From IMG/VR virus record IMGVR_UViG_3300020403_000005, positions 1 through 64,000 of that record: 64,000 bases of DNA. One strand, written 5' to 3'. Positions within the stretch are counted from its first letter, which is position 1. Every line of letters begins with the position of its first letter. The stretch is from a virus. Below the pieces are notes generated by a model. It was not told where the DNA came from and made no database searches. It saw only the letters and a program-made list of their open reading frames with translations. Below, piece after piece: positions 1 through 64,000 of this stretch. The position numbers and the translations under genes were made by a program.

Positions 1-1
1 T

Positions 2-307
2 TGTGGAATAACCCTTAACTGGGTCTTTTGTTTTAACGTCAACAAGATGTAGCCCTCTTTCTTCAGACGAAACTAATTCTACTTGCTGCTTCCACTTTGG
101 TCTTGGGGTTTTCTTTTCTTCCAAGCCGTTAACCTCATTTAAATCTACTGCGCCTTTGAGCCAACCATTTTTCTCGATGCGTTCGAGCGTCATGCTGAAG
201 GCGTGACTTTTCTTTAGTCTTTGCTTTTTATTTCTAGCGTACCCCTCCTTAAAGCCCTTTATTTGTATGGACTTTTTCTTTGGGATGTATTTAGCTATTA
301 CGTTCAC
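2..307 (-). CDS. Hypothetical protein, partial (runs off window start)
   Basis: Read manually: GTG at 307, open frame (MNVIAKYIPKKKSIQIKGFKEG...) to the window edge; TTGACA-N17-TAGTGT promoter at 345-317. Confidence 0.6.
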   Translation of the reverse strand, partial: MNVIAKYIPKKKSIQIKGFKEGYARNKKQRLKKSHAFSMTLERIEKNGWLKGAVDLNEVNGLEEKKTPRPKWKQQVELVSSEERGLHLVDVKTKDPVKGYST

Positions 308-360
308 TGTCTTTCTACACTATCAGATTTTTGGTTTTATGTCAACTACTTTTTTTAAAT

Positions 361-906
361 TTATCGCAATTCTTTTCTGAGGAGTCTCCAACGGTCACTA
401 TCAATAGCTTTTTTGCCGCTATCTATTTGTTTAATCATGTCTAAAACTTCATCTATACTATCATAAATATAATGATGCGGAAGCATACCCATCATCCAAA
501 GCGGTGTTTGAGATTTGCCCCCCTCCATAGAGATAAAGATAGGCTTTTTTGCTCTAACCGCTGTAACAAGTTCTTCTGCGCTGCCCCAGCTTGCTACTTC
601 TGGAAGTATATGGGCAATAATAAAATCAGAGCGATCAACAAGATTTAAATCATAATTACGAACCGTACTCATTCTCTCCGCTACATCATTGTAGTAACCC
701 GCTTCCATCGCTTCGTGCATTTTCACACGAGCTTCTTCATCTTCGTCAACATCCTTGACGAACGGTTTCTTGTATGGATTGAATACTGTAATATCCAAAG
801 AAGCTAATTCACACTCAGCGTAATCTCTCCAGTTTCGGCCATCAGCATATTGCATATGTCCGACCAGATAGGTTCTTGTTTTTTCTAAAATGTTTTTATT
901 TTGCAT
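361..906 (-). CDS. Nucleoside 2-deoxyribosyltransferase-like protein
   Basis: YLVGHM N-terminal motif, DLNLVDRSDFIIA and GSAEEL (catalytic Glu) match the NDT/RCL-like fold. Confidence 0.65.
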   Translation of the reverse strand: MQNKNILEKTRTYLVGHMQYADGRNWRDYAECELASLDITVFNPYKKPFVKDVDEDEEARVKMHEAMEAGYYNDVAERMSTVRNYDLNLVDRSDFIIAHILPEVASWGSAEELVTAVRAKKPIFISMEGGKSQTPLWMMGMLPHHYIYDSIDEVLDMIKQIDSGKKAIDSDRWRLLRKELR

Positions 907-912
907 ATAAGC

Positions 913-941
913 ACCATATCACGCTTTTGATTTGATGTCAA
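913..941 (-). promoter_or_regulatory. Sigma70-type promoter giving a probably leaderless transcript
   Basis: TTGACA-N17-TATGGT followed by ATG after 6 nt. Confidence 0.6.
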
Positions 942-1144
942 CTCCAATTTCGAGCTTCTCTTATAGACTTATTTCTTTGATTGTATTTAGCTTTTCTTTG
1001 TTTGAAATATTTTTTTCTTGTCGGTTTTTCGTAATATCTACGGCTTCTAACTTCCCCCAAGACATTCTCCTTGTCCAGCTTTTTCTTTAACTTTCTTAAA
1101 GCTTTATCAACAGATTCTCCTTTTTTTATTTTAACTTCAATCAT
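938..1144 (-). CDS. rpsU: Ribosomal protein bS21
   Basis: EVKIKKGESVDKALRKLKKK...EVRSRRYYEKP is the bS21 signature; 68 aa, basic. Confidence 0.92.
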   Translation of the reverse strand: MIEVKIKKGESVDKALRKLKKKLDKENVLGEVRSRRYYEKPTRKKYFKQRKAKYNQRNKSIREARNWS

Positions 1145-1183
1145 GAATATTTATTTATTATGTTCTGACTTCGCGGCTAAATA

Positions 1184-2272
1184 TTAGATTGTAACGCCCA
1201 ATTTTTCTAAATTATCTTTAAATAAGTCAAACGGTATGTCTTTATAATGTAAAACTAATGGTAGTTTTATATCTCCTGATCTGTTTTCAACAACTCTGTT
1301 GTCAAAGTATCCGTCAGCCATCAAAGCGGCGGCGGCAGAAATTGAATAAGCTGTTGATTTTTGCATAGCTGAAAATTTCAAATCATAACCAATTATAACT
1401 TCTCTATTCCATGTTACATTACCGCCTTTAACAGTCGCCTTGATTAACACTACGTCATGATCTTTGGGGCATCCGTTTAAGAAAATAGACTCTAAAGTTT
1501 TATCATCTAAATCACAATTTCTAATTAAAAACTTAACTATATCTCTATGGCCTTCATATCTTATTGTTTTGTAGCTGCAATTTTTAACACCACGATCTTT
1601 CATCGTTCTTATTGTGTGACTTGCACCGCCACTGGTGTAAAAGGCTTCTAATTTTTCGTTCTTTAGAAGTTCAAAACTGACATCTTCTTTACCATCCATT
1701 CCTGCGACTTTGTGTATTTCTCCCGCTTTTAATACCTCGCAGTCATCTCTATACTCATTTATAAGCCCGTCTACAGACCAAGTGACCGCATAGTTTAATG
1801 GGGGATTAGTCGGCATCGCTGGTAGACCGCCAACCATAATTTTAACTTCGTGAACCTTGTGGTGTAGCTCCGAATAACCCCACTCGGCCAAAATATTAAC
1901 TAAACCAGGAGCAAGACCCAAATCAGTAAACACTGGTTTACTAGCTTTTTCTTCTGCATATTTATTTATATCAGCAGAAACATCTACTCTTCCGCCTAAA
2001 TCGCAATATCTTATTCCCTTATTTATACAATAAAAGGCAACATCTTTTAATTGGTGGTACGGTAAACTGCTTACAACTACATCTGGTAAATGATAGTTAA
2101 TAGCCTTTTTAATGTCTTCTAGCTCTGGAGTATGAATAAATTTGTCAGCGTCTACATTTTCCGCCGCACCCTCCCAAGAGTCTACACCTATAACTTCATA
2201 ACCTAACCTGTCCATAGCGTAAACTATGCACTGGCCCATTCTTCCCACGCCGCAAACTAAAGCTTTTTTCAT
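1184..2272 (-). CDS. Saccharopine dehydrogenase / lysine 6-dehydrogenase family oxidoreductase
   Basis: Rossmann GVGRMG, YCDLGG, GLAPGLVNILA, YAVTWSVDGLINEY, YKTIRYEGH. Confidence 0.85.
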   Translation of the reverse strand: MKKALVCGVGRMGQCIVYAMDRLGYEVIGVDSWEGAAENVDADKFIHTPELEDIKKAINYHLPDVVVSSLPYHQLKDVAFYCINKGIRYCDLGGRVDVSADINKYAEEKASKPVFTDLGLAPGLVNILAEWGYSELHHKVHEVKIMVGGLPAMPTNPPLNYAVTWSVDGLINEYRDDCEVLKAGEIHKVAGMDGKEDVSFELLKNEKLEAFYTSGGASHTIRTMKDRGVKNCSYKTIRYEGHRDIVKFLIRNCDLDDKTLESIFLNGCPKDHDVVLIKATVKGGNVTWNREVIIGYDLKFSAMQKSTAYSISAAAALMADGYFDNRVVENRSGDIKLPLVLHYKDIPFDLFKDNLEKLGVTI

Positions 2273-2273
2273 A

Positions 2274-2990
2274 TTATTCCTTCCAAGTTACTTTGATTAA
2301 ATTATCTCCGAAAAATTCCTTAGTATATCTAACGGCGTCCTCTGGATCAAAAGGTTTGCAAGTATAAATATCTACAGAAAAGAATTTGGGCGATCTGTTA
2401 TCCCAAGTGTATATGTGCATACCGCTCTCTTTCCAATGTACGAAAGCGCACCAACCGTATTTGGGTTCGTGATTTAAAACTGGGTTAGTCACCAGAGACA
2501 TATTTAAAACGCTAGATATATCAATAGCATATTTAGTCATATCTTCTGGAGTAAATTCATTATGTAAAGTGCCTTCAATTATACATCTTTGTCTACATAT
2601 TTCGGGTGCTAAATCCTCCCAGCCTTCTAGTTGTTCTATGGTTATCGATTTGTCGTCTATAACTAAATCACAAGCTGGTTTTATATATTTGCCCTTTGAG
2701 CCAGTTGATAAATCATGAAACTTACACCCCCAGCTTTCAAGTTGCTTCCAAGTAAATTCGTGGTAGCATCTTCCTTCCGCTTTAGATTTGTCAGAGCCAC
2801 CACGAGCAGTCCAGTAGATAATCTGCCAGCCTTGGTCGTATAGTCTATTTATTTTATCTATGTTATTGGTAAGTGGTTGCGCTAAGTCATACCTTCTTTT
2901 ATCTGGGTAGTAGCAGACAGTCTCATCAATATCTACCAGAGCGACTTTTACATCGTCTGCCGCAAACTGTTTGGAGTCATGAAATTCCAT
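2274..2990 (-). CDS. Fusion of HAD-like phosphatase (N-terminal) and S-adenosylmethionine decarboxylase-like domain (C-terminal)
   Basis: DIDETV, WTARG, KP..DLVIDDK (HAD motifs I-IV); WKESGMHIYTW and SVDIYTCK (AdoMetDC proenzyme E-S cleavage site and DIYTC motif). Confidence 0.75.
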   Translation of the reverse strand: MEFHDSKQFAADDVKVALVDIDETVCYYPDKRRYDLAQPLTNNIDKINRLYDQGWQIIYWTARGGSDKSKAEGRCYHEFTWKQLESWGCKFHDLSTGSKGKYIKPACDLVIDDKSITIEQLEGWEDLAPEICRQRCIIEGTLHNEFTPEDMTKYAIDISSVLNMSLVTNPVLNHEPKYGWCAFVHWKESGMHIYTWDNRSPKFFSVDIYTCKPFDPEDAVRYTKEFFGDNLIKVTWKE

Positions 2991-3710
2991 TTATTTTTTC
3001 TTTTTCTTCTCGTGTTCTGGCATCTTAGCTCTCACTTCATCTACCAATTTTAAATCTAATGCTTCGTCTGCTGAAATCCACCAATCTTTTCTTTCCCAAT
3101 TTTTCTTTATTTTTTGCTTGGTCAGTGTCGATCTTGCTGTAAAAATATCTAAAATTCTTTCTTCAATTCTTTTTACAAATTCAACCTCATCTTCTATCTC
3201 GTAAGTTTTCCCCCAAGCCCCAAAAGCCGCTCTGTGTATCATGACCCAAGCTTGATGGCCTACCCATCTGGTGTCTCCAGCTTGAAGCAGTATCCCCGCC
3301 ATTGAGGCGGCCATACCTAGAGTCCCAGTGGTTATATGATGGCCAGATGATCTTAGGTGTTGAATGTGGTCGAACAATTCAAATCCATCAATTATACTAC
3401 CGCCAGGAGAAGAGAATATAATTTCAATGTCGGATTTAGGATATAGTCTTGACCATTCCGTCAAAGTTCTCATGCAGCCAGCTACGCTTGATCTATTAAC
3501 TTCTCCATTGAATCTATATAAACAATTTCTTGAGTCTCCTGCCATTTCTCTGTCTCTAGCTCTCTTGATCTCACTCAACTCTATTTCGGCAACGTCCGCT
3601 TCGACTCTCGCTCTTCTCGCTTCTTCTAGAGTTTTCTGAGTTTCTGCTTCGAGCTTTTTGACCTCGGCAGCTATTTCCTTTTTCGATCTAATGTCTTTTT
3701 CTTCACTCAT
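2991..3710 (-). CDS. clpP: ClpP-family protease with N-terminal coiled coil
   Basis: SPGGS, AASMA (catalytic Ser), MIH (His), DWWISADEALDLKLVDEV. Confidence 0.85.
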   Translation of the reverse strand: MSEEKDIRSKKEIAAEVKKLEAETQKTLEEARRARVEADVAEIELSEIKRARDREMAGDSRNCLYRFNGEVNRSSVAGCMRTLTEWSRLYPKSDIEIIFSSPGGSIIDGFELFDHIQHLRSSGHHITTGTLGMAASMAGILLQAGDTRWVGHQAWVMIHRAAFGAWGKTYEIEDEVEFVKRIEERILDIFTARSTLTKQKIKKNWERKDWWISADEALDLKLVDEVRAKMPEHEKKKKK

Positions 3711-3713
3711 ATG

Positions 3714-5249
3714 TTATTTCATCCCCTGTGGAAACGTTAATTTATCTGCATGATTTACAGTCCAACTGATTTCATGTGTTACTGCTCTAAAAGTTCTAGC
3801 CGCGCTTGGGAAGCCGTTTCCAGATTTTTTAACGCCACCAAAAGCAAGATGTGACTCCGCCGCTATTGATCCACCATTCCAATAAATCATACCAGCGTCA
3901 CATTCGTCTCGCATTATTCTAGCTTTTCTAAAGTCATTTGTCAATACTCCTACAGCCAAGCCGTAATCAGTGTCGTTGTAGATTTGAATAGCGTCTTCTA
4001 TCGTATCAAAGGGGATAATTGCTACATGAGGCCCAAAAACTTCGTTTCTAAGGTATTGAGCTTCATGGCCTCTCCATTCTGTTTTATAGACTATGGGGGT
4101 AGAGTAGTAGGATTTACCTTCTCCTGTGTAGGTTGGAGATAGCAGCACTTCCGATTCGGGATCATCTAAAACCATTTTATTAAAGCTTCTTATTTTGTCG
4201 AAGCCTTGTTGGTTTATGATTGGGCCGTAGTAAATATCTTCATTGGGTACAAGCTCTTCCCAAACCATGCCGTCTGGACAGCCAGAAGTGCCAACCATTG
4301 ACTTGAAGGGATTTCCCGTTTTTAATTTGGAAGCCTCTTCGGCAAACTTCTTAGCAAATTCGTCGTAAATACTTCTTTGAACAATTATTCGCCCAGAAGA
4401 AACACATCTTTGGCCAGATAATTTAAACGCACTAGCTATTGCAGATTCAATAGCCAAATCCATTTCGACATCATCAAAAACAATACAGGCCGACTTACTG
4501 CCTAATTCGCATGAAGTAGTTTTATGCCATGACTCAGCAGCAACTTTACGAATGTGTTGTCCGACATCAGCACTACCAGTAAAACAGATGTGATCACAAT
4601 CACCACGAACCAAACAATCACCAGTAGCACCATCGCCATGCACCAAATTAACGACCCCGCGAGGGATTCCAGCTTCCGCATAAATTTCAACAGCGGCTTG
4701 AGTTGACATTGGGGCATCTTCACTTGGTTTAATTACTATTGTGTTGCCTTCCACTAGAGCGGGGGCAGCGTTCCAAAACATACCTATCGCCAAAGGAAAG
4801 TTAAATGGTGTTACAATAGATATTACACCTTTTGGCTTTCTTAGCATATACGCATCTTTTTCGGCAATTTCTGAAGAAACAGCTTCACCATGACTATAAC
4901 GACCAGAACCGAAAGCAAACTGAGCCATATGTAGGGCTTCGTTAACTTCTGCGATGCTCTCATTATAGTTTTTTCCTGTTTCGAGAGATATGATTGTAGC
5001 AAGCTTTTTTTTGTCTCTTTCGATTATTTGAGCTACTTTATTTAAGTAATCTGAACGAGTAAATCTACTCAACTTTTTCCAAGTTTTGAAAGCTCTCCGT
5101 GCAGATAAAAGAGCTTTCTCTACTTCGGAGCTACCGCTTAAAGGAAACGCGCCTTGGGCCTTTCCGGTGGCGGGGTTTATCTTAGTGTACATTTCGGCGG
5201 TTGCCCGCCATTCACCGTTGATATAATTTCTTCCCTCGAAGTCTCTCAT
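3714..5249 (-). CDS. NAD-dependent aldehyde dehydrogenase
   Basis: ITPFNFP, FTGS, ELGSK, SGQRCVS, EVFGP, FGGVKKSG; start moved to ATG 5249, which overlaps the upstream TGA (ATGA). Confidence 0.92.
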   Translation of the reverse strand: MRDFEGRNYINGEWRATAEMYTKINPATGKAQGAFPLSGSSEVEKALLSARRAFKTWKKLSRFTRSDYLNKVAQIIERDKKKLATIISLETGKNYNESIAEVNEALHMAQFAFGSGRYSHGEAVSSEIAEKDAYMLRKPKGVISIVTPFNFPLAIGMFWNAAPALVEGNTIVIKPSEDAPMSTQAAVEIYAEAGIPRGVVNLVHGDGATGDCLVRGDCDHICFTGSADVGQHIRKVAAESWHKTTSCELGSKSACIVFDDVEMDLAIESAIASAFKLSGQRCVSSGRIIVQRSIYDEFAKKFAEEASKLKTGNPFKSMVGTSGCPDGMVWEELVPNEDIYYGPIINQQGFDKIRSFNKMVLDDPESEVLLSPTYTGEGKSYYSTPIVYKTEWRGHEAQYLRNEVFGPHVAIIPFDTIEDAIQIYNDTDYGLAVGVLTNDFRKARIMRDECDAGMIYWNGGSIAAESHLAFGGVKKSGNGFPSAARTFRAVTHEISWTVNHADKLTFPQGMK

Positions 5250-5803
5250 TTTTTTGTGCTTTCCATTAGGGCTTTTACGTTTTCCTCGCAAAAGCCATTG
5301 CCCGTTCTGTTGATTAGCTCATAAATGACTCCAGTTAACGAAGAGGGTTTCGTGAATACTTGCACAAGTCCTTCGCACTCTAAGGGTCTTTCTGAGTAAA
5401 ATTCTGCATAACCAGCCTTTAGCCAATCATTCATAGTTTTTTCGACATCTTCTACTTGATATGCAATGTGATGTATTCCTGCCCCCTTCTCTTTTACCCA
5501 ATCCCCCACTATAGAACCCTCTGGGCCATCGCTAACAAAAATCTCTGGTGGCGCATGGTATGAGTGAAACTCTGCATTACTTGTTCTGACTTTTCGTTCT
5601 GGGGAATCCGCTAAAAATACCTCCCATTCAGAAACCTCTTTGTGTCTTTCTTCTGGTGGGGTTAAAGCCAAACAGTCAGCTTTGGAGCCATCGTCAAATT
5701 CTATTTGAAATTCAGTACCAATATTATATCCCAAGCAATCTTTGAGGAATTTGGATGTTTTGTACCTATCCTCTACTCTATAGGCTATATGGTCTAATCT
5801 CAT
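5246..5803 (-). CDS. VOC (glyoxalase/HPPD-like) metalloenzyme
   Basis: LDHIAYRV, GIHHIAYQVED, QVFTKP...YELINR..GF give the His/His/Glu metal ligands. Confidence 0.75.
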   Translation of the reverse strand: MRLDHIAYRVEDRYKTSKFLKDCLGYNIGTEFQIEFDDGSKADCLALTPPEERHKEVSEWEVFLADSPERKVRTSNAEFHSYHAPPEIFVSDGPEGSIVGDWVKEKGAGIHHIAYQVEDVEKTMNDWLKAGYAEFYSERPLECEGLVQVFTKPSSLTGVIYELINRTGNGFCEENVKALMESTKK

Positions 5804-5810
5804 ATATTAA

Positions 5811-5839
5811 ATAATAGAAGAAAAAGAATTAATAGTCAA
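5811..5839 (-). promoter_or_regulatory. Sigma70-type promoter of the VOC-ALDH-ClpP-HAD/SpeD-LysDH operon
   Basis: TTGACT-N17-TATTAT, ATG 7 nt downstream. Confidence 0.6.
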
Positions 5840-5885
5840 ATTATTTTAAAAGCTTTTTTAACTTTAGGTGTAAATTATAATATAG

Positions 5886-6236
5886 ATGAATTTAATCATT
5901 TCGTCAAGTCTTACTTCTGATCCGCCTTCTGAGGGTTTATATTTCAGGCATCTTACTATGATGGCTCGTCAAGAGCTACAATACGAAGCAGTCTGCATAG
6001 AGGCAAGTAAATTCGATACTGATTTCTTTTACCCATATTTAAAGAAAAAAGGGTGGTTGGATTACGTAGATGATTTTATTTTGCCAGAATGGAATGAATC
6101 TGGAATAAGAATAGATACGGAATTAAATTCACCATTGACAATAAAAACTAGATATATTCGTTACGAAAACACGCTTAATTTATTAGGCCAACTCAAAGAA
6201 ATGAGAGTAATAAATGAAAAGGTTAACGCAATCTGA
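5886..6236 (+). CDS. Hypothetical protein
   Basis: 116-aa ORF preceded by the GTGTAAATTATA motif. Confidence 0.6.
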   Translation: MNLIISSSLTSDPPSEGLYFRHLTMMARQELQYEAVCIEASKFDTDFFYPYLKKKGWLDYVDDFILPEWNESGIRIDTELNSPLTIKTRYIRYENTLNLLGQLKEMRVINEKVNAI

Positions 6237-6371
6237 TAAAGATTGGTTCTTGAAGTTCCTACAAGACCAAATACAAGAAGAAATATTTAACGAATGGAGA
6301 TATAAGTCGGAAGAGCAGGGCAACAAAGTCAATAAACTAAAAAAAATTTATAATATATTAAGACACGAAAA

Positions 6372-6980
6372 CTAAACTCCAAATTTGTACCCGAAATATT
6401 TGATGTCTTTAGCGTATTGTTCCGCAACAATTTGCCGAGTTTCGTCATCATAGTATTCAGTGTAGTGTTTTTTTTCTTTACGTTGAGATGATTTAGCAGT
6501 TGGATATACAATATCATCATCAAACCATTTACCAAATATACGTTTGGTGTCATTTTCAAGATTTTCGTAACGAATGTAATCGTCTACAACACATTTCTTT
6601 CCATGAAATATCCAACCAGAAAATGGAGAAAGTTTATAGCAACCATTTGATAGAACGAAATCTCTAAAACTTTTCTTTACTTCATTTCTATTTTGCCACC
6701 AATACCAAGAAACCACCCGATCAAATGGATTTCTAATACTAATAAACTTATAGTAAGAATTGAATTTGTTTTCTCCAATTTTATTCCTTATATGGTTTGG
6801 TGTTGAATGATTTCTGAACCCAATGTAATTGCGTGGTTGGTGGGTCGAAGAATCCCCTTTCGTTATTGGGGTAACAATATCTTCCTTATCAACTAAATCA
6901 CTAAGAAGTATTTCGGTAGAAGTTCCAGCAACTTTTTTTGCCTTAAAGTAAATAAATTTATGCTTGTGTGATATTATCAT
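6372..6980 (-). CDS. Sulfotransferase family 2 protein
   Basis: FIYFKAKKVAGTS (5'-PSB), FISIRNPFDRVVSWY (3'-PB), DDYIRYENL. Confidence 0.82.
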   Translation of the reverse strand: MIISHKHKFIYFKAKKVAGTSTEILLSDLVDKEDIVTPITKGDSSTHQPRNYIGFRNHSTPNHIRNKIGENKFNSYYKFISIRNPFDRVVSWYWWQNRNEVKKSFRDFVLSNGCYKLSPFSGWIFHGKKCVVDDYIRYENLENDTKRIFGKWFDDDIVYPTAKSSQRKEKKHYTEYYDDETRQIVAEQYAKDIKYFGYKFGV

Positions 6981-6981
6981 T

Positions 6982-7557
6982 TTAAAACCGCTTAGTTCCG
7001 CCAGTTAACCATTTTTCGAGCTTCCACATGAAGCTGCTAGAATAGGAGCATATGTATCTAACTAGACCCAGCGGCAATCGAACCAAGTAACACCAAACTT
7101 TAAATAATTTCCACAATTTACTATTTTTTCTGTTTTCTTCTTTATCTTCAAGGTTTCTAAAATGTTGCTGTATTTGTATTCTGTTGGCATTGTCTAAGGG
7201 TTTAAATTTTAATAACTCTATTTCTTTTATTTCACCCTTCCAAACTAAAGCTTTAAATTCAATCCAGTAATCTTGATCGTCTCCAAAAAAATTATAATAA
7301 AATTCTACCTCTCCCGTCCAATCAAGCTTTTCTACAGTGAAGTTTTTTTCCTGCACTTCTCCATTCTCATTTAAATATCTATCTATTTTTTCGACATAGA
7401 TTTCGCCGTCTTCTTCTATTAGATAATTGTCGAGAGCGCAACTAAAATTTTTTGTTTGAAACTCAATCTCTGACCAATTTTGATTTGGTAGTTTGTTTTT
7501 AATCTCGTCCGTAATCGGTAAGACGTATTCACATTTTATGGTGTCAAACATTCCCAT
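6982..7557 (-). CDS. Conserved phage hypothetical protein (MGMFD-type)
   Basis: MGMFDTIKCEY...FQTK N-terminus; start reassigned to 7557, just after the upstream stop. Confidence 0.6.
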   Translation of the reverse strand: MGMFDTIKCEYVLPITDEIKNKLPNQNWSEIEFQTKNFSCALDNYLIEEDGEIYVEKIDRYLNENGEVQEKNFTVEKLDWTGEVEFYYNFFGDDQDYWIEFKALVWKGEIKEIELLKFKPLDNANRIQIQQHFRNLEDKEENRKNSKLWKLFKVWCYLVRLPLGLVRYICSYSSSFMWKLEKWLTGGTKRF

Positions 7558-7558
7558 T

Positions 7559-8506
7559 TTAGAATAACTCCTTATACTTATTAAAGTAACTCGCAAACTC
7601 TAATCTTAATTTAGGCGTGTGCTTCTTGAAGAAGAAGTTCCCGAATTGATTTTTTCTGAGATGATTGTTCTGCTGGGTAAACTGAAACAACATTTTTAAA
7701 ATTTTTTCGCATCTGTACATTGAGAAGTCTTTTCCTAAAGATTTTAAATTTCTTTCCCCTTGAGCAAACCCTCTCTCTTTGAGCTTATATTCTATCTCTT
7801 GCCAGCTTTTTAAGCTATAGTGATTTATTACAAATGTCGGATTTTTAATTTCACTCCGGTCGCTATAGTTAAGTGATCTTTGGCCATCGATCAATCTACA
7901 GTATTCTTTTTTTGTTTGGCTAAATGGTTCAACCTGTTCTCCAAAGCAATTTACCGCTCCATGAGAAACTAATCTATGAACCCCTCCGCCAGTTTCAATT
8001 TCATTTAGCTTTGTGCAGTTTACGATGCTTTTAACACATCTATGCGTGGAATATTGTTTATATCTATCTAAAAGAAATGTTCTTTTGTGCCATTTGCGTC
8101 CCTCGTGGACAAACCATCCTTCTGGGCCGAATAGTCTCCAATTTAGTTCTAAGCACCTTTTATCTTCTATAGTTTTTAAAAAATCTAAAAAAGAATATTC
8201 TAATGGAGAAATTATATACTCATCGTCGTCAATAAACGCCATCCACTTGGATTCGTTTTTGTACTCTTTATATATATCCTGATAAATTAAAGACTGAACT
8301 TCGTAGCTAGAGCCAATAACGTTGTCTGGTACAAAGGTTATATCTTTGGAGAAGTTTTTAAAAAAATCTTTAAGGCTGGGCTTGCAGCCATTGTCTACTA
8401 TGTAAAAATGCTCAACGCCTATAAACTTATTCCAAAGAAACCACTCTTTGAGGGAGTCAAAGAATTTAGTTTTTATTAAAACGGTGGCCGATAAGTAATA
8501 TTTCAT
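7559..8506 (-). CDS. Glycosyltransferase (GT92/GT2-like, GT-A fold)
   Basis: EW...IGVEHFYIVDNG, WMAFIDDDEYI, VKSIV, INHYSLKS. Confidence 0.78.
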   Translation of the reverse strand: MKYYLSATVLIKTKFFDSLKEWFLWNKFIGVEHFYIVDNGCKPSLKDFFKNFSKDITFVPDNVIGSSYEVQSLIYQDIYKEYKNESKWMAFIDDDEYIISPLEYSFLDFLKTIEDKRCLELNWRLFGPEGWFVHEGRKWHKRTFLLDRYKQYSTHRCVKSIVNCTKLNEIETGGGVHRLVSHGAVNCFGEQVEPFSQTKKEYCRLIDGQRSLNYSDRSEIKNPTFVINHYSLKSWQEIEYKLKERGFAQGERNLKSLGKDFSMYRCEKILKMLFQFTQQNNHLRKNQFGNFFFKKHTPKLRLEFASYFNKYKELF

Positions 8507-8691
8507 TACTTTTCTTCGATAGAGGCTATTAGCTCTCTTAAGGCTTTGAGGTGATATAACATGAAGCCGTCGCCCTGCGCTTGCGTGGCTTTATTTTGCG
8601 AAATCAAAACAGACTTTAATTTATTATCTTCTTGCTGCGCTCTGTCGATTAGCTGACATAGCAACTGCAAAGATAGCTCTTTCTTACTCAT
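8506..8691 (-). CDS. Hypothetical protein
   Basis: 61-aa ORF coupled to the next gene; TTGACT-N17-TATATT promoter at 8729-8701. Confidence 0.6.
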   Translation of the reverse strand: MSKKELSLQLLCQLIDRAQQEDNKLKSVLISQNKATQAQGDGFMLYHLKALRELIASIEEK

Positions 8692-8731
8692 GCTATCTTG
8701 AATATAGACGATAACAGCGAATAAGTCAATG

Positions 8732-9052
8732 TTATTTATAAAGATATTCTGCGATGTAGCTTATATTAATAGAGCTAAAAATTTCGGAACCTAAATCGTC
8801 TATTATTTGATCTCTAGTAAATCCTTCGGCTTCGGCCCATCTCCATTTATTTACATTTATTTTGTAGGCTGTTACTCGTCGCTGACTATTTACCGTGGTC
8901 ATACCAATTAAAACTGCTTTTTCTGCACTTTTATTGATTAGGACATAGGAGTCCTCATCTACGGTTTTAGTCGCGCTCAGAACGAATCCAAGGTTTTGAG
9001 CGTCTTTCTTTAATCGCGTAATTTCTTTTTCAAGTTTTGAACTGCGTGGCAC
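8732..9052 (-). CDS. Hypothetical protein
   Basis: 106-aa ORF, GTG start 8 nt after the GTGTAA motif. Confidence 0.6.
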   Translation of the reverse strand: MPRSSKLEKEITRLKKDAQNLGFVLSATKTVDEDSYVLINKSAEKAVLIGMTTVNSQRRVTAYKINVNKWRWAEAEGFTRDQIIDDLGSEIFSSINISYIAEYLYK

Positions 9053-9074
9053 ATATAATATTACACTAAAAAAA

Positions 9075-9484
9075 TGGTGGAGGCGGCGGGAATCGAACCC
9101 GCGTCTTTAGAACCCTAAATTCCAAAGTTCTACAAGCTTAGTCGATCTAATACAATACGTGTCTGTGACCGACAACTTCACGTAAGGTTTGGTCTATCTT
9201 TTTTTAAACAACTGGAGACTCAACCAGACTCAACCAGTGTTTTTCTCGCTATCGTCGCCCTATCTCATAAGCGAGAATCCTGAGTAGGACGGAGCAGAAC
9301 TACGCTGCCATCGCGGCTTCTTGATAGCCAAACTGAGCGAGAATCGCGTCAGCTTCAGCTACCGAGGGAGCCATATCAACTGCATCTTTAGCATTTGACG
9401 TTGTAATAGATTTTTTAAGAGGCCAACTATCATCCTCTGCTTGCTGTTTGGCGTCAGACCCTAAATCGAATCCAGTACGCCCCC
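9075..9484 (-). ncRNA. ssrA: tmRNA (one-piece, 410 nt)
   Basis: 5' GGGGGCGTACTGGATTCGA; 3' GCGGGTTCGATTCCCGCCGCCTCCACCA; acceptor stem with G3:U70; internal tag frame ending in AAMAA-stop. Confidence 0.95.
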
Positions 9485-9490
9485 AAAATT

Positions 9491-9655
9491 TAACCCCTTG
9501 TTTCAAGGCGGGGCATCCTTGCTAAGTTTCATCTGACGCGCTTTTCAGTTTGGCACTTAGTCACCAACATAAGGCAAGCACGAGCCTTCTGAGTTTCGAT
9601 TCACGCACCTTTCAGCTTGGCACTCAGGAACCAGCGTGAGGCAGGTACGAGCCTC
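9491..9655 (-). ncRNA. Unrecognised 165-nt tandem-pseudoknot RNA, copy 1
   Basis: Two 67-nt units plus a 31-nt terminal pseudoknot; colinear, gap-free homolog at 33882-34046; compensatory changes in four helices. Confidence 0.85.
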
Positions 9656-9674
9656 TGTGTATTACACTCATAAA

Positions 9675-10385
9675 TTATTTTTCTAAACCTTGACAAAGCA
9701 TTTGCGCTGTTTTTCTGGCGTGGAACACTCTAGACATAACGGTTCCAAGCGGTATGTTCTGCTTCTTCGCTATTTCTTCGTAACTTAGTCCCTCGGCTAT
9801 ATATAATAAGCATTCTTTGTGCTTTTTACTAAGCGGTTTTAATCTTTTTTCTAAGCTGTTTTTTAATTCAACGTTTCCTTCTTGTTCAAGTAGACTGTCT
9901 AGGGGCGTGGGTTGACTGTTGAGCGAAGCCTCATATACATTACTCATTTGCTCTGGAGGTTTCCGATTCTGATCACTCTTTAAAGCGCGGTAAAAAATGA
10001 CGTGGCTACGAAAATTTTTCTGAACCGTAGTGTCACTTGACGGACGACGATCATTGCCTCCCGCGCTGAAGAATACACCCTCAAGAGAAATTTCTCCTTT
10101 TCTACTTTTCCATCTGCTATGATCGTACACGATGCCTCTTATAATTTGATAAAACCAAGTTTTAAAGTGGCAGTCGCCTCTAAAGGTGGGCAAAGACTTC
10201 CAAGATTTGATTAATGCTTTTTGGTAGTGGTCTTTGCCTTCGTCTTCCGAATCAGCAAACTTCATGCACACTGACCACATATATTTATGGTGTCTATCAA
10301 CAAGCTCGTTAAAAGCCTCGCAGTCTCTATCGTCTTGACACGCTAATTTGATTAATTGCGTGTCTGTTTGTTCGGGGTAATTCAC
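9675..10385 (-). CDS. ECF-type RNA polymerase sigma factor
   Basis: AFNELVDRH, LPTFRGDCHFKTWFYQI (region 2); EGLSYEEIAKKQNIPLGTVMSRVFHARK (region 4). Confidence 0.88.
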   Translation of the reverse strand: MNYPEQTDTQLIKLACQDDRDCEAFNELVDRHHKYMWSVCMKFADSEDEGKDHYQKALIKSWKSLPTFRGDCHFKTWFYQIIRGIVYDHSRWKSRKGEISLEGVFFSAGGNDRRPSSDTTVQKNFRSHVIFYRALKSDQNRKPPEQMSNVYEASLNSQPTPLDSLLEQEGNVELKNSLEKRLKPLSKKHKECLLYIAEGLSYEEIAKKQNIPLGTVMSRVFHARKTAQMLCQGLEK

Positions 10386-10393
10386 AGGTTGTT

Positions 10394-10549
10394 CTATTGC
10401 TCTATAACTAAAAAGTCTCCACCATTACTTTTTAATTCTTTAACGTAAGATTTAGCTTGCTTTTCTCCTTCTGGAGTATACTTAAAAGCTCCGTAAGTAT
10501 ATTTTTTATCTTTTGATACTACTAAATAAACCTTTTGACGTTTTTTCAT
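10394..10549 (-). CDS. Small hypothetical protein (51 aa, not in ORF track)
   Basis: MKKRQKVYLVVSKDKKYTYGAF...VIEQ; ATG overlaps the upstream TGA. Confidence 0.55.
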   Translation of the reverse strand: MKKRQKVYLVVSKDKKYTYGAFKYTPEGEKQAKSYVKELKSNGGDFLVIEQ

Positions 10550-10818
10550 TTTTTTCTTTTATTCGAAAAATTGCCAGTAAAAGCCTTGTCGGCGCACCAT
10601 TGATTTATTTCGTCCTCTAATTTAGCCATTTCAATTTTTTCAAACTTGGCTCTTTGAAGTAATGTTTTTATTTCTTGTTCTAAGTCTTCTTTTCTTTCAT
10701 CGTCTGGGCTTAGATTTTCATATTGATCTAAAGCGTCGCTAAGTCTACTTTCCCACCATTCGACGCTTTGTTCAATACGCTGGATTCTTTCGGTGAATTC
10801 TTGTTCTTTGGCCTTCAT
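10546..10818 (-). CDS. Hypothetical coiled-coil protein
   Basis: 90-aa charged helical ORF. Confidence 0.6.
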   Translation of the reverse strand: MKAKEQEFTERIQRIEQSVEWWESRLSDALDQYENLSPDDERKEDLEQEIKTLLQRAKFEKIEMAKLEDEINQWCADKAFTGNFSNKRKK

Positions 10819-10892
10819 TGTAAATATACCCTAACATATTTTTGGGTACAGATCAAGCTTATTTTTTGAATAAATAAGAAATAATGTGAAAT

Positions 10893-11102
10893 TTAAACTC
10901 TTTTTACGAGTTCAACTTTGGGGCGAGTTTTGAATAAAAAGCCCTCTTCATAGAGGTAGTTAACAATCATAGTTAGCTCTACTTCTGAAATATCGTCGTA
11001 CCTGTCAACGATTAATAAACGCTCTAAACCAACACTATAAGTGATGACTTTTACTTCAAATCCATTGACAGTTACTTCTACTGATTCGTAACTATCGTTC
11101 AC
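10893..11102 (-). CDS. Hypothetical protein, paralog of 15616-15825
   Basis: IVNYLYEEGFL motif shared with IVEYLYTEGFV; TGTAATAT motif upstream. Confidence 0.6.
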   Translation of the reverse strand: MNDSYESVEVTVNGFEVKVITYSVGLERLLIVDRYDDISEVELTMIVNYLYEEGFLFKTRPKVELVKRV

Positions 11103-11153
11103 ATACTATATTACAGTCTCAGTTGTTGTTTTAAAAAAAAATATCTATATTTA

Positions 11154-11197
11154 AAAAAATAAGCGCAACAGGGACACGGTTAGTGTATGTTGCGCTT
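11154..11197 (-). terminator. Intrinsic terminator after the serine protease gene
   Basis: AAGCGCAACA...TGTTGCGCTT hairpin followed by ATTTTTTT on the minus strand. Confidence 0.6.
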
Positions 11198-11254
11198 GGG
11201 GTTCTTTTGCCTCCACCCCTATGCACCCGTATAATTTATTCAGCACCTCCTTAT

Positions 11255-12196
11255 CTACTTGTTCTTAATAACGGGTAAAGGAATAATCTTGTATTTAGGA
11301 GTTACCTTTAACATAAACGGGAATTCTCTCTTGGCGGCTTTTGTCTCCTCGGACTCCGCGCTATGACCCTTTGTTGTGGCGTGTTCTATGGGCATTTTTT
11401 TGAGTTCTTCGTATGGGGGCATTTTGACCTTCGGGTCTAACGCCCACATAATTTTATGCTTCTCGCAGTAATCCTTCATTCTTCTAACAGGTACGATAAG
11501 ATTGAAACCTTCTCCTGCGCCACGCACTAACATTCCTACGTATTTCGCGTCACTCTTGAGATAAACTCCCCCTCCAGAAGAACCAGGAAACGCAGTACAA
11601 GTGGTTTGATCAAAAACGAATTTATTTAAACTTTTAATTAATCTTCCGTGCTGAGAATAAATTCCATCGGTCATAGAGTTAGAACCCATTTGCCCCAAAA
11701 GAGAGCCTACGTGTAAAAGATCAGTTCCCAACTGCGGAATTTTACCGTCAAGGTGAAAAGATACCGAGTCGGTTACAAAATTAAGCTTTCTCACTCTTAA
11801 TAACGCTAAATCATGCCCATCATCTGCGTCACTATACTTTAAAACCTCGGCATCCATTTCTAATCTACCCACGGTTCTGCCCCCTTCTCTAATTTCTTTG
11901 ACTACGATGGGGTCTTTAAACTCGACTAAAGTTTTACTTTTACCTTCGATAACGGCATTTCTAGTTGATCTAAGGTTATCAATAACATGAGCGGCAGTCC
12001 AGACGAAGTTTACTAAATTACCGTCGGCATCCTTTCTCGAAAAAATCACACCTGAACCCTCACCTTTGGAAAAATTTGATTCCGAGCGTATAGTAACAGA
12101 TACATCTTGTAGGTGGTCTGCTATTGGTTTTTCATTGGAGGAGGCTTGAAAATTAAAGGCTACGAGCGCAATTAATGATAATTTAATAATTTTCAT
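11255..12196 (-). CDS. Secreted trypsin-like serine protease
   Basis: N-terminal signal peptide; WTAAHV, DLALLRV and PGSSGGGV give the His/Asp/Ser triad. Confidence 0.85.
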   Translation of the reverse strand: MKIIKLSLIALVAFNFQASSNEKPIADHLQDVSVTIRSESNFSKGEGSGVIFSRKDADGNLVNFVWTAAHVIDNLRSTRNAVIEGKSKTLVEFKDPIVVKEIREGGRTVGRLEMDAEVLKYSDADDGHDLALLRVRKLNFVTDSVSFHLDGKIPQLGTDLLHVGSLLGQMGSNSMTDGIYSQHGRLIKSLNKFVFDQTTCTAFPGSSGGGVYLKSDAKYVGMLVRGAGEGFNLIVPVRRMKDYCEKHKIMWALDPKVKMPPYEELKKMPIEHATTKGHSAESEETKAAKREFPFMLKVTPKYKIIPLPVIKNK

Positions 12197-12238
12197 AGTA
12201 TAATATACTAAGCGGCTTTGAAAAGTTTTTAAAAAGTT

Positions 12239-12943
12239 TTATTGTATCGTCTGGATAATTTTAATAGTCTCCATTGGGTTATTAACACAATATATTTTGC
12301 CTCCATTTAAAGAGGTGTCTTGTATTGCTTCGTAATCATTGCCCATTTCGTCGCATTTATCGCCAAAATACGTTATTTCCTCTGATACGTTCTCTCTTAC
12401 CCATTTGGTTGCTTGAGATTTATCGGCTCCTTTGGGCTGAATATCTATACTTATTTGCCCTCCGATTTTAAATTTTAAGTCTGGATATTTTGGCTCCAGC
12501 TTCTCTGCGATTGACTTGCGGAGATTCGATACCTTGTCATATTCTTGGAATTTGTTTCTAACTTCTCTGCTGACATCTCTACCTATCGGGCTAAAGTTAA
12601 TCATTCCGCTTCTTTTTTCGTACCATTTTTTACCTTTGCCCTCTATTTCAACCTCTGCAAATTCTCTCCATAAATCGAAAAGTAGATTATCTGGTACTGA
12701 CCAATTATTTTTATAAACTAATTTTTCTTTATCGTATAACTCGTTAGCCATGCAACAAAAAACCCCGCTACAACGAGCGAGGATACTTGCTGGAAGCTGT
12801 TGGCAAACTTTTTTTCTGTCGCTTCCAGCTACTATAAAAACCTTTTTATCGTTCATCCAGCTTAGAAATAAAAGTACGTGCTGGCTGTCCATTTTTTGTC
12901 TGGGAAAAGTTAGCGTTCCATCTACGTCAAATAAGTAGTTCAT
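12239..12943 (-). CDS. HAD-IIB phosphomannomutase (eukaryotic PMM-like)
   Basis: LFDVDGTLT, GSD, RSGMINFSPIGR, GGQISIDIQP, YFGDK..GNDY. Confidence 0.85.
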   Translation of the reverse strand: MNYLFDVDGTLTFPRQKMDSQHVLLFLSWMNDKKVFIVAGSDRKKVCQQLPASILARCSGVFCCMANELYDKEKLVYKNNWSVPDNLLFDLWREFAEVEIEGKGKKWYEKRSGMINFSPIGRDVSREVRNKFQEYDKVSNLRKSIAEKLEPKYPDLKFKIGGQISIDIQPKGADKSQATKWVRENVSEEITYFGDKCDEMGNDYEAIQDTSLNGGKIYCVNNPMETIKIIQTIQ

Positions 12944-12960
12944 TTTATTTAGAGTTTGGA

Positions 12961-13737
12961 TTATTTTGGCGATAAGCTTCCTTTGTAGTAAGCTGGTATA
13001 TCTCTAGTATGATAAAGCTCACCCCCTTTTGGCAGTCCGCCGCTTGACGCTATCTTAGCGTTCTCTACTGTCATATAAGGCATGAATTCATTTATGGGAG
13101 ATTCTGGCGTACAAGAAATTATTTCTATGTCATATTTTTTGGCGGTTTTATGTAGCCATTCTGTCCAGCGTATTATTTCTTTGTATAGTCTAGCGTTGTA
13201 ATCCGTATGGTCATCTGACAACTGTTGCTGGTGATGGTATGAAGATTTTTTATTACTCAAATCACAGCCTACTAGATAAATTCTTTTCGCGCCCATCCAT
13301 ATTAATACATGAATTGCTATCGCGAAAACATTATTCTTCCAAATGAAATTAATGTTATTGGAATTGACGGTAAAAATATCTTCGTGATTATCAAATTTTA
13401 CGCAGTCAGCATAAAACAAGTTATAATTTTTACTTATTTCTCTTCCCTCACAAGTTCTATTTTGATAGCCTCCGCGCATGATCTTTATGAAAGGCTCCCA
13501 AAAGATTTGTCTAGAGTAACAGTGGGGGTCATCCATGCCAAACCATATATCTGGGGTAATGTGTGGATAAGCGTTGTTTAGAGCGGCAACGAAAAGCCCC
13601 GCCCCTCTAAGGTCAGAGGATTGTACATTTTTTAATGAAGGGCCGCACCCACAGAGAAAAACATCTTGAGTCAAGCTGTCATGCAGCAGGGGTTCTGGTT
13701 GAAATCCTAAAGTTCTAGTGTTTTTCCAAAGTGCCAT
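12961..13737 (-). CDS. DUF115/MptE-like (Maf/sialyltransferase-like) protein
   Basis: LCGCGPSL, LNNAY..PD, WMGAKRIYLVGCDL. Confidence 0.6.
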   Translation of the reverse strand: MALWKNTRTLGFQPEPLLHDSLTQDVFLCGCGPSLKNVQSSDLRGAGLFVAALNNAYPHITPDIWFGMDDPHCYSRQIFWEPFIKIMRGGYQNRTCEGREISKNYNLFYADCVKFDNHEDIFTVNSNNINFIWKNNVFAIAIHVLIWMGAKRIYLVGCDLSNKKSSYHHQQQLSDDHTDYNARLYKEIIRWTEWLHKTAKKYDIEIISCTPESPINEFMPYMTVENAKIASSGGLPKGGELYHTRDIPAYYKGSLSPK

Positions 13738-13760
13738 TTAAAATATAACCGTTAAAAATC

Positions 13761-13835
13761 TGGAGGCTCTGAGCGGACTCAAACCGCTGACCGCTGGGTT
13801 ACAAAACCAGTGCTCTATCACTGAGCTACAGAGCC
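13761..13835 (-). tRNA. tRNA-Thr(UGU), CCA encoded
   Basis: GGCTCTG/CAGAGCC acceptor, GCTC/GAGC D-stem, anticodon loop TT-TGT-AA, AGCGG/CCGCT T-stem, 3' TCCA. Confidence 0.9.
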
Positions 13836-13836
13836 A

Positions 13837-14013
13837 TCAATTTAAAAAATCGCTCAACTTACTAAAGCTGCATTCTTTTATTCTTACTGGATAAACTGTC
13901 ACTTTAGTATTGTGCTGTTCTATATACTTTTCGGCATCTTCCTTCTTCTTGAAGTAAGCTATGTGCTTCCAGTATAGATTATTTAATTGTTCTTCAACTT
14001 TGTAGAATTTCAT
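13837..14013 (-). CDS. Small hypothetical protein (58 aa, not in ORF track)
   Basis: MKFYKVEEQLNNLYWKHIAYFKKKEDAEKYIE...; ATG overlaps the upstream stop. Confidence 0.55.
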   Translation of the reverse strand: MKFYKVEEQLNNLYWKHIAYFKKKEDAEKYIEQHNTKVTVYPVRIKECSFSKLSDFLN

Positions 14014-14312
14014 TTGTCAAAAAAAAAGCTCCTCGATCTATCTTCTCTATAGTTAACGCAACTTATTCCTATCTGGCGTTTGGGGTCTATGTACTTAATT
14101 CTGAGCATTTCATTTCCCCAATCTACTAACCTTATTAAGTCATTTTTACTATAGTTGTTTTTTTCTTTCAAGTCAAGTTTTTGTATCTCTATTAAAATGT
14201 CAGTAAAGTTATTGAAACACCTATTGAAGTCTACGCTTGGGTTGCATATATTTTCCTCGAAAACCGTAATTAAATCTTCAACTACATTTTTCATATCATG
14301 AAATGGCTCCAA
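14010..14312 (-). CDS. Hypothetical protein
   Basis: 100-aa ORF within an operon. Confidence 0.5.
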   Translation of the reverse strand: MEPFHDMKNVVEDLITVFEENICNPSVDFNRCFNNFTDILIEIQKLDLKEKNNYSKNDLIRLVDWGNEMLRIKYIDPKRQIGISCVNYREDRSRSFFFDK

Positions 14313-14881
14313 TCTTTATGCTGTTTCTTTTCTATTTCCGCTGAGAACGGTTTTATTTTTGGTTTTACTGGTTGGTTTATTAGTTCAAGACCTGCTTCTT
14401 CAGGAGTTTTGTTGCCTTTCTTTGTATTTAACTTTTTCTCGCATAATACTAAATTATCCCAAGTATCCTTGCCTCCGCGAGACTTCGGTATAATGTGATC
14501 TATTGACCCTTCATTATATAATAGTCTTTTTCCGGTATATTGACAAATATTATTGTCTCTTTTTCTAATATTGTCATTAGAAAGTTTAATTGACTTGTAG
14601 GTCATTCTACTGAAGCTTTTGGCTACTAAAATAGTAGGAACTCTAACGGTTATACTGGGCGAGGATATTGAGTAATCGCCCTCCCTTATCTCTAGGTTCT
14701 TCCAATCTTCCCAGTTGGTGGGCATCATCGTCGATAAATCGCCATTTTCGTCATAAGAGACATCTATCGCATCGTAATTTTCCGACATTAAATCACATAT
14801 AGAGTCTCTGACATTCCTAATTGCTATAGGCTGCCAATTAGAATTTAAAACCAAACAAATGTTCTTATTTAAATTAAGCAT
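14291..14881 (-). CDS. HNH endonuclease
   Basis: LVLNSNWQP, RDNNICQYTG, SIDHIIPKSRGGKDTWDNLV...N..KGNKTP. Confidence 0.88.
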   Translation of the reverse strand: MLNLNKNICLVLNSNWQPIAIRNVRDSICDLMSENYDAIDVSYDENGDLSTMMPTNWEDWKNLEIREGDYSISSPSITVRVPTILVAKSFSRMTYKSIKLSNDNIRKRDNNICQYTGKRLLYNEGSIDHIIPKSRGGKDTWDNLVLCEKKLNTKKGNKTPEEAGLELINQPVKPKIKPFSAEIEKKQHKDWSHFMI

Positions 14882-14895
14882 CTAACATAAAATAA

Positions 14896-15117
14896 TTACT
14901 TCTCTTGATTTTTGTCTATTTCGTTTAAAAATAACTGCACTTGTTCAGAAGGGACGTTCAATATCTGCATAGTTTTCATAAAAGCTAATTTATACTTAAA
15001 AAGATGCTCATTTACCAAAGATTGATGATTAATTGCTCTATGTTGGTATATATTAAGTGCTAAACTTATGCCCAGAGTCATCACAATTAAAAGCTTTATA
15101 ATTTTGTCTGCGTTCAT
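14896..15117 (-). CDS. Hypothetical membrane-anchored protein
   Basis: N-terminal hydrophobic helix; GTGTAATATAT motif upstream. Confidence 0.55.
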   Translation of the reverse strand: MNADKIIKLLIVMTLGISLALNIYQHRAINHQSLVNEHLFKYKLAFMKTMQILNVPSEQVQLFLNEIDKNQEK

Positions 15118-15147
15118 CGTATTATATATTACACAAAGCTTTCTGTC

Positions 15148-15600
15148 ATGGAAATAATAAAAAACAAGCTTTTTCGCTTGGTTTTATTGCTTTTTTTGTT
15201 GGCTTTAGCCTTTCATAGCTCATTAAAACTAATATGGGTAAGCGGATCGAGCATGGAACCTTGGTATAAGAATGGGGATATTATTTTAATCGATGTCCTT
15301 TCTTATAGATTTAAACCTATAAAACGTTACGATATCGTTATAGTTAAGACCGAGGGGGAGATATGGGTAAAAAGAATAATTGGCCTTCCAAACGAGAAAA
15401 TTGAATTCAAAGATGGAGAATTTTTTATAAACGGCAAGCTTTTAAATAAAGATTTTTACAAGAAGCCAGAGCTAACTAATTTTGAAATAACTTCCGAAAA
15501 AATTAAAAAAAATTATTATTTTGTCATAGGTGACAATAGAAATGATAGTGCTTTCGGCTTTTTTCACAAAGATGAAATAGTGGGCAAAGTATTTTATTAG
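15148..15600 (+). CDS. lepB: Signal peptidase I
   Basis: Transmembrane anchor, SGSSMEP (Ser), VKRIIGLP (Lys), GDNRNDS. Confidence 0.88.
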   Translation: MEIIKNKLFRLVLLLFLLALAFHSSLKLIWVSGSSMEPWYKNGDIILIDVLSYRFKPIKRYDIVIVKTEGEIWVKRIIGLPNEKIEFKDGEFFINGKLLNKDFYKKPELTNFEITSEKIKKNYYFVIGDNRNDSAFGFFHKDEIVGKVFY

Positions 15601-15615
15601 AGTGTAAATAAAAAC

Positions 15616-15825
15616 ATGGATACGCCTTACCGATTAGTGGTAATGGATCATGTGGTTGAGATTTTCGTTGCAGAGCATTGGAGCATGAGTCAAATTTGTA
15701 TATATGACCCCTGCTTGATATTAGATGACCACAAATCTCAGTGTATAGTAGAATACCTTTATACAGAAGGCTTCGTGGAAGACCGCCGTACAGAAACAAA
15801 AATAATAAGAATAGAACAAGGTTAA
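15616..15825 (+). CDS. Hypothetical protein, paralog of 10893-11102
   Basis: IVEYLYTEGFV motif; GTGTAAATA 8 nt upstream of ATG. Confidence 0.6.
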   Translation: MDTPYRLVVMDHVVEIFVAEHWSMSQICIYDPCLILDDHKSQCIVEYLYTEGFVEDRRTETKIIRIEQG

Positions 15826-15854
15826 ACTTAACCTTGATTACTTTTATCTTTTAT

Positions 15855-15998
15855 TCACTTGCCGCAAACACAAGAGCAATTATCATCAGAGCAAGAGCCT
15901 GATTCGCAGCAGTCAGAGCCGCATGAGCAATTAGCGTCTTTGCATCCGAAGAAAGCAAAAGCTCCAACGGCCAAGATTAATGTAGCGTATTTTTTCAT
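15855..15998 (-). CDS. Cys-rich metallothionein-like putative lipoprotein (47 aa, not in ORF track)
   Basis: MKKYATLILAVGAFAFFG-CKDANCSCGSDCCESGSCSDDNCSCVCGK. Confidence 0.7.
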   Translation of the reverse strand: MKKYATLILAVGAFAFFGCKDANCSCGSDCCESGSCSDDNCSCVCGK

Positions 15999-16008
15999 AT
16001 TTAAAATT

Positions 16009-16182
16009 TTAATTTTGCTTTTTATATTCGACTTCTATAACTTCGCCCTTTGAGGACTGTCTCATGCAAACGGCGTATCTTTGTTTAGAGTCTGGAAATT
16101 CAGATTTCATTTTTTCGTCGCTCATGCAGCGGGATACGAAATCCTGTTTCTTTTCTTTTGGATTTTTATTTGGTAGGGGCAT
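16009..16182 (-). CDS. Small conserved phage protein (57 aa, not in ORF track)
   Basis: MPLP..NPKEKKQDFVSRCMSDEKMKSEFPDSKQRYAVC; a related motif (PKPSGNETHDEYMTRC) occurs in 16633-17463. Confidence 0.65.
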   Translation of the reverse strand: MPLPNKNPKEKKQDFVSRCMSDEKMKSEFPDSKQRYAVCMRQSSKGEVIEVEYKKQN

Positions 16183-16184
16183 AA

Positions 16185-16628
16185 CTAATCATTCATTATA
16201 TCCTTGTCGGCATCTCTATAAGACTGTTTAACTTTGCCGCCTCGAACCATTTTTAAAAACATATTAACTCTCGCCATAGCCCAAGAATGTCTGCTTTGAC
16301 CAGGTCTGTGGCTTTGAGAAAATGCTCCAGCACCCCTTCTGTAAACTTTCTTGAGTTGGGTTAGTGTTACTTTTTTCTTGTGTTTCTCGTTATGTTCTTT
16401 GACTTTGTTTTTTAAGCTCTGAATTGTTTTTTCAGAGAAGGTTATTTTAGAGCCTCTCTTCCCTGCGCTACCCGGTTTGTTCTTCTTAGACCCTTTGCGC
16501 TTTTCGCTGGGTTTAGCTGGGGTTTGTGCTCCAGATTTTGGACCTCTTCTCTTCTTGGCCTCTGAAAGCTCCTCCGTGCTCATTACAGACATGAACTCGT
16601 CTGGAGACATTTGATAATCTTCTGTCAT
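16185..16628 (-). CDS. Basic phage protein (DUF5824-like)
   Basis: LKKVYRRGAGAF...RPGQSRHSWAMARVNMF; start reassigned to 16628. Confidence 0.55.
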   Translation of the reverse strand: MTEDYQMSPDEFMSVMSTEELSEAKKRRGPKSGAQTPAKPSEKRKGSKKNKPGSAGKRGSKITFSEKTIQSLKNKVKEHNEKHKKKVTLTQLKKVYRRGAGAFSQSHRPGQSRHSWAMARVNMFLKMVRGGKVKQSYRDADKDIMND

Positions 16629-16632
16629 TGAA

Positions 16633-17463
16633 TTAATATCCTTTTTTCTTCTTATTTTTTTTCTTCTTTTTCTTTTTGTAGTACGAAGCGGCGTAATCTT
16701 CCTTTTCGTAACCAGCGTCAACGCCGTCGTGCTCTTTGTACCACTTTCTAAACTCTTCTTCTGTTTTTCCTGGTATATACAAAGTTTCGCCATCTCCGGT
16801 TACAGACTCATGAACTCCATCTAAGCCTATCTTTCGGGCCATTTTCATTGCCTCTTCTTTGGACACGAAAACATAATCCTCCATAGGGCCAGCTTTGTGG
16901 GCGTAGCTACTTTTGAATTTATGGCCTTTATGGGCTTCCATGCACTCTTCTTCTGTGTAGCCCGCTTTTTGACAACGGGTCATATACTCATCATGCGTCT
17001 CGTTGCCGCTAGGCTTAGGCTCCGCCGCTAAAGACTCCTCCTCGTCGCAACAGTCGCAATCGGTCTCAGTCAACTCTAACTCTACAAAGGCTAATGCGGG
17101 GTTAGTGGAAATTAATTCATTAATGTCGAATAAAGTTTCGCCATCCCAATCTTGGTCAAGCTCAGAACCTTTGGTCATTTCTGTAACACTTTTTTTGCTC
17201 CACATTTTACAAGACCAGTATCTTGCCTTCCACTTTGGACCAGGATCGTCGCAGTTATGTCTGGCTCGGAAGTTCTTTCTGCGTTCTGGGTCATCGCGCT
17301 TTATTTCCATGTTCGGGTCGCCAAAGTTAACTTTAACTACATTACCTTTCTCATTTTTAACGTAAACTGAGAACTTCTTGGGACCATTTGGTGTTCTGAA
17401 GGGTTTATTGAGAGTTTTCTTCTCTTTCGCTTCAATTATCTGCTTTGTAAAATCGACTTCCAT
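16633..17463 (-). CDS. Phage protein (DUF6321/DUF5754-like N-terminal domain)
   Basis: KKFSVYV..VVKVNFGDPNMEIKRDDPERRKNFRARH..ARYWSCKMW; Lys-rich C-terminal tail. Confidence 0.6.
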   Translation of the reverse strand: MEVDFTKQIIEAKEKKTLNKPFRTPNGPKKFSVYVKNEKGNVVKVNFGDPNMEIKRDDPERRKNFRARHNCDDPGPKWKARYWSCKMWSKKSVTEMTKGSELDQDWDGETLFDINELISTNPALAFVELELTETDCDCCDEEESLAAEPKPSGNETHDEYMTRCQKAGYTEEECMEAHKGHKFKSSYAHKAGPMEDYVFVSKEEAMKMARKIGLDGVHESVTGDGETLYIPGKTEEEFRKWYKEHDGVDAGYEKEDYAASYYKKKKKKKNKKKKGY

Positions 17464-17484
17464 ATTTATAAATCCTATGTTTTT

Positions 17485-17640
17485 TTACTTACATTTACAA
17501 TCTTTTTTACACCCTATTCGTCGTGTGCAGCCGCAATTTTTTGCACATATTCTAAAAAAACACTTTAAATTGCTTAGGAATTTTTTAATATATTCTCCCC
17601 ACTTTCCGTGGCCCTCCAAATTAGTGCGTTTACCATACAT
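17485..17640 (-). CDS. Small Cys/Lys-rich hypothetical protein
   Basis: Start reassigned to MYGK (17640), 8 nt after GTGTAA; C-terminus CAKNCGCTRRIGCKKDCKCK. Confidence 0.5.
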   Translation of the reverse strand: MYGKRTNLEGHGKWGEYIKKFLSNLKCFFRICAKNCGCTRRIGCKKDCKCK

Positions 17641-17661
17641 GTTATATATTACACATAATAC

Positions 17662-17694
17662 AAAAAAAAGACCCACTGGTTTTTTGCAGTGGGT
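17662..17694 (-). terminator. Intrinsic terminator
   Basis: ACCCACTG/CAGTGGGT stem followed by a T-run on the minus strand. Confidence 0.6.
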
Positions 17695-17721
17695 TTGTTT
17701 AACTTTGGGTATTTTTAGCGA

Positions 17722-17934
17722 CTATTCCGCATCTTCTTCGGAGGCTTCTTGTTCAGTTTTCCCTTCTTTCAAGGTTTCTGAGCTTGTGGTAGCCTTCGTT
17801 TCTTTCGGTTTTGTCGTATCTTCTCCAACTGCTGCTAATTTTGTAATAGCGTAACCAGTGAATACGAAGTTTAATGCTAGTAGGATAATCGCTACTCTTG
17901 CATATGTGGTGCTGATGGTTGTCATTTTTTCCAT
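17722..17934 (-). CDS. Hypothetical membrane protein
   Basis: One transmembrane helix plus an acidic tail. Confidence 0.55.
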   Translation of the reverse strand: MEKMTTISTTYARVAIILLALNFVFTGYAITKLAAVGEDTTKPKETKATTSSETLKEGKTEQEASEEDAE

Positions 17935-17997
17935 AATAATATTTTTTTAAAAAATCGCCTAAAGGCGATGAACAGTTAGGACGTAAGAGTTATAAGT

Positions 17998-18186
17998 TTA
18001 TTTCAGGTATTTGTCACATTCTTTTGCGCTTGCTTGTCGCAAATCAGCAGCTTTTACTAACTCTGGCTGATTGCTGTGGTGAGTAACCCACACGCTAGAA
18101 GTGTTTGCTTTGGAGCGTACTCTCCAAACTTTGTTGCTATCCTTTTCTGTGTAAAGGCTTCCGTTTTTGATGTTTTTAATATTCAT
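17998..18186 (-). CDS. Hypothetical protein
   Basis: Start reassigned to MNIKN (18186), 9 nt after TTGACC-N17-TACTCT. Confidence 0.55.
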   Translation of the reverse strand: MNIKNIKNGSLYTEKDSNKVWRVRSKANTSSVWVTHHSNQPELVKAADLRQASAKECDKYLK

Positions 18187-18220
18187 TCTAGATATAGAGT
18201 AACATATTTTTGAGTCTCGG

Positions 18221-19009
18221 TCAAGATGTTTTTTCGATTTTTTCATAAGCGGATAATAGCTTTCGGTCTCCCATAGGATGAAAAAAGTATTCCTTTAATA
18301 AAGCCACCTCTTCAAGAGGGAACTTGCCCTTTCCGCTGCTTAGTTTTTTATTTTTCACTCCGTAAAACTTTTCGAATCCCGCTCTGATCAAATCAAAAAT
18401 AGAAGTATCGTCCCAAGCTTCGTTCTGAAAAATTAAATCTTCATTGTATTGCTCCTCGAACATATCGAAAAAATTTGCGGCTTGTGAGTGTTTTAAGTTG
18501 AAAGAAATTAAGCCTGTTTCTGAGAAGTCGTAATCATATGTTCCTTGATTATTGGTTGGCGAGTTCTCTCTATTTAAATAAGCGATGAAATAATTATCAT
18601 CACAAATATAATCTAGTATTTTTTCATCTAACGCCTTCTTAATGTAAATGTCAGAGTCTATCCAAACTAAAAAATCACTTTCTGCCAATCTAGAAGCTTG
18701 GCACATTGCGTATACTTTATAGCAGAACTTTAAATAGTTCTTTTTATACGGTCTGACTTTATAGCTGTTCGTTCTTGGGTTGGGCGCGTGTCTGTCTACG
18801 AAGTGTTTGCACTTCGGGGATGCTGTAAATAAATCTATTTTTTTGACTTCACAACTTGTATCGTAATTAAAATCTAATTCAAAATCCTCCGTAAACAAAA
18901 CTAGGCTTGAGTCTGGAGGTAAATTAACATAGCTACAAAAAGTTTTTTGAGCGTACTCCTGAAAGCCCTGTGGGTAAACAGTTGTGCAAAATGTAACTTT
19001 CTTATTCAT
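18221..19009 (-). CDS. Glycosyltransferase (GT-A, nucleotide-diphospho-sugar transferase-like)
   Basis: KFCYKVYA, LVWIDSD (DxD), SETG, WDDTSIFD. Confidence 0.7.
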   Translation of the reverse strand: MNKKVTFCTTVYPQGFQEYAQKTFCSYVNLPPDSSLVLFTEDFELDFNYDTSCEVKKIDLFTASPKCKHFVDRHAPNPRTNSYKVRPYKKNYLKFCYKVYAMCQASRLAESDFLVWIDSDIYIKKALDEKILDYICDDNYFIAYLNRENSPTNNQGTYDYDFSETGLISFNLKHSQAANFFDMFEEQYNEDLIFQNEAWDDTSIFDLIRAGFEKFYGVKNKKLSSGKGKFPLEEVALLKEYFFHPMGDRKLLSAYEKIEKTS

Positions 19010-19016
19010 GTCAAAA

Positions 19017-19052
19017 CAGACCCGCAGCTAGGAGATATAGTCTGCGGGTCTG
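19017..19052 (-). terminator. GC-rich hairpin / probable terminator after hsp20
   Basis: CAGACCCGCAG...CTGCGGGTCTG inverted repeat, TTTT follows on the minus strand. Confidence 0.55.
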
Positions 19053-19064
19053 AATGTGACGCAA

Positions 19065-19403
19065 TTAAGATATTTTTAATTCGACAGGTTCATGTTGGTC
19101 CGATTTTTTAAAATCTATATATAGCATACCGTCTTCATATCTAAGTTCTGTCTTGCTTGGTTCTGCCTTTTTGGGAACATAAACGGAGGTTCTATATTTT
19201 TCTCCATCTTGTTCTGCTGATATCTTCAATAATCTATCCTCTAAGCTTACTTTTATGTTTTCTTTCTTTATTCCTGCCATATTGATTTTATGGGAAAAAT
19301 AATCTACAGAACTGGGAAATTCTCTGAGTTTTCCGTCTGTATAGTTCATACCCCCAAAATCATTGAGGGTATCCAAAATTAAATTACTAAATAATCTACT
19401 CAT
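19065..19403 (-). CDS. Small heat shock protein Hsp20
   Basis: INMAGIKKENIKVSLEDRLLKISAE...LRYEDGMLYIDFKK...VELKI alpha-crystallin pattern. Confidence 0.8.
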   Translation of the reverse strand: MSRLFSNLILDTLNDFGGMNYTDGKLREFPSSVDYFSHKINMAGIKKENIKVSLEDRLLKISAEQDGEKYRTSVYVPKKAEPSKTELRYEDGMLYIDFKKSDQHEPVELKIS

Positions 19404-19415
19404 AGCCTTTACTAG

Positions 19416-19432
19416 AGCATCAGACGTGCCAA
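19416..19432 (-). promoter_or_regulatory. Sigma54 (RpoN)-type -24/-12 promoter of hsp20
   Basis: TTGGCACGTCTGATGCT = GG-N10-GC, 12 nt before the ATG. Confidence 0.65.
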
Positions 19433-19434
19433 CG

Positions 19435-19457
19435 AAAAAACCCCCGAAAATGGGGGT
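19435..19457 (-). terminator. Intrinsic terminator
   Basis: CCCCC/GGGGG stem plus TTTTTT on the minus strand. Confidence 0.55.
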
Positions 19458-19520
19458 TGTAGCTCTAGTGTGAGACTAGTTGACTCTTGTTTGGTTAAAG
19501 CTTTACTGTGACAAACGTTC

Positions 19521-19958
19521 TCACTTTTTGTGAGGGCAGGGAAATGCTGGATTACAAATGTTAAGTGGGCATACTTCGTGTTTGTCTACCGTGAGGTGAT
19601 ATATGGAAGAATAGCATTTCCAGCCGCCAGAGACGTTTTCTAAATCTAAGTAGAATTTTAGCTTAATACTCCAAACTGGGCGATTGTTTATTCTGAGTTT
19701 TCTGTCTACTAGATTCAAGTTGCCAATCATTAATCTTTCTTTGCCATCGACAGACGGTCTAAAGTGCCAAAGTGGGAAGCCGTTTGGGCCTTTTTGAAGC
19801 GGGTGAAAAGGTAGCCCAAATGACTTCATGACTTGGGTTGGGTTCATATCTCCAAAGATTTTGATTCTATGCTGATCGTCTAGCTCGCTTATACTTTCTG
19901 ATCCGCTCGCAGTGAGCAGTAATAGCGGCAATAGTAAAACAGTAATCTTGTTCGTCAT
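19521..19958 (-). CDS. Hypothetical secreted protein
   Basis: Signal peptide; TTGACA-N17-TACCAT promoter (19993-19965) 6 nt before ATG. Confidence 0.6.
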   Translation of the reverse strand: MTNKITVLLLPLLLLTASGSESISELDDQHRIKIFGDMNPTQVMKSFGLPFHPLQKGPNGFPLWHFRPSVDGKERLMIGNLNLVDRKLRINNRPVWSIKLKFYLDLENVSGGWKCYSSIYHLTVDKHEVCPLNICNPAFPCPHKK

Positions 19959-19989
19959 GTAATCATGGTACTACCTTTTTTAAGAAATG

Positions 19990-20145
19990 TCAATACGTTT
20001 TTTTTCTACGAAAAGGCTTCTTTTGCTTTCGGCTGTCTCCCCACTCTATTTCATCATAATTGTCTTGAAACTCTTTTGAAAAGCAGTTCCTCGGTTTGTC
20101 GCCCTTTCCAGCGGCGGCGTTATTTTTTTGTTTTTGTTTTGGCAT
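19990..20145 (-). CDS. Small basic phage protein (51 aa, not in ORF track)
   Basis: MPKQKQKNNAAAGKGDKPRNCFSKEFQDNYDEIEW... Confidence 0.55.
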   Translation of the reverse strand: MPKQKQKNNAAAGKGDKPRNCFSKEFQDNYDEIEWGDSRKQKKPFRRKKTY

Positions 20146-20146
20146 C

Positions 20147-20320
20147 TTATTTTGATCTAATGTCGTATATACTGATTTCGTGAAGCTCCGACTTCTTGTT
20201 TTTAACGATTAATGTATCATCGCCAATAACATCAACAACTCTCCCTTCCCATTGGCTAGATTTAGCGATAACTATCACGTCCTTGCCGATCATTTTTTTA
20301 TTGAAATCTATTTTTTTCAT
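20147..20320 (-). CDS. Small beta-barrel-like hypothetical protein (57 aa, not in ORF track)
   Basis: MKKIDFNKKMIGKDVIVIAKSSQWEGRVVDVIGDDTLIV...; coupled to both neighbours. Confidence 0.55.
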   Translation of the reverse strand: MKKIDFNKKMIGKDVIVIAKSSQWEGRVVDVIGDDTLIVKNKKSELHEISIYDIRSK

Positions 20321-20607
20321 TATAAAACTAAATCATTATTATTTACTTTTAATACTAGGATGTCTACGTCCATATTTTTTTTGAGGATTGTAGCCAACTC
20401 CTTATTATGCTGCAAAGAGAAGGCCATAGCATTGTATAGATTTATTACATTTTGCTCTTTCTTCGCTTTGTTGCACTTGCAGCCCCTCATTTTGGCGGCG
20501 TGTACTTTTACTAGCTCCTTGGCCCAAGAAAAATTATCCCAAGACTCTGCGTTATCTTGAAAGTAGATAATCAACTCCTCCATGTCTTTAAATCGCATTT
20601 GTTTCAT
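20320..20607 (-). CDS. Hypothetical protein
   Basis: 95-aa ORF with GCKC motif, in a tightly packed operon. Confidence 0.55.
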   Translation of the reverse strand: MKQMRFKDMEELIIYFQDNAESWDNFSWAKELVKVHAAKMRGCKCNKAKKEQNVINLYNAMAFSLQHNKELATILKKNMDVDILVLKVNNNDLVL

Positions 20608-20608
20608 A

Positions 20609-20974
20609 TTAAATATCAGAAGACTTAATAGTTGACTTCAGTTTAAAATAAAGAAATAAAGATAAATAAAAGCAAAGGAAAAATATTAAAAAATTTTCAA
20701 ATAAGTAAGCTGCCAAGCCAGAAAGCCAAACGCTAAGGCATATTGGACAGCATATCAATCTAACCAAAAACTTCTCATGATACGCGCTCATTAAGTAGTC
20801 CGTAAACGGTATGCCAGCTTGCTCTTGGATTTTGTAACCCTCCAAAGAAAAACCCAGCAATCTGCAATACTCCACAAAAGCATTGGTTTCGTTCCATATA
20901 ATTAACACGAACACAACCACAACAGAGCTTATCACACTATCGCAAATAAGGCTGTATAGAGACTGTAAATCCAT
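20609..20974 (-). CDS. Hypothetical membrane protein (CPxCxSVW motif)
   Basis: Several hydrophobic helices, LICCPICLSVW. Confidence 0.55.
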   Translation of the reverse strand: MDLQSLYSLICDSVISSVVVVFVLIIWNETNAFVEYCRLLGFSLEGYKIQEQAGIPFTDYLMSAYHEKFLVRLICCPICLSVWLSGLAAYLFENFLIFFLCFYLSLFLYFKLKSTIKSSDI

Positions 20975-20975
20975 A

Positions 20976-21383
20976 TTATAATTTTATTAATTCAATATCA
21001 TAGAAATCAAAAATTTCTAAAGCTTTTTTGTCTCTCTCATAAACTTCCGAATACACAACTCTTTTAATATGGTAGGCTGCTATCATAGTAGCGCAGTAAG
21101 AGCAGGGGAGTAAGGTGACGGCTAGTGTCTTACAGTCTCCAGATTTAAATAGAGATAAACAATTTACTTCTGCGTGAATTATGTAGGGGCGGCGAGCATC
21201 TCTATCTTCCCAGAACGAAAGATCAACATCTTTATTGGAAGCTAGGCCGTTATAGCCTAGCCCTAAAACTTTATTGTCCCACCCCAAAGCGCAAGCCCCC
21301 ACTTTCTTGTAGGGGTCTTCGCTTCTGGTTGCCGCAGTTTGCGCTAAATTTAGGGCGTATTGATCCCAGCTAATTCTAAGCAT
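20976..21383 (-). CDS. dCMP deaminase
   Basis: RSEDP..KVGA, GYNG, HAEVN, PCSYC. Confidence 0.9.
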   Translation of the reverse strand: MLRISWDQYALNLAQTAATRSEDPYKKVGACALGWDNKVLGLGYNGLASNKDVDLSFWEDRDARRPYIIHAEVNCLSLFKSGDCKTLAVTLLPCSYCATMIAAYHIKRVVYSEVYERDKKALEIFDFYDIELIKL

Positions 21384-21651
21384 TTTCTTCTTGCGCTCGT
21401 TTGTAAACCATTTTCGGTCTTCCCGTTCTTGGTTTAATTTTACCGACCGTAACCAACACCCCTTCTGAAATAGCTTTATTTATCTTTGCGTGAACAGAAA
21501 CTCTAGACAGTTTTCTCTCCAGAGAATTGTATACCTCTTCAGCCGTAAATTCAGTATTAGGCCATGAGACATTGACTGTTGGTCTTCCTCTTTTTTTACC
21601 TACAACGGATTTTGTAGGCGTGGTGTTCTGATCGTCTAGGTCATTACTCAT
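21376..21651 (-). CDS. Small DNA-binding protein (winged-helix-like, GRP motifs)
   Basis: KRGRP, FTAEEVY..LSRVSV, TGRPKMVY. Confidence 0.55.
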   Translation of the reverse strand: MSNDLDDQNTTPTKSVVGKKRGRPTVNVSWPNTEFTAEEVYNSLERKLSRVSVHAKINKAISEGVLVTVGKIKPRTGRPKMVYKRAQEENA

Positions 21652-21726
21652 ATGTTCATTATAGTAGTATTTTAAGAAATTTCAAGTTTTTTTTGTATCA
21701 CTACGTGAATTTGCGTATTATGAGGT

Positions 21727-22149
21727 ATGAATATAAGAGATGTTTCTAATGAGTTGTTTCAGTGGTTTTCCGACAATGACTCGTTTTGTATCTCAAAAGA
21801 TTTCAATAAAGTAATTTTAATCACAGAGCATAGACAAAGAGACACCGCCGCCCTCAAGGCTGCTTTAAATAATCTAGAAAAAGTAAACTTAATACAAAAA
21901 CAAGAAATCGAAGGAGAAGAAATTTGGGTTTTAGAAAAACCATTCGAACAATACGAGCAAACAGTGGAGATACCGCCGCAGACCTGTATAGCCATAACTG
22001 AAATAATTAACTCTTTTTGCGATGAAATAGAAGACCAAACAGACCGAGTAAACTCATCCGAAATAACCCCAAAAGACATTAATAATTTAGTTATTTTATG
22101 TAATCATTTCAAATCTTTAACTCTGCCGAGTCAAAATAACGAAGCCTGA
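21727..22149 (+). CDS. Hypothetical protein
   Basis: 140-aa ORF, first gene of the plus-strand block. Confidence 0.6.
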   Translation: MNIRDVSNELFQWFSDNDSFCISKDFNKVILITEHRQRDTAALKAALNNLEKVNLIQKQEIEGEEIWVLEKPFEQYEQTVEIPPQTCIAITEIINSFCDEIEDQTDRVNSSEITPKDINNLVILCNHFKSLTLPSQNNEA

Positions 22150-22185
22150 GTTGACTTTTGTTCAAAAACAGTTTATTGTACAACA

Positions 22186-22553
22186 GATAATAAAAGGCTA
22201 TACCTTTTAAGCTCGCTGAGAAACAACAGTGGAGTTTTCCTTGAGGCAATCGAATGCAGTAGATGGGGTAGCTGGCCGCTACCTAGCCAACGGGTGATAG
22301 GCTGTCCGTGTCCGTGCACGGTCAAAAAACATTCAGTTAATTACTGAAGCATTACCCCAGCGTAAGCAATATGCTAGGTGAATCAATGTAAGTAGAGTTT
22401 TCTGTGGAACGGTTTCTCTCGCCTTTATTTAGGTAGTTGATTTCGGATTTAATCCGATTGCGGTGTGTGTGGAATGTCTCATCCATGTTAAAAACACAGA
22501 GCTACGAAGAAAAGTCACACAGCAGCATCCCCCCCTCTGGGGGGGTGTTGTGT
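22186..22553 (+). ncRNA. Putative ~370-nt structured non-coding RNA of unknown family
   Basis: TTGACT-N17-TATTGT promoter (22151-22179); no ORF; about 8 helices visible; ends in a long C7/G7 hairpin. Confidence 0.6.
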
Positions 22554-22630
22554 TCGTTCTAAAGAAAAAGTATACACAGCTTAAAATTCGTCTGGACTTT
22601 TCTTCAAAAATAACTTAATATAAATTAATC

Positions 22631-23239
22631 ATGATTATCGGACTTTCTGGAGTTGCTGGTGCTGGCAAGGACACTTTTTTTAAGATATTTAAAAAGTTAA
22701 TTGGTGATAAACGTAAGGTCGTAAGATTCGCTTTGGCTGACGCCCTCAAGAAAGAAGTCAGCACTTGGACCAAAAAGCACTACGGAATTTGTGCGTTTGA
22801 TTGTTCTAGAGAGCAAAAAGAAGTTATTCGTCCTTTTTTAGTGTTGCATGGAGTTCAAAAAAGAATGGCTTCCGAAGGAAGACATTGGATCGAGCTTCTC
22901 GATCCAGAATTAAAGGATTATGTTGATTCCGACGATATCGCCATCGTGACCGACATCAGATATGCAGACTTCGAAAAAGATGAGGCTTACTGGATTCAAC
23001 ATGAATTGAATGGTTTTATTGTTCATATTTCTATGTACATCCCGAAGAAGAACTCTAACGAGGGCGTGTTAGAGATGCATTTTGTGAAGCCCTATAATGA
23101 AGAAGAAGCTAGAAACGACCCGAAGTTAAAGGATGCGTCAGATATCAAGGTGGAGTGGCCTAAGATTGAAGATAATCCTGAGTTTGAGCAAAAGATAGAA
23201 AAACACGTACAAAATGTAATAGATTCTTTGGGTTTATAG
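22631..23239 (+). CDS. Deoxynucleoside monophosphate kinase
   Basis: IIGLSGVAGAGKDT, FALADALK, IVTDIRY..E. Confidence 0.85.
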   Translation: MIIGLSGVAGAGKDTFFKIFKKLIGDKRKVVRFALADALKKEVSTWTKKHYGICAFDCSREQKEVIRPFLVLHGVQKRMASEGRHWIELLDPELKDYVDSDDIAIVTDIRYADFEKDEAYWIQHELNGFIVHISMYIPKKNSNEGVLEMHFVKPYNEEEARNDPKLKDASDIKVEWPKIEDNPEFEQKIEKHVQNVIDSLGL

Positions 23240-23302
23240 TAAATATTTAAATTTTAAAATATTCCTTCGTTCGCCCCGTCATATATTTAGGGGTAAATAA
23301 AA

Positions 23303-23893
23303 ATGAACGAAGATGAACGTCTAGCACTAAACGTTGCGAAAAACAACTGCGATAAAAGCCTGAAGGTATTAATAAACAAGCATTCCGCATTATGCTACAA
23401 TATTTGCAATAAGTATTCAGCCACACTAAACTCTCGCGGAGTAAGCTTCGCAGACATCCTAAAAGAAAGAGAATACATAATTTATAAAGCTGCGCTATCT
23501 TTTAAACCAGACAGAAAGGCTAAATTTTCAACTTGGTTGGGTAACTTTGCTAGATACCACTGCCTAAACCTTATAAACGAAAAGAAAAACCATTTTTGCG
23601 TAGAAGATAAAGAATTGCACTACCATATAGATAAAGAGTCCTTATCAGCGGTTGAAACAGAAAACCCAAAAGAGTTAAAAGACTTTGCACTCAACATCTT
23701 AAAGCAGCTAAAAGACAAAAGAATAATAAAAGTATTTGAGCTTAGATACTTCTCAAACGAAGGAAAAGTAACTTGGAGTAAAATATCGAAACAAATGAAT
23801 ATAAGCATACAAACCGCCATAAACCTACATGAAAGAGGAAGACTCATTTTATCAAAAAAAATAAAAAGTAAAAATTCAGAAGATTTAATTTGA
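23303..23893 (+). CDS. Phage sigma70-family sigma factor
   Basis: IYKAALSFKPDRKAKFSTWL (region 2); VFELRY...TWSKISKQMNIS (region 4 HTH). Confidence 0.78.
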   Translation: MNEDERLALNVAKNNCDKSLKVLINKHSALCYNICNKYSATLNSRGVSFADILKEREYIIYKAALSFKPDRKAKFSTWLGNFARYHCLNLINEKKNHFCVEDKELHYHIDKESLSAVETENPKELKDFALNILKQLKDKRIIKVFELRYFSNEGKVTWSKISKQMNISIQTAINLHERGRLILSKKIKSKNSEDLI

Positions 23894-23928
23894 CAAAACA
23901 CCAAAAACAAACTAGACTCTAAGAAGTT

Positions 23929-24201
23929 ATGGAAAACACAAGTAACACCACAGGAAACAAGAACCAAAACCAAGAAATGGGAGCTTTTTGGAAGCGAACA
24001 TCTAAAGGTGGTATGCAATATCTTGCTGGCCATGTGACCAACAAGGATGGAACCACTAGCAAGGTGGTCGTATTTAAAAACGACAAAAAGACAGCAGATA
24101 ATCAACCAGATTATCGAATCTATGAGTCGAAGCCCCTCAACGGGCAACAGGAGCAAAAACAGGCGGTGGCCCAAACCACGTCAGATGAAGACCTCATGTA
24201 A
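23929..24201 (+). CDS. DUF736-like small protein
   Basis: MGAFWKRTSKGGMQYLAG...FKND.K..NQPDYRIY. Confidence 0.6.
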   Translation: MENTSNTTGNKNQNQEMGAFWKRTSKGGMQYLAGHVTNKDGTTSKVVVFKNDKKTADNQPDYRIYESKPLNGQQEQKQAVAQTTSDEDLM

Positions 24202-25293
24202 ATGAGCTTAATCTTCAATGTTCCTATTAACGGCGTCTCCTTTGGGCAAGTATCAACATGCTTGCTCAGGGAGGCGTTCTCTCGTAATCTACAGACGGGC
24301 GGTGTAATACCTCTGGCTGGGCAAGTAGATTTAAGCTCTCAAAAGCCAGACGATTCCTTCCAGAGAAGTTTATCGGAAGCCTTGTCAAAATCCTTAACGA
24401 ATCACGACCCAAACATTCCAAGCTTCAAAGTTTGGCACTTGAACAACGACAGTCTCAGTTCTGTATCTCATAGACAATTTTTACTGTCTTTTCATGAGAC
24501 CGATTCAGTTACTCAACATGAACTTAATGTCGCAAAGCGTAGCGAGAAGTTAATTTTTAGCTCTAAATATACGTGCGATGTATTTAAATCTGCTGGACTG
24601 AAAAACGTAGAGCATATGCCTCTCGCTTTTGATAGTTATAATTTTAAAGCTCTAAAAGCCAAAGCCTTCTCGGATGACAGAATAACATTTACCTTGGGTG
24701 GCAAGTTCGAACACAGAAAACACCACGCTAAAATCCTATCTGCATGGGCGAAGAAGTTCGGTGACAATAAAAACTATTATTTGAATTGCAGTCTTTTTAA
24801 TAAGTTTGTTTCCCCAGAAGATAATAACGCTTTAATAGCTCAAGCCCTCCAAGGGAAGAGATATTTTAATATTAATTTTTTGGGTTTTATGGATGATAAT
24901 TTATCTTATAACGATTTCCTGAACTCTGGGGATATAATCATCGGAATGTCTGGTGGAGAAGGTTGGGGGCTACCTGAATTTCAATCAGTTGCTATGGGTA
25001 AGCACTCGGTGATACTAAATGGACATGGCTACAAAGAGTGGGCAACCTCAGAGAATTCTGTATTAGTAGAACCAAAGGGTACTGTACCCGTTTACGATGG
25101 AATGTTCTTCAAGGAGGGGGCCATATCAAACCAAGGAAATATCTTAAACTGGCAAGAGGATGACTTCGTAAGTGCTTGTGAGTTAGCTATCAAAAGAGTG
25201 CAAGCTAACAAAGTTAATGAAGCTGGCTTAAAATTACAAGAAGACTTTTCGGAAAAGAAGTCATTAGACCGATTACTGGAGATAGTCCAATAG
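24202..25293 (+). CDS. Glycosyltransferase GT4 (GT-B fold)
   Basis: GKFEHRKH, SGGEGWGLPEFQSVAMGK. Confidence 0.78.
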   Translation: MSLIFNVPINGVSFGQVSTCLLREAFSRNLQTGGVIPLAGQVDLSSQKPDDSFQRSLSEALSKSLTNHDPNIPSFKVWHLNNDSLSSVSHRQFLLSFHETDSVTQHELNVAKRSEKLIFSSKYTCDVFKSAGLKNVEHMPLAFDSYNFKALKAKAFSDDRITFTLGGKFEHRKHHAKILSAWAKKFGDNKNYYLNCSLFNKFVSPEDNNALIAQALQGKRYFNINFLGFMDDNLSYNDFLNSGDIIIGMSGGEGWGLPEFQSVAMGKHSVILNGHGYKEWATSENSVLVEPKGTVPVYDGMFFKEGAISNQGNILNWQEDDFVSACELAIKRVQANKVNEAGLKLQEDFSEKKSLDRLLEIVQ

Positions 25294-25294
25294 T

Positions 25295-25654
25295 ATGCCG
25301 TTTTATCTTTACCAGCACCCGAAAACAGAGCAGATAATCGAAGTCATGCAATCCTGCAAGGATAAACATGAATTCATCGACAGCGAAGGAGTTCAGTGGA
25401 ATCGAGTCTGGACAGTACCTAATGCCTCAGTAGACAACTGCAACGACGGAACAGAGGAAGGCTTCATGAGATACACTCAAGACAAAGCGGGAACCATTGG
25501 GGATTTGTGGGACGCAAGCAAGGAATCTAGCGAAAAAAGAAAACAAAGATACGGTGAAGATAAAGTCCAGCAAAAGTTTTTTAAGGATTACTCCCAAAAA
25601 CGCAAGGGTCTCAAGCACGAAAAAGAAAGAGGTAATGGCGACATTACACTCTAA
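25295..25654 (+). CDS. FmdB-like hypothetical protein
   Basis: MPFYLY...IEVMQ...WNRVWTVP N-terminus (Zn-binding Cys absent). Confidence 0.5.
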   Translation: MPFYLYQHPKTEQIIEVMQSCKDKHEFIDSEGVQWNRVWTVPNASVDNCNDGTEEGFMRYTQDKAGTIGDLWDASKESSEKRKQRYGEDKVQQKFFKDYSQKRKGLKHEKERGNGDITL

Positions 25655-25769
25655 CTTTGTTGTTAATAAAAAATATTAACCCTTCGTCGTTTTTTTCTTT
25701 TATTCGCATCAAAATTGATGTAATATATTATCCATAGTCAAAATATCCAACAGGAAAGATTTTTAAAAA

Positions 25770-28211
25770 ATGAGTTCGGCAATTAACGTAAAGAAGAGAA
25801 ATGGAAGACTTGAAAAACTCGACACAAACAAAATTAACTTATGTGCAGAAAGAGCCTGTGAAAACCTACAAGATGTTTCAGCTAGTGAGATCGTCCTAGA
25901 CGCTCACGTACAGTTTTACGACAAAATAACCACAGAAGACATTGACAAGGCTCTCATCATGAGTGCTCGTCAAAAAATAGAAAAAGAACCAAATTACACT
26001 TTTGCGGCAGCTAGACTACTTCTATCAAACGTTCACAAGGAGGTTTTTGGTGAGAATAGAGATGCAGACGTTTTCGACCAGCAGTATAAACTAAGCTTTG
26101 TTAAAAATATCAAGAAGCTAGTCAAGGAAGAGCTTCTTAGCGAGGACATGCTTGAGTTTGACCTTAAAAAACTAGCAGACGCTATCGTCCCAGATAGAGA
26201 TTTAAAATTCAAATACTTGGGACTGCAAATAATCTACGATAGATACCTTCTTCACGTACAAGGAAGAAGAATGGAGACTCCGCAAGCCTTTTGGATGAGA
26301 GTATCCATGGGTTTAGCGAAAAACGAGGAGAATAAAGAAGAATCTGCAATTAAATTTTATAATATTCTATCAACATTTAGACTTTGCTGTTCAACACCTA
26401 CCTTATTCAACAGTGGAACCAACAGAAGTCAACTAAGCTCATGTTATCTAAATACATTTGACGATTCTATAGATGGAATCTTTGAGGGGTTATGGCAAGA
26501 GGCCAGAAAAAGCAAATTCGCTGGAGGTCTAGGCTTCGATGTCACAAACTTCAGAGCGAGCAACTCTTACGTCAAGGGTACTAACGGTAAATCTTCAGGA
26601 CTCATTCCTTGGCTTAAAATTTACAACGACACCCTAATCGCAGTTGACCAAGGCGGCAAAAGACCAGGTGCTGGCTGCGCCTATCTGGAGCCTTGGCATC
26701 TCGACATTGAAGACTTTTTGGATTTAAAAAAGAATACGGGAGACGAGAGACGCCGCTGCCATGACATGAACACGGCAAACTGGCTACCAGACCTTTTTAT
26801 TAGAAAGGTTCAAAACGATGAAGATTGGTATATGTTCTCGCCTTCGGACGTTAGAGACCTACATGACCTGTACGGCGACAAGTTCGACAAAAGATACAAA
26901 AAGTATTGCAAACTAGCTGATGAAGGCCAACTAGAAAACCACAGAGTAATCAAGGCTAAAGACTTATGGAAAAAAATGCTAAGAGCATTGTTTGAAACTG
27001 GTCACCCTTGGATGACATTTAAAGATAACGCCAACATGCGCTACTCAAACACTCATGAGGGTGTAGTGCATAGTTCTAACTTATGTACAGAGATATTCTT
27101 ACATACAAAGCACTCGGAATATGAACTAGGCGTAAAAACAGAAGTTGGTGAAACAGCCGTGTGCAATTTAAGCTCCGTGAACCTCAAGGAACACTTAAAT
27201 GAAGATAATGAGCTTGATTTTGAATTACTTTCTGAAACCATTGCAGTTCAGATGCGTATGTTGGATAATGTAATTGATTTAAATTTTTATCCAACCAAGG
27301 AAGCGGAAAAGTCTAACCTGAAGCACAGACCAGTTGGAGCGGGAAGCATGGGCTGGGCCGATGTTTTTCACGCCTATAAAGTAGATTTTTCTAGTGACGA
27401 AGCCGTAAAGTTTTCTGATGAGCTTTACGAATTCATTTCGTATCATTGTATCTTAAATTCAAATAAGATAGCCGAGGAGAAAGGAACCTACCCATCTTAC
27501 GAAGGCTCTTTATGGAGTCAGGGTATCTTACCGATAGATACATACAAGAACCTAATGTCGTACCTAAACGAAAAGCCAATGATCCACAGAGGTAAGAAGT
27601 TCTGCCCCGAAGTTGATTGGAAAAAATTAAGACACGACATCAAAGAAAACGGAGTACGTAACAGTAATACTATGGCTATTGCGCCAACAGCTACGATCTC
27701 GTACATCCAAGGATGTTCCCCGTGTATTGAACCAGACTTTTCTGTATTGTTCGTTTATGAAAACAAAAGCGGCAACTTAACGATAGTTAACGAATGGTTC
27801 ATCAAGGAATGCAAGGAGTTGGGTATATGGAATCAGTCTGTAGTAGATGCAATTAAAGCTGTTGATGGAGATTTATCCCAGCTAAGTGATGACATTATCC
27901 CCCAAGAACTAAAGAATAGATTCTGCACCGCCTTTGACAGAGATCAATTTAAATTGATTGAATCGGCTGCGGCCAAGCAAAAATGGATCGACATGGGGCA
28001 ATCTTTAAATCTGTTTAATAAAAACACTAGCCTAAAATATTTAAATGATTTGTATATGTTTGCTCGCTCTCAAGGGCTGAAATCAACCTACTACCTAAGA
28101 AATCGATCAGCAAGCAAAATAGAAAAATCTACCACCAACACGAGCGAGGCGGACGGGTCTACCGCTAAAGCTTGCTCAATTATAGACCCAACATGCGAAA
28201 GTTGTCAATAA
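25770..28211 (+). CDS. nrdA: Ribonucleotide reductase class I alpha subunit
   Basis: ATP-cone (VKKRNGR), TPTLFNSG, SSCYL, SNLCTEI, APTATIS, KSTYY, C-terminal CESCQ. Confidence 0.96.
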   Translation: MSSAINVKKRNGRLEKLDTNKINLCAERACENLQDVSASEIVLDAHVQFYDKITTEDIDKALIMSARQKIEKEPNYTFAAARLLLSNVHKEVFGENRDADVFDQQYKLSFVKNIKKLVKEELLSEDMLEFDLKKLADAIVPDRDLKFKYLGLQIIYDRYLLHVQGRRMETPQAFWMRVSMGLAKNEENKEESAIKFYNILSTFRLCCSTPTLFNSGTNRSQLSSCYLNTFDDSIDGIFEGLWQEARKSKFAGGLGFDVTNFRASNSYVKGTNGKSSGLIPWLKIYNDTLIAVDQGGKRPGAGCAYLEPWHLDIEDFLDLKKNTGDERRRCHDMNTANWLPDLFIRKVQNDEDWYMFSPSDVRDLHDLYGDKFDKRYKKYCKLADEGQLENHRVIKAKDLWKKMLRALFETGHPWMTFKDNANMRYSNTHEGVVHSSNLCTEIFLHTKHSEYELGVKTEVGETAVCNLSSVNLKEHLNEDNELDFELLSETIAVQMRMLDNVIDLNFYPTKEAEKSNLKHRPVGAGSMGWADVFHAYKVDFSSDEAVKFSDELYEFISYHCILNSNKIAEEKGTYPSYEGSLWSQGILPIDTYKNLMSYLNEKPMIHRGKKFCPEVDWKKLRHDIKENGVRNSNTMAIAPTATISYIQGCSPCIEPDFSVLFVYENKSGNLTIVNEWFIKECKELGIWNQSVVDAIKAVDGDLSQLSDDIIPQELKNRFCTAFDRDQFKLIESAAAKQKWIDMGQSLNLFNKNTSLKYLNDLYMFARSQGLKSTYYLRNRSASKIEKSTTNTSEADGSTAKACSIIDPTCESCQ

Positions 28212-29221
28212 TGAATAAGAATGGATTGTTATTTGGAGAAGAAATCGCGGGGGTAAACCAAATCCTACCGCATAAACATGAAATGGTCTGGGATTTATTT
28301 CTCAAAGGGGTAGCCAACAACTGGTCTCCAGCAGAAATTAATATGTCTAACGACATCGAACAATGGAAAGACGGAACGCTCTCAAAAGATGAAAAACTAC
28401 TCGTCAAAAGATGTCTGGGCTTTTTTGCTGGAAGTGAGTCCTTGGTTGGTAATAATCTACTACTTACTGTCGCAAAATGGGTAACAGACCCAGAATGCCG
28501 CCAGTATATATTAAGACAAGCTTACGAGGAGTCACTGCACAACTGGACGGTGGTTACGTGTTGCGACAGCTTCAACCTAAAGGTCAGCGATGTTTATGAG
28601 GCTTATGTTAATATTCCATCTATCAAAGCAAAAGACGATTTCCTAATGGAGATTACCTCTGATGTAAACAGAGCAGAATTCACAACTAAAACTATTGAAG
28701 GTAAAAGAGAGTTTCTTAGAAATTTAATTACATATTATATTGTTTGTGAAGGAACATTCTTCTTTAGCGGCTTCGCCATGCTTTTGGCACTCGGCAGACA
28801 AAACAAGCTGTCAGGACTGTCTGATCAAATTAGATACACCCTAAGAGATGAGAGCTTGCATATAAAATTCGGAACATATCTGATCAACACTGTCAAGGAG
28901 CAATACCCAACCGTGTGGACTAAAAAATTCGAAGAAGAAACGGTAGAGCACATTAAAAAGGCTGTAGAGCTAGAGGTCAAATACGCCCACGACGTTCTAC
29001 CTCGTGGTATTTTGGGGCTAAACGCTGAAATGTTTGTAGACTACATGCAGTATATCGGAAATAGAAGATTGGAGGGTATCGGAATTGATTATCGATTCGA
29101 TAGCGATAACAACCCCTTCCCTTGGCTGTCTGAAGTTGTAGACACTGGAGCGATGACTAATTTCTTTGAAAGAAAAGTCAAAGATTACCAGAGTTCTGGA
29201 GTTTTAGAAGACGATTTTTAA
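28211..29221 (+). CDS. nrdB: Ribonucleotide reductase beta subunit, class Ic (R2c)-like
   Basis: FFAGSESLVGNN, EESLHNWTV, EGTFFFSGF, RDESLH, NFFERKVKDYQ; start at 28211 (TAATG overlap). Confidence 0.93.
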   Translation: MNKNGLLFGEEIAGVNQILPHKHEMVWDLFLKGVANNWSPAEINMSNDIEQWKDGTLSKDEKLLVKRCLGFFAGSESLVGNNLLLTVAKWVTDPECRQYILRQAYEESLHNWTVVTCCDSFNLKVSDVYEAYVNIPSIKAKDDFLMEITSDVNRAEFTTKTIEGKREFLRNLITYYIVCEGTFFFSGFAMLLALGRQNKLSGLSDQIRYTLRDESLHIKFGTYLINTVKEQYPTVWTKKFEEETVEHIKKAVELEVKYAHDVLPRGILGLNAEMFVDYMQYIGNRRLEGIGIDYRFDSDNNPFPWLSEVVDTGAMTNFFERKVKDYQSSGVLEDDF

Positions 29222-29222
29222 T

Positions 29223-29585
29223 ATGAACAATGTACAAGGCAAGGTTTGGGGGCTTACTCAACCATTATTCTGTAAAAATAATGTAGAAATACATAGAATC
29301 GAAGCTAAAAAAGGCGGATACTGCTCAAAACATAAGCACGAGTATAAATACAACGCTTTTTTTGTTGAGTCTGGTTGTTTGAAGATTACCGCGTGGAAGA
29401 ATGACTACAACCTTGTAGACGAAACTCTAGTAGGCGCAGGTCAAATAACAACCTGTCCGCCCAATGAATATCATATGTTCGAAGCGGTGGAGGATACTGT
29501 TGCTTATGAAATTTACTGGGTAGAATTAAATGAAAAAGATATAGTTCGAGAAAATTGCGGCGGAACGGAATCTTTATTAGATTAA
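29223..29585 (+). CDS. Cupin-domain protein
   Basis: KVWG, CSKHKHEYK...FFVESG, PPNEYHMF. Confidence 0.72.
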   Translation: MNNVQGKVWGLTQPLFCKNNVEIHRIEAKKGGYCSKHKHEYKYNAFFVESGCLKITAWKNDYNLVDETLVGAGQITTCPPNEYHMFEAVEDTVAYEIYWVELNEKDIVRENCGGTESLLD

Positions 29586-29636
29586 TTTAACAAAGCCATT
29601 TCTCTAATTGTAAATGATCGTGTAAATATAAGTGAC

Positions 29637-29897
29637 ATGGACGAGTCAACTCAATTACTGGTAAATATAGCCTTTGGATTAGTGTCTTTCTTTGGCGGGT
29701 GGATGGTTAAATTGTTGTTCGGTCAAATAGCTAAACTCAGAGAAGATCACAATAAACTCTCAGACAAACTTCACGAACATGCATTATCCTTACCCGAAAA
29801 ATACGTTAATAAGAGCGACTTGAATAGAATAACAGAAAAAATAGATGGCCAGTTTGAGAAACTTTACGAAAAAATAGACGATTTAGCTGCGAAATAA
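29637..29897 (+). CDS. Holin-like membrane protein with coiled coil
   Basis: One N-terminal transmembrane helix, then a coiled coil (YVNKSDL..KIDGQFEKLYEKID); GTGTAAATA upstream. Confidence 0.45.
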   Translation: MDESTQLLVNIAFGLVSFFGGWMVKLLFGQIAKLREDHNKLSDKLHEHALSLPEKYVNKSDLNRITEKIDGQFEKLYEKIDDLAAK

Positions 29898-29931
29898 ACC
29901 CGACACCACCCAGCACTCGTGCAGAGTCCAT

Positions 29932-29959
29932 AAATGACCCCTTCGGGGGTCATTTTTTT
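29932..29959 (+). terminator. Intrinsic terminator
   Basis: AAATGACCCC-TTCG-GGGGTCATTT followed by a T-run. Confidence 0.8.
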
Positions 29960-30002
29960 ATTGAAACTTTCTTACATATGTGCTAAAATATTAAGGTAGC
30001 AC

Positions 30003-30950
30003 ATGCAAAACGAAAAAAGAGATGTATTTTTAATTTGGGATTCGTTATTTGCTCACTTAAAACCTGAGTTTAAAATAAAAAAAACGCTACTGTACAACAA
30101 GCTGGCAGAACACTCTCAGGTTATGCTTTACAATCCAGACGCTTTCCAAAATGGAGAGAGAGTCGGAGATGTAAGAAAATTTATCTTAGAGTCAATTCAA
30201 GACCCTAACGTAACAATTCACCCAATGATATGGAATGGTTGCGAATTAGGATGCAGAATGTTTTACGATATTTTAAAAGATTTTAATTTAGACCAAGACA
30301 CGGTATTCATAGAGCAGGGATTGCTCCCCCAAAAAGATCACCTAAGATTTTTAACCACGCCAGTTAAAGACGAGGTGAACTACGGACTACCCGATGACCC
30401 GAAATTTTACAACTACACCTTCGAAAAACAAGATGTAGAAAGCTACATAACAAATTTACTAGACCCCATTGAAATCAAACCAAAATCCAATAGAGTCTCA
30501 ATCGTAACGCAGATAAGCTCAGACAGTTCCCTGTTTTCCCTTAACGACCCAGCGAAGCAGATACCAGAATTAGTGGAAAAGAAATTAATAGAAATTTACG
30601 AACAGAGCAAAATAAAAGATTTAGAGCTAATACTATGCCCGCACCCAATATGGCCAGAAAACTACAAAGCATATAATTTTGATGAAAAATACAAAATATC
30701 AACCAAGTCAACAATAGAGTCTTGCGCTGAGTCCGAGCTTGTGATAAGCTACAACTCCACAACCCTCTGCGAAACGGTAGCTCGCGGCATACCAAGCGTA
30801 GCTCTAAGTAAAGATCACCCATTAAACAAAACAGATGAATATTCTTTACTTTGTACAATCAAATACAGTCAATTCAAACCAAGCGAGATATCTTATAAAG
30901 ATTTTTTAGCACAGAAAAATAATTTTGTTAATTTAAAAAGAAATAAATAA
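30003..30950 (+). CDS. Capsule-biosynthesis (KpsS/KpsC-like) glycosyltransferase
   Basis: FIEQGLLP, TQISSDSSL, PHP, VISYNSTTLCETVARGIP. Confidence 0.6.
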   Translation: MQNEKRDVFLIWDSLFAHLKPEFKIKKTLLYNKLAEHSQVMLYNPDAFQNGERVGDVRKFILESIQDPNVTIHPMIWNGCELGCRMFYDILKDFNLDQDTVFIEQGLLPQKDHLRFLTTPVKDEVNYGLPDDPKFYNYTFEKQDVESYITNLLDPIEIKPKSNRVSIVTQISSDSSLFSLNDPAKQIPELVEKKLIEIYEQSKIKDLELILCPHPIWPENYKAYNFDEKYKISTKSTIESCAESELVISYNSTTLCETVARGIPSVALSKDHPLNKTDEYSLLCTIKYSQFKPSEISYKDFLAQKNNFVNLKRNK

Positions 30951-30953
30951 ATC

Positions 30954-32018
30954 ATGAGCAAAGGAGAAAGAGTGATTTTAGTTACTGGGGTACTAGGCCA
31001 AGATGGAGCTAACATGTGCGAGTACCTTTTAAGAGCCACGGACAATAAGGTCTACGGAATGATGCGTCGTTCAGCCAACCCAAACTTTGAAAACGCAAAG
31101 AAATTCTTAGATCACCCTAACTTCACATTAGTCCACGGAGACTTAACTGATGACGTTAGCATAGACAAACTAGTAAGAGAGATAAGACCTGAATACTTTA
31201 TTAATTTTGCGGCTAATTCATTTGTAGGCGTCAGTTGGGATATGCCAGAGCAAGTAATGGATGTAAACGCCTTGGGGGTTTTGAGATGTCTGGAAGCTAT
31301 TAGAAAGTTTAAACCAGACTGTAAATTCTACAGCGCGGGTAGCAGCGAAGAGTTCGGGGATGTTGATTACTCACCGCAGGACATAAGACACCCAATTAAG
31401 CCAAGAAGCCCATACGGAGCCTCTAAAGCAGCCGCCAGACATATAGTCAAGGTTTACAGAGAGTCTTACAACATGTACGCCGTTCATGGAATATTATTCA
31501 ATCACGAAGGTACCAAAAGAGGCGAAGAGTTTGTTACTAGAAAAATAACAAAAGGTGTTGCCAGAATAGTAAATCAACTTAAAAACGACAAAAAAGTTAC
31601 TCCAATTAGTCTGGGGAACCTAGACGCCAAAAGAGATTGGAGCGATAGCGAAGACTTTATTAAAGGTGTTTGGCTAATGCTTAATCAAAGCGTCTCCCCA
31701 CCAAAGGATTATGTTCTGTCCAGCGGGGAAACCCACTCAATAAGAGAGTTCGTGGAAAGAGCCTTCGAATACGCTGGCTATACTGGAGAGTTCAAAGGAA
31801 GCGGCCTGAAAGAAACTTTCTCTATCGGTCATCAAAGCAAGAATGTTACAGTGGTGAAAATCGACCCAAAATACCACAGACCAGCAGAAGTTGAACTTTT
31901 GCTAGGGAACTCAATACCAGCGCAACAAGAAATGGGATGGTATCCAGAAATTTCTTTTTGCAATCTCGTCAAAAAGATGGTAGAGTATGACATAGCTAAT
32001 TTTGATGAGAAAGCGTAA
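30954..32018 (+). CDS. gmd: GDP-mannose 4,6-dehydratase
   Basis: TGVLGQDG, SSEEFG, PRSPYGASK, GILFNHE, EFVTRKIT, GNLDAKRDW, RPAEVELLLG. Confidence 0.93.
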   Translation: MSKGERVILVTGVLGQDGANMCEYLLRATDNKVYGMMRRSANPNFENAKKFLDHPNFTLVHGDLTDDVSIDKLVREIRPEYFINFAANSFVGVSWDMPEQVMDVNALGVLRCLEAIRKFKPDCKFYSAGSSEEFGDVDYSPQDIRHPIKPRSPYGASKAAARHIVKVYRESYNMYAVHGILFNHEGTKRGEEFVTRKITKGVARIVNQLKNDKKVTPISLGNLDAKRDWSDSEDFIKGVWLMLNQSVSPPKDYVLSSGETHSIREFVERAFEYAGYTGEFKGSGLKETFSIGHQSKNVTVVKIDPKYHRPAEVELLLGNSIPAQQEMGWYPEISFCNLVKKMVEYDIANFDEKA

Positions 32019-32367
32019 ACTTAATAAATATCAGAAGTTAATAAGAAAATTCTTAAAAGACCCAGACGCTATTTACAAAAATAGAGGTTTGATCTCCAGA
32101 GAAGTTGCTTTAGGCAAAAAACTATATGCCAAAGTTGAACACGAAAAATTCTGGAAAGAGTGCTATTTAGAATTTAAATTAAATAGTTTGGCTTGGATTC
32201 TTAGTAAAGACGGTATCGATTGGATTAATCGAGAAGTCAAAAGAATTAAATTGAAACTTAGCAAGCCAGTAACGTATGATATCCTAGAAACAAAAGTAGG
32301 TGAAGATAAACAAACCTCCAAACCTAAAACGAAAACAATATTAGACTTTTTAAAAGAAGATGCCTAA
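32002..32367 (+). CDS. Hypothetical protein
   Basis: 121-aa basic ORF overlapping gmd and recA. Confidence 0.55.
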   Translation: MMRKRKLNKYQKLIRKFLKDPDAIYKNRGLISREVALGKKLYAKVEHEKFWKECYLEFKLNSLAWILSKDGIDWINREVKRIKLKLSKPVTYDILETKVGEDKQTSKPKTKTILDFLKEDA

Positions 32368-33460
32368 AAGAAAAACGACAAAAGCAGAAGACGGATTATC
32401 ACCAGTTGACCAGATAAGCGCGTACCTAGAAACAAACAAAGCAGATCACTACAACTTCGAAGAAGAGCGATCCTACGTAGTCTCCAGCGGCTCCTTACTA
32501 TTAGATATAGAAATGGGCGGAGGAATCGGACCAGGAGTTATTAGAGCGTCCGGTATAACCGAAGGAGGAAAAACTTCTTGCGCTTTAGCATTTGCAAAAA
32601 ACTTCCAAAAAATGGACAACGCTATGGTAGTTTATATCAAATCGGAAGGAAGACTTTCTGCCGAAATGATTGAACGCGCTGGAGTATCCACTGATGAAAA
32701 TAAGTGGTTTATATACAAAAGCAATGTATACGAATCAGTTATTAATTTAATGAGAGAATTGGTAGCAAACAATCCATCTCAAAGAAAATATATGTTCATC
32801 ATAGATTCTATGGACTCCCTAGTTCCAAAGAACGATCTGGAAAAACCACCAGAAGAAGCCAATAAAGTCGCTGGCGGTGCTTTATTAAGCTCAGACTTTT
32901 TAAGAAAGATGGCACTAGGCATGACTACTCGCGGCCACATTTGCTATATGGTCTCCCAAGTCAGAAGCAAGGTGTCGATTAACCCATACGAAAAAACTGA
33001 CGCCAGAGTGACCAACGCCTCTGGAGGTAATGCCTTGCTGCATTACAGTGATTGGATTCTTGAGTTCCAAGAAAGACATTTAAAAGATATTATTTCGACC
33101 CAACCAAATGGTAAAGGAGACCTACTTGGACACTGGTGCAAAGTTGTCTTCAAAAAGACACCTAACGAAAAAACTGGCTCTCTAGTGCGCTACCCAATAA
33201 GATATGGCAGAGTTGGAGGCAAAAGTATCTGGGTAGAATATGAAGTCGTAGACTACCTCATTGCATTTGATATGGCTAAAAAAGCTGGAGCTTGGGTAAC
33301 TATTTCTGACGACTTAATGTCCGAGGTTGAAGAGAAAACCGGAGAAGAATTCAAGAAGCAGCACCAAGGTACAGATAATTTAAGAAAATACTTCGAAGAA
33401 AATCCAAAAATCGGAAAGTATATTTTTAATAAATTTAGAGAGACACTCAAAAAGTCATGA
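32360..33460 (+). CDS. RecA/UvsX-like recombinase
   Basis: SSGSLLLDI.MGGG, GITEGGKT (Walker A), IIDSMDSL, SQVR, SGGNALLHY. Confidence 0.85.
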   Translation: MPKRKTTKAEDGLSPVDQISAYLETNKADHYNFEEERSYVVSSGSLLLDIEMGGGIGPGVIRASGITEGGKTSCALAFAKNFQKMDNAMVVYIKSEGRLSAEMIERAGVSTDENKWFIYKSNVYESVINLMRELVANNPSQRKYMFIIDSMDSLVPKNDLEKPPEEANKVAGGALLSSDFLRKMALGMTTRGHICYMVSQVRSKVSINPYEKTDARVTNASGGNALLHYSDWILEFQERHLKDIISTQPNGKGDLLGHWCKVVFKKTPNEKTGSLVRYPIRYGRVGGKSIWVEYEVVDYLIAFDMAKKAGAWVTISDDLMSEVEEKTGEEFKKQHQGTDNLRKYFEENPKIGKYIFNKFRETLKKS

Positions 33461-33873
33461 GACTCTTAAATATCAACGGCAAGCTACAGAAAAAAAGCGT
33501 AACTAAATATCTTGTAGATTGGGATAAAAAGTCCCGCTCCAAGATACAATTTACAGTAAAACAATTCCTAAAGACCTACTGGAAAGGTCAAGTAGTTTAT
33601 GAAGAGTTTCCCGTGTACGGAACTAAAATGTCAGTTGACATATTAAATGCTACAAAAAAAATAGCAATAGAAGTACAAGGGCGACAGCATAATGAATTTA
33701 ATAAGTTTTTTCACTCTGACTCACGATTGAAATATTTAGAGTCAATTAAACGAGACTTAAAAAAAGCCGAATGGCTAGAAATGAATGACTTTAATCTAAT
33801 AGAAATAAACGAAGATGAAATAAATCAGCTTTCTAAAAAATTCTTTTTGACAAAGTTCGATATTGTGCTATAA
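33457..33873 (+). CDS. PD-(D/E)XK / DUF559-like endonuclease
   Basis: VDIL...IAIEVQGRQH...RDLKK..WLE. Confidence 0.68.
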   Translation: MRLLNINGKLQKKSVTKYLVDWDKKSRSKIQFTVKQFLKTYWKGQVVYEEFPVYGTKMSVDILNATKKIAIEVQGRQHNEFNKFFHSDSRLKYLESIKRDLKKAEWLEMNDFNLIEINEDEINQLSKKFFLTKFDIVL

Positions 33874-33874
33874 T
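33847..33874 (+). promoter_or_regulatory. Consensus sigma70 promoter of tandem-pseudoknot RNA copy 2
   Basis: TTGACA-N16-TATAAT with extended -10 TG; predicted +1 near 33881, the first base of the RNA. Confidence 0.75.
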
Positions 33875-33881
33875 CAACTTT

Positions 33882-34046
33882 AAGGTTCGCGTCTACCTTG
33901 CGCTGGTGACTGAGTGCCATGCTGAAAGCCGTGATACTTGAAACTCAGAAGGCTCGCGCTTGCCTTACATTGGTGACTAAGTGCCATATTGAAAAGTACG
34001 AACCTAGAAACTTAGCAAGGTTGCCCCGCCTTGAACCAAGGGGTTT
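33882..34046 (+). ncRNA. Unrecognised 165-nt tandem-pseudoknot RNA, copy 2
   Basis: Gap-free homolog of 9491-9655; 2 x 67-nt units plus CAAGGT-TGCCCC-GCCTTG-AACCAA-GGGGT pseudoknot. Confidence 0.85.
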
Positions 34047-34065
34047 ACAAAAACTAAAACAGGTC

Positions 34066-34094
34066 TTGACGCAAGACCAAAAACAAGGTATATT
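34066..34094 (+). promoter_or_regulatory. Sigma70-type promoter of dnaB
   Basis: TTGACG-N17-TATATT, 13 nt before ATG 34108. Confidence 0.65.
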
Positions 34095-34107
34095 AAGAAA
34101 AACGAAA

Positions 34108-35595
34108 ATGCAAATCTATTCTTTAAAAATTGAAAAACACGTACTAAGCGGATTAATTAAATATCCTGATATATTCACCGAAATTGAAAAATTCATAGGA
34201 GAAAAAGACTTCTTTAATGAGGTCCATAGAACGATTTTTTGTGTTATTAGAAGCACATTAATCTCTGGAGAAAAACTAGATAAAGTCCTACTAGCCGAAA
34301 AAATAAGAAATTTAGGAGTAACCTTTAAGGACGAGATTGATATTTATAGCTATATTGATAATTTAGCTTTTTCTCAAATCAAACACAAAGCGATCATTGA
34401 AGCTGCTAGAGAGCTTTTAAAATTAAGAATCAGAAGAGAGCTTCAAGACACATGCCAGAACGTAATGAAATACATCGAAGGGTCTGGTAATGAATCCGTA
34501 GATAATATTATATCTAATTGTGATTCAATGTACAATCAGCAGATTAACTCATACTCTCTAGATGAAGAACCAGTGTCAATCTACGAAGACTTGGAAGACA
34601 TGATCGAAGAATGCGGAAATGAACCCAATGAAGACGTTGGCTTTAAAACTTCTTTTCCAGAGTTCAATAGATTATATGGAGGACTAAGAGCAGGTAATCT
34701 TTACGCGGTTGTAGCCAGACCAGGTCAAGGCAAGACAACTTGGATAAACAACATGGTTATGAAGTGCTCTGAAATAAACGATGTCCCTGTGTTGATGTTG
34801 GACACGGAGATGATAACCAGAGATATTAAATTTAGAACCGCTTCAGCAATCACTGATGTACCGATGTGGTATCTAGAAACAGGCAACTGGCGCAAGAATC
34901 AAGACTTGACGCAAAAAGTAAGAAATAAAATATCCACCATAAACAGAGAAGCGAAGTGTTACCACGCCTTCATCGGCAATAAAAACGTAGATCAAGTTTG
35001 CTCTCTAGTTAAAAGATGGTACTTATCCGTAGTGGGAAGAGGCAATCCATGCATAATATCTTACGACTACATAAAACTAACCGGAGAAAAAGTAGCCCAA
35101 AACTGGGCAGAGCATCAAGCCATTGGTGACAAAATTGACAAGCTCAAAAAACTTTCAGAAGAAATAAATGCTCCGATTGTGACCGCGATGCAGATGAATC
35201 GATCTGGAGAAAACCACAATAGAAGAGGCGGAGACATTACGGATGATAGCTCTGCAATCTCACTTTCAGATAGACTTCAATGGTTCGCCAGCTTCGTTGC
35301 CATTTTCAGAAGAAAGACTCTGGACGAAATAGCGGCGGATGGCGAAAATTTTGGTACTCACAAACTAGTACCATTAAAGACTAGATTTCAAGGTAAAGAC
35401 GCAGCAGGGCATCACGATTTAGTCAGAAGACCAATGGATGATGGATCATTTAGATATATGAATAACTATTTAAACTTTTCCGTGAGAAACTTTAACGTGG
35501 AGGAACAAGGCTCCCTGCATGATGTTATTGAGTCTCAGATGGAAAGATTTAACCCAGAAGAAGAGAACCCAAACGACGGAGAAGAAATACTATAA
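34108..35595 (+). CDS. dnaB: Replicative DNA helicase DnaB
   Basis: EKHVLSGLI..DFFNEVHRTIF N-domain, ARPGQGKT, DTEM, YDYIKL, QMNR; start reassigned from 33919 to 34108. Confidence 0.9.
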   Translation: MQIYSLKIEKHVLSGLIKYPDIFTEIEKFIGEKDFFNEVHRTIFCVIRSTLISGEKLDKVLLAEKIRNLGVTFKDEIDIYSYIDNLAFSQIKHKAIIEAARELLKLRIRRELQDTCQNVMKYIEGSGNESVDNIISNCDSMYNQQINSYSLDEEPVSIYEDLEDMIEECGNEPNEDVGFKTSFPEFNRLYGGLRAGNLYAVVARPGQGKTTWINNMVMKCSEINDVPVLMLDTEMITRDIKFRTASAITDVPMWYLETGNWRKNQDLTQKVRNKISTINREAKCYHAFIGNKNVDQVCSLVKRWYLSVVGRGNPCIISYDYIKLTGEKVAQNWAEHQAIGDKIDKLKKLSEEINAPIVTAMQMNRSGENHNRRGGDITDDSSAISLSDRLQWFASFVAIFRRKTLDEIAADGENFGTHKLVPLKTRFQGKDAAGHHDLVRRPMDDGSFRYMNNYLNFSVRNFNVEEQGSLHDVIESQMERFNPEEENPNDGEEIL

Positions 35596-36509
35596 TGGAC
35601 GTTCGTGAAGTTTTAGAAAGTATCGGTTACTCAAACATAACCGAAGATGCGAAAAATTTTCGCATGAAGCCTCTCTACAGAGACTCTAGCAGCGATACAG
35701 TATTAAGCGTTAGAAAAGACACAGGCACTTTCATAGACTTCAGTAAAAACATGACGGGGTCGCTGAAGCAACTCGTCAAGCTATCTCTAGACTTCAAAAG
35801 CGAAGACGAGGCCGTTCTGTGGTTAGAGAAAAACGGTAACGGCGAAGCGATAAAACCGAAAGAGCAAAAGCCAATCCTGAAAGAAACCAAAGTATTCTCC
35901 AAAGAATGCTTAGAGAAAGTTCTACCAGAGCATGACTACTGGAACGGCAGAGGAATATCTAACCAAACATTAGAGCTATTTGGAGGGGGTGTAGTTAAAG
36001 TGGGAAAAATGAAAGAAAGATATGTTTTTCCGATTTTTGATAGCAAGAAAAATCTAATAGGGGTTTCGGGTAGAGACCTAATAAATAACCCAGACTCGAA
36101 AAGACCAAAATGGAAACACATTGGCGACAAAAGCCAATGGAGATACCCCATGCAAGTAAACAATAAATTACTCAGACAAGAAAAACAAGTAATTATAGTA
36201 GAAAGCATAGGCGACATGCTGTCTTTGTGGGAAAATGGAATAAAAAATGTAGCGGTAGCTTTTGGCTTGCAAATTGGGCTGGGTCTGCTAAACTATCTAT
36301 TGAGAATTGATGCTCAAAAAATAATACTAGCTTTTAATAACGACTCGGCCAACAACAGCGCGGGAAACGAAGCCGCAGAAAAGAATTTAAGAAGATTAAT
36401 GAGATACTTTGACTCAGATCAAATCAAAATCTCGTTACCGACAAAAGGAGACTTCGGTGAGATGAATCCCGAAGAAATACAAAACTGGAAAAAAAATTTA
36501 CATGCCTGA
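35595..36509 (+). CDS. DNA primase (DnaG-like TOPRIM)
   Basis: YWNGRGI, RYVFPIFD...IGVSGR, PKWKH, IIVESIGDML, LAFNND. Confidence 0.8.
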   Translation: MDVREVLESIGYSNITEDAKNFRMKPLYRDSSSDTVLSVRKDTGTFIDFSKNMTGSLKQLVKLSLDFKSEDEAVLWLEKNGNGEAIKPKEQKPILKETKVFSKECLEKVLPEHDYWNGRGISNQTLELFGGGVVKVGKMKERYVFPIFDSKKNLIGVSGRDLINNPDSKRPKWKHIGDKSQWRYPMQVNNKLLRQEKQVIIVESIGDMLSLWENGIKNVAVAFGLQIGLGLLNYLLRIDAQKIILAFNNDSANNSAGNEAAEKNLRRLMRYFDSDQIKISLPTKGDFGEMNPEEIQNWKKNLHA

Positions 36510-37518
36510 AGAAAAAATATTATCAGCCTCTAGAATTAAAACGTTAGAAACCTGCTCTTGGAAGTATTGGTGCAACTACGTATTAAAGCTTCCTAAATCC
36601 AGTAATGCTGGCGCGGCAAGAGGAACTGTTTGCCACTTAGTTCTTGAGTTATTACTAGATAAAAGACGCAGCGACTACATAAAAATTATAACCGACTCTA
36701 AAACTATAGAGTCTGTTCCATCTATATCTAGACTAGTAAAAAAGAATTTAACCAAACTGGGATATTATGACCCAGAAAATCACATCATGTGCGACGAGAT
36801 GATTCTGGTCGCCCTGAATTGTGACTTCTTGGGTAAGAAGGGCGCGGAGATAAATTCTCCAGAGAAAGAATTCCTACTAGAAAGCGAAGACCCGCGATAC
36901 AAGATTATGGGTTATATAGATAAACCCGTTGAGTATCCCAAAGAAATTGTAATGGTTGATTACAAAACCAGTAAACAGAAGTTTTCAGAAGAGGAGTGCG
37001 AATACAACGTTCAAGCTCTAGCGTATCTTTTGGCAGCTAAACAAATATGGCCAAAAATAAAAAAGACCTCGATTGAATTTCAATTTCTTAAATTCCCAGA
37101 GCAGCCAATTATAGAAATCAGAGCGTCCGAAGAGCAGTTAAAGGGTTTCGAAGAGTATCTTTCTTATATTTACGAGATAATTAATAACTACTCCGAAGAA
37201 GATGCTCGTTCTAACTTTGCCGCCTATCAAGAACGCCCAACCAAAAGCCAAGGATTCAAGGGGCCACTTAATTGCGGATTCGCTAAGTTTCAAGGGCAAC
37301 TTAAAAAAGACGGCAGCCCAATGTGGCATTGCGAACATAAATTTGCTTTTGAATATTACGCTCTTTTAAACGAAGATGGTGAAATTTTACAATCCTCAAT
37401 GAAAGAAGAAGACTTAGACTCCTCCAAAGGAGTAATCGAAAAAAGACATTACGAAGGATGCCCCGCGCATAATCAATCTTTAGGCCAATCCAACAAAGGC
37501 GACGGCTTTGGATTTTAA
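36502..37518 (+). CDS. PD-(D/E)XK exonuclease (Cas4/RecB-like)
   Basis: LSASRIKTLETC, RGTVCH, GYIDK, MVDYKTSK, QALAY; C-terminal Cys residues. Confidence 0.78.
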   Translation: MPEEKILSASRIKTLETCSWKYWCNYVLKLPKSSNAGAARGTVCHLVLELLLDKRRSDYIKIITDSKTIESVPSISRLVKKNLTKLGYYDPENHIMCDEMILVALNCDFLGKKGAEINSPEKEFLLESEDPRYKIMGYIDKPVEYPKEIVMVDYKTSKQKFSEEECEYNVQALAYLLAAKQIWPKIKKTSIEFQFLKFPEQPIIEIRASEEQLKGFEEYLSYIYEIINNYSEEDARSNFAAYQERPTKSQGFKGPLNCGFAKFQGQLKKDGSPMWHCEHKFAFEYYALLNEDGEILQSSMKEEDLDSSKGVIEKRHYEGCPAHNQSLGQSNKGDGFGF

Positions 37519-37557
37519 GCTTGACACAAATAAAAAAAACTGATATTCTAAACAAAG

Positions 37558-38319
37558 ATGATACCACTCTTTAAATCTCAATACTCTTTAGGCAGAAGCA
37601 TCCTCACCCTTTCGCCTCAAGACTCTTTAATTGAGAATGGCCCAGACTCAATAGTAGACTTAGCTGTTAAGAATGGCCTGAAGGAAGTATTTTTAGTTGA
37701 CGATTCCATGACGGGTTTTTTAGAAGCCTACAAGAACCTGAAAGAAAATGATATTAAGTTGGTGTTTGGCTTAAGACTTAGCGTTTGCTCAGACATGAAT
37801 GAACGCTCAGAAGAGCAATTACTAAAAACGTGCAAATATATTATCTTGTGTAAAAACACCGAAGGCTATGAAAGACTAATTAAAATATCTACCGACGCAG
37901 CTAGAAACGGGTTTTATTATACCCCAAGAATAGATTTTAAAAAGCTAGAAGAACACTGGGACGATAAGGACTTAATGCTTGCAGTACCGTTCTACGATTC
38001 GTTCTTGTTTAAGAACACTTTACAAAATTCAATATGCGTACCAGAGTTTACATTTACCAAGCCAATCTTCTTTGTCGAGGATAACGACATCCCCTTCGAC
38101 TACATAATTAAATCAAAAGTCGAAGAATACTCTTCCTCGAATGGATACGAAGTTCAAAAAGCAAAAAGCGTATACTACGCGCACAACAAAGACTTTAAAG
38201 CTTATTTAACATTTAGATGCATTAACAACAGAAGTACCCTGAACAAGCCGAACTTGGATCACATGTCGAGTGATAAATTTAGCCTAGAAAGCTGGAAAGA
38301 GCAAAATGACTCCGTTTGA
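37558..38319 (+). CDS. DNA polymerase III alpha, stand-alone PHP domain
   Basis: SQYSL..S, SIVDLAVKNG, IKLVFGL, IILCKNTEGYERLIKIST, YYTPRIDF. Confidence 0.82.
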   Translation: MIPLFKSQYSLGRSILTLSPQDSLIENGPDSIVDLAVKNGLKEVFLVDDSMTGFLEAYKNLKENDIKLVFGLRLSVCSDMNERSEEQLLKTCKYIILCKNTEGYERLIKISTDAARNGFYYTPRIDFKKLEEHWDDKDLMLAVPFYDSFLFKNTLQNSICVPEFTFTKPIFFVEDNDIPFDYIIKSKVEEYSSSNGYEVQKAKSVYYAHNKDFKAYLTFRCINNRSTLNKPNLDHMSSDKFSLESWKEQNDSV

Positions 38320-38671
38320 ACCCAAGAAAGTAAAGAAAGAGTGGGGGTATGAATTATGGCTCGCCAACAACGAAAAAGAAGACTACTGCGGTAAGATTCT
38401 TTTTATTAAAAGCGGTCACTCCACCTCAATGCACTATCACGTACACAAACACGAGACATTCCATGTTTTAGAGGGCGTACTGAGAGTAGATATGCTTAGA
38501 GATATTAATAAACCATCCTCGCACCCATTCAGCATGACCGCAAAAAAAGGCGAAAGCATGGAAATGGAAAGAGGGCAAGCTCACAAACTAATGGCTACCA
38601 ACGGAGACGTAACGCTAATAGAAATAAGCAAGTTCCACAGAGACGAAGACAGCAAAAGACTTTACAAATAA
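38306..38671 (+). CDS. Cupin-domain protein
   Basis: VKKEWGYE, YCGKIL, SMHYHVHKHETF. Confidence 0.75.
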   Translation: MTPFEPKKVKKEWGYELWLANNEKEDYCGKILFIKSGHSTSMHYHVHKHETFHVLEGVLRVDMLRDINKPSSHPFSMTAKKGESMEMERGQAHKLMATNGDVTLIEISKFHRDEDSKRLYK

Positions 38672-39309
38672 TGGACGACCACTTACTTAGATTTGACAAA
38701 GATAAAACTCTAGTTTTTATTGACTGTGAGACATTAAATTTATGCCTTAATAAATGTCACAATTTACCTTGGCAGGTATCAATGATAAAAGTTCAAGGCG
38801 ACAGAGGCGTATCCCAGAAAGACTTTTTTATAAAGTGGGACACAAACCTCAAGATAAGCGAGGACGCCGCGAGAATAACCAGATACAGCCAATCAAAGAT
38901 AGACAAACACGGCCTTCCGCCAGATGAAGTGTTCCCAACTATTCAAGATTGGCTAGACAACTGCGATTACGTTGTCGGTCATAATATCTTAGGTTTTGAT
39001 ATTTATTTAATTAAAGATTTGTACGAGGCTCATGGCGCAGATTGGAAACATTTAGTTAATAAAGTTATAGACACCAACTGTGTCGCCAGAGGTATTAAAA
39101 TGGGCCTCCAATACCGCCCTGAGAGCGACTTCACGTCCTACCAATACCGAGTATACCACACACGAAAAAAAGGGCTTAAATCGAGCCTGACGGCCTTGGG
39201 CAAGGAGTTCAGCATAGATCACGACTACGAAAACCTACACAACGCAATCGTAGATTTAGAGCTTAATATTAAGGTTTGGAATAAACTAAAATGGCAACTT
39301 GAAATTTAA
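38671..39309 (+). CDS. DEDDh 3'-5' exonuclease (DnaQ-like)
   Basis: FIDCET, VGHNILGFD, IDT, HNAIVD. Confidence 0.85.
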   Translation: MDDHLLRFDKDKTLVFIDCETLNLCLNKCHNLPWQVSMIKVQGDRGVSQKDFFIKWDTNLKISEDAARITRYSQSKIDKHGLPPDEVFPTIQDWLDNCDYVVGHNILGFDIYLIKDLYEAHGADWKHLVNKVIDTNCVARGIKMGLQYRPESDFTSYQYRVYHTRKKGLKSSLTALGKEFSIDHDYENLHNAIVDLELNIKVWNKLKWQLEI

Positions 39310-39332
39310 CCAAAAATGATGTATTATATAAT

Positions 39333-39623
39333 ATGTCGATGGATTTTGTTTACGACCTGACAGATAAATTAAAAGAGCAGAAAATTGATTACCTCTTAGT
39401 CACTGTAAGAACTGGAGAAAAATCAGACAATGCAGATGTTTTTTATCATTTTAAAGATCAAGACTCTGTAGACTCTTTAGTAAAAGTTTTAAATACATTT
39501 GAAGATATCGTAATACCAGAACAGCCCAAGAAACAACCCAAGAAAAATGATGCCAAAACAAAAAACACAAGTAAAAAAACGCCCCGCAAAAACCGCCGCA
39601 AGAAAGACAAAGACGAAGAATAA
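39333..39623 (+). CDS. Hypothetical protein
   Basis: 96-aa ORF with basic tail, overlaps the dnaE start. Confidence 0.55.
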   Translation: MSMDFVYDLTDKLKEQKIDYLLVTVRTGEKSDNADVFYHFKDQDSVDSLVKVLNTFEDIVIPEQPKKQPKKNDAKTKNTSKKTPRKNRRKKDKDEE

Positions 39624-42162
39624 CTTTTCTGATAATTTTGATTTTATTGATTTAGATTTACATGGAGTTAGACTGCCATCTTTCGACATCCCAAATGAAG
39701 AAAAACGCAAGATTAAAGTAAGTGAAGATGTAGATAATTATGATTTTTTACGAGCGTTATGCTTGGATGGATTCAACAAACTTAAATTAAAGAAAAACTC
39801 CAAAAAGTACAAAGAGTATGTAGAAAGAGTAAAGTACGAACTAGAGACTTTAAAAGATTTAGGTTTTATTGATTATGTTCTTTTGGTTTGGGACGTAATC
39901 AACTTCTGCAAAAAAAATGATATCCCTACAGGATTGGGAAGAGGCTCCGCAGCGGGAAGCATTGTTCTGTTTTTGATTGGTGTCACCAAGATCGACCCAG
40001 TTAGATATGGCTTATATTTTGAGAGATTCGTTTCAAAGATTCGTGCGAAAAAGCAAATTGTTGATGGTATCACCTACCTCGATGGATCACTGATGTGTGA
40101 TGTTGATTTGGACATTTGCTACTACAACCGACAAAAAGTATTGCAGTATTTAGAAGAAAAGTTCGAAGGTAAAACAAGCAAAATCTTAACCTTAAATACT
40201 TTAAGTACCAAATTATTAATCAAAGAATGCGGTAAGATAATCGAAGAAATAGAAGACTCTGAAATGACTCGCGTTTCAGGATTGATTCCAAAGATGTTCG
40301 GCCAAGTCAAAGACCTTCAAGAGTCCTACGATGAGGTAGAAGAATTCAAAAATTGGTGCGAAAGCAATAAAGATGTCTACAACGTAGCTCTAAAGCTTAG
40401 AGGGCTTGTAAAAAATAAGGGGGTGCATCCTTCGGCAGTTGCCATCTCTTATGATAAAATGGATAGCTCATGCCCGACTGAATTAACCTCTGACAAGTCT
40501 ACGTTCGTTTCGTCGTTTGATATGAATTGGGTTTCTGAGTTCAATGTAAAGCTAGATATCCTTGGACTGAGAAGCGTCTCGGTAGTTGACCAAGCATGTA
40601 AACTGATCGGAATAAAAGTAGAGGATATTGATATCAACGATCTTGAGATTTACAGACAGCTACAAGACCTGAAGACTCCTCATGGGTTATTCCAAATTGA
40701 AGCAGAGACAAACTACAAGGTCTGCCAAACCGTCAAGCCGATGAATCTAGAGCAGTTGAGCGCGGTTTTGGCTATCGCCCGACCAGGTGCATTATCATTC
40801 ATGGACCAGTATGCGCGTTATGTGCAGACGGGAGAACCAGAATCAATTCATCCATTTTTTGATGACATCCTCGAAGAGACGGGCGGCGTTGCGCTCTATC
40901 AAGAGCAGTTAATGAAGATGGCTCACAAGATTGGTTTTACTCTCGACGAAGCGGAAATTTTACGCCGAATCGTAGGAAAGAAAAAAGTCGAACAGGTCAG
41001 AGAATGGAAACAAAAAATTTCTGACAAAATTCAAGAAAATAAACTAGACCCAGAAATTGGAGATGTGCTCTGGAAAATTCTGGAAGACTCAGCAAATTAT
41101 TCGTTCAATAAGTCTCACTCGATTGCATACGCAGCATTAGCCGCTTCTACGATCTGGCTCAAGTTCAAGTACCCAAAAGAGTTCTTTATGAGCTTGCTAC
41201 AAATGACTAGACACGAACCTGATCCGATTGCGGAGATATCCAAGATTCACAAAGAGTTTCATTACTTCAACTTGCAGCTTCACCCGCCGCACATAATTAA
41301 ATCCGAAATGGACTTTAACATTGAAGAAGATGGCATCAGATTTGGACTACTCTCAATTAAAGGGATATCTGAAAAATCTATCGAAAAGCTAAACGACTTC
41401 AAAGACGAATACTCCAATAAGTTTGAAATCTTCCAAGCCGCAGAAGAAGCTGGCGTGAGTACGAGTGTTTTATGTCCATTGATTCAAGCTGGAGCTTTAG
41501 AAGGCTTTAAACAGTCACGCGCTAAAGTAGCCTACGAGGCCCAACTCTGGAGTATTTTAACCAACAGAGAAAAGAAACTAGCTATACCACTAGCAGAAAA
41601 ATACGATTATGATTTAGTTAAAGTGGTTAAATATATGTCTAGCTCTAAGGATGAAAATAGCAAAGACATGATTAAAGAGTCCAGATTAGACACTATAAGT
41701 AAACGATGCGAACGATACAAAGAAATATATAACCATAATAAATCTAATGAAAGTTTTACTAATTGGTATTATGAGAAAAATTTATTAGGATATACTTATG
41801 GTAAAACATTGTATGATATCTTTTCCTGCGAGCGTAGAGGGTTAATGCACATCGAAACCGTAAACGGACTTTCAGAAAGAGATCGTTGCGTTTTTGTGGG
41901 TAGAGTTGAAGAAGATGCAATATCAAGAACCTCCAAGAACGGTAATAAATATGGTAAAATACTAGTTGGAGATGAAACGGCCAGTGTAAGAGTTATGATT
42001 TTTAAAGAAAAGCTGGAACAATGCAAAGAGATGAACGGAGGTTTACCGAAGGCTGGAGAAATAGTTATAGTAAAAGGAACAAAAATGGATGAACCAGTTT
42101 TTGCTGACGTTATTTCCGTGCAGGACAGAGCAGTAATAAAGTACGCAGAACTCAAAAAATAG
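39547..42162 (+). CDS. dnaE: DNA polymerase III alpha, catalytic part (lacks PHP)
   Basis: GRGSAAGS, FERF, DVDLD, KLDILGL, YQEQLM, YSFNKSH, C-terminal OB fold. Confidence 0.93.
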   Translation: MMPKQKTQVKKRPAKTAARKTKTKNNFSDNFDFIDLDLHGVRLPSFDIPNEEKRKIKVSEDVDNYDFLRALCLDGFNKLKLKKNSKKYKEYVERVKYELETLKDLGFIDYVLLVWDVINFCKKNDIPTGLGRGSAAGSIVLFLIGVTKIDPVRYGLYFERFVSKIRAKKQIVDGITYLDGSLMCDVDLDICYYNRQKVLQYLEEKFEGKTSKILTLNTLSTKLLIKECGKIIEEIEDSEMTRVSGLIPKMFGQVKDLQESYDEVEEFKNWCESNKDVYNVALKLRGLVKNKGVHPSAVAISYDKMDSSCPTELTSDKSTFVSSFDMNWVSEFNVKLDILGLRSVSVVDQACKLIGIKVEDIDINDLEIYRQLQDLKTPHGLFQIEAETNYKVCQTVKPMNLEQLSAVLAIARPGALSFMDQYARYVQTGEPESIHPFFDDILEETGGVALYQEQLMKMAHKIGFTLDEAEILRRIVGKKKVEQVREWKQKISDKIQENKLDPEIGDVLWKILEDSANYSFNKSHSIAYAALAASTIWLKFKYPKEFFMSLLQMTRHEPDPIAEISKIHKEFHYFNLQLHPPHIIKSEMDFNIEEDGIRFGLLSIKGISEKSIEKLNDFKDEYSNKFEIFQAAEEAGVSTSVLCPLIQAGALEGFKQSRAKVAYEAQLWSILTNREKKLAIPLAEKYDYDLVKVVKYMSSSKDENSKDMIKESRLDTISKRCERYKEIYNHNKSNESFTNWYYEKNLLGYTYGKTLYDIFSCERRGLMHIETVNGLSERDRCVFVGRVEEDAISRTSKNGNKYGKILVGDETASVRVMIFKEKLEQCKEMNGGLPKAGEIVIVKGTKMDEPVFADVISVQDRAVIKYAELKK

Positions 42163-42200
42163 TTGACATCAACACAAAAATAAGCTATCATATATAAACA

Positions 42201-42767
42201 ATGAGAGTTCAATTCTACAAACCAAATGCAAAAGTGACAGGTTCGGCATGTTCGTTCTGGACCTCCGAAGACGGATCAATTATGTCTTCGATGATTAAGC
42301 AAGATTCTTGGGATGACTCGCGCAAGCGAGGCTCGTTCAGCAAGAACAAAGATAACCCAGCCAAGAAAGTGATTATCAAATTAAATGTCACTGAAGCTGG
42401 ATCGATTGTTGACGCGATTGAAAATAACCGTAAATGGAGCGGCTATCACCAATCAAAAAATCAAGTCACACGAATTAATTTTGGGCCATACGAAAGAAAC
42501 GGAGAGCAAATTGGGTACTCCTACTCGGTAAACAAAGAAGACAAGGAAGACTCAACCAATAAAACCAGCTTTATTATTGGCTTCACTTTTGGAGAGGGCG
42601 TAGTTCTAAGAGAGGCGTTGATAGACGCGATTAAAAACTCTCTCAAAGACGCAGCGCAGCCTCAGTCAAGCTATTCTAAACCTCAACAACAAAATCAAGC
42701 CCCACAGCAAGCTCCACAGATAGCGCAAATTGCTACGGACAGCTTTGATGACGATGACGAGTGGTAA
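42201..42767 (+). CDS. Putative ssDNA-binding protein (Whirly/PC4-like)
   Basis: Repeated beta-rich unit (IKLNVTEA / IGFTFGEG), Q-rich linker, acidic aromatic tail FDDDDEW; replication-module context. Confidence 0.55.
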   Translation: MRVQFYKPNAKVTGSACSFWTSEDGSIMSSMIKQDSWDDSRKRGSFSKNKDNPAKKVIIKLNVTEAGSIVDAIENNRKWSGYHQSKNQVTRINFGPYERNGEQIGYSYSVNKEDKEDSTNKTSFIIGFTFGEGVVLREALIDAIKNSLKDAAQPQSSYSKPQQQNQAPQQAPQIAQIATDSFDDDDEW

Positions 42768-44689
42768 TGGCTAAAAAACGTATTCTATATCAGTCAGACT
42801 TTTCTCTGGCTAAAACGGGCTTTGGTAGATGCTCCAAAGCTCTTTTAAGTTATTTATATAGCACTGGTAAATATGATATCTACCACTACTGCTGCGGAAT
42901 GAGAGAAGGCGATCAAGTCGCCAACCTTTCAAGAACACCTTGGAAAAGCATCGGCACGTTACCGAGTGATAACGCCGAAATGCAAAACCTCAATAAAGAC
43001 CCAGAGGCAATGAGATTGGCTAGTTATGGATCATACTCCATAGACAAAGTAATCAAGGAAATCAAGCCCGATGTGTATATAGCGGCTCAAGATATCTGGG
43101 GTGTGGATTTCGCAATAGACAAGCCTTGGTTCAAAAATATAAACTCTGTAATCTGGACTACCCTAGATTCGCTGCCGATATTACCCACCGCAATAAAAGC
43201 CGCGAAAAAAGTTGATAATTTGTGGATTTGGTCCAACTTTGCTACCAAAGCATTAAATGAAATGGGTTACGGGCAGGTTAAGACCATGCACGGCCCAGTA
43301 GAGTCAAAACACTTTCACAGATTAAAACACTCTGATAGACTCAAAATCAGAGAAAGATTCAACATTGACCCAGATACCTTCATCTGCGGGTTCGTGTTCA
43401 GAAACCAATTAAGAAAATCTGTACCCAATCTTTTAGAGGGCTACGCCTTATGGAAGGAAAAATACAAACCCGATAAACCAACAGCCCTTCTACTTCACAC
43501 CCACTTTGGAGAAGGGTGGGGCATAGAAGCCTTAGCCAAAGAGTATGGAGTACCAACTAAGGAAATATTAACAACTTATATTTGCAGAGCTTGCAAGAAT
43601 TATGAAGTCACAAGCTTTGACGGCGTAGAAAGATGGTGTAGATTTTGCGGATCGAAGGGTAGCCAAATAACGACAAATGTTTCTGATGGCGTTACCGAGG
43701 ATCAGCTTAATGATGTTTATAATTTAATGGATTTATACGTGCATCCATTTACTTCTGGAGGTCAAGAGTACCCTATCCAAGAAGCAAAACTGGCAGAGCT
43801 TATCACCCTCGTCACTAATTATAGCTGTGGCGAAGAAATGTGCGAAGAAGGCGCATACTCTTTACCCCTTGATTGGAGTGAATACCGAGAGCATGGCACT
43901 CAATTTAAGAAGGCTTCGACAATCCCCTCAAGCATAGCAGAGCAGATTAACAAGGTTTTCAAAATGAACGCCAAACAGAGAAAGAAGATGGGCCAAAAAG
44001 CAAGAAAATGGGCTTTAGATAATTTCTCAATAGAGGTTGTGGGTAAAAAATTTGAAGATTTTATAGATTCAGCCAAATCAGTTGACTATGAATCCTTTAA
44101 GATAGAAGGGGAAACGAAAGACCCATCTTATGATATACCCACTAGTATTTACTCTGATGTAGATTGGATAATTGACGGATACAAAGGTATCCTAAAAATG
44201 GAAGTGGACAAAGAAAACCAAGGAGTTAAACACTGGCTAGAGCAAATTGAAAGAGGCATGTCCAGAGAAGATGTAGAAAAACATTTTAAAGCTGTAGCAG
44301 CCAAAGATAATGAAAGCGAACAGAAAAAAGACTTCGCGGATTTTCTAGATAAAGACGACGAAGGAAAAAGAATTCTGTACGTGATGCCGAGTGACGCAAG
44401 CAATGTATTTTTATCCACCAGCCTGTTCGAGTCAATAAACGAGCAATACCCCAACTATAATCTATACGTAGCAACGCAACCTGAAAACGAGTTCATCTTA
44501 GATGGCAACGAGTACGTACACAAAGTGATACCATATATTCAGCAAATGGACGATTTGCTATGGCTAGAGGGAATAAAAAAACACAAAGGCTACTTCGAAA
44601 TAGCGTTCCTACCCCACCTTGGAACAGAAAGAAGCCTAGACTACTTACATAACGGCAAAGATAAAATTGCTTTTGATATTAAGGGATAA
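42767..44689 (+). CDS. Multi-domain glycosyltransferase (GT4 plus C-terminal GT9-like part)
   Basis: KTGFGR, RNQLRKSVP, CxxC..CxxC insert, VYNLMDLYVHPFTSGGQEYPIQEA. Confidence 0.75.
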   Translation: MAKKRILYQSDFSLAKTGFGRCSKALLSYLYSTGKYDIYHYCCGMREGDQVANLSRTPWKSIGTLPSDNAEMQNLNKDPEAMRLASYGSYSIDKVIKEIKPDVYIAAQDIWGVDFAIDKPWFKNINSVIWTTLDSLPILPTAIKAAKKVDNLWIWSNFATKALNEMGYGQVKTMHGPVESKHFHRLKHSDRLKIRERFNIDPDTFICGFVFRNQLRKSVPNLLEGYALWKEKYKPDKPTALLLHTHFGEGWGIEALAKEYGVPTKEILTTYICRACKNYEVTSFDGVERWCRFCGSKGSQITTNVSDGVTEDQLNDVYNLMDLYVHPFTSGGQEYPIQEAKLAELITLVTNYSCGEEMCEEGAYSLPLDWSEYREHGTQFKKASTIPSSIAEQINKVFKMNAKQRKKMGQKARKWALDNFSIEVVGKKFEDFIDSAKSVDYESFKIEGETKDPSYDIPTSIYSDVDWIIDGYKGILKMEVDKENQGVKHWLEQIERGMSREDVEKHFKAVAAKDNESEQKKDFADFLDKDDEGKRILYVMPSDASNVFLSTSLFESINEQYPNYNLYVATQPENEFILDGNEYVHKVIPYIQQMDDLLWLEGIKKHKGYFEIAFLPHLGTERSLDYLHNGKDKIAFDIKG

Positions 44690-44691
44690 AT

Positions 44692-45885
44692 ATGCATGTA
44701 TTAGAAAGATTCGCGCTATCCTCTGGATTAAAGATAAAATCCCCTCAAATTTTTGAGCACTATTACCCTATACCAATAGGCGAATATGTAACCTTTACCA
44801 CAGAGACAACCTCAGAATCTAACTTTTATGACTACTGGCAAGATGTTATTGATTTGATACATCCAGAGCTACAAAAAAATAATATTAAAATTCTACAGCT
44901 TGGAAAAGAGTCTTCGCGCAGATTTAAGAATACGCTTTTTGCTGACAACGCTAAAATCGGACAGGAGGCATATATAATTAAAAATGGACTCCTTCACTTT
45001 GGCGCAGACTCTTACCATGTACACCTAGCAAACTCTTTGGGTAAAAAAATTGCATCAATATATTCTCACGTCTTAGCCTCCAATAGAGGTCCGTTTTGGA
45101 GAGATGAAGAGCTACAAATTGTAATAGAGCCAGAGAGAGAAGACGATGAAAAACCCTGCTACGGAATAGTGGAAAAGAATGACAAATCCATAAACACCAT
45201 AAAACCAGAAGTCATTGCAAAATCAATTTTAAATTTATTGGGAATCGATTTTAACTTAGTTTACTCCACAGAGCAGACGGGATATGAATATCATGAAGAT
45301 TTTGTAGACGTAGTACCAAATGAGCATTTAGAGAAATACGGAGACGTTAACGGGCTTCCTAAGCATATGAGAATCAGAATGGACTTAAATTTTGATGAAA
45401 GCTTTATGGAAGACTATTTACATCAATTAGGCTCGGCTACGATTATAACCAAGCGGCCAATAAACCCAAATATATTATTTAATTTTAAAGGCAAGATAAA
45501 TTCATTAATCTTTAATTATGATAAGTCTTATTCTGGCGACTTGAGCCAATTTATAGGTTTACTTAACGCGTGTGACATCAAACATGCGTTTATTTCATTC
45601 TTACCTGAAGAGGAATGCGATAAGTTCAAGTTTAAATACATGGATTTAACATTCTTGCAAAGACAAGAATTAAGAAGCAAGAAAGACGTTAAATGCGACT
45701 TAGACAGCTTATATTATAAATCATCCAAAAGAGTATTAAGCGGCGGTAAAATTTATCCCAGTGATTGGGCGTGGAAAAACCACAAACCCACAAATACAAC
45801 ACAGAAAGTACCATGCCCGATTGAGGACGATCCAGAGCTTTGGAAAGACTTGGATTATTTCGCTTTAGTTAAGAAAATTGGTTGA
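44692..45885 (+). CDS. GT9 (heptosyltransferase)-like protein
   Basis: YDYWQDVIDLI, ILQLG, AYIIKNGLLHFGADSYHVHLA, SINTIKPE. Confidence 0.6.
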   Translation: MHVLERFALSSGLKIKSPQIFEHYYPIPIGEYVTFTTETTSESNFYDYWQDVIDLIHPELQKNNIKILQLGKESSRRFKNTLFADNAKIGQEAYIIKNGLLHFGADSYHVHLANSLGKKIASIYSHVLASNRGPFWRDEELQIVIEPEREDDEKPCYGIVEKNDKSINTIKPEVIAKSILNLLGIDFNLVYSTEQTGYEYHEDFVDVVPNEHLEKYGDVNGLPKHMRIRMDLNFDESFMEDYLHQLGSATIITKRPINPNILFNFKGKINSLIFNYDKSYSGDLSQFIGLLNACDIKHAFISFLPEEECDKFKFKYMDLTFLQRQELRSKKDVKCDLDSLYYKSSKRVLSGGKIYPSDWAWKNHKPTNTTQKVPCPIEDDPELWKDLDYFALVKKIG

Positions 45886-45916
45886 CAAACAACCAAAATA
45901 ATGATATATTAAAACT

Positions 45917-46627
45917 ATGCCTAGAAGAAAAACTACTAAAAGAGTAGCCGTAGATAGAGATGATAGCGGCTTGATTACGCAACCTGAAATTAATTATGTA
46001 TTCAACGATGACGGAACCGTAGATTGGCGCAAAATGGTCAAAGAAGAGTTCCTAGTAGCAAACAAACAAAGAACACAAGAAACAGACGTAACAAAACTAG
46101 AAGACTATCAATTAATTATTTTACTTGGCGGAATTAAAGAGTTAGCTCAGATTCGCGGGTATACAAACGTCCGCTACGATGTGGTATCTCCATCCCCAGA
46201 TTATGTTGTTGCTACCTGCTCGATTGATTGGATTCCCAATTACGAAACAGAAGGTAGACCCGTAACCTTCTCAGCCATTGGAGACGCCTCTCCATCGAAC
46301 ACCCAGAGCTTTGCTAAGTTTTTCTTGGGGCCAATAGCCGAAAACAGAGCGTTTGTGAGATGCGTTCGTAATTTCTTGAAGATTAATATTGTAGCTAAAG
46401 AAGAGCTTGGCGACACAAAAATATTTGAAGAAGATCAATCGGCTGTTAAATCTACCGATCCTAAAGCCCTGCTTGAAAACGTCATGAAGGACAAGGGCGT
46501 AACATTCAAGCAAATTCAAACCAAGTTAGTTCAAGAAAAACTGTCTGGAGCCGAATCATTTGAATCGCTTTCAGATATTCCCAAAGCAAAAGTTTTTGAA
46601 CTTATACAAAGAATAAAAAATAAGTAA
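45917..46627 (+). CDS. Putative single-strand annealing protein (Rad52/Sak-like)
   Basis: GGIKELA, FSAIGDA, IAENRAFVRCVRNFLKI...EEL; TTGACA-N17-TATATT promoter 6 nt upstream. Confidence 0.55.
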   Translation: MPRRKTTKRVAVDRDDSGLITQPEINYVFNDDGTVDWRKMVKEEFLVANKQRTQETDVTKLEDYQLIILLGGIKELAQIRGYTNVRYDVVSPSPDYVVATCSIDWIPNYETEGRPVTFSAIGDASPSNTQSFAKFFLGPIAENRAFVRCVRNFLKINIVAKEELGDTKIFEEDQSAVKSTDPKALLENVMKDKGVTFKQIQTKLVQEKLSGAESFESLSDIPKAKVFELIQRIKNK

Positions 46628-46631
46628 CTTA

Positions 46632-49600
46632 TTAAAAGATAACAGGTCCAGCCGGTGGAAGGCCGCCGAAGCCGCCGAAGCCGCCGAAGCTGTTGAAGTC
46701 GAAATTGCCAAATGGGTTAAATGGGTCAATCGGCGGACAATTCCCTTTAGTAGCCGTTCTAGGCTCGGAAGCAGGAATTATAAAATCGCCAGTGGGCCTA
46801 GATACAGGCGGAGAAGGAGACAGGGTCGCGTAAGTTACAGTTGACCAACCATAGTTCTTTCTCCACTCCCAACTACCATCTGGTAGTCCTGTAATAATAT
46901 CGGGGGTACTATAAATATTAGTGCCATACGTGCTTTTATCTTCTGTTGCATATAAAGATTTATTTATATAATAAAATTGAGTAGGAGAAGACCAAGACAT
47001 GCTCGCTGCGGGCTGCATACATATATTGTCTGCGGCTGGATCAGGACAACCAAAACAGTTCTGAGATGAAGCGGCTTGAATATACACATTGGTTCCAATC
47101 AACGACCTGTTTCCTGTTCCCGAAAGCGGAGAACCAGTTAGCTTGTGACCCGTATAAATCGCGCAATCAGGGTCTCCTGTCGCCTCGACAGTTCCGCTAC
47201 AGCATCTTGTTCTTTCGTATTCCAGCATGTCATAAACGTAATCTCCAGTTCCATATTTAAGTGTCTTCTGATACCCATACCATTTATTAGGATTTGAATA
47301 ATAATCGAAAGATTCATTTGCTATGATTATGCCACTATTATAAGTACGAGAAAGATATTCGTTTTCTAAATTAGCCCAAAGCCCAGTTAACTTTCGAATA
47401 ACGGCGGGGTCTGTCATTTCTATTCCAGCGGACTCAAAGACTGATTTCAACTTAGCGCAAGAGGCTGGGTTTATACCAGTTCCTAAATTCAACATTGCTA
47501 AATGTGGATTTTCCTTTATAAAGTCTGAGCCAGTTGCGCCCATATGAGCATATGGCCTAAATCCATTAGCGTTGTTATATATTGGTTTAGTTGAAGTTCC
47601 TGCTGGGTCGTCCAACTCTAAAACGTAAAAGTCAGAAAAATATTGACTACCACTTCTGCCTGATATGTGATCTATCCAATTATCAAAGCATGGCTCTCTT
47701 GCTATCTGCCAACTATTATGCAAAAACATGTCGCCATAATAATACACGTTATTTTGAGGCAGCCCAGTTGGCCAATAGTCGTTTATCTCTTTGAGATTGA
47801 TGTCGGTATTGAATGATCGTGGCCGCATTTTGCTGCCAATGTTTTGCTCATCTCCATTGCCTTTCAACACAACGCCAGTAAACTGATAATAACCAGTTCC
47901 CGTACTTATCCATTGAGAGTCTACATAACTTTGATGAGTTCTTTTGTCCACCCTTACGTAGTCCTTGGGTGCGCTTGATGCATAAACAGTCTCGGTTGTA
48001 GTTTGCGTTTGACCCCACGCATTCGTAGTTTCCACCTCAATAGTACCAGACTTAACATAATCTGCCCTTGTATATTTTTTGATGCTTGGGTCAGTATTGC
48101 CACCCGTCCAAAATGAATAAAATATATTATCGGGGTTCATTTTGGTGAAGATGTCCTCAGACCTTAGTAATCTGAAGCTGCTGCCAAGATATTTTTTTAT
48201 GTAATTATCCCAGCTTTCATACATCGCGTGATTTGAAAACTGATACCCAGAATGCTTTAAATCTCCCACTAATTTAGTCTGTGATATATTAGGGCTAAGA
48301 TTAGCTACTTGCCTCTCGACACCTTTGTCATCTAAGGCGTACCAAGTTGCATTCGTCAGATCAGAGTCTCTAGTCCAAACCAACCCCTGAAAAGCCTGTG
48401 CCTGTGCACTTACTCTCTTTTTAAGGGGATTTCCTGTATAAGTTAATTGCGTGTGAGTGACTGTATCAACTTCATAACTTGTAAATATTCTATGAGACGT
48501 GCTTACGTTTAAGCCCGATTGCTGAGTTCCATATCTACCAAAATAATAACCATTGTTATCCCCTCTTCGCCCAGACCAAAAATCTGGATATATAGCTCCA
48601 GAAGCACCACTCCCTAAAAAAGCCGAACCACCACTGCAACAGCCTGAAATGTCAAATAAAATTGTACTAGTATTAGTTGGACTACTTGGATCAGTAGCCC
48701 CTCTACTTTTTACCCTGCCTATTTGCTCTAGTCTGAATTCATACCAATCTGGATCATCAAGCTCTGGGTAATGCTGGCCATCAAGCATGAATTTCCCAGA
48801 TGGATTTGGATGCATTCCGCTATAATAAACCCACGAACCATTATTGAATTGAGTTTGATTACTTTCTACTTGCCATCCGCCAGTATCTTCAAAGATTAAC
48901 TTAGCTCCCGTGGGTAAAAAATCCACCATTATATACTCAATCCCAGCTACAGACTTTTTATCCATCAATGGGTGAGCATTAGACAACATATGTTTGCCAT
49001 TATGTCCATCCCAATCATACGGCTCACGGCCTATTGTCCAAAAATTCTCCTGACCATCGCCAAGACGAGGTCTTAATGAATATATACTGTGCTCTTCCCA
49101 ATACCCACTGCCAGACATGGGCCAGAACAAATGTCCATATGGGGTTTCTAACATATCTCCAGATTTCAGATTCCAGTTATTTTCTATCGTCCACGCTCCG
49201 GTTTGAGTCCAATCTCTATAAAATTCTACTTCTAATTTTTTTCCAGCGGGGATTTTTAATATTTTTGTGTTTCTAGTGTAAAACCAATCTCCATTACCAT
49301 TGGTGGTTCCAGTGGTTCTTTCTTTGTACATGCATGAAATTTTGCCTCCCCCCGTGGGAACAAGGTCTACAATGTATTTATTCTGAGGGTTAGTAACCGT
49401 ACTGCCATCGATACCGCTCCAGTATTGACCTTCCTTTATTTTTACTATATCTGGCCCAAATAAACCTCCGGTTACATACTCGGTACGTCTTTCTTCAGAA
49501 ATGTTAGAAAATCTTGCATCGTGATTAAATACATATCCACTTTTATCAATATTTTTATTTATAGGAGCAGAAGAATGAGTTCCAGATTGGCTCCCTAAAA

Positions 49601-52600
49601 CGATCCATCCGGTTGGCTGAATGTCTACATAAGCTTCTCCTGCTGCGCCCCCAGATGGCACACCGTAAAATAGTTCGACACAGGAGGTAAATCCATAGGA
49701 TGTTTGGGTACAAAACCCAGTATTATTCATGTCTCTGGGGGTTTCAGGGCTTGGAATCTCTTGAAGCCCCGTAAAATCCTTCATAGTGTCCCAATTATTT
49801 ATCCAACCACCACCACCCCCCGCTGGATATCCAGGTTCTTCATAAGTAGTGCCATTATAGTAATCAGTGTACTCGTTCACATGCCACAATGGAGAACCAG
49901 AAAATAATTCACCAGTGCTACGACCAGCAAACCCAGCCCCCCAATCATACAGGTTAACAGCAGCCCCGTAGTCGAACAGCGGCATTGAGCTAGAACGACC
50001 ATCAAATAAAGTTCCAGCAAAGAATGTTGCTGCTTGTGCGCGGTAAATGTCAACGACCTGCCCGTAAGCGTTGGTGGTGCCCATGCCTGGGAAGGCTACA
50101 TTTAGTGGTATATTAGGGTTAGTTTCCGCTCGAAGGCCGCTTCCAGTTGGTATTCTATGCAAAATCCCAGTGCTCGAATTTGTGGTTTCTAACACCGAAT
50201 ATAAACTTGTAACTCCTATAGGGTTAACAGAATGTTTACCGAATCCGTATGCGGACCAATCAAAGTAGTTGGGGCTTTCCTGTATACTAGTGTTATTTCT
50301 ATGCCATTGACCGTCTCGGCTGTAGTACGCTATATGCCAATTACCTCTATTTAACCCTAGGTTTTCCCAGTATCCGTATTCTGGCATTTCCTCACTTGTG
50401 CCGCCTTCAGGCGACCCGCGCAAGTACCTTGCCGCGCTCGTACTATGAATATTTGGATAAACATTTTGAAATCTTACAGCGTGTGAACCCGCATCTCTAT
50501 AATAATTGTCACCGGCCCAATGCGGTATACCTCGCCTATCCGATCTATAATGAGTCATTGGCTTGTGAGTAAGCCCCATAATCGGATACGCCCAATGACT
50601 CAATTCGGAAACATATTGAGAATTTAACCACTCTTTAAGCAGTGGAGTTTTATTGTCATCAGCGACTTGCCCAAAAAAATAATCAGAGTCTTCAAGTAGC
50701 TCTTTTCTCACTACTCGGTCCCTGTCTAGCCACCCATAGCTGCCGTCTTTAATCTGCATTAGTTCACTATTATCTTGGCTTTCGATAAAATATTTACCCG
50801 CGAATGAAATCCCAGTTACATTGCCAGTGTGCAAGGGAAACTTTTGATTTATATCATCTAAAGAATGATAGTTGTAAATTTTTGTTCTATTTGGTGTTAC
50901 AACCGCTTCTCCCTCGGTTACCGAGCCTCCCCACTGATTTCCATCCCAATATATATCCACAGACATAGAAGGATACGATCCAGTTATACCGCAAAGATTA
51001 AAAGGTACACCGTAAGTTGCAAGCTGATAATCTGTATTTGAGTCAAAATAACCCATTCCAGAACCCACTCTCACTATTTTATCACCATCTGTAGCGAGCA
51101 AATACTTTCTGTCTGACGAGTTTTGGATTCTAGTTGCGTGGTAAGGTTTGTAATCTAAACTGGAAGCTGGATCAACAATTTCATATACTGGTATGGCAGA
51201 ACCAGTTGTACCCACGTACACGGCTTCTACACCTGATCCGCTTCCAGTTAAATTGTACCTTCCACTTGCTACGTCAAAAGAAATGTTGTTATTTACATCT
51301 TTGACTCTACCTATGTAAGCCGCGCCAAAGGTAACGTCTCCGCTCTTCCAGCCACTCCTAATAGAGGCTTGAGATCGATAATCATTCAAGAAGTTGGCCC
51401 CTTGTTCTTGCGTGGCGGCGGGTGCTCGATCATACGGCGAATTAGCTACCAACGCCCAAGATGCCGTACCCCTAGCCTGTGCTGCCACAGCCTCTTCCTT
51501 CTCCGCGTAGCTGTAGGGGTGCAGTTTTGCCAACTCCGCCAGAGAAGGAGGGAGGTCGAATGCAGACAAAAAACCGCTACTTTGCAAATATAAACCCGAT
51601 ATATCGATTACTGCACTTGCTCGCCCTGACCCCTGTAACGGCGAGTAGACGCCAGCCCTCCGTGGATCATCGTCGTCAAACACCAGCCAACTATTATAAT
51701 CATGTCTTTGCAAACCAGAATAACCAGTGATAAAATCCCCACACTTGTAGCCACCGCTGTAACCAAGCTCTAGCTGACCGTAAACTCTTTCCAAGTCTAG
51801 AGATGATAGATGCTCGATACCCTTGCAGTAATCTTCCACAATCGAAGCTTTAAAGACTTTATTATTGTAATGATGGTCTCCCTGCCTATATCTACCCATC
51901 ATTGGTAATTCTGGATCGGCCATGCAATTCACTTTACCCTGCCTGAAAAGACCCAAGTTCAAACCACCATGAAATATAAAACCTTCAGACATACACGAAG
52001 CAGAATCATAATAATTATCCGCTAAGTTGCTGATTCCATGCCAGCCCTTCATTCTTTTATCAAAAATTACATAATCATCATAACCAGAAAAATTAGCTGT
52101 TATGAAACGCCGAGTCTCCGCATTCAAATAATAGAAATCGCTTGCGGTAGTAACCCAACGAGAGCCGCCGCTAAACGGAATATACAATAAATCCGCATAG
52201 CCACTTCTGTTTGAAAAAGCGGAGGAAACGCTTCGACCCATGCCCCGAAAACCCCCCCTAGGTATAGGATGCTGCAAACACAAATCTTTTTTAATAAAAT
52301 TCTGATATTTTATAGGACTGTACTCACACCCCCAACCCTCTGTGTAATAAGTTCTAACTATTTCACTTCTACCGAAAAAAGAATTATCCGAAGTAAATCC
52401 AGCGTTATCCCACAAAGCCATCTTCGCAGCGAATGCGTCTTTTCCAGATTCATTTGATATTTCCCAAGTCCCTCTGGGATGATGGTTAGGGTCATTGTAT
52501 CTAAGATTTCCATCGGTTGGACCAGTTCCAGCATAGCCAATCTCGGCGTTTCTGCTTTGGCTACTATAACCGTAGCGAAGGGCGAATGCATCGGAATCTG

Positions 52601-53840
52601 GCATTGCGTATCCAGTTTTTAATACCTTGCTTATGTAAGGAACTTGATACGAAGCAACTCCGTTTGCAACTGTAATACCCGAAACAGGAAATGGTTCAAA
52701 AGTATTAGCGTTTGGCGTATTTGAACGTTTAAATGTGAAACTTTTATACGGTCGATTATTACGGTGAACGCCACTTGCATAACCAATCATCTCCCACTGA
52801 CTAAGGCTGAGATTAAAGGGTTGCTCGCTTTCCGAGCGACCAAGATAAGCCTCACCAGTTATAGTGTTCCAAGCCGCACCAGAAAGACCAAGACACTCTT
52901 TCGAAGCAAATTTAACGTATAATCCATCTTCAGACTGCCTTGTACTGCTTGTTACGCCTCCCAAAAACCACTGATTCCGCCAATCAAAGCTATCAATCCC
53001 GTTACGAACAGAAAAACCCATTTGATTAGCATTTATATTATAAGTAACATTACTTTTTTCTAATACGGCAAAGGTATAATCTAAATTGTATGCAGCAGGA
53101 AAATTTTCATTTCTGCAAGCGATTCCGCGCTGAGTGCTTGCTATAAACTTATTATCATTAGAGTCTGTTATTGCGAACATTCCCAACAACTGACTGTTTG
53201 AATTTACATAATCACAATTTTCAAGGAGGTGAGCGTTTCCAGCATTAATTTTGGGTAAAGGACTATAGTCAGCAGCATAAAAACTTTTAAAATCGGAATT
53301 TTCAAAATATGGAATATAAGAAGTTTCAGAATAAGTATATGTAGGATTACCTAAATAATCGTCCGGTCCAGTAAATGGTCCGCCAGTTGTCCATGTAAAA
53401 GGAGCCTTATACAAGGTCGTGCCAGAGCAGCCGCTTTCGCAACCATGCCACCCGCTCGCATGGTCCTGAGTGCCGTGTAAATTGCCCCAACCTGGCGATG
53501 CCTCAAGTGGGGTTATAAAATCTGGAGTGTAGTCGATTCCAGTTAAGGCTGCATCAGTCCAGCCTTCATAAAGTCCAAGATATACAGGACTACTGTACAA
53601 AAGCGTTCCGCATGCATTAGTATTAATTCTAAGTCCAGTTGCCCCATGCGGGTCATAACTTGCAACAGAATTTAAACCACTCCAACTATTATCCAGCACA
53701 TATCTTTGCTTGTTGCAAGAGCCGCAAGTCCAACAAGCATTAGAATACCAAGGAATCTGAGGACTATTACTGCCGGTTCTCCAAGCATTGTTTATAATCC
53801 TACAGTCGCACCCGTAACCTATGTGATAACTCTTTGGCAT
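46632..53840 (-). CDS. Very large (2402 aa) probable virion / tail-associated protein
   Basis: Gly/Ser/Thr/Tyr-rich with recurrent SG/TG dipeptides and Cys clusters; last gene of the structural block. Confidence 0.55.
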   Translation of the reverse strand: MPKSYHIGYGCDCRIINNAWRTGSNSPQIPWYSNACWTCGSCNKQRYVLDNSWSGLNSVASYDPHGATGLRINTNACGTLLYSSPVYLGLYEGWTDAALTGIDYTPDFITPLEASPGWGNLHGTQDHASGWHGCESGCSGTTLYKAPFTWTTGGPFTGPDDYLGNPTYTYSETSYIPYFENSDFKSFYAADYSPLPKINAGNAHLLENCDYVNSNSQLLGMFAITDSNDNKFIASTQRGIACRNENFPAAYNLDYTFAVLEKSNVTYNINANQMGFSVRNGIDSFDWRNQWFLGGVTSSTRQSEDGLYVKFASKECLGLSGAAWNTITGEAYLGRSESEQPFNLSLSQWEMIGYASGVHRNNRPYKSFTFKRSNTPNANTFEPFPVSGITVANGVASYQVPYISKVLKTGYAMPDSDAFALRYGYSSQSRNAEIGYAGTGPTDGNLRYNDPNHHPRGTWEISNESGKDAFAAKMALWDNAGFTSDNSFFGRSEIVRTYYTEGWGCEYSPIKYQNFIKKDLCLQHPIPRGGFRGMGRSVSSAFSNRSGYADLLYIPFSGGSRWVTTASDFYYLNAETRRFITANFSGYDDYVIFDKRMKGWHGISNLADNYYDSASCMSEGFIFHGGLNLGLFRQGKVNCMADPELPMMGRYRQGDHHYNNKVFKASIVEDYCKGIEHLSSLDLERVYGQLELGYSGGYKCGDFITGYSGLQRHDYNSWLVFDDDDPRRAGVYSPLQGSGRASAVIDISGLYLQSSGFLSAFDLPPSLAELAKLHPYSYAEKEEAVAAQARGTASWALVANSPYDRAPAATQEQGANFLNDYRSQASIRSGWKSGDVTFGAAYIGRVKDVNNNISFDVASGRYNLTGSGSGVEAVYVGTTGSAIPVYEIVDPASSLDYKPYHATRIQNSSDRKYLLATDGDKIVRVGSGMGYFDSNTDYQLATYGVPFNLCGITGSYPSMSVDIYWDGNQWGGSVTEGEAVVTPNRTKIYNYHSLDDINQKFPLHTGNVTGISFAGKYFIESQDNSELMQIKDGSYGWLDRDRVVRKELLEDSDYFFGQVADDNKTPLLKEWLNSQYVSELSHWAYPIMGLTHKPMTHYRSDRRGIPHWAGDNYYRDAGSHAVRFQNVYPNIHSTSAARYLRGSPEGGTSEEMPEYGYWENLGLNRGNWHIAYYSRDGQWHRNNTSIQESPNYFDWSAYGFGKHSVNPIGVTSLYSVLETTNSSTGILHRIPTGSGLRAETNPNIPLNVAFPGMGTTNAYGQVVDIYRAQAATFFAGTLFDGRSSSMPLFDYGAAVNLYDWGAGFAGRSTGELFSGSPLWHVNEYTDYYNGTTYEEPGYPAGGGGGWINNWDTMKDFTGLQEIPSPETPRDMNNTGFCTQTSYGFTSCVELFYGVPSGGAAGEAYVDIQPTGWIVLGSQSGTHSSAPINKNIDKSGYVFNHDARFSNISEERRTEYVTGGLFGPDIVKIKEGQYWSGIDGSTVTNPQNKYIVDLVPTGGGKISCMYKERTTGTTNGNGDWFYTRNTKILKIPAGKKLEVEFYRDWTQTGAWTIENNWNLKSGDMLETPYGHLFWPMSGSGYWEEHSIYSLRPRLGDGQENFWTIGREPYDWDGHNGKHMLSNAHPLMDKKSVAGIEYIMVDFLPTGAKLIFEDTGGWQVESNQTQFNNGSWVYYSGMHPNPSGKFMLDGQHYPELDDPDWYEFRLEQIGRVKSRGATDPSSPTNTSTILFDISGCCSGGSAFLGSGASGAIYPDFWSGRRGDNNGYYFGRYGTQQSGLNVSTSHRIFTSYEVDTVTHTQLTYTGNPLKKRVSAQAQAFQGLVWTRDSDLTNATWYALDDKGVERQVANLSPNISQTKLVGDLKHSGYQFSNHAMYESWDNYIKKYLGSSFRLLRSEDIFTKMNPDNIFYSFWTGGNTDPSIKKYTRADYVKSGTIEVETTNAWGQTQTTTETVYASSAPKDYVRVDKRTHQSYVDSQWISTGTGYYQFTGVVLKGNGDEQNIGSKMRPRSFNTDINLKEINDYWPTGLPQNNVYYYGDMFLHNSWQIAREPCFDNWIDHISGRSGSQYFSDFYVLELDDPAGTSTKPIYNNANGFRPYAHMGATGSDFIKENPHLAMLNLGTGINPASCAKLKSVFESAGIEMTDPAVIRKLTGLWANLENEYLSRTYNSGIIIANESFDYYSNPNKWYGYQKTLKYGTGDYVYDMLEYERTRCCSGTVEATGDPDCAIYTGHKLTGSPLSGTGNRSLIGTNVYIQAASSQNCFGCPDPAADNICMQPAASMSWSSPTQFYYINKSLYATEDKSTYGTNIYSTPDIITGLPDGSWEWRKNYGWSTVTYATLSPSPPVSRPTGDFIIPASEPRTATKGNCPPIDPFNPFGNFDFNSFGGFGGFGGLPPAGPVIF

Positions 53841-53855
53841 AAGTCTTTAAATGTG

Positions 53856-54746
53856 TTAGCAGCCAGACTTAAATAAAATTTTGCCGTCCACGTCTGCTCC
53901 CTCTATGCATAAATTAATACACTGTTCTTTGTATCCAGCGGGTACACCTCCGCCACCGCCGCCGCCACCTGAAGTAGTCCAGCTTTTTCCTGCCCTATTT
54001 TCATCTATTAAAAAATCCGCTAATTTTATGCATCCACTTCCCTGCAAGTCACCCCAAGACATTCCCTCGAAAGGATTGCAAGTCTCCTCGTCATGCCCAG
54101 AAAGCCTGATTCCGGTTGAGCTATTGGTTACATCGAGTCTATGAATCGCAGTTCTAATTGCGTGTCGATACAATCTAAAAGTATCAGACGTGGCATCTCC
54201 AACATAATAAGAATTCCCTATATTACCAAACTCATCAACAAATGTCGCTATGTCTGCGTTTGTGAATCCGTGCTGAAATCTAGTAAAAGTATCAGTATTC
54301 GCGTCCGAAACTATTCCAGTAATCGCGACTCCTGTTCCAGTGGGGCAACAAGAAAAATTCCAGTAATCTTTTGTTACGCTTGTGGATGTTTGCGTACTAT
54401 CTGATACTTTTTTTGTTATATATATCTCTTCCCCAGATTCATAAGAAGGGGTAATCCACTGCTGCGTTCCTGACCCTATTAAATCTTGCGATACAACGGG
54501 GGGGTCAGTTCTTGCTTTTGTTTCGCTACCCTTCCTAGACTGAGAGTTTAATCTAATATAATCTCCTCCGCCATAGTAATCCATAGTACGTAAACCTATG
54601 GGTTTAGACACGGCGACTTTTATGTTTGTTTTATTACCGCTAGAGTCAAATCCCAGTATAGTACATATTAGAAAATCGTCACATATCTCTACCACTCTAG
54701 CTTTTTGCGATTCTTGCTTTGATAAATCTATAGTTTCAAATGCCAT
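53856..54746 (-). CDS. Probable structural protein
   Basis: HGFTNAD...YYV..ATSDTFRLY repeat typical of phage tail proteins; poly-Gly linker. Confidence 0.5.
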   Translation of the reverse strand: MAFETIDLSKQESQKARVVEICDDFLICTILGFDSSGNKTNIKVAVSKPIGLRTMDYYGGGDYIRLNSQSRKGSETKARTDPPVVSQDLIGSGTQQWITPSYESGEEIYITKKVSDSTQTSTSVTKDYWNFSCCPTGTGVAITGIVSDANTDTFTRFQHGFTNADIATFVDEFGNIGNSYYVGDATSDTFRLYRHAIRTAIHRLDVTNSSTGIRLSGHDEETCNPFEGMSWGDLQGSGCIKLADFLIDENRAGKSWTTSGGGGGGGGVPAGYKEQCINLCIEGADVDGKILFKSGC

Positions 54747-57433
54747 TATACTACCACTCCTGTTATAGTTTTAGTTAAGTTTAAGCTTCCGGAGCCGCTC
54801 AAGTGCAAAGTAGCATTCGCGCTGTTAAGCTGCAAAACTTCGCCAGTTACCAAAGGTAAGCCGCTCTTTTGGACGAAAACCGAGTGGCTACCAGAGGCTC
54901 CAGTTCCATACAAATAAGTAACTGCGTCAACGTCGCAACCGATCATTCCACTGATTTTTTCTGTTAAGTTGGTTTTAGTTGACGATGGATTTAAATTTAC
55001 ACCCGCGTCCTGCCATAAATTTTGTCCGCTGTTATAAAGATTAGTTAATTTAGTTACGCAGCCAGTGTGAGTAACAGAATTTGCATTAAATTGATTACTG
55101 ATTCCCAAGGCCAAACCGATGCTATGAGCAGAAACCATATCGACACTAAACCCAGTTGCTCTGATGTAAGAGGCCGACGAATCATCATAATACGTTCCAG
55201 ATGTTTCATTTCTCCATTTTTCTGCTGTAGAAAGAAATATATTGCTACCGCTAGAACCACTCGTGCCAAAGTTGTTGCCAGAGACAGGAAGATTAACGTG
55301 ACTAATGTTTATTCCAGTAGACGCGCCTATTCTTATGTCTCCTATATTATTTGTTCCTACCGCATAAGTAGAACCAACAGAAGTACCAGTTGTTGACTCT
55401 AAACCTAAATTTATAAAGTTTAAAGTCAACCCAGTATAAGCAAATTCGAAAGCCCCCTTCCACATATCAAAAGAAGAGCCAAACATACCCGTCATGTCAG
55501 CAAAAGACAGTGCTGGATACTGAGCTAAATAATCACCAACCTGTCTAATTTCGCCGCCTACTACCGAATCTCCAGAAGTGCCGCTTTGTATATAGCTATA
55601 TTTAATATCGACACTAGCTGGACTTCCTTGTAAAACTTGACCAGTAACAGCTTCTTTAATTTTATTAATTACTGGCATATTTTTCATTGTGTAGCTTTTA
55701 GAAATACTAGGTGGATTTTCGTAAAGCCTACCGTAAGTAGTATTTTTTGTATGAGAGCCAGTTAAATAATTATTTATTATCTTTAGATCAACGCCAGATA
55801 TATAACGATCAAAGATTGCGGTTGGTTTTACGTATCTTAATTTTAATTTTATATTAGACTCAGAAGTTGTTGAAGAATTAAAATAAGAACCAGTTACAAC
55901 CCTGTCTCCTTGCGGGTGATTTACTTCGTTGGATTCTCCGGTGGTTACCCCGCTCCAAAAGCCTTGAGTATTAAAATTATAAAAACCACCAGTAAACGCG
56001 CCAGTTGAAACATCCCACATACCAGTAACGACCCTAGAAACTTTATCACCAGTAGCCGTCAAAGGAACCGCTCTAGCTGATTTAATGCTATTGTCGAATA
56101 GGTATAAAATATTGTCGTAATTTCCAGAAGTATAAAGATAACTACTTGGAGAAGATTCTAAAGTATTGTCGAATTCGTGACTACCAACTGCTTGAGAATA
56201 ACCAGAAGATAATTTACTCGGCCTAACATTTAAAGAGTCAACATAAGCACCAAATATATATGGATAGCTAGAATATTCACCACCACTAAAACCGATGTTA
56301 ATTTTTGTGGGGTCCATATACTCCCCGCTGCTTGTCAAGTTAACCCCAACTATAGTTTTAAATGTAACCGTATCGTAAACCGGAGAATCTGGCGCACCAC
56401 TGTACCACAGCCTCGCGGTCATAAAGTCTTTCATTACGGCTGTTCCAGACGCCTGAGAATCATTAGAGTTGTCAGAAGTAAACGTAACCGTCGGCGTTCC
56501 CGTGAATAAAAGATTGGCCGCGTTAGCCATTTGAACGCCAGTTACTTTGTGTCCATTATAAAAGATTCCAGTTGTACCAGACGAGTGCTTTAATGAAACT
56601 GTAATTGGCTTTGATGTAATTTCAGAATAATTTTTATACAAATCATACTCTAAAGTATAATTTTGAGAATTGTAGTTTTGTGTACCAGAGCTAACTGATA
56701 TTTTATACCCAGAAAGAGCACCGCCAGTTAAACTATCATCTGCGTTAACCAAATCAAAAGAAGAGCCTTCTGTCGGGTCTTGCAGGGACGCTACTGATGT
56801 AAAATCTTTTGATATCGTTCCAAAGTTTGTATACAAGTCAACTTCGAAAGTATAATCTTTGTTTAAAACTGTTTCGCCTGTAGATTGTATTTTGATTGGC
56901 AAACTTCCAGTTCTACTGGTTTCTAATCCAGTTATAATAAAATGTTTAGGGGAATTTACCTTACCAGAAAAAACTTGAAAATTATAATTTGAGTCTACGC
57001 TAGAGAGGGTTCCACTCAACGCCCCCGTATGAGTAAAAGTAGACGGGTAAGCCAAAGAGTATTCGTATTTGTCGGTATTTACTTTGATGTCAGATGTTAT
57101 GCTACACCCAGAAGAGTCTAAATAAAAACCTTGAATTTTTGTTGGTGTTTTTGTTCCTGCATAAGATACTGGGTAGCCATTAAATGAGTATTGATATTTA
57201 GACCCAGATATAGCTCCATTTATAGTAAAATTTTCTCCGCTGGAATAAGATGAAAAATATACATTATTAGGGTCATATATTTTCCCACCATAAAAAGAAA
57301 ACCCGCACTTGGTTCCTTCTCCAGAAAACCCAAATACACCAGAGCCACTAGCGTTACTTATGGAACCATTAAAAGAAAAAGTAATTCCACTTCTGTCCAC
57401 TAAAGACCTAAATTTTGCTCCAGAAAAATTCAT
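54746..57433 (-). CDS. Probable structural protein with C-terminal matrixin-like (degenerate metalloprotease) segment
   Basis: SG/TG-rich; GDIRIG...VSAHSIGLALGI resembles HExGHxLG with the Glu and second His lost. Confidence 0.45.
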   Translation of the reverse strand: MNFSGAKFRSLVDRSGITFSFNGSISNASGSGVFGFSGEGTKCGFSFYGGKIYDPNNVYFSSYSSGENFTINGAISGSKYQYSFNGYPVSYAGTKTPTKIQGFYLDSSGCSITSDIKVNTDKYEYSLAYPSTFTHTGALSGTLSSVDSNYNFQVFSGKVNSPKHFIITGLETSRTGSLPIKIQSTGETVLNKDYTFEVDLYTNFGTISKDFTSVASLQDPTEGSSFDLVNADDSLTGGALSGYKISVSSGTQNYNSQNYTLEYDLYKNYSEITSKPITVSLKHSSGTTGIFYNGHKVTGVQMANAANLLFTGTPTVTFTSDNSNDSQASGTAVMKDFMTARLWYSGAPDSPVYDTVTFKTIVGVNLTSSGEYMDPTKINIGFSGGEYSSYPYIFGAYVDSLNVRPSKLSSGYSQAVGSHEFDNTLESSPSSYLYTSGNYDNILYLFDNSIKSARAVPLTATGDKVSRVVTGMWDVSTGAFTGGFYNFNTQGFWSGVTTGESNEVNHPQGDRVVTGSYFNSSTTSESNIKLKLRYVKPTAIFDRYISGVDLKIINNYLTGSHTKNTTYGRLYENPPSISKSYTMKNMPVINKIKEAVTGQVLQGSPASVDIKYSYIQSGTSGDSVVGGEIRQVGDYLAQYPALSFADMTGMFGSSFDMWKGAFEFAYTGLTLNFINLGLESTTGTSVGSTYAVGTNNIGDIRIGASTGINISHVNLPVSGNNFGTSGSSGSNIFLSTAEKWRNETSGTYYDDSSASYIRATGFSVDMVSAHSIGLALGISNQFNANSVTHTGCVTKLTNLYNSGQNLWQDAGVNLNPSSTKTNLTEKISGMIGCDVDAVTYLYGTGASGSHSVFVQKSGLPLVTGEVLQLNSANATLHLSGSGSLNLTKTITGVVV

Positions 57434-57435
57434 AG

Positions 57436-60297
57436 TTAGAAAACTCTTTGAATTCCTATGCTTTGTATTGCTAGTTCTTCTTTCGTTACTGTCGGTGGTT
57501 TATTACTGTAGTTAAAGGTTATTCTGGTTCCAGAGTCACCAACGCTAACTGAGGCTCCCTGAAAACCATGCTTTACGTCGGTATAAGGACTTAAAACTGA
57601 AAGATTTAAGCCAGCCATAGTAAAGCTGAGTGTCTCCTTGGGCATAAAATTACTGTAGTTTAATTGTTCTGATACGGCATGAAAATCATATATGGAAACA
57701 GGAGAAAAAATACCGTTTATGATTATTTTGGGAGACACCTCGCCCGACTCAGAACCAGCGGCGACAGCTTGTAAACTTCTCTCTTTATTTCCTTGCGTTT
57801 GATCAAAGTCGCTGCTTATATCATTAACTCTTATTCTATACTCCATCGTATTACCAGCATTGCCAACAACGCCTACGTGCCTAATGATGCCGTTTTGCTG
57901 ATGAGTGCTTTCTGTACTCACTGATACATAAGCTGAATAAGGATACTCAGAAGGTAAGATAAATGAAAACGCTGGACTCCACCCTTGCCCTTGTTTTACT
58001 CTTAGTCTAAACCAGCGAGCACTAGAATTTGAAAGTCCTACGTTGTCAGGACTATATACATCACCAGCGGGACATTCACACAATTCATCAATTAAGTCGT
58101 AGTCGCAAAGCATTTTGCATTCTTTGTCCGCGTCCGTCTCTTCTTCCTTCGTTAGAACTTCATATTTATTTATTTTATTGTGCTCAAATGTCGGGTAATT
58201 GGGGTTAAGCCCCCTCATGAATGGATTGCCTCCATTTTTAACCCAAGTGTGTCCGCTGATGCCGTGCATAACACCAACGTCAAGCCTACTCCTAACCGTC
58301 TTTATATCAGGAAAGAATATCAACGATGGTCTTTTATTTTCGTCTTGTAATTGCTCTAATTCAGGATAAATGTTTGGGAACACATCTCTCAACATAGAGT
58401 CTAAAAATAATTTCGCAGAACCCTCAAGTGGACTGTGAGAAGGTAAAAAATCTTTTAAAAGCTCTTCTCCATCCTCAAAAAATAGGCTATCAAGCTCTTC
58501 GTCCTTGAATCCATATGAAGTTCCAGTTCTTCTGTACAAAAAGAATTCATTTTTAGTTAGAACAGAACTCAAACCTACCGCACCTTCTGGATGCCTCATT
58601 AAATCTTTAAAAGGCAATTCATTTAAATTATTTCTTTGAAAGGTTTCTGTGTTTGGTTTGGTTGTCCATTCTTGTATTACGTTAGATAAACCTTCTACGC
58701 AGTCGAATCTATCTGCGAAAGGCTTCTGGAAAAAATAATATTGACCTATAAAGTCAGCTACCTGTCTTTCCCAATCCATCCATTTATTTTCTAAGTCTTT
58801 ACTGTAAGTTCCTAAAAATACTCCAGAGTCTTTTCCGTATTTAGCTTGCTCTTTTTGTTGGCTTTGAGTAGAGAATGTTAAAGTCAACAAGTCAAATTTT
58901 TGTTGATCTGTAAGTTTCGCTCTCAGGGATATGCCGAGCGGCTTTCCATATTGCGAAAGTGCGCTCATGTCTGTAAAGTTATTGGTTCTTTCAGCTATCA
59001 GATAGTAGTTATATAATGTTCTAGCTGTCGGATTGTATTTAGCCAAAATCGCTGATTGAATTAATTCATTCTCTGTTCTCCCGCCGGTTATTCTAGCGAA
59101 CACATTACTTGGAAATATATGAGATAAAGTCAAAGGTTCGAATAGAACTCTTTTATCTATCTTTCTGTTTCTGCTGGAACTTTTGGGGGCTTTTTTGTAA
59201 ACCGTTATGTTGTCTTGAGCATATGTGCCGTCTAAAGAAACCGAACTTTTAATATCTGTTATAGCTACGGGGTTATTTACGGTAGTATTTTCTTTTATAC
59301 CGTCCACTCTCTTTCTGATGTCGCCAATAAGATTAGTTTGATCTAGGGCTTTTAAGTCGTACGCCCCGATTGAACCATTTGTATTATCGTAAAACCAAGA
59401 GAACCCAAGCAGGTCGCACCACTGATTTAACACCGATCTTAGAGTTCCTCCAGAAAAATTTCTCCTTATAGCCTGAATCGCGGGGCTACCCAGCAGTCCA
59501 TAACCCCTGTCAGATATATCAAAAACAGGAACTCCGATCCCAACCGCACTATCTGATATTATACTCAGCAACTCCGAAAAAGAATAATCGACCTTGGCTA
59601 TTTCACACGAGTTACTTGTAAATTGTTCTTCTCCTATTATTATCGCTCCCCCCGCTCTACCGAAAACATTATTTGTATTAGCTGACCAAGAATTGTAATA
59701 CCATTTCACTTGCGCGGGATTTCCATTGGGATCAACTCTTTTATACCCAAAGGGTTGGCCAAGAGATTTAGGATGACTTGGGGGCCAAGGATTTCTTGCT
59801 CCTTCTCCAAATGGTGGTGCCTGTGTATCTTCGCAATAGTTATTACATTCTACTGGAATATAAACTAAATGATTTTTAATTCTCCATGAATCAGCATTTT
59901 TAAATGGATTTGGTCCGTAGTTATATGGCGTAGCTTGATCGTTAAACAAAAGAACATGTGTTTTATCTAAAATTATTGATCCATCTACAAATTTTAAATT
60001 TAAGATTCTGCCAGACGTAGTATCAGTCCAATTATATTCAGTTAAAAATATAGAGTCATAATAAAGAGAGTCACTAATATTGGTATTGTTGCCAATTATT
60101 AAAGTATAAGGAAAAATAGTAGAAAGATTTTCTGGGTATATTTCATACTCGCCCGTTTCATTCATTACGCTGATTTCAAATGAAGTTGGCTGTCTAGAAC
60201 CGCCCTCATTTATACTAACGTTGTATATATAACCGCCAAAAGCCTGACCAGCAGGGAATCCACTTAAATGTACTATTTCTGCGTTTCTTTTTGCCAT
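57436..60297 (-). CDS. Probable tail/baseplate hub protein
   Basis: 953 aa in the structural operon; GTLRSVLNQWCDLLGFSWFYD resembles hub/tail-tip domains. Confidence 0.45.
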   Translation of the reverse strand: MAKRNAEIVHLSGFPAGQAFGGYIYNVSINEGGSRQPTSFEISVMNETGEYEIYPENLSTIFPYTLIIGNNTNISDSLYYDSIFLTEYNWTDTTSGRILNLKFVDGSIILDKTHVLLFNDQATPYNYGPNPFKNADSWRIKNHLVYIPVECNNYCEDTQAPPFGEGARNPWPPSHPKSLGQPFGYKRVDPNGNPAQVKWYYNSWSANTNNVFGRAGGAIIIGEEQFTSNSCEIAKVDYSFSELLSIISDSAVGIGVPVFDISDRGYGLLGSPAIQAIRRNFSGGTLRSVLNQWCDLLGFSWFYDNTNGSIGAYDLKALDQTNLIGDIRKRVDGIKENTTVNNPVAITDIKSSVSLDGTYAQDNITVYKKAPKSSSRNRKIDKRVLFEPLTLSHIFPSNVFARITGGRTENELIQSAILAKYNPTARTLYNYYLIAERTNNFTDMSALSQYGKPLGISLRAKLTDQQKFDLLTLTFSTQSQQKEQAKYGKDSGVFLGTYSKDLENKWMDWERQVADFIGQYYFFQKPFADRFDCVEGLSNVIQEWTTKPNTETFQRNNLNELPFKDLMRHPEGAVGLSSVLTKNEFFLYRRTGTSYGFKDEELDSLFFEDGEELLKDFLPSHSPLEGSAKLFLDSMLRDVFPNIYPELEQLQDENKRPSLIFFPDIKTVRSRLDVGVMHGISGHTWVKNGGNPFMRGLNPNYPTFEHNKINKYEVLTKEEETDADKECKMLCDYDLIDELCECPAGDVYSPDNVGLSNSSARWFRLRVKQGQGWSPAFSFILPSEYPYSAYVSVSTESTHQQNGIIRHVGVVGNAGNTMEYRIRVNDISSDFDQTQGNKERSLQAVAAGSESGEVSPKIIINGIFSPVSIYDFHAVSEQLNYSNFMPKETLSFTMAGLNLSVLSPYTDVKHGFQGASVSVGDSGTRITFNYSNKPPTVTKEELAIQSIGIQRVF

Positions 60298-62073
60298 TTA
60301 AAATCCTTGCTCCTCTCCATTATATACGCTAAAACTATCAACAAATCTAATTTTATTGTCATTAGCAAGCAAGCTGTTGTCTGATACTAATTTATAATTT
60401 TTATTAATTATAATCCTCTGTCCGTTGTACCATACTTGAGGAGACAAGAAGCCAGATGGGTTAGAAATTAAAGAATTATTCAATTCTACAAAACGGTGAT
60501 CATGCTTAATGAATGGAACCAAGGCTATTTCTCCAGTGGGCAAACCATGCAATTTACTTCTGTCTATATTTACAGAGTCATGTGCGCCTTCATACCATAT
60601 GTGATCCGTGCCAGAAAGCATTTTTAATCCATTGATATATAAATCTTTATGTTCCCAAGCTATTATTTGCTTAGAGTAGATTGTATTTCCAGATTCGTAT
60701 CCAGTGAAATTCGCGGTTCCAGTCACCTTGTCATATATATTAGAATGATATATTCCACTATCCTGTATGCCCCCTGTGGGAACGATTTCATTAGTGCCAG
60801 TTTTATAGAAGTCATGTGATGCGCCCGATCTTTGGTAAAGTCCGTTTAAATAAAAGTTTATATTCGACCCAGTATATCCAGTACCCAAGTTGTATTTCCC
60901 AGTTGAAGAGAATACGGGTTCCGCTTGAATGCCAACGTCAGGGTTAATACCCGTAAATGACCTAACTTCAACATTGTCAATTAAGTCCGAAACATCATAA
61001 AATAATGTAATATTTTTTCTTTTGTATTTTTCCAATAATGAATTATCAATATTTATTGATGGTTTTGCAAAAACTGTTCTAGTGCCAGTTAACAAACCAG
61101 TGCTGTAGCTGTATGTTATGGTTGTTCCGGTTTTGTCGCCAGATACGCCAGAGTTAACGTAGATCGGAATATCCGCCCCACACCTCGACGCAATGACTCC
61201 AGACTGAACTTGTCTATATCCAGTTATTCCTTGACCAGTTACCCCGCTAGTCAAAGTTGGTAATCCTGTAACCCCAGAGAAAGTAAACTGCTCTGTCGTA
61301 AGACCTCCGGTTGTATATCCAGAGGCTATCATTAAGTTGGCTAAATTTTTCGTTGTTCCGCTTGCGATAGCATTTTTAAATATAATTAAATCGTCATAAT
61401 ACCCGCTGAAGCCTGTATAACCATTACTAGCACTATAAAAATCTCCCACGTACAAATCGTTTGATAGGATAGTATCGGTGCTGGTAGACGTGATAGAGTC
61501 GGCGGTTGAAAAGGTTTCTCTTTTTTCGTTTTTGTATAGCTCATCATAAAAAGACATGGTTACGCTGTTTGATGCCTTTGAGCGAACTACTGATATAATA
61601 TTTTTTTCTCCCAACTCGCAATCTAAAGTAAATGTTTTTCTTTGGGAGTCTTTATTGTAGTATTCAAAATATAATTTATGAGCACCATTCAGCCCTACGT
61701 TAAAGCCGCTTGCACTAGTGCCAGACTTCATACTAGAAAATAAAGTTCTACCTAGATTCCTATTAGACGCAAAATCGGTGGTATAATAATTTAACAGTAT
61801 TGTCCAATCTTCATTTTTAAATTCTGTTCCGACTTTAGCTATAGTATTTCCGTCGAAATACCCAGAGCCAGACACGGTATTTACATTGTCACTGTCGCAC
61901 AAAGAAATAAGCGGGTAACTTTCTGACGCTTTCTTTGAGTCTTGAGACGAGTAAGTATTTTTGTCGTTAAAGGTGTACTGTCCAGAATAAGAGTCAAAGC
62001 TATAGAAACCCACCAAATCATCAAGATTTAGAGAATTAGTATTTAAATAATCTATTAGTAAATTTCTATTCAT
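60298..62073 (-). CDS. Probable virion protein with LamG/concanavalin-like domain
   Basis: LVGFYSFD, GYFDG, LYVGD..FSGYYDDLIIFKNA; YLNGLYQ / YINGLK / WYNGQR repeats. Confidence 0.55.
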   Translation of the reverse strand: MNRNLLIDYLNTNSLNLDDLVGFYSFDSYSGQYTFNDKNTYSSQDSKKASESYPLISLCDSDNVNTVSGSGYFDGNTIAKVGTEFKNEDWTILLNYYTTDFASNRNLGRTLFSSMKSGTSASGFNVGLNGAHKLYFEYYNKDSQRKTFTLDCELGEKNIISVVRSKASNSVTMSFYDELYKNEKRETFSTADSITSTSTDTILSNDLYVGDFYSASNGYTGFSGYYDDLIIFKNAIASGTTKNLANLMIASGYTTGGLTTEQFTFSGVTGLPTLTSGVTGQGITGYRQVQSGVIASRCGADIPIYVNSGVSGDKTGTTITYSYSTGLLTGTRTVFAKPSINIDNSLLEKYKRKNITLFYDVSDLIDNVEVRSFTGINPDVGIQAEPVFSSTGKYNLGTGYTGSNINFYLNGLYQRSGASHDFYKTGTNEIVPTGGIQDSGIYHSNIYDKVTGTANFTGYESGNTIYSKQIIAWEHKDLYINGLKMLSGTDHIWYEGAHDSVNIDRSKLHGLPTGEIALVPFIKHDHRFVELNNSLISNPSGFLSPQVWYNGQRIIINKNYKLVSDNSLLANDNKIRFVDSFSVYNGEEQGF

Positions 62074-63776
62074 TAGCTTACTTTTATGTACCCATACGCT
62101 TGATTATACGTCATATTATGTATGTTTTGCGAATAACTTTGCTTTGCTGATATTATTCTATTCTGCATTGTGTAATCTACGTTTTCTGACATTAGTATGG
62201 TATCAGAAGTCCCAACGCCTAACCATGTATTACCCAAGTTAAACATCATCTTGTTAACCAATCTCTCTCCAAGAGAAGTCGGGGCAGATAAGGGGTCAGT
62301 TGTGACCTCACTTATTCTGCTGCTTCCGCCGTATACTCCATTTGGACCCGCGTGATTAATGTTGATAGTTGTAGAGAAGTCAACGGTCTCTCTATTTTTT
62401 GCGTTTAAATCTGTAATTATGTAATAACCATTTTGATTAACTGCCGCCGCTTCTCTGTATTGATTTATGCTAGGTTTAACGCTGACCGTGTATTCTACAT
62501 TCGAGGTATAGTTTCCGTTTGGTTCAGTATTGTTCAAAAAGTCTTTATTTGTAAATGTAGCACTAACAGTTATTTCTCCCGCATTTGGGTTTCTGTTTAT
62601 AGAAAGGTTGTCCATTGCTATTCTTAAAGGAAAAGTAATATTGTCGTAAAACTTAGAGTATATTGTGTTTGCTAAGTTGTATAGATAATCACTACCCTCT
62701 ATCGTACTCTCTACAAAAGATTCAGCGTCAGCGAGTCTTTGCTTTCTATTTCCTCTGCCCTTTATAGTTCCATTTAAACTAACTGTTGTTAATCCCATTA
62801 TCTCGTCGGTACTCATTTCAACAGTATGGTCAAAATAACAAGTGCTAGAAGCGAAAAGCGGATTATTATCGTAACTAGCTTTTACCGTAACAGTGTTATT
62901 GTTTAAATTTTGATCGAAGTTAAAATTTAAAGGTTTAGATAATAAGTCAGTTATCTTGGATAAAGACTCAGCCTTTGCGTGTAGGTCTAAAGTTTTAGAG
63001 TGGGCCAAGACTTCATCAGTTGTAAAATACTTTCCGCCTTTTACTGTTGCCGTTATATCGACTTTGTCAAAATCTGCTGATTTATTTTTCTGAAGAGACG
63101 AAGAATAAGTAACTATCGGCGTATAGCTCGAAGCTCCATCTTGAAATGTGTAGTTTTCAGATATGGAGTAAGTTGAATTGATTCTGTCAATATTTTCGGA
63201 AGTATTGGTTAGTATTGGGTATGCGGTGGCTCCCCCGTTAACAAACTTTGGAGTTATCTTATTGTTCCATCCGCTTAAACTCAGAACATAATTTTTAGCA
63301 TTGTCAAATGGATTTGAGCCATCATATGATACACCTTTTGCGGAGACTTCGTGGGTAAGTGTACTCGTACCATCATCGTTCATGTTGAACGAAAAGTTTT
63401 CGGCGGGGTCAACAACTCCGAGAGTTCCAGAGAAGTTATCATAATTTGATAAATTTATCGAATAGTCAACCAAGGTTATTAATTTGCTTTCGTTGAATTG
63501 TATAGAGTCAACCTTACATCCAGAAAAAGAAGCTACGGTGACACCATCTTCTACAACTTCTAAAGTTTTAAATCCATTGTTGAATCCATTTGCTATACTT
63601 TGAGAAGCGGTTAAACAAGAGCTAAACGTACTTCCTGTAATTTGTCCATTTAAAGTTATGCTATTTCTTTGAGCCTTTCTACCGCCATGAATAATCATGT
63701 CAGTAGACAACGTTACAAAAGGAGTCGGCTGACTGCCGAATACGTCTACGTTGTTGTATTTTACCTCTGTGCTCAT
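62073..63776 (-). CDS. Probable structural (tail) protein
   Basis: PTPFV...ITLNGQI; beta-rich repeats; coupled stop/start in the structural operon. Confidence 0.5.
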   Translation of the reverse strand: MSTEVKYNNVDVFGSQPTPFVTLSTDMIIHGGRKAQRNSITLNGQITGSTFSSCLTASQSIANGFNNGFKTLEVVEDGVTVASFSGCKVDSIQFNESKLITLVDYSINLSNYDNFSGTLGVVDPAENFSFNMNDDGTSTLTHEVSAKGVSYDGSNPFDNAKNYVLSLSGWNNKITPKFVNGGATAYPILTNTSENIDRINSTYSISENYTFQDGASSYTPIVTYSSSLQKNKSADFDKVDITATVKGGKYFTTDEVLAHSKTLDLHAKAESLSKITDLLSKPLNFNFDQNLNNNTVTVKASYDNNPLFASSTCYFDHTVEMSTDEIMGLTTVSLNGTIKGRGNRKQRLADAESFVESTIEGSDYLYNLANTIYSKFYDNITFPLRIAMDNLSINRNPNAGEITVSATFTNKDFLNNTEPNGNYTSNVEYTVSVKPSINQYREAAAVNQNGYYIITDLNAKNRETVDFSTTININHAGPNGVYGGSSRISEVTTDPLSAPTSLGERLVNKMMFNLGNTWLGVGTSDTILMSENVDYTMQNRIISAKQSYSQNIHNMTYNQAYGYIKVS

Positions 63777-63777
63777 T

Positions 63778-64000
63778 TTAAATTACTTCGATTAAATCAT
63801 TGGCTTTTAGTTTTACATGTTTTGCAGAATAGCTATCATAGCCCTCGGCTACGAACCCTACTTCAAGATTCAAGTCTATTTTTCCTTGCGAAGAAAAAGT
63901 ATAATTTAAATCTCGCACGAACATCTCTCTAATCCTCACGTTGGATAAATCGACAGGGATCAATCGCATTTGATCAAAAGCTATTGTAATCATATAATTT
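63778..64000 (-). CDS. C-terminal part of a probable structural protein (likely continues beyond the window)
   Basis: Frame stays open to the window end upstream of Met 63993. Confidence 0.45.
   Translation of the reverse strand, partial: NYMITIAFDQMRLIPVDLSNVRIREMFVRDLNYTFSSQGKIDLNLEVGFVAEGYDSYSAKHVKLKANDLIEVI

What the first reader, a model, noticed from the sequence alone, without database searches (positions are those of the whole stretch)
9491..9655. Novel tandem double-pseudoknot RNA (copy 1) directly 5' of the tmRNA
Seen (minus strand): unit 1 GAGGC-TCGTACCT-GCCTC-AC-GCTGGT-TC-CTGAGT-GCCAAGC-TGAA-AGGTGCG-TGAATC-GAA-ACTCAG; unit 2 AAGGC-TCGTGCTT-GCCTT-AT-GTTGGT-GA-CTAAGT-GCCAAAC-TGAA-AAGCGCG-TCAGAT-GAA-ACTTAG; then CAAGG-ATGCCCCG-CCTTG-AAACAA-GGGGT. 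Each 67-nt unit has two hairpins whose loops both pair with downstream segments (order a b a' c d c' b' d'). Across the four units in the window, all four helices show compensatory changes: GAGGC/GCCTC, AAGGT/ACCTT, AAGGC/GCCTT; CGTACCT/AGGTGCG, CGTGCTT/AAGCGCG; GC/GC, GT/AC, AT/AT; CTGAGT/ACTCAG, CTAAGT/ACTTAG. TCG, TGGT, GTGCCA, TGAAA and GAAACT are invariant. It starts 6 nt after a GTGTAA box and ends 6 nt before tmRNA G1, so it is probably co-transcribed and released by tmRNA 5' processing. I do not recognise the family. Hypotheses (inference): a new ribozyme, a decoy mimicking type III toxin-antitoxin pseudoknot repeats, or a nuclease-resistant protein-binding RNA.
Basis: partly seen in the sequence, partly recalled or inferred. 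Interest (0 to 1): 0.92.

Follow-up and report, generated by a model that had tools for sequence, protein, structure and literature searches.

The report
Modular double-pseudoknot RNA of marine phages
Next to the tmRNA gene and the helicase gene of an uncultured marine phage sit two copies of a tightly folded small RNA module that no catalogue lists; related phages carry many more copies, some on both sides of a TnpB-like gene, and what it does is still unknown.

Summary
Window 9493-9655 (-) is two 67-nt units (U) and a 29-nt H-type pseudoknot (T). An 8-nt A/T-rich spacer follows, then tmRNA G1 (9484). A second U-U-T lies at 33882-34044 (+).

On 29 distinct units from the window and related phage contigs, 98.3% of cells pair in the four-helix interleaved fold, against 28-43% for slid controls. 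All four helices hold compensatory changes. No Rfam family matches.

The element is not specific to tmRNA. It is a modular family, U(U)T, found only in a small clade of uncultured marine phages. I counted about 10 intergenic sites, always on the strand of the flanking genes, with array size differing between close relatives. Sites include a TnpB/Cas12f-like gene flanked by arrays on both sides. By synteny, that gene should lie just off the left end of this contig.

Each of the 29 distinct units carries a different 6-nt linker. The linker is near saturation even between phages whose flanks are 97-99% identical.

Best reading (0.35): stable, protein-bound small RNAs released from phage transcripts, probably partnered with the TnpB-like protein. 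Rivals are cis-acting transcript punctuation, a ribozyme, a DNA-level element and a decoy.

Earlier agents of this scan describe what looks like the same family on other DNA. I could not verify that it is the same.

The parts
9589..9655 (-). U unit 1 of copy 1 (A-type, 67 nt): helices a (cols 1-5/14-18), b (7-13/46-52), c (21-26/35-41), d (29-34/62-67)
   Evidence: model R1 88.3 bits
9598..9603 (-). 6-nt hypervariable linker (columns 53-58) of unit 1
9522..9588 (-). U unit 2 of copy 1 (B-type); linker at 9531-9536
   Evidence: R1 86.5 bits
9493..9521 (-). T: terminal H-type pseudoknot (5-bp stem 1, 5-bp stem 2, A-rich third loop)
   Evidence: (R2 51.0 bits)
9485..9492 (-). 8-nt A/T-rich spacer. 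The same kind of spacer separates T from the next U in relatives' arrays and, in L014, from two start codons.
9075..9484 (-). tmRNA gene, directly downstream
9662..9668 (-). It is a possible -10-like or phage-specific promoter element. The simple sigma-70 scan did not call it.
9675..10385 (-). sigma-factor gene (ECF-like) ending 19 nt upstream of unit 1
   Evidence: phrog_1740, E 9.1e-20
33847..33874 (+). 12-of-12 sigma-70 consensus promoter with TG extension. It lies inside the end of the 138-aa ORF, and its last base is 7 nt before copy 2.
   Evidence: conserved in L002, L004, L006
33882..33948 (+). U unit 1 of copy 2 (A-type); linker 33934-33939
   Evidence: 79.0 bits
33949..34015 (+). U unit 2 of copy 2 (B-type); linker 34001-34006
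   Evidence: 79.2 bits
34016..34044 (+). T pseudoknot of copy 2
   Evidence: 49.8 bits
34066..34094 (+). second promoter-like site (10 of 12) between copy 2 and dnaB (ATG 34108)

Best explanation
The finding is one instance of a modular phage RNA gene. A module is one A-type unit, sometimes a B-type unit, and a capping pseudoknot T (96 or 163 nt), followed by an A/T-rich spacer.

Modules are transcribed with their neighbours or from their own promoter. I infer that they are released by cuts in the spacers, the same kind of leader that precedes tmRNA G1. I infer that they persist as compact small RNAs made of stacked pseudoknots.

Each unit shows a conserved surface (30 of 67 positions invariant, including the strands of helices c and d). 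Each also carries one free 6-nt segment that differs in every unit. I read the units as the RNA half of a phage RNA-protein system that acts in trans. The most likely protein is the TnpB/Cas12f-like protein that relatives encode between two arrays.

Shown: the fold, the modularity, the placement, the promoter, the variability and the neighbourhood of the TnpB-like gene in relatives.

Inferred: processing, stability, protein binding, and any role of the 6-nt segment.
For: - Fold and discreteness. Model R1 finds 48 units at 70.8-88.9 bits in 21 sources; the next match is 12.8 bits.
- Strong sequence constraint beside free positions: 30 invariant columns, while the linker columns have 1.7-2.0 bits of entropy.
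- Stand-alone expression signal: a 12-of-12 consensus promoter ends 7 nt before copy 2, and dnaB has its own promoter-like site behind the array. The other copy sits in front of a stable RNA gene.
- Array size differs between phages whose flanks are 97-98% identical: UUT-UT, UT-UT and UT-UUT-UUT at the dnaB site.
- Linker: 29 different hexamers in 29 distinct units, mean pairwise distance 4.35 against 4.5 for random. In 8 pairs of orthologous units with flanks 94-99% identical where they could be measured, 34 of 48 linker positions differ.
- TnpB-like link: the 496/488-aa ORF between arrays hits PF07282 in 4 of 4 family members, at 38-40 bits for the two scanned singly against a cut-off of 26.3. 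It has arrays on both sides in L008/L016 and L014, and upstream in L024.
- Synteny: the window's first 3 kb is collinear with L016 and L024 up to the point where they continue into array plus TnpB-like gene.
- Precedent: guide RNAs of 85-105 nt encoded in tandem directly behind dCas12f (PMC12259090, Results part 1). A pseudoknot is common to TnpB and Cas12 guide RNAs (PMC10097598, passages).
Against: - The window contig itself holds no TnpB-like gene. CheckV puts the contig at 53% complete, so this is weak evidence.
- Six of about 10 sites are not next to the TnpB-like gene.
- There is no variable stretch of guide length (12-16 nt). Only 6 nt vary, and what follows T at internal junctions is a conserved spacer.
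- There is no extra synonymous-site conservation at the 3' end of the TnpB-like ORF. Third-position identity at identical residues is 0.41 in the last window and 0.25-0.68 elsewhere.
- Free positions of T also change between near-identical phages: columns 6 and 9 differ in 5 of 8 pairs. The other 56 unit columns differ by 4-7% against 1-3% in the flanks. The fast change may therefore be a property of the whole array, from recombination with old alleles or local hypermutation, and not selection on the hexamer.
- No RNA data show a discrete species.
Confidence: 0.35

Rival explanations
1. Cis-acting transcript punctuation. The modules mark where polycistronic phage RNA, including the tmRNA precursor, is cut by host RNase P or RNase E in the A/U-rich spacer. 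They then cap the new ends against exonucleases and 5'-end-dependent decay, so each gene becomes its own stable unit.
For: - In all 32 array instances in 22 sources (about 10 distinct sites), every flanking ORF my simple caller called lies on the array's strand.
- Arrays start -3 to 26 nt after the upstream stop at 9 sites. T ends 8, 8, 15 and 16 nt before the next ATG at 4 sites.
- The same kind of spacer precedes tmRNA G1, the next unit and two start codons.
- One lone unit sits just before a terminator-like hairpin (L001 4592-4658).
- The module is dispensable at a given junction. In the window the stop and start codons overlap at 42761-42767, where L011 has U-T inserted.
Against: - Thirty invariant positions, including helix strands that could covary, are more than a passive roadblock should need.
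- The dnaB array has its own consensus promoter, and dnaB a second one.
- Near-saturated free positions beside 97-99% identical flanks are not expected of a simple structural element.
- The nested fold energy is no better than shuffles.
Confidence: 0.28
2. A new class of self-cleaving ribozyme. Each 67-nt unit cuts at or near its own boundary and so dices operon transcripts, as clustered hammerheads between phage genes are thought to do.
For: - Small size, a double-pseudoknot core and many invariant unpaired or junction nucleotides.
- Tandem and intercistronic placement.
- Precedent of ribozyme clusters in phages (PMC3088659, listing and abstract only).
Against: - No match to any ribozyme family in Rfam at E<=10.
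- The order of helices (a b a' c d c' b' d') fits none of the classes I recalled: HDV, twister, pistol, hatchet (recall, not a test).
- Nothing points to a cleavage site.
Confidence: 0.12
3. Mainly a DNA-level element: a repeat that marks cassette boundaries and drives recombination or mobility. Options are PeSL-like, or a non-autonomous relative of IS200/IS605 ends used with the TnpB-like gene. On this view the RNA fold is secondary.
For: - Presence or absence at an orthologous junction.
- Variable array size.
- Arrays flank accessory genes: TnpB-like, thyX, a Tat-signal protein, ornithine cyclodeaminase, phosphomannomutase.
- The contig breaks where relatives have an array.
- The 138-aa ORF before copy 2 resembles phage clusters in which 12-21% of members carry DUF559, an endonuclease-like family. 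This is a lead only.
Against: - Strict co-orientation with genes, and compensatory changes in four helices including two long-range ones, argue for selection on a single strand, most simply RNA.
- Units are not recent copies. Different-site pairs are 78% identical and same-site pairs 84%, and no two units share a linker.
- No Y1 transposase was found in the one relative's record that could be searched (4 of 5 handles were not held).
Confidence: 0.1
4. Decoy or sponge RNA: an abundant early transcript that soaks up a host RNA-binding defence or regulator. One example would be a type III toxin, as the pseudo-ToxI repeats of phage PhiTE do.
For: - Tandem pseudoknot repeats with copy number varying between close relatives.
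- A consensus early-type promoter.
- Precedent PMC3475682 (listing and abstract only).
Against: - No look-alike in one genome each of 185,579 bacterial and archaeal species. The strict pattern gave 0 loci. The loose pattern gave 39 loci, all at 21.8 bits or less against 70-89 for members.
- No ToxN-family gene in the contig (its control rang nowhere, so this is weak).
- Most copies are single modules between genes, not amplified arrays.
Confidence: 0.07

Closest known systems
Guide RNAs of TnpB and dCas12f. Sources: omegaRNA of ISDra2 (PMC10097598, passages read); tandem 85-105-nt gRNAs behind dCas12f in rpoE-dcas12f loci (PMC12259090, abstract and Results part 1).
   Same: - Structured RNA on the gene's strand directly behind a TnpB/Cas12f-like gene in relatives.
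- A pseudoknot at the 3' end of the module.
- A U-T module is 96 nt.
- Modules occur in tandem.
- A sigma-factor gene lies next to one array.
   Different: - Only 6 nt vary, not a 14-16-nt 3' guide.
- Arrays also stand upstream of the gene and at six unrelated sites.
- No overlap with the ORF's 3' end is detectable.
- The sigma gene is not in an operon with the TnpB-like gene.
Type III toxin-antitoxin antitoxin RNAs (ToxI, CptI, TenpI) and phage pseudo-ToxI (PMC3401426, PMC3475682: listing and abstracts only).
   Same: Tandem direct repeats that fold as pseudoknots. Repeat number varies in phages.
   Different: - Unit of 67 nt with two interleaved pseudoknots.
- No toxin gene downstream.
- No bacterial homolog found.
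- Two unit types plus a separate cap element.
   Same: Many co-oriented copies at gene junctions. They mark points where relatives gain or lose genes.
   Different: The fold is a double pseudoknot, not a hairpin or a hammerhead. Sequence is far more conserved. A hypervariable 6-nt block is present.
Upstream pseudoknot domain in front of the tRNA-like end of tobamovirus RNA (recalled).
   Same: A row of stackable pseudoknots directly 5' of a tRNA-like structure (here tmRNA).
   Different: That is a eukaryotic plus-strand RNA virus and a 3' UTR. Here the same modules also occur far from any tRNA-like gene.

Membership tests
Any Rfam 15 family | Covariance-model score at or above the family's gathering score | tested here: not met
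   Whole window at gathering: only tmRNA and tRNA. Both copies at E<=10: only chance-level rows of 18.1 bits or less on the arrays' flanks. Relatives' loci L008, L014, L016: only a manA-like hit outside the arrays.
Type III TA antitoxin RNA | Tandem direct repeats that each form a pseudoknot | tested here: met
   The unit length of 67 nt is longer than the roughly 34-45 nt I recall for known antitoxins.
Type III TA antitoxin RNA | Endoribonuclease toxin gene directly downstream on the same strand | tested here: not met
   Downstream are tmRNA, dnaB, thyX, a Tat-signal protein and others. PF13958 gave no match in the contig (the control rang nowhere).
Type III TA antitoxin RNA (decoy version) | A bacterial original that the phage copy mimics | tested here: not met
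   Strict pattern: 0 loci in genome contigs. Loose pattern: 39 loci, best 21.8 bits with R1. Pattern scans miss diverged originals.
TnpB omegaRNA / reRNA | Encoded on the gene's strand at or just after the 3' end of tnpB | tested here: met
   Met in relatives. Arrays start -3 nt (L008/L016) and +4 nt (L014) from the stop. The ORF hits PF07282. It cannot be tested in the window, because the contig ends where relatives have this locus.
TnpB omegaRNA / reRNA | Scaffold followed by a variable guide of about 12-16 nt or more taken from the flank | tested here: not met
   The only variable block is 6 nt inside the unit. After T, at internal junctions and before tmRNA, comes a conserved 8-9-nt spacer and then conserved sequence.
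TnpB omegaRNA / reRNA | Scaffold overlaps the ORF's 3' end (extra nucleotide conservation there) | tested here: not met
   Third-position identity at identical residues is 0.41 in the last 40 codons and 0.25-0.68 elsewhere.
dCas12f-sigmaE RNA-guided transcription system | rpoE and dcas12f in one operon, with gRNAs directly behind dcas12f | tested here: not met
   The sigma gene is followed by U-T and tmRNA, not by the TnpB-like gene, both in the window and in L001. The TnpB-like gene lies in another stretch of the same 46-kb contig (L031).
Known self-cleaving ribozyme classes | Match to the class model; site-specific self-cleavage | tested here: not met
   No model match. Cleavage itself cannot be tested with these tools.
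Mature tmRNA | Lies inside the tmRNA model boundaries | tested here: not met
   Both tools place tmRNA at 9075-9484. The element lies 5' of G1.
Intercistronic processing or stabiliser elements (T7 RNase III-site type) | Co-oriented copies at junctions of genes of one operon | tested here: met
   The long double-stranded hairpin that defines RNase III sites is absent; the fold is a pseudoknot.

The most novel reading that the evidence does not exclude
The units are the RNA half of an undescribed phage RNA-protein recognition system built on a TnpB/Cas12f-like protein. A rigid double-pseudoknot scaffold presents a single 6-nt segment that differs in every unit and is rewritten between near-identical phages. 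That segment, not a long 3' guide, would set the specificity. The phage would carry a set of such RNAs spread through its operons and next to its tmRNA.
Probability: 0.25. Interest if true: 0.9.

Novelty: new variant of a known kind. Interest (0 to 1): 0.72.

Why it matters
If the modules are protein-bound small RNAs tied to a TnpB-like protein, they would show a way of using RNA with this protein family that differs from the long 3' guides known so far. It would be found in abundant ocean phages. This contig's DNA was found in seawater and marine metagenomes of 12 studies.

If they are transcript punctuation, they would be a pseudoknot-based counterpart of the T7 RNase III sites and a new way of maturing a phage tmRNA.

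Either way, this is a discrete, well-folded RNA family with a clear covariance model. It can be taken straight to the bench for RIP-seq, cleavage assays and probing.

Tried and rejected
Searches for more relatives
- INPHARED phages, distant blastn with window 9000-12000: no match.
They gave the same 4 UViGs; the other loci were chance matches of 15.2 bits or less.
- One metagenome scan gave 13 loci.
- Two genome scans gave nothing real.
- The TnpB-like protein found only itself in IMG/VR. It found 3 clusters in the protein collection.

RNA evidence
- Runs X17-X20 are contigs only. tmRNA is covered in three RNA libraries; X17 has one 296-nt contig at 9141-9435 with no other letters.
- No RNA-library contig covers 9493-9655.
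- X20, a viral metagenome that may be DNA, holds relatives' units.
- This says nothing for or against transcription of the array.

Ideas dropped
- Riboswitch. There is a stable G-C-rich stem 2, no Rfam hit, and a copy in front of a non-coding gene.
- CsrA sponge. The GGA-like loop letters of copy 1's T are not kept in other T copies.
- Intrinsic terminator reading of T. The scan calls a 5-bp hairpin at 9496-9508, but that alternative pairing is broken in the L005/L025 variants while stem 1 is kept.
- CRISPR-like reading, with T as repeat. The 'spacers' would be the conserved units.
- Hexamer as partner of tmRNA. One 6-nt complementarity was seen by eye, at about the chance level I estimated.
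- Gene conversion among the sampled units as the source of linker change. No two units share a linker.

Other notes
- A realignment of T with model R2 did not change the register, so stem 2 of T has no tool-counted covariation.
- Four literature searches and one aimed at sigma/Cas12f found no description of this RNA.
- The 10,006 candidate RNAs of PMC10690425 are listed in supplements that I could not open. They may include it.

Rows left out
- From alignment A1 I left out L014:4991-5058 (68 nt, one inserted base).
- My filter dropped L014:3416-3482, a true unit at 80.6 bits whose helix b is a perfect 7-bp variant.
- L012 and L003 are chance matches and were also left out.
- The ORF caller used ATG starts only, a minimum of 70 aa and a greedy longest-first choice. 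It shows a 79-aa antisense ORF across the array in L005, L018, L022 and L025, which I take as spurious.

Full report
WHAT IS THERE

On the minus strand the window reads, 5' to 3':
- a sigma-factor gene, 9675-10385 (phrog_1740);
- two 67-nt units (9589-9655 and 9522-9588);
- a 29-nt pseudoknot, T (9493-9521);
- an 8-nt A/T-rich spacer;
- the tmRNA gene, 9075-9484.

A second, ungapped copy of the same U-U-T lies on the plus strand at 33882-34044. It sits between a conserved 138-aa ORF and dnaB (ATG 34108). The window is the first 64 kb of an 84,362-bp IMG/VR virus record that CheckV rates 53% complete. My motif search found only these four units in the whole record.

IS THE FOLD REAL?

Pattern scans brought in relatives. 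They came from 4 IMG/VR contigs and 13 metagenome loci (Tara-type ENA assemblies and a salt-marsh JGI sample).

Twenty-nine distinct units align without gaps.
- 98.3% of 696 cells are standard pairs, against 28-43% when the 3' partners are slid by 1-3 columns.
- Eight of 24 pairs change on both sides (a: 2, b: 3, c: 2, d: 1), against 0-3 in the slid versions.
- The covariation score and the number of doubly changed cells exceed all 500 shuffles.
- The count of pairs with changes on both sides was reached by 30 of 500 shuffles.

Six of the eight compensatory pairs follow one split between two unit types, so the number of independent events is small. The two types are A-type and B-type; 7 of the 29 units are B-type. 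Independent events do exist. One is the first unit of the dnaB arrays, which changes the closing pair of helix a. Another is an L014 unit, left out of A1, whose helix b is a different perfect 7-bp helix (row printed).

RNAalifold, given only the alignment, returned helices b and c exactly. Nested energy folding of either array is no better than shuffles, as expected if the fold depends on pseudoknots.

T is always present right after a unit. All 36 complete T matches start at the base after a U match. Its two stems are 93% paired, but they show no tool-counted compensatory change. One stem-2 position varies C-G, U-G, U-A only when rows offset by an indel are read by eye.

IS IT KNOWN?

No Rfam 15 family matches, at gathering scores or at E<=10. 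A covariance model of the unit (R1) separates members at 70.8-88.9 bits from everything else:
- 12.8 bits or less in the same loci;
- 15.2 bits or less in other viral loci;
- 21.8 bits or less in 39 bacterial loci that matched a loose pattern.

The family is thus discrete. In the collections I could scan, it is confined to a small clade of uncultured marine phages. The phage itself has no near relative among deposited phages. Its DnaE-type polymerase is under 31% identical to anything in the deposited phage collection searched. The stretch 9000-9760 was found in marine and seawater metagenomes of 12 studies.

Five literature searches found no description. A 2023 catalogue of about 10,000 candidate viral RNAs may list it in supplements that I could not open (PMC10690425).

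THE WIDER ANATOMY

The element is modular. The module is an A-type unit, optionally a B-type unit, and T (96 or 163 nt). It is followed by an 8-9-nt A/T-rich spacer that leads into the next module, into tmRNA, or in L014 straight into two start codons.

At the dnaB site, phages whose flanks are 97-98% identical carry different arrays: UUT-UT, UT-UT or UT-UUT-UUT. The window has UUT.

There are 32 array instances in 22 sources, which I sort into about 10 distinct sites. In every instance, each flanking ORF my caller found is on the array's strand. Arrays begin -3 to 26 nt after the upstream stop at 9 sites.

A module can be absent at an orthologous junction. In the window the two genes overlap at 42761-42767, where L011 has U-T plus short flanks.

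The copy before tmRNA is kept in all four relatives' loci that hold a tmRNA, there as U-T.

Copy 2 is preceded by a 12-of-12 sigma-70 consensus promoter with a TG extension. The promoter ends 7 nt before the first unit and is kept in relatives. dnaB has its own 10-of-12 site behind the array. The ORF list shows a 558-aa 'dnaB' that runs across copy 2. The family match starts at the ATG at 34108, so that extension is false.

THE TNPB-LIKE NEIGHBOUR

When I scanned the genes that flank arrays in relatives, the 496/488-aa ORF with arrays on both sides hit the Cas12f1-like TNB domain, PF07282. The L008 and L014 proteins score 38-40 bits against a cut-off of 26.3. All 4 family members match. There are weak matches to solved Cas12f/TnpB chains.

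This ORF has arrays on both sides in two different neighbourhoods (L008/L016 and L014), and upstream in L024. The window contig holds no such gene. However, its first 3 kb is collinear at 65-88% identity with L016 and L024, up to the point where those continue into a manA-like RNA, an array and the TnpB-like gene. The gene may therefore lie just beyond the contig end. This is inference.

Against a classical omegaRNA:
- There is no extra conservation at the ORF's 3' end.
- No guide-length variable stretch exists.
- Arrays also lie upstream of the gene and at six unrelated sites.

Against the dCas12f-sigmaE type: the sigma gene beside copy 1 is not in an operon with the TnpB-like gene.

THE 6-NT LINKER

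After I had found the TnpB-like neighbour, the scan's own notes showed that other agents had described, on other marine phage genomes, a 60-70-nt double-pseudoknot RNA around a TnpB-like gene, with a fast-changing 6-nt loop. I could not check that it is the same family, but I tested the claim on my data.

- Columns 53-58 have 1.7-2.0 bits of entropy; no other column exceeds 1.5.
- All 29 distinct units have different hexamers, with a mean pairwise distance of 4.35 against 4.5 for random.
- I compared eight pairs of orthologous units from phages whose 300-nt flanks are 94-99% identical. For the L008-L021 pairs, only 64 nt of upstream flank could be aligned.
- In these pairs, 34 of 48 linker positions differ. 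One to 3 of 5 other free columns differ, and 2-4 of the 56 remaining columns.
- The two free loop positions of T also change in 5 of 8 such pairs.

So unconstrained positions throughout the modules are near saturation beside almost identical flanks. This could mean selection for new linkers, a local hypermutation process, or repeated short-patch recombination with old, diverged module alleles from a pool larger than my sample. I cannot tell which. Exchange among the sampled units is excluded, since no linker is shared.

HOW IT MOST LIKELY WORKS

Four features fit a trans-acting, protein-bound small RNA better than a passive transcript element:
- the heavy sequence constraint (30 of 67 columns invariant, including helix strands that could covary);
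- the stand-alone promoter;
- the position beside a stable RNA gene;
- the copy-number changes and the unit-specific hexamers.

The only candidate partner that the data point to is the TnpB-like protein. I therefore rank this reading first, at 0.35.

The placement data fit cis-acting punctuation equally well: cuts in the A/U-rich spacers, and pseudoknot caps on the new ends. That reading comes a close second, at 0.28. A new self-cleaving ribozyme (0.12), a mainly DNA-level cassette or mobility element (0.10) and a decoy RNA (0.07) remain open. None of the steps beyond anatomy is shown.

VERDICT

Its function is open.

Noticed in passing
L016:3905-4096 (-): A manA RNA motif match (RF01745, 51.7 bits, just under the gathering score of 55.2, E 1.3e-10). 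It lies directly upstream of the U-U-T array and the TnpB-like gene of a relative. manA RNAs are known from marine metagenomes and cyanophages (PMC2864571, passages).
   Followed up: partly
window 1-3000 versus L016 and L024: The window's left end is collinear with relatives up to the spot where they continue into manA-like RNA, array and TnpB-like gene. The contig may have broken at the repeat.
   Followed up: partly
window 33457-33873 (+): The 138-aa ORF whose last codons hold the consensus promoter of copy 2. It has no Pfam hit. By language-model features it sits with phage clusters in which 12-21% of members carry DUF559, an endonuclease-like family. This is a lead only.
   Followed up: no
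By my reading of the printed flanks, six occurrences lie in A/T-rich intergenic stretches shortly before gene starts or RNA genes. It may be a phage-specific promoter or start element.
   Followed up: partly
window 42761-42767 versus L011:2574-2690: An empty and a filled site. Two genes overlap by their stop and start codons in the window. The relative has about 116 nt there, including one U-T module.
   Followed up: yes
window 33919-35595 (+): The longest ORF for dnaB runs across copy 2. The DnaB family match begins at the ATG at 34108, so gene callers may hide the RNA inside a false N-terminal extension.
   Followed up: yes
L008:1785-2315, L014:2661-3311, L008:6250-7083, L001:3858-4565: Genes next to arrays in relatives are accessory-type: a Tat-signal protein, ThyX, an ornithine cyclodeaminase-family protein and a phosphomannomutase.
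   Followed up: partly
window 9075-9484 (-): The tmRNA of this phage appears in contigs of three RNA libraries, one with a 296-nt contig without any difference. The relatives' tmRNAs encode the same 18-residue tag.
   Followed up: partly
window 21800-22900: The ORF-free stretch that another note calls a second orphan RNA has no Rfam match better than E 0.24.
   Followed up: partly

Follow-up and report, generated by a model that had tools for sequence, protein, structure and literature searches.

A probable new family of large pseudoknotted non-coding RNA encoded by uncultured marine phages

This study indicates that a non-coding RNA of some 375 nt, the transcription of which is predicted, has a gene of its own at positions 22186-22560 on the plus strand of a marine phage contig. 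The contig was analysed as a stretch of 64,000 nt (hereafter the window) from an 84-kb record. We consider it very probable that this is a real structured RNA gene representing a new family. The initial annotation had proposed an undescribed large phage RNA at this place, and the proposal is supported by the sequence-based tests that it had named, since covariation among homologues is strong and no family in Rfam 15 matches. The locus displays the general features of a structured RNA gene, namely compensatory changes, strand-specific G.U pairing and no conserved reading frame. That the RNA works in trans as a particle or scaffold is more tentative, and we stop somewhat short of favouring it; the complete statement, in which a new-family RNA gene with its own promoter yields a trans-acting folded particle, appears to us evenly poised.

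Concerning the extent of the locus, the ORF list of the window contains no reading frame of at least 70 aa that covers the gap at 22150-22630 (481 nt). This gap had been described as the largest unexplained one; it is indeed free of such ORFs and ranks second in the window, after the gap at 9053-9674 that holds a tmRNA. Open stretches in the region differ in length between family members, and frame-breaking indels are present. The GC content of 22187-22560 is 45.5%, compared with 34.0% in the upstream ORF, 39.1% in the dNMP kinase gene and 38.4% in the window, in agreement with the claimed excess over the flanks.

The search for homologues yielded 38 further copies, 10 in IMG/VR contigs and 28 among 47 metagenome pattern matches, the latter 28 being backed by nhmmer (E ≤ 2e-54). 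The distinct sequences number 29, of which 25 are full length, and nhmmer detected one copy per record. A second anchor pattern, searched in viral contigs, returned the same 10 IMG/VR contigs. All 15 pattern matches in prokaryote genomes proved non-homologous, and nothing in GenBank phages was matched by blastn with either the window stretch or the copy from locus L011, or by tblastn with the 140-aa protein encoded upstream. Judging from these sequence collections, the family is known so far only from uncultured marine phage contigs, and the mean pairwise identity of 79% (minimum 63%) corresponds to one fairly narrow phage clade. When the window was compared with L002, the RNA was the sole DNA match from flank to flank, and it was the best among three matches in 6 kb in the comparison with L005; by these alignments, the RNA is better conserved than the neighbouring protein-coding genes.

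The structural model comprises 19 helices, counted as 17 runs, with 86 pairs and 2127 alignment cells. In this model, 97.0% of the cells were paired (90.8% in shuffles), and 34 of the 86 pairs changed on both sides, a number that none of 500 shuffles reached (mean 18.1); cells changed on both sides amounted to 144, against a shuffle mean of 36.4. Relatedness within the clade inflates the shuffle control and swamped an all-against-all search for covarying column pairs, but it does not affect a control with partners slid by 1-3 columns, in which 30-41% of the cells paired and 6-11 pairs were two-sided. Within the alignment, compensatory changes are shown to maintain the predicted fold.

Standard pairs filled 97.0% of the cells on the plus strand and 87.3% on the minus strand, and G.U pairs occurred in 222 cells versus 15 for A.C, an excess which identifies the plus strand as the RNA. 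Single-sequence folding gave similar z values on both strands (-2.6 on the plus strand and -2.75 on the minus strand) and therefore does not discriminate between them on its own. This folding, mildly better than that of shuffles and equally so on both strands, would suit a locus of conserved DNA with incidental hairpins and no functional RNA; the 34 compensatory pairs, the G.U asymmetry and pseudoknots realised by four to five Watson-Crick combinations contradict such a locus and reduce its probability to almost nothing.

The pairings give a compact multi-domain fold of about 19 helices, which contains two junction domains as well as two pseudoknots and a hairpin that GAAA caps in most members (Table 1). 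Several local hairpins drawn in the initial annotation are present in this fold and covary: GGTAGC/GCTACC, CCGTG/CACGG, TTCAGT/ACTGAA, TCGGATT/AATCCGA, AGC../..GCT and the terminal hairpin, the last of which is kept in all 25 aligned members while its loop and run lengths vary. Five other helices drawn there (the long-range GAGAAAC/GTTTCTC, the TGGC/GCCA pseudoknot, GGGTGAT/ATTACCC, GTAGTT/AGCTAC and TGTGT/ACACA) did not covary beyond shuffles when tested jointly, together with a local alternative for H1 (AAGCTC/GAGTTT) that was itself rejected as lacking covariation: 81.6% of their cells were paired versus 80.9% in shuffles, and 4 pairs were two-sided versus 2.4. Pseudoknotting as such was borne out, but by two pseudoknots other than those drawn, the loop of the GGTAGC hairpin having GGCT (22300-22303) as its partner in place of TGGC/GCCA.

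Both pseudoknots occur in several versions across the family, which were AGCC/GGCU, GGUC/GACC, GGUU/AACC, AGCU/AGCU and AGUC/GACU (read by eye) for PK2, and CUGC/GCAG, CCGU/GCGG, UCGC/GCGG and CUGU/ACAG for PK1; covariation cannot separate intramolecular from intermolecular pairing in either case. The closing helix H1 has two candidate partners for its 5' strand, GAGCU at 22499-22503 and GAGUUU at 22232-22237, both of which pair in 92-96% of the cells, and the family alignment contains two-sided change with neither. The register of the H14 region in the window was set by eye, the window being 10 nt shorter there, and H14 also encloses an invariant AAAAACA. In members that bear P0, the core lies about 17 nt farther from the promoter. 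The H11b loop of one homologue, L021, is enlarged by an insertion of 16 nt.

Table 1. Predicted features of the RNA gene and its surroundings, 5' to 3' (window positions; two-sided, pairs changing on both sides among family members).
Feature	Position	Strand	Description
140-aa neighbour gene	21727..22149	+	winged-helix domain plus helices in predicted model, pLDDT 88.4
Promoter-like site	TTGACT 22151-22156, TATTGT 22174-22179	+	17-nt spacer with CAAAAA; 9/12 matches
P0, 5' hairpin AAAAGG/CCUUUU	22192..22208	+	stem letters vary; present in 17/25, absent in 8
H1, 5' strand AAGCUC	22209..22214	+	highly conserved; partner ambiguous
5' three-way junction	22239..22294	+	H3, H4, H5
H3, CCU/GGG and GGC/GCC	inside 22239..22294	+	covariation model
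H4, AUC/GAU	inside 22239..22294	+	conserved 10-nt loop; 2/3 pairs two-sided
H5	22266-22272 with 22278-22284	+	6/7 pairs two-sided
PK2, H5 loop GGCC with GGCU	22274-22277 with 22300-22303	+	3/4 pairs two-sided, 98% of cells paired
H7, hairpin CCGUG/CACGG	22306..22321	+	5/6 pairs two-sided
PK1, H7 loop CCGU with GCGG	22312-22315 with 22460..22463	+	2/4 pairs two-sided
H8, hairpin UUCAGU/ACUGAA	22332..22348	+	3/5 pairs two-sided, 100% of cells paired
H9, hairpin	22358..22380	+	little variation; GAAA cap in 19/25, AUA in the window
3' junction domain	22381..22442	+	H10 enclosing H11a, H11b, H12
H10	22381-22387 with 22436-22442	+	5/7 pairs two-sided
H11a AGAG/CUCU, H11b CUGU/ACGG, H12 GCC/GGU	within 22381..22442	+	covariation model
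H13, hairpin UCGGAU/AUCCGA	22443..22457	+	4/5 pairs two-sided
H14, UGUGU with ACACA	22464-22468 with 22517-22521	+	C-G 19, U-A 3; compensatory change
H15, hairpin GUGGA/UCCAU	22469-22486	+	invariant (never varies); inside H14
Repeat copy 1, GCUACGAAGAAAAGUCACACAG	22501..22522	+	purine-rich linker; bears 3' strands of H1 and H14
C7/G7 long hairpin, then UGUUGUGUU	22522..22551	+	13 pairs; likely intrinsic terminator and RNA 3' end
Repeat copy 2, UUCUAAAGAAAAAGUAUACACAG	22557..22579	+	3' of hairpin; conserved in 24/24 inspected, whatever gene follows

Known RNA families were compared by covariance-model searches. Rfam 15 (4227 models) at gathering scores returned only the tmRNA (9075-9484) and a tRNA (13764-13835) in the whole window, and no family matched in a 901-nt search around the RNA with E up to 10 or in five homologous loci with E up to 5. 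The best match inside the RNA was Peptidase-S11 (22.4 bits, gathering 34.8, E 0.29) and the best overall was Phe_leader (23.8 bits, gathering 55, E 0.2) on the minus strand at 22519-22629, while the lone sub-threshold match in the five homologues, manA (15.7 bits, gathering 55.2), lay on the opposite strand and involved the RNA 3' end only. The models include RNase P, tmRNA, 6S, SRP, group I/II introns, cobalamin and other riboswitches, GOLLD, ROOL, HEARO and pRNA; the earlier statement that no signature of RNase P, 6S, SRP or group I/II introns is visible agrees with the lack of a match to any Rfam model of these.

A very divergent housekeeping RNA (RNase P RNA, a second tmRNA, 6S or SRP) is close to refuted. 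The phage encodes its own tmRNA and tRNA, and AAGCUC.../...ACAYWGRGCUU presumably has some likeness to both strands of helix P4 in RNase P; the contrary evidence consists of the negative searches just described, the finding of 0 tRNA or tmRNA genes by ARAGORN in 22000-22700, and a helix order that is unlike the topology of RNase P, tmRNA and group I introns. Further supposed likenesses, namely to RNase P CR-III, the 11-nt tetraloop receptor (CCUAAG) and 23S GTPase-centre RNA, are supported by no model and carry no weight here. A group I or II intron was rejected because the flanks are complete, unrelated genes that differ between phages, and a guide RNA of the IscB/TnpB kind (HEARO/omega RNA) because the neighbours are the 140-aa winged-helix protein and the dNMP kinase. 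The double-pseudoknot modules at 9491-9655 and 33847-34094 gave only chance-sized blastn-short matches to the RNA, of at most 14-15 nt.

Bacterial RNAs this large and complex are mostly ribozymes or ribonucleoprotein cores. A large ribozyme, the pseudoknotted core of which would catalyse, for example, RNA processing or self-processing at a repeated motif, fits the size and complexity of the RNA, with its two pseudoknots, junctions, GAAA loop and many invariant unpaired nucleotides, and the repeat flanking the terminal hairpin could mark two equivalent sites. Nevertheless, such an activity seems quite unlikely given that the RNA resembles no Rfam ribozyme (RNase P, group I, group II, glmS, HDV-like), that complete, unrelated flanking genes leave no room for an intron, and that no candidate active-site motif was identified. 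Fremin, Bhatt and Kyrpides (2023) reported 8495 unnamed structured-RNA candidates from IMG/VR (PMC10690425), and the present family, which comes from the same contig source, could be one of them; the main text of that paper describes no such RNA and nowhere contains the word kinase.

With regard to expression, the proposal that the RNA has its own promoter is sustained by a promoter-like site at its 5' side. The promoter scan by itself was at chance (3 sites versus 3.1 expected), but TTGAC was kept at the matching position in 16 of the 23 homologues with enough upstream sequence, the other 7 being without a clear TTGAC. The site belongs to a type (TTGAC-N5-6-YCAAAA-N-TAnnnT) that recurs at eight clear additional or related places of the 84-kb record. 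A separate promoter had also been claimed for the next gene, and a look-alike site, 79% identical to the RNA promoter over 28 nt, does precede the dNMP kinase at 22593-22621. Transcription would proceed from this sigma-70-like promoter of a phage-specific type, common to the dNMP kinase and other replication-region genes, and the transcript would begin just 5' of the P0 hairpin and finish at the C7/G7 hairpin; the start near 22186 and the 3' end at the hairpin are inferred positions. The terminal hairpin that had been claimed is terminator-like, with 13 pairs at 22522-22551. Conservation reaches about 28 nt past this supposed terminator, over repeat copy 2, which a simple model with the hairpin as the end leaves unexplained. 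The RNA tail GAAGAAAAGTC is complementary to the -35 region of the promoter that follows, but this was attributed to chance, being unconserved in L002 and L006 (by eye).

The RNA was found in four gene contexts. It lies between the winged-helix gene and the dNMP kinase in the first, and a 270-aa gene is interposed between the RNA and the kinase in the second; in the third (L030 and L037), a dUTPase-like gene and an HNH gene precede it, a small membrane-like gene follows, and the winged-helix and kinase genes are on the opposite strand; in the fourth (L021), it stands between a 202-aa gene and a convergent gene. The upstream gene in L030 and L037, and only there, is about 200 aa long with an HNH-like Cys/His motif (by eye). 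In these alignments, the RNA is shown to retain its immediate flanks next to different genes, and the four contexts therefore point to an independent gene, not a dNMP kinase leader.

If the RNA were a cis-acting leader, whether riboswitch or protein-dependent attenuator, it would control how far transcription passes the C7/G7 hairpin and enters the operon downstream. A structured element with a terminator-like hairpin upstream of nucleotide-metabolism genes is what such control would need; mutually exclusive conserved pairings are available (AAGCUC with two partners, and CUC with either the H11a GAG or the H2-loop GRG), and the conserved copy 2 past the hairpin would occur only in read-through RNA. 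A leader would hold a constant position before the same gene, whereas the gene that comes after the RNA varies among phages, with at least three unrelated ones, and is convergent in L021. Moreover, a separate promoter-like site precedes the downstream gene in the common contexts and no riboswitch family in Rfam matches, so that we regard leader control as very unlikely.

In 19 of the 22 loci with upstream sequence, the gene for the 140-aa protein immediately precedes the RNA; in L030 and L037, it lies within 1.6 kb of it. The predicted model of the protein looks like MarR/BlaI-type regulators, which would make it a DNA-binding regulator, a role that counts against the complete statement given above; the best PDB matches of the model were MarR-family proteins (E 6e-3 and weaker), and the Atlas leads were below 0.9. 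The protein had no PHROG match, and its sole Pfam row was below the cut-off (Iron_permease, 16.2 bits versus 25). The single related contig that lacks the RNA, a 37%-complete fragment, lacks the winged-helix protein as well.

The purine-rich direct repeat of 22-23 nt that flanks the C7/G7 hairpin is present in two copies, which are found nowhere else in the 84-kb record and change in parallel on several branches. A pairing of copy 2 with the 5' end or the H14 5' strand was rejected, as it fails in CUA-type members and copy 2 is without covariation (by eye).

ColE1 RNA II and phage origin transcripts are long, structured RNAs with their own promoter, in which G/C runs and purine tracts favour RNA-DNA hybrids; in ColE1 RNA II and the T4 origin transcripts, a persistent hybrid primes leading-strand synthesis. 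The initial annotation had named an RNA-primed origin as its second alternative. In a replication-origin element of this kind, the transcript or its purine-rich 3' part would form the hybrid that primes the leading strand, and the repeats would be iteron-like sites for the winged-helix protein. The RNA shares with these transcripts its length and structure, a putative promoter of its own, G/C runs and purine tracts, and polypurine tracts such as the repeats give stable RNA-DNA hybrids. The cumulative GC skew passes through a local minimum near 21-22 kb, beside the divergent switch in gene orientation; the repeats are unique to the locus and change in parallel, as iterons do with their binding protein; the adjoining winged-helix gene evolves fast and is missing together with the RNA from the fragmentary contig; and the promoter type is common to replication and nucleotide genes. 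However, a coding-strand switch alone produces skew, and the minimum is therefore confounded. Only two repeats are present, and no AT-rich unwinding block is distinct from ordinary intergenic DNA. A primer needs neither two pseudoknots nor about 19 covarying helices, a fold far more elaborate than that of the known origin transcripts; copy 1 belongs to the RNA helix H14 with compensatory change, no antisense regulator was seen, and the strong hairpin, followed as it is by a U-rich tail, would terminate the transcript and not extend a hybrid. An origin function is thus unlikely.

Concerning the function that we propose instead, the RNA would act in trans as a stable folded particle in the replication and nucleotide-metabolism phase of infection, and it may bind a protein or assemble with itself, the latter because loop pairings that covary can also form between molecules. 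Its likely contact surfaces would be the purine-rich linker and the numerous unpaired stretches that are invariant. The pRNA of phage phi29 is a phage-encoded, essential, stand-alone and structured RNA with 4-nt covarying loop pairings that are intermolecular. Our RNA is likewise a stand-alone structured phage RNA with 4-nt covarying loop pairings, but it has no Rfam match to pRNA, is twice the size, differs in fold, and is surrounded by replication and nucleotide genes, whereas pRNA is at the genome end. It is also like GOLLD and ROOL in being phage-encoded, large, rich in pseudoknots, defined by covariation and without a known partner or function. In contrast to these, it matches neither Rfam model, has about 375 nt where ROOL has roughly 580 nt, and is not beside tRNA genes, the only tRNA being about 8 kb away. 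GOLLD is described as longer than 800 nt, and a ROOL loop pairing first read as tertiary proved to be intermolecular (PMC12286853). By analogy with ROOL, PK1 or PK2 could be intermolecular.

A further-reaching reading, which we rate as rather unlikely, is that marine phages would possess in this family a new class of large functional RNA machine, be it a ribozyme or a self-assembling particle with some intermolecular "pseudoknots", in which the co-evolving repeat would be a partner recognition element. Few bacterial and phage RNAs exceed 300 nt and contain several pseudoknots, and the solved examples are ribozymes, ribonucleoprotein cores or, recently, RNA-only cages. The present RNA, with its 375 nt or so, is of a size that structural and biochemical methods can address directly, and the co-evolving direct repeat provides a concrete handle for a partner search. 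Carried once per genome by a clade of large uncultured ocean phages, among their replication and nucleotide genes, this RNA is probably important for infection.

Judged by sequence comparison, the ~375-nt structured RNA is encoded by a real, independently placed gene. It lies in an IMG/VR phage record of 84,362 bases with an estimated completeness of 53%, of which the window covers the first 64 kb. A stretch of 481 nt without any ORF of 70 aa or more separates a 140-aa ORF from the dNMP-kinase gene. The initial annotation had described this gap as the largest unexplained one without an ORF and as GC-richer than its flanks; it ranks second in the window, the tmRNA gap being larger, and its richness was confirmed, with 45.5% G+C at 22187–22560 vs. 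34% and 39% in the flanking genes. Single-sequence folding gave z-scores of −2.6 on the plus strand and −2.75 on the minus strand, which hint at structure without deciding it and leave the strands indistinguishable.

Features of the RNA locus and of the fold model (window positions unless a related locus is named)
Feature	Position	Strand	Description
140-aa ORF	21727–22149	+	winged-helix gene
13-nt GC-rich repeat GAGA(C/T)ACCGCCGC	21839–21851, 21967–21979		twice in the AT-rich 140-aa ORF, 128 nt apart
Promoter-like site	22151–22179	+	TTGACT-17-TATTGT; start of element
Promoter type TTGAC-N5-6-YCAAAA(A)-N5-6-TAnnnT	22151, 22593, 23890, 34066, 45882	+	sequence pattern
Same promoter type	18224, 941, 345	−	sequence pattern
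Structured RNA	22186–22560	+	~375 nt
P0			5′ hairpin; in 17/25 members
AAGCUC and H2	22209–22214 (AAGCUC)		5′ part; AAGCUC conserved, H2 a small hairpin
H3, H4, H5			three-way junction
H7, H8, H9			hairpins; H9 cap GAAA in 19/25
H10 around H11a, H11b, H12			second junction domain
H13, H14, H15			3′ part: hairpin H13, helix H14, invariant hairpin H15, then long terminal hairpin
Repeat copy 1	22501–22522	+	purine-rich, 22–23 nt; just before C7/G7 hairpin
13-pair C7/G7 hairpin, then UGUUGUGUU	22522–22551 and after	+	end of element
Repeat copy 2	22557–22579	+	direct repeat of copy 1; after C7/G7 hairpin
dNMP-kinase gene	22631–23239	+	PHROG 139, E 2e-10
HNH-like Cys/His gene, ~200 aa	L030:2254–2844, L037:3170–3760	−	ends a few bases before P0

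With the flanking proteins as bait, three related loci were retrieved: L002 and L006, both with the element, and L003, without it. DNA patterns taken from conserved stretches of the first alignments found 10 contigs in IMG/VR, and a second anchor pattern returned the same 10. Among metagenome contigs the same pattern matched 47 stretches, 28 homologous across the whole element and 19 sharing the pattern alone, and its 15 matches in prokaryote species genomes were all due to chance, none being homologous. The family thus comprises 39 copies including the window (29 distinct, 25 distinct and full length), one per record, with a mean pairwise identity of 79% and a minimum of 63%. The window and L006 are outliers, scoring 276 and 269 bits vs. 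about 400 for most members. Compared with L002, the element is the sole part of the window's neighbourhood that still aligns as DNA, and against the related locus L005 three regions within 6 kb align, the element best among them.

RNAalifold detected 24 pairs with compensatory changes from four sequences and 26 from ten. A fold model of 86 pairs was written by hand on an alignment of 25 sequences and then counted in 17 runs (19 helices are named; H3a/b and H9a/b were merged in the count). Standard pairs occupied 97.0% of its 2127 cells (90.8% in shuffles), two-sided change was seen in 34 pairs (shuffle mean 18.1; 0 of 500 shuffles reached 34), and 144 cells carried such a change (shuffle mean 36.4). 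As the sequences are related, the shuffle control overstates significance; a slid control free of this weakness, with partners moved by 1–3 columns, left 30–41% of cells paired and 6–11 pairs covarying. These data support the earlier proposal of an undescribed ncRNA, for which covariation among homologues had been named as one test.

Two covarying pseudoknots belong to the model. In PK2, four bases directly before H7 pair with the H5 loop in five different Watson–Crick combinations, three of the four pairs changing two-sidedly, and in PK1 the sequence GCAG/GCGG directly after H13 pairs with the H7 loop, with two-sided change in two of four pairs. The related locus L021 has a 16-nt insertion at about 915–935 (inside 718–1099), precisely in the H11b hairpin loop, the sort of length-variable stem usual in structured RNAs. 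The AAGCUC segment, the 5′ strand of H1, fits two downstream partners, GRGCUU at a distance of ~290 nt and GAGUUU at 20 nt, neither of which covaries. The local hairpins drawn in the initial annotation were correct, while its long-range GAGAAAC/GTTTCTC helix, its TGGC/GCCA pseudoknot, and the helices GGGTGAT/ATTACCC, GTAGTT/AGCTAC and TGTGT/ACACA found no support: scored jointly with the local AAGCUC alternative, the whole set reached 81.6% paired vs. 80.9% in shuffles and four covarying pairs vs. 2.4. The first four pairs of the long-range helix, GRGA/UCUC, are conserved and could form an alternative to H11a.

The pairs are also asymmetric, with 222 G·U cells and 15 A·C cells, and the model on the minus strand would fall to 87%; therefore, the RNA is read from the plus strand, a reading in line with the promoter-like site and the terminal hairpin. 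No frame is shared among members, whose open stretches vary and whose indels break any frame.

In 16 of the 23 members with sufficient upstream sequence, TTGAC lies 41–48 nt 5′ of the core where P0 is lacking and 58–60 nt where it is present. Since this spacing tracks P0, we place the start of the RNA just before P0. The candidate promoter keeps CAAAAA within its spacer, and promoters of this type occur at about eight places in the 84-kb record, ahead of the RNA, dNMP kinase and other genes. The site preceding dNMP kinase is 79% identical over 28 nt to that of the RNA, in agreement with the separate promoter previously ascribed to this gene. This recurrence suggests that the RNA is co-expressed with replication and nucleotide genes.

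The 11 loci derived from IMG/VR, counting the window, all share one gene order: leftward genes, winged-helix gene, RNA, in some a 270-aa gene, dNMP kinase, then a sigma-like gene and further genes. In two further loci, L030 and L037, the RNA comes after a dUTPase-like gene and a ~200-aa gene with an HNH-like motif and before a small membrane-like gene, and the opposite strand encodes the winged-helix protein and the kinase. The membrane-like gene also follows the RNA in L048, and L021 has another gene upstream and a convergent gene downstream. As neighbours differ in these distant members, the RNA is unlikely to be a dNMP-kinase leader or a 3′ UTR belonging to the winged-helix gene. The HNH-like gene may be a homing endonuclease parked beside a highly conserved target.

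The 140-aa protein had no PHROG match, its sole Pfam row was below cut-off, and GenBank phages held no relative. With 17 homologues as input it gave a confident structural model (pLDDT 88.4), in which long helices come after a winged helix. The closest solved structures are MarR-family and BlaI/MecI-type regulators, at E 6e-3 and weaker, and leads from a protein atlas are similar, all under the reliability line. The protein evolves fast (21–50% identity among the 17 homologues). Its gene is the immediate upstream neighbour of the RNA in 19 of the 22 loci whose upstream sequence is available; two more have it within 1.6 kb. The record of L003, the one related contig without the RNA, also lacks this protein but is a fragment 37% complete.

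About 28 nt past the terminal hairpin (22552–22579) are kept in all 24 members inspected, regardless of the following gene. They include the second copy of a direct repeat, GCU(U/A/C), one or two bases, AAG(A/G)AAAA(A)(G/U), three to five bases, CACAC, which has no further occurrence in the 84-kb record. Both copies have changed in parallel: AGGAAAAAA in L032, L039, L041 and L046, a six-A run in L018, AGG in L007 (L028 is close), AAAAG then G or U in L030 and L037, AAA(A)AGU in the window and L006, and GGAAA(A)GU in L048. These changes occupy at least five separate branches of the core tree, and when genome labels were permuted, a crude test, the observed within-genome likeness was reached in 31 of 5000 trials. 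The 3′ strand of H14, a helix with a compensatory change, lies in copy 1, as does that of H1; by eye, copy 2 showed no covariation with the H1/H14 partners. In the window and in L006, copy 1 is 10 nt shorter (AGCAGCACAC in the others; 22505–22516), and H14 is retained through a shift to the next CACAC, a register set by eye. Possibly a single partner, either a protein or a nucleic acid, reads both copies; they may also be iteron-like DNA sites, copy 2 may serve as a second closing strand when transcription reads through, or neighbouring copies may undergo gene conversion.

The co-evolving repeats, the purine tracts and the adjoining winged-helix gene would also suit a replication-origin element, which we nevertheless consider improbable. 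The cumulative GC skew of the record has a local minimum at about 21–22 kb and rises to a maximum near 47 kb, but gene orientation switches at both of these points, and the skew therefore cannot part replication from transcription. An iteron array longer than this pair was not found.

Across the window, Rfam 15 matched just the tmRNA and one tRNA. With E up to 10, nothing in the 901 nt around the RNA came near a gathering score; the top matches were Peptidase-S11 within the RNA (22.4 bits vs. 34.8) and, overall, Phe_leader (23.8 bits vs. 55; minus strand, 22519–22629). Five homologous loci gave zero matches inside the RNA with E up to 5, ARAGORN reported nothing on the RNA stretch, and GenBank phages contained no DNA similar to it. 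The absence of RNase P, 6S, SRP and group I/II intron signatures claimed from the sequence therefore held in the Rfam check. Like the large ornate phage RNAs, this RNA is stand-alone and elaborately folded, but it is a member of none of those families. As far as the collections searched show, it represents a new family confined within a single clade of uncultured marine phages, perhaps already present, unnamed, among the 8495 IMG/VR candidates of PMC10690425. In our preferred reading, the RNA would act in trans as a folded particle made in the replication phase of infection.
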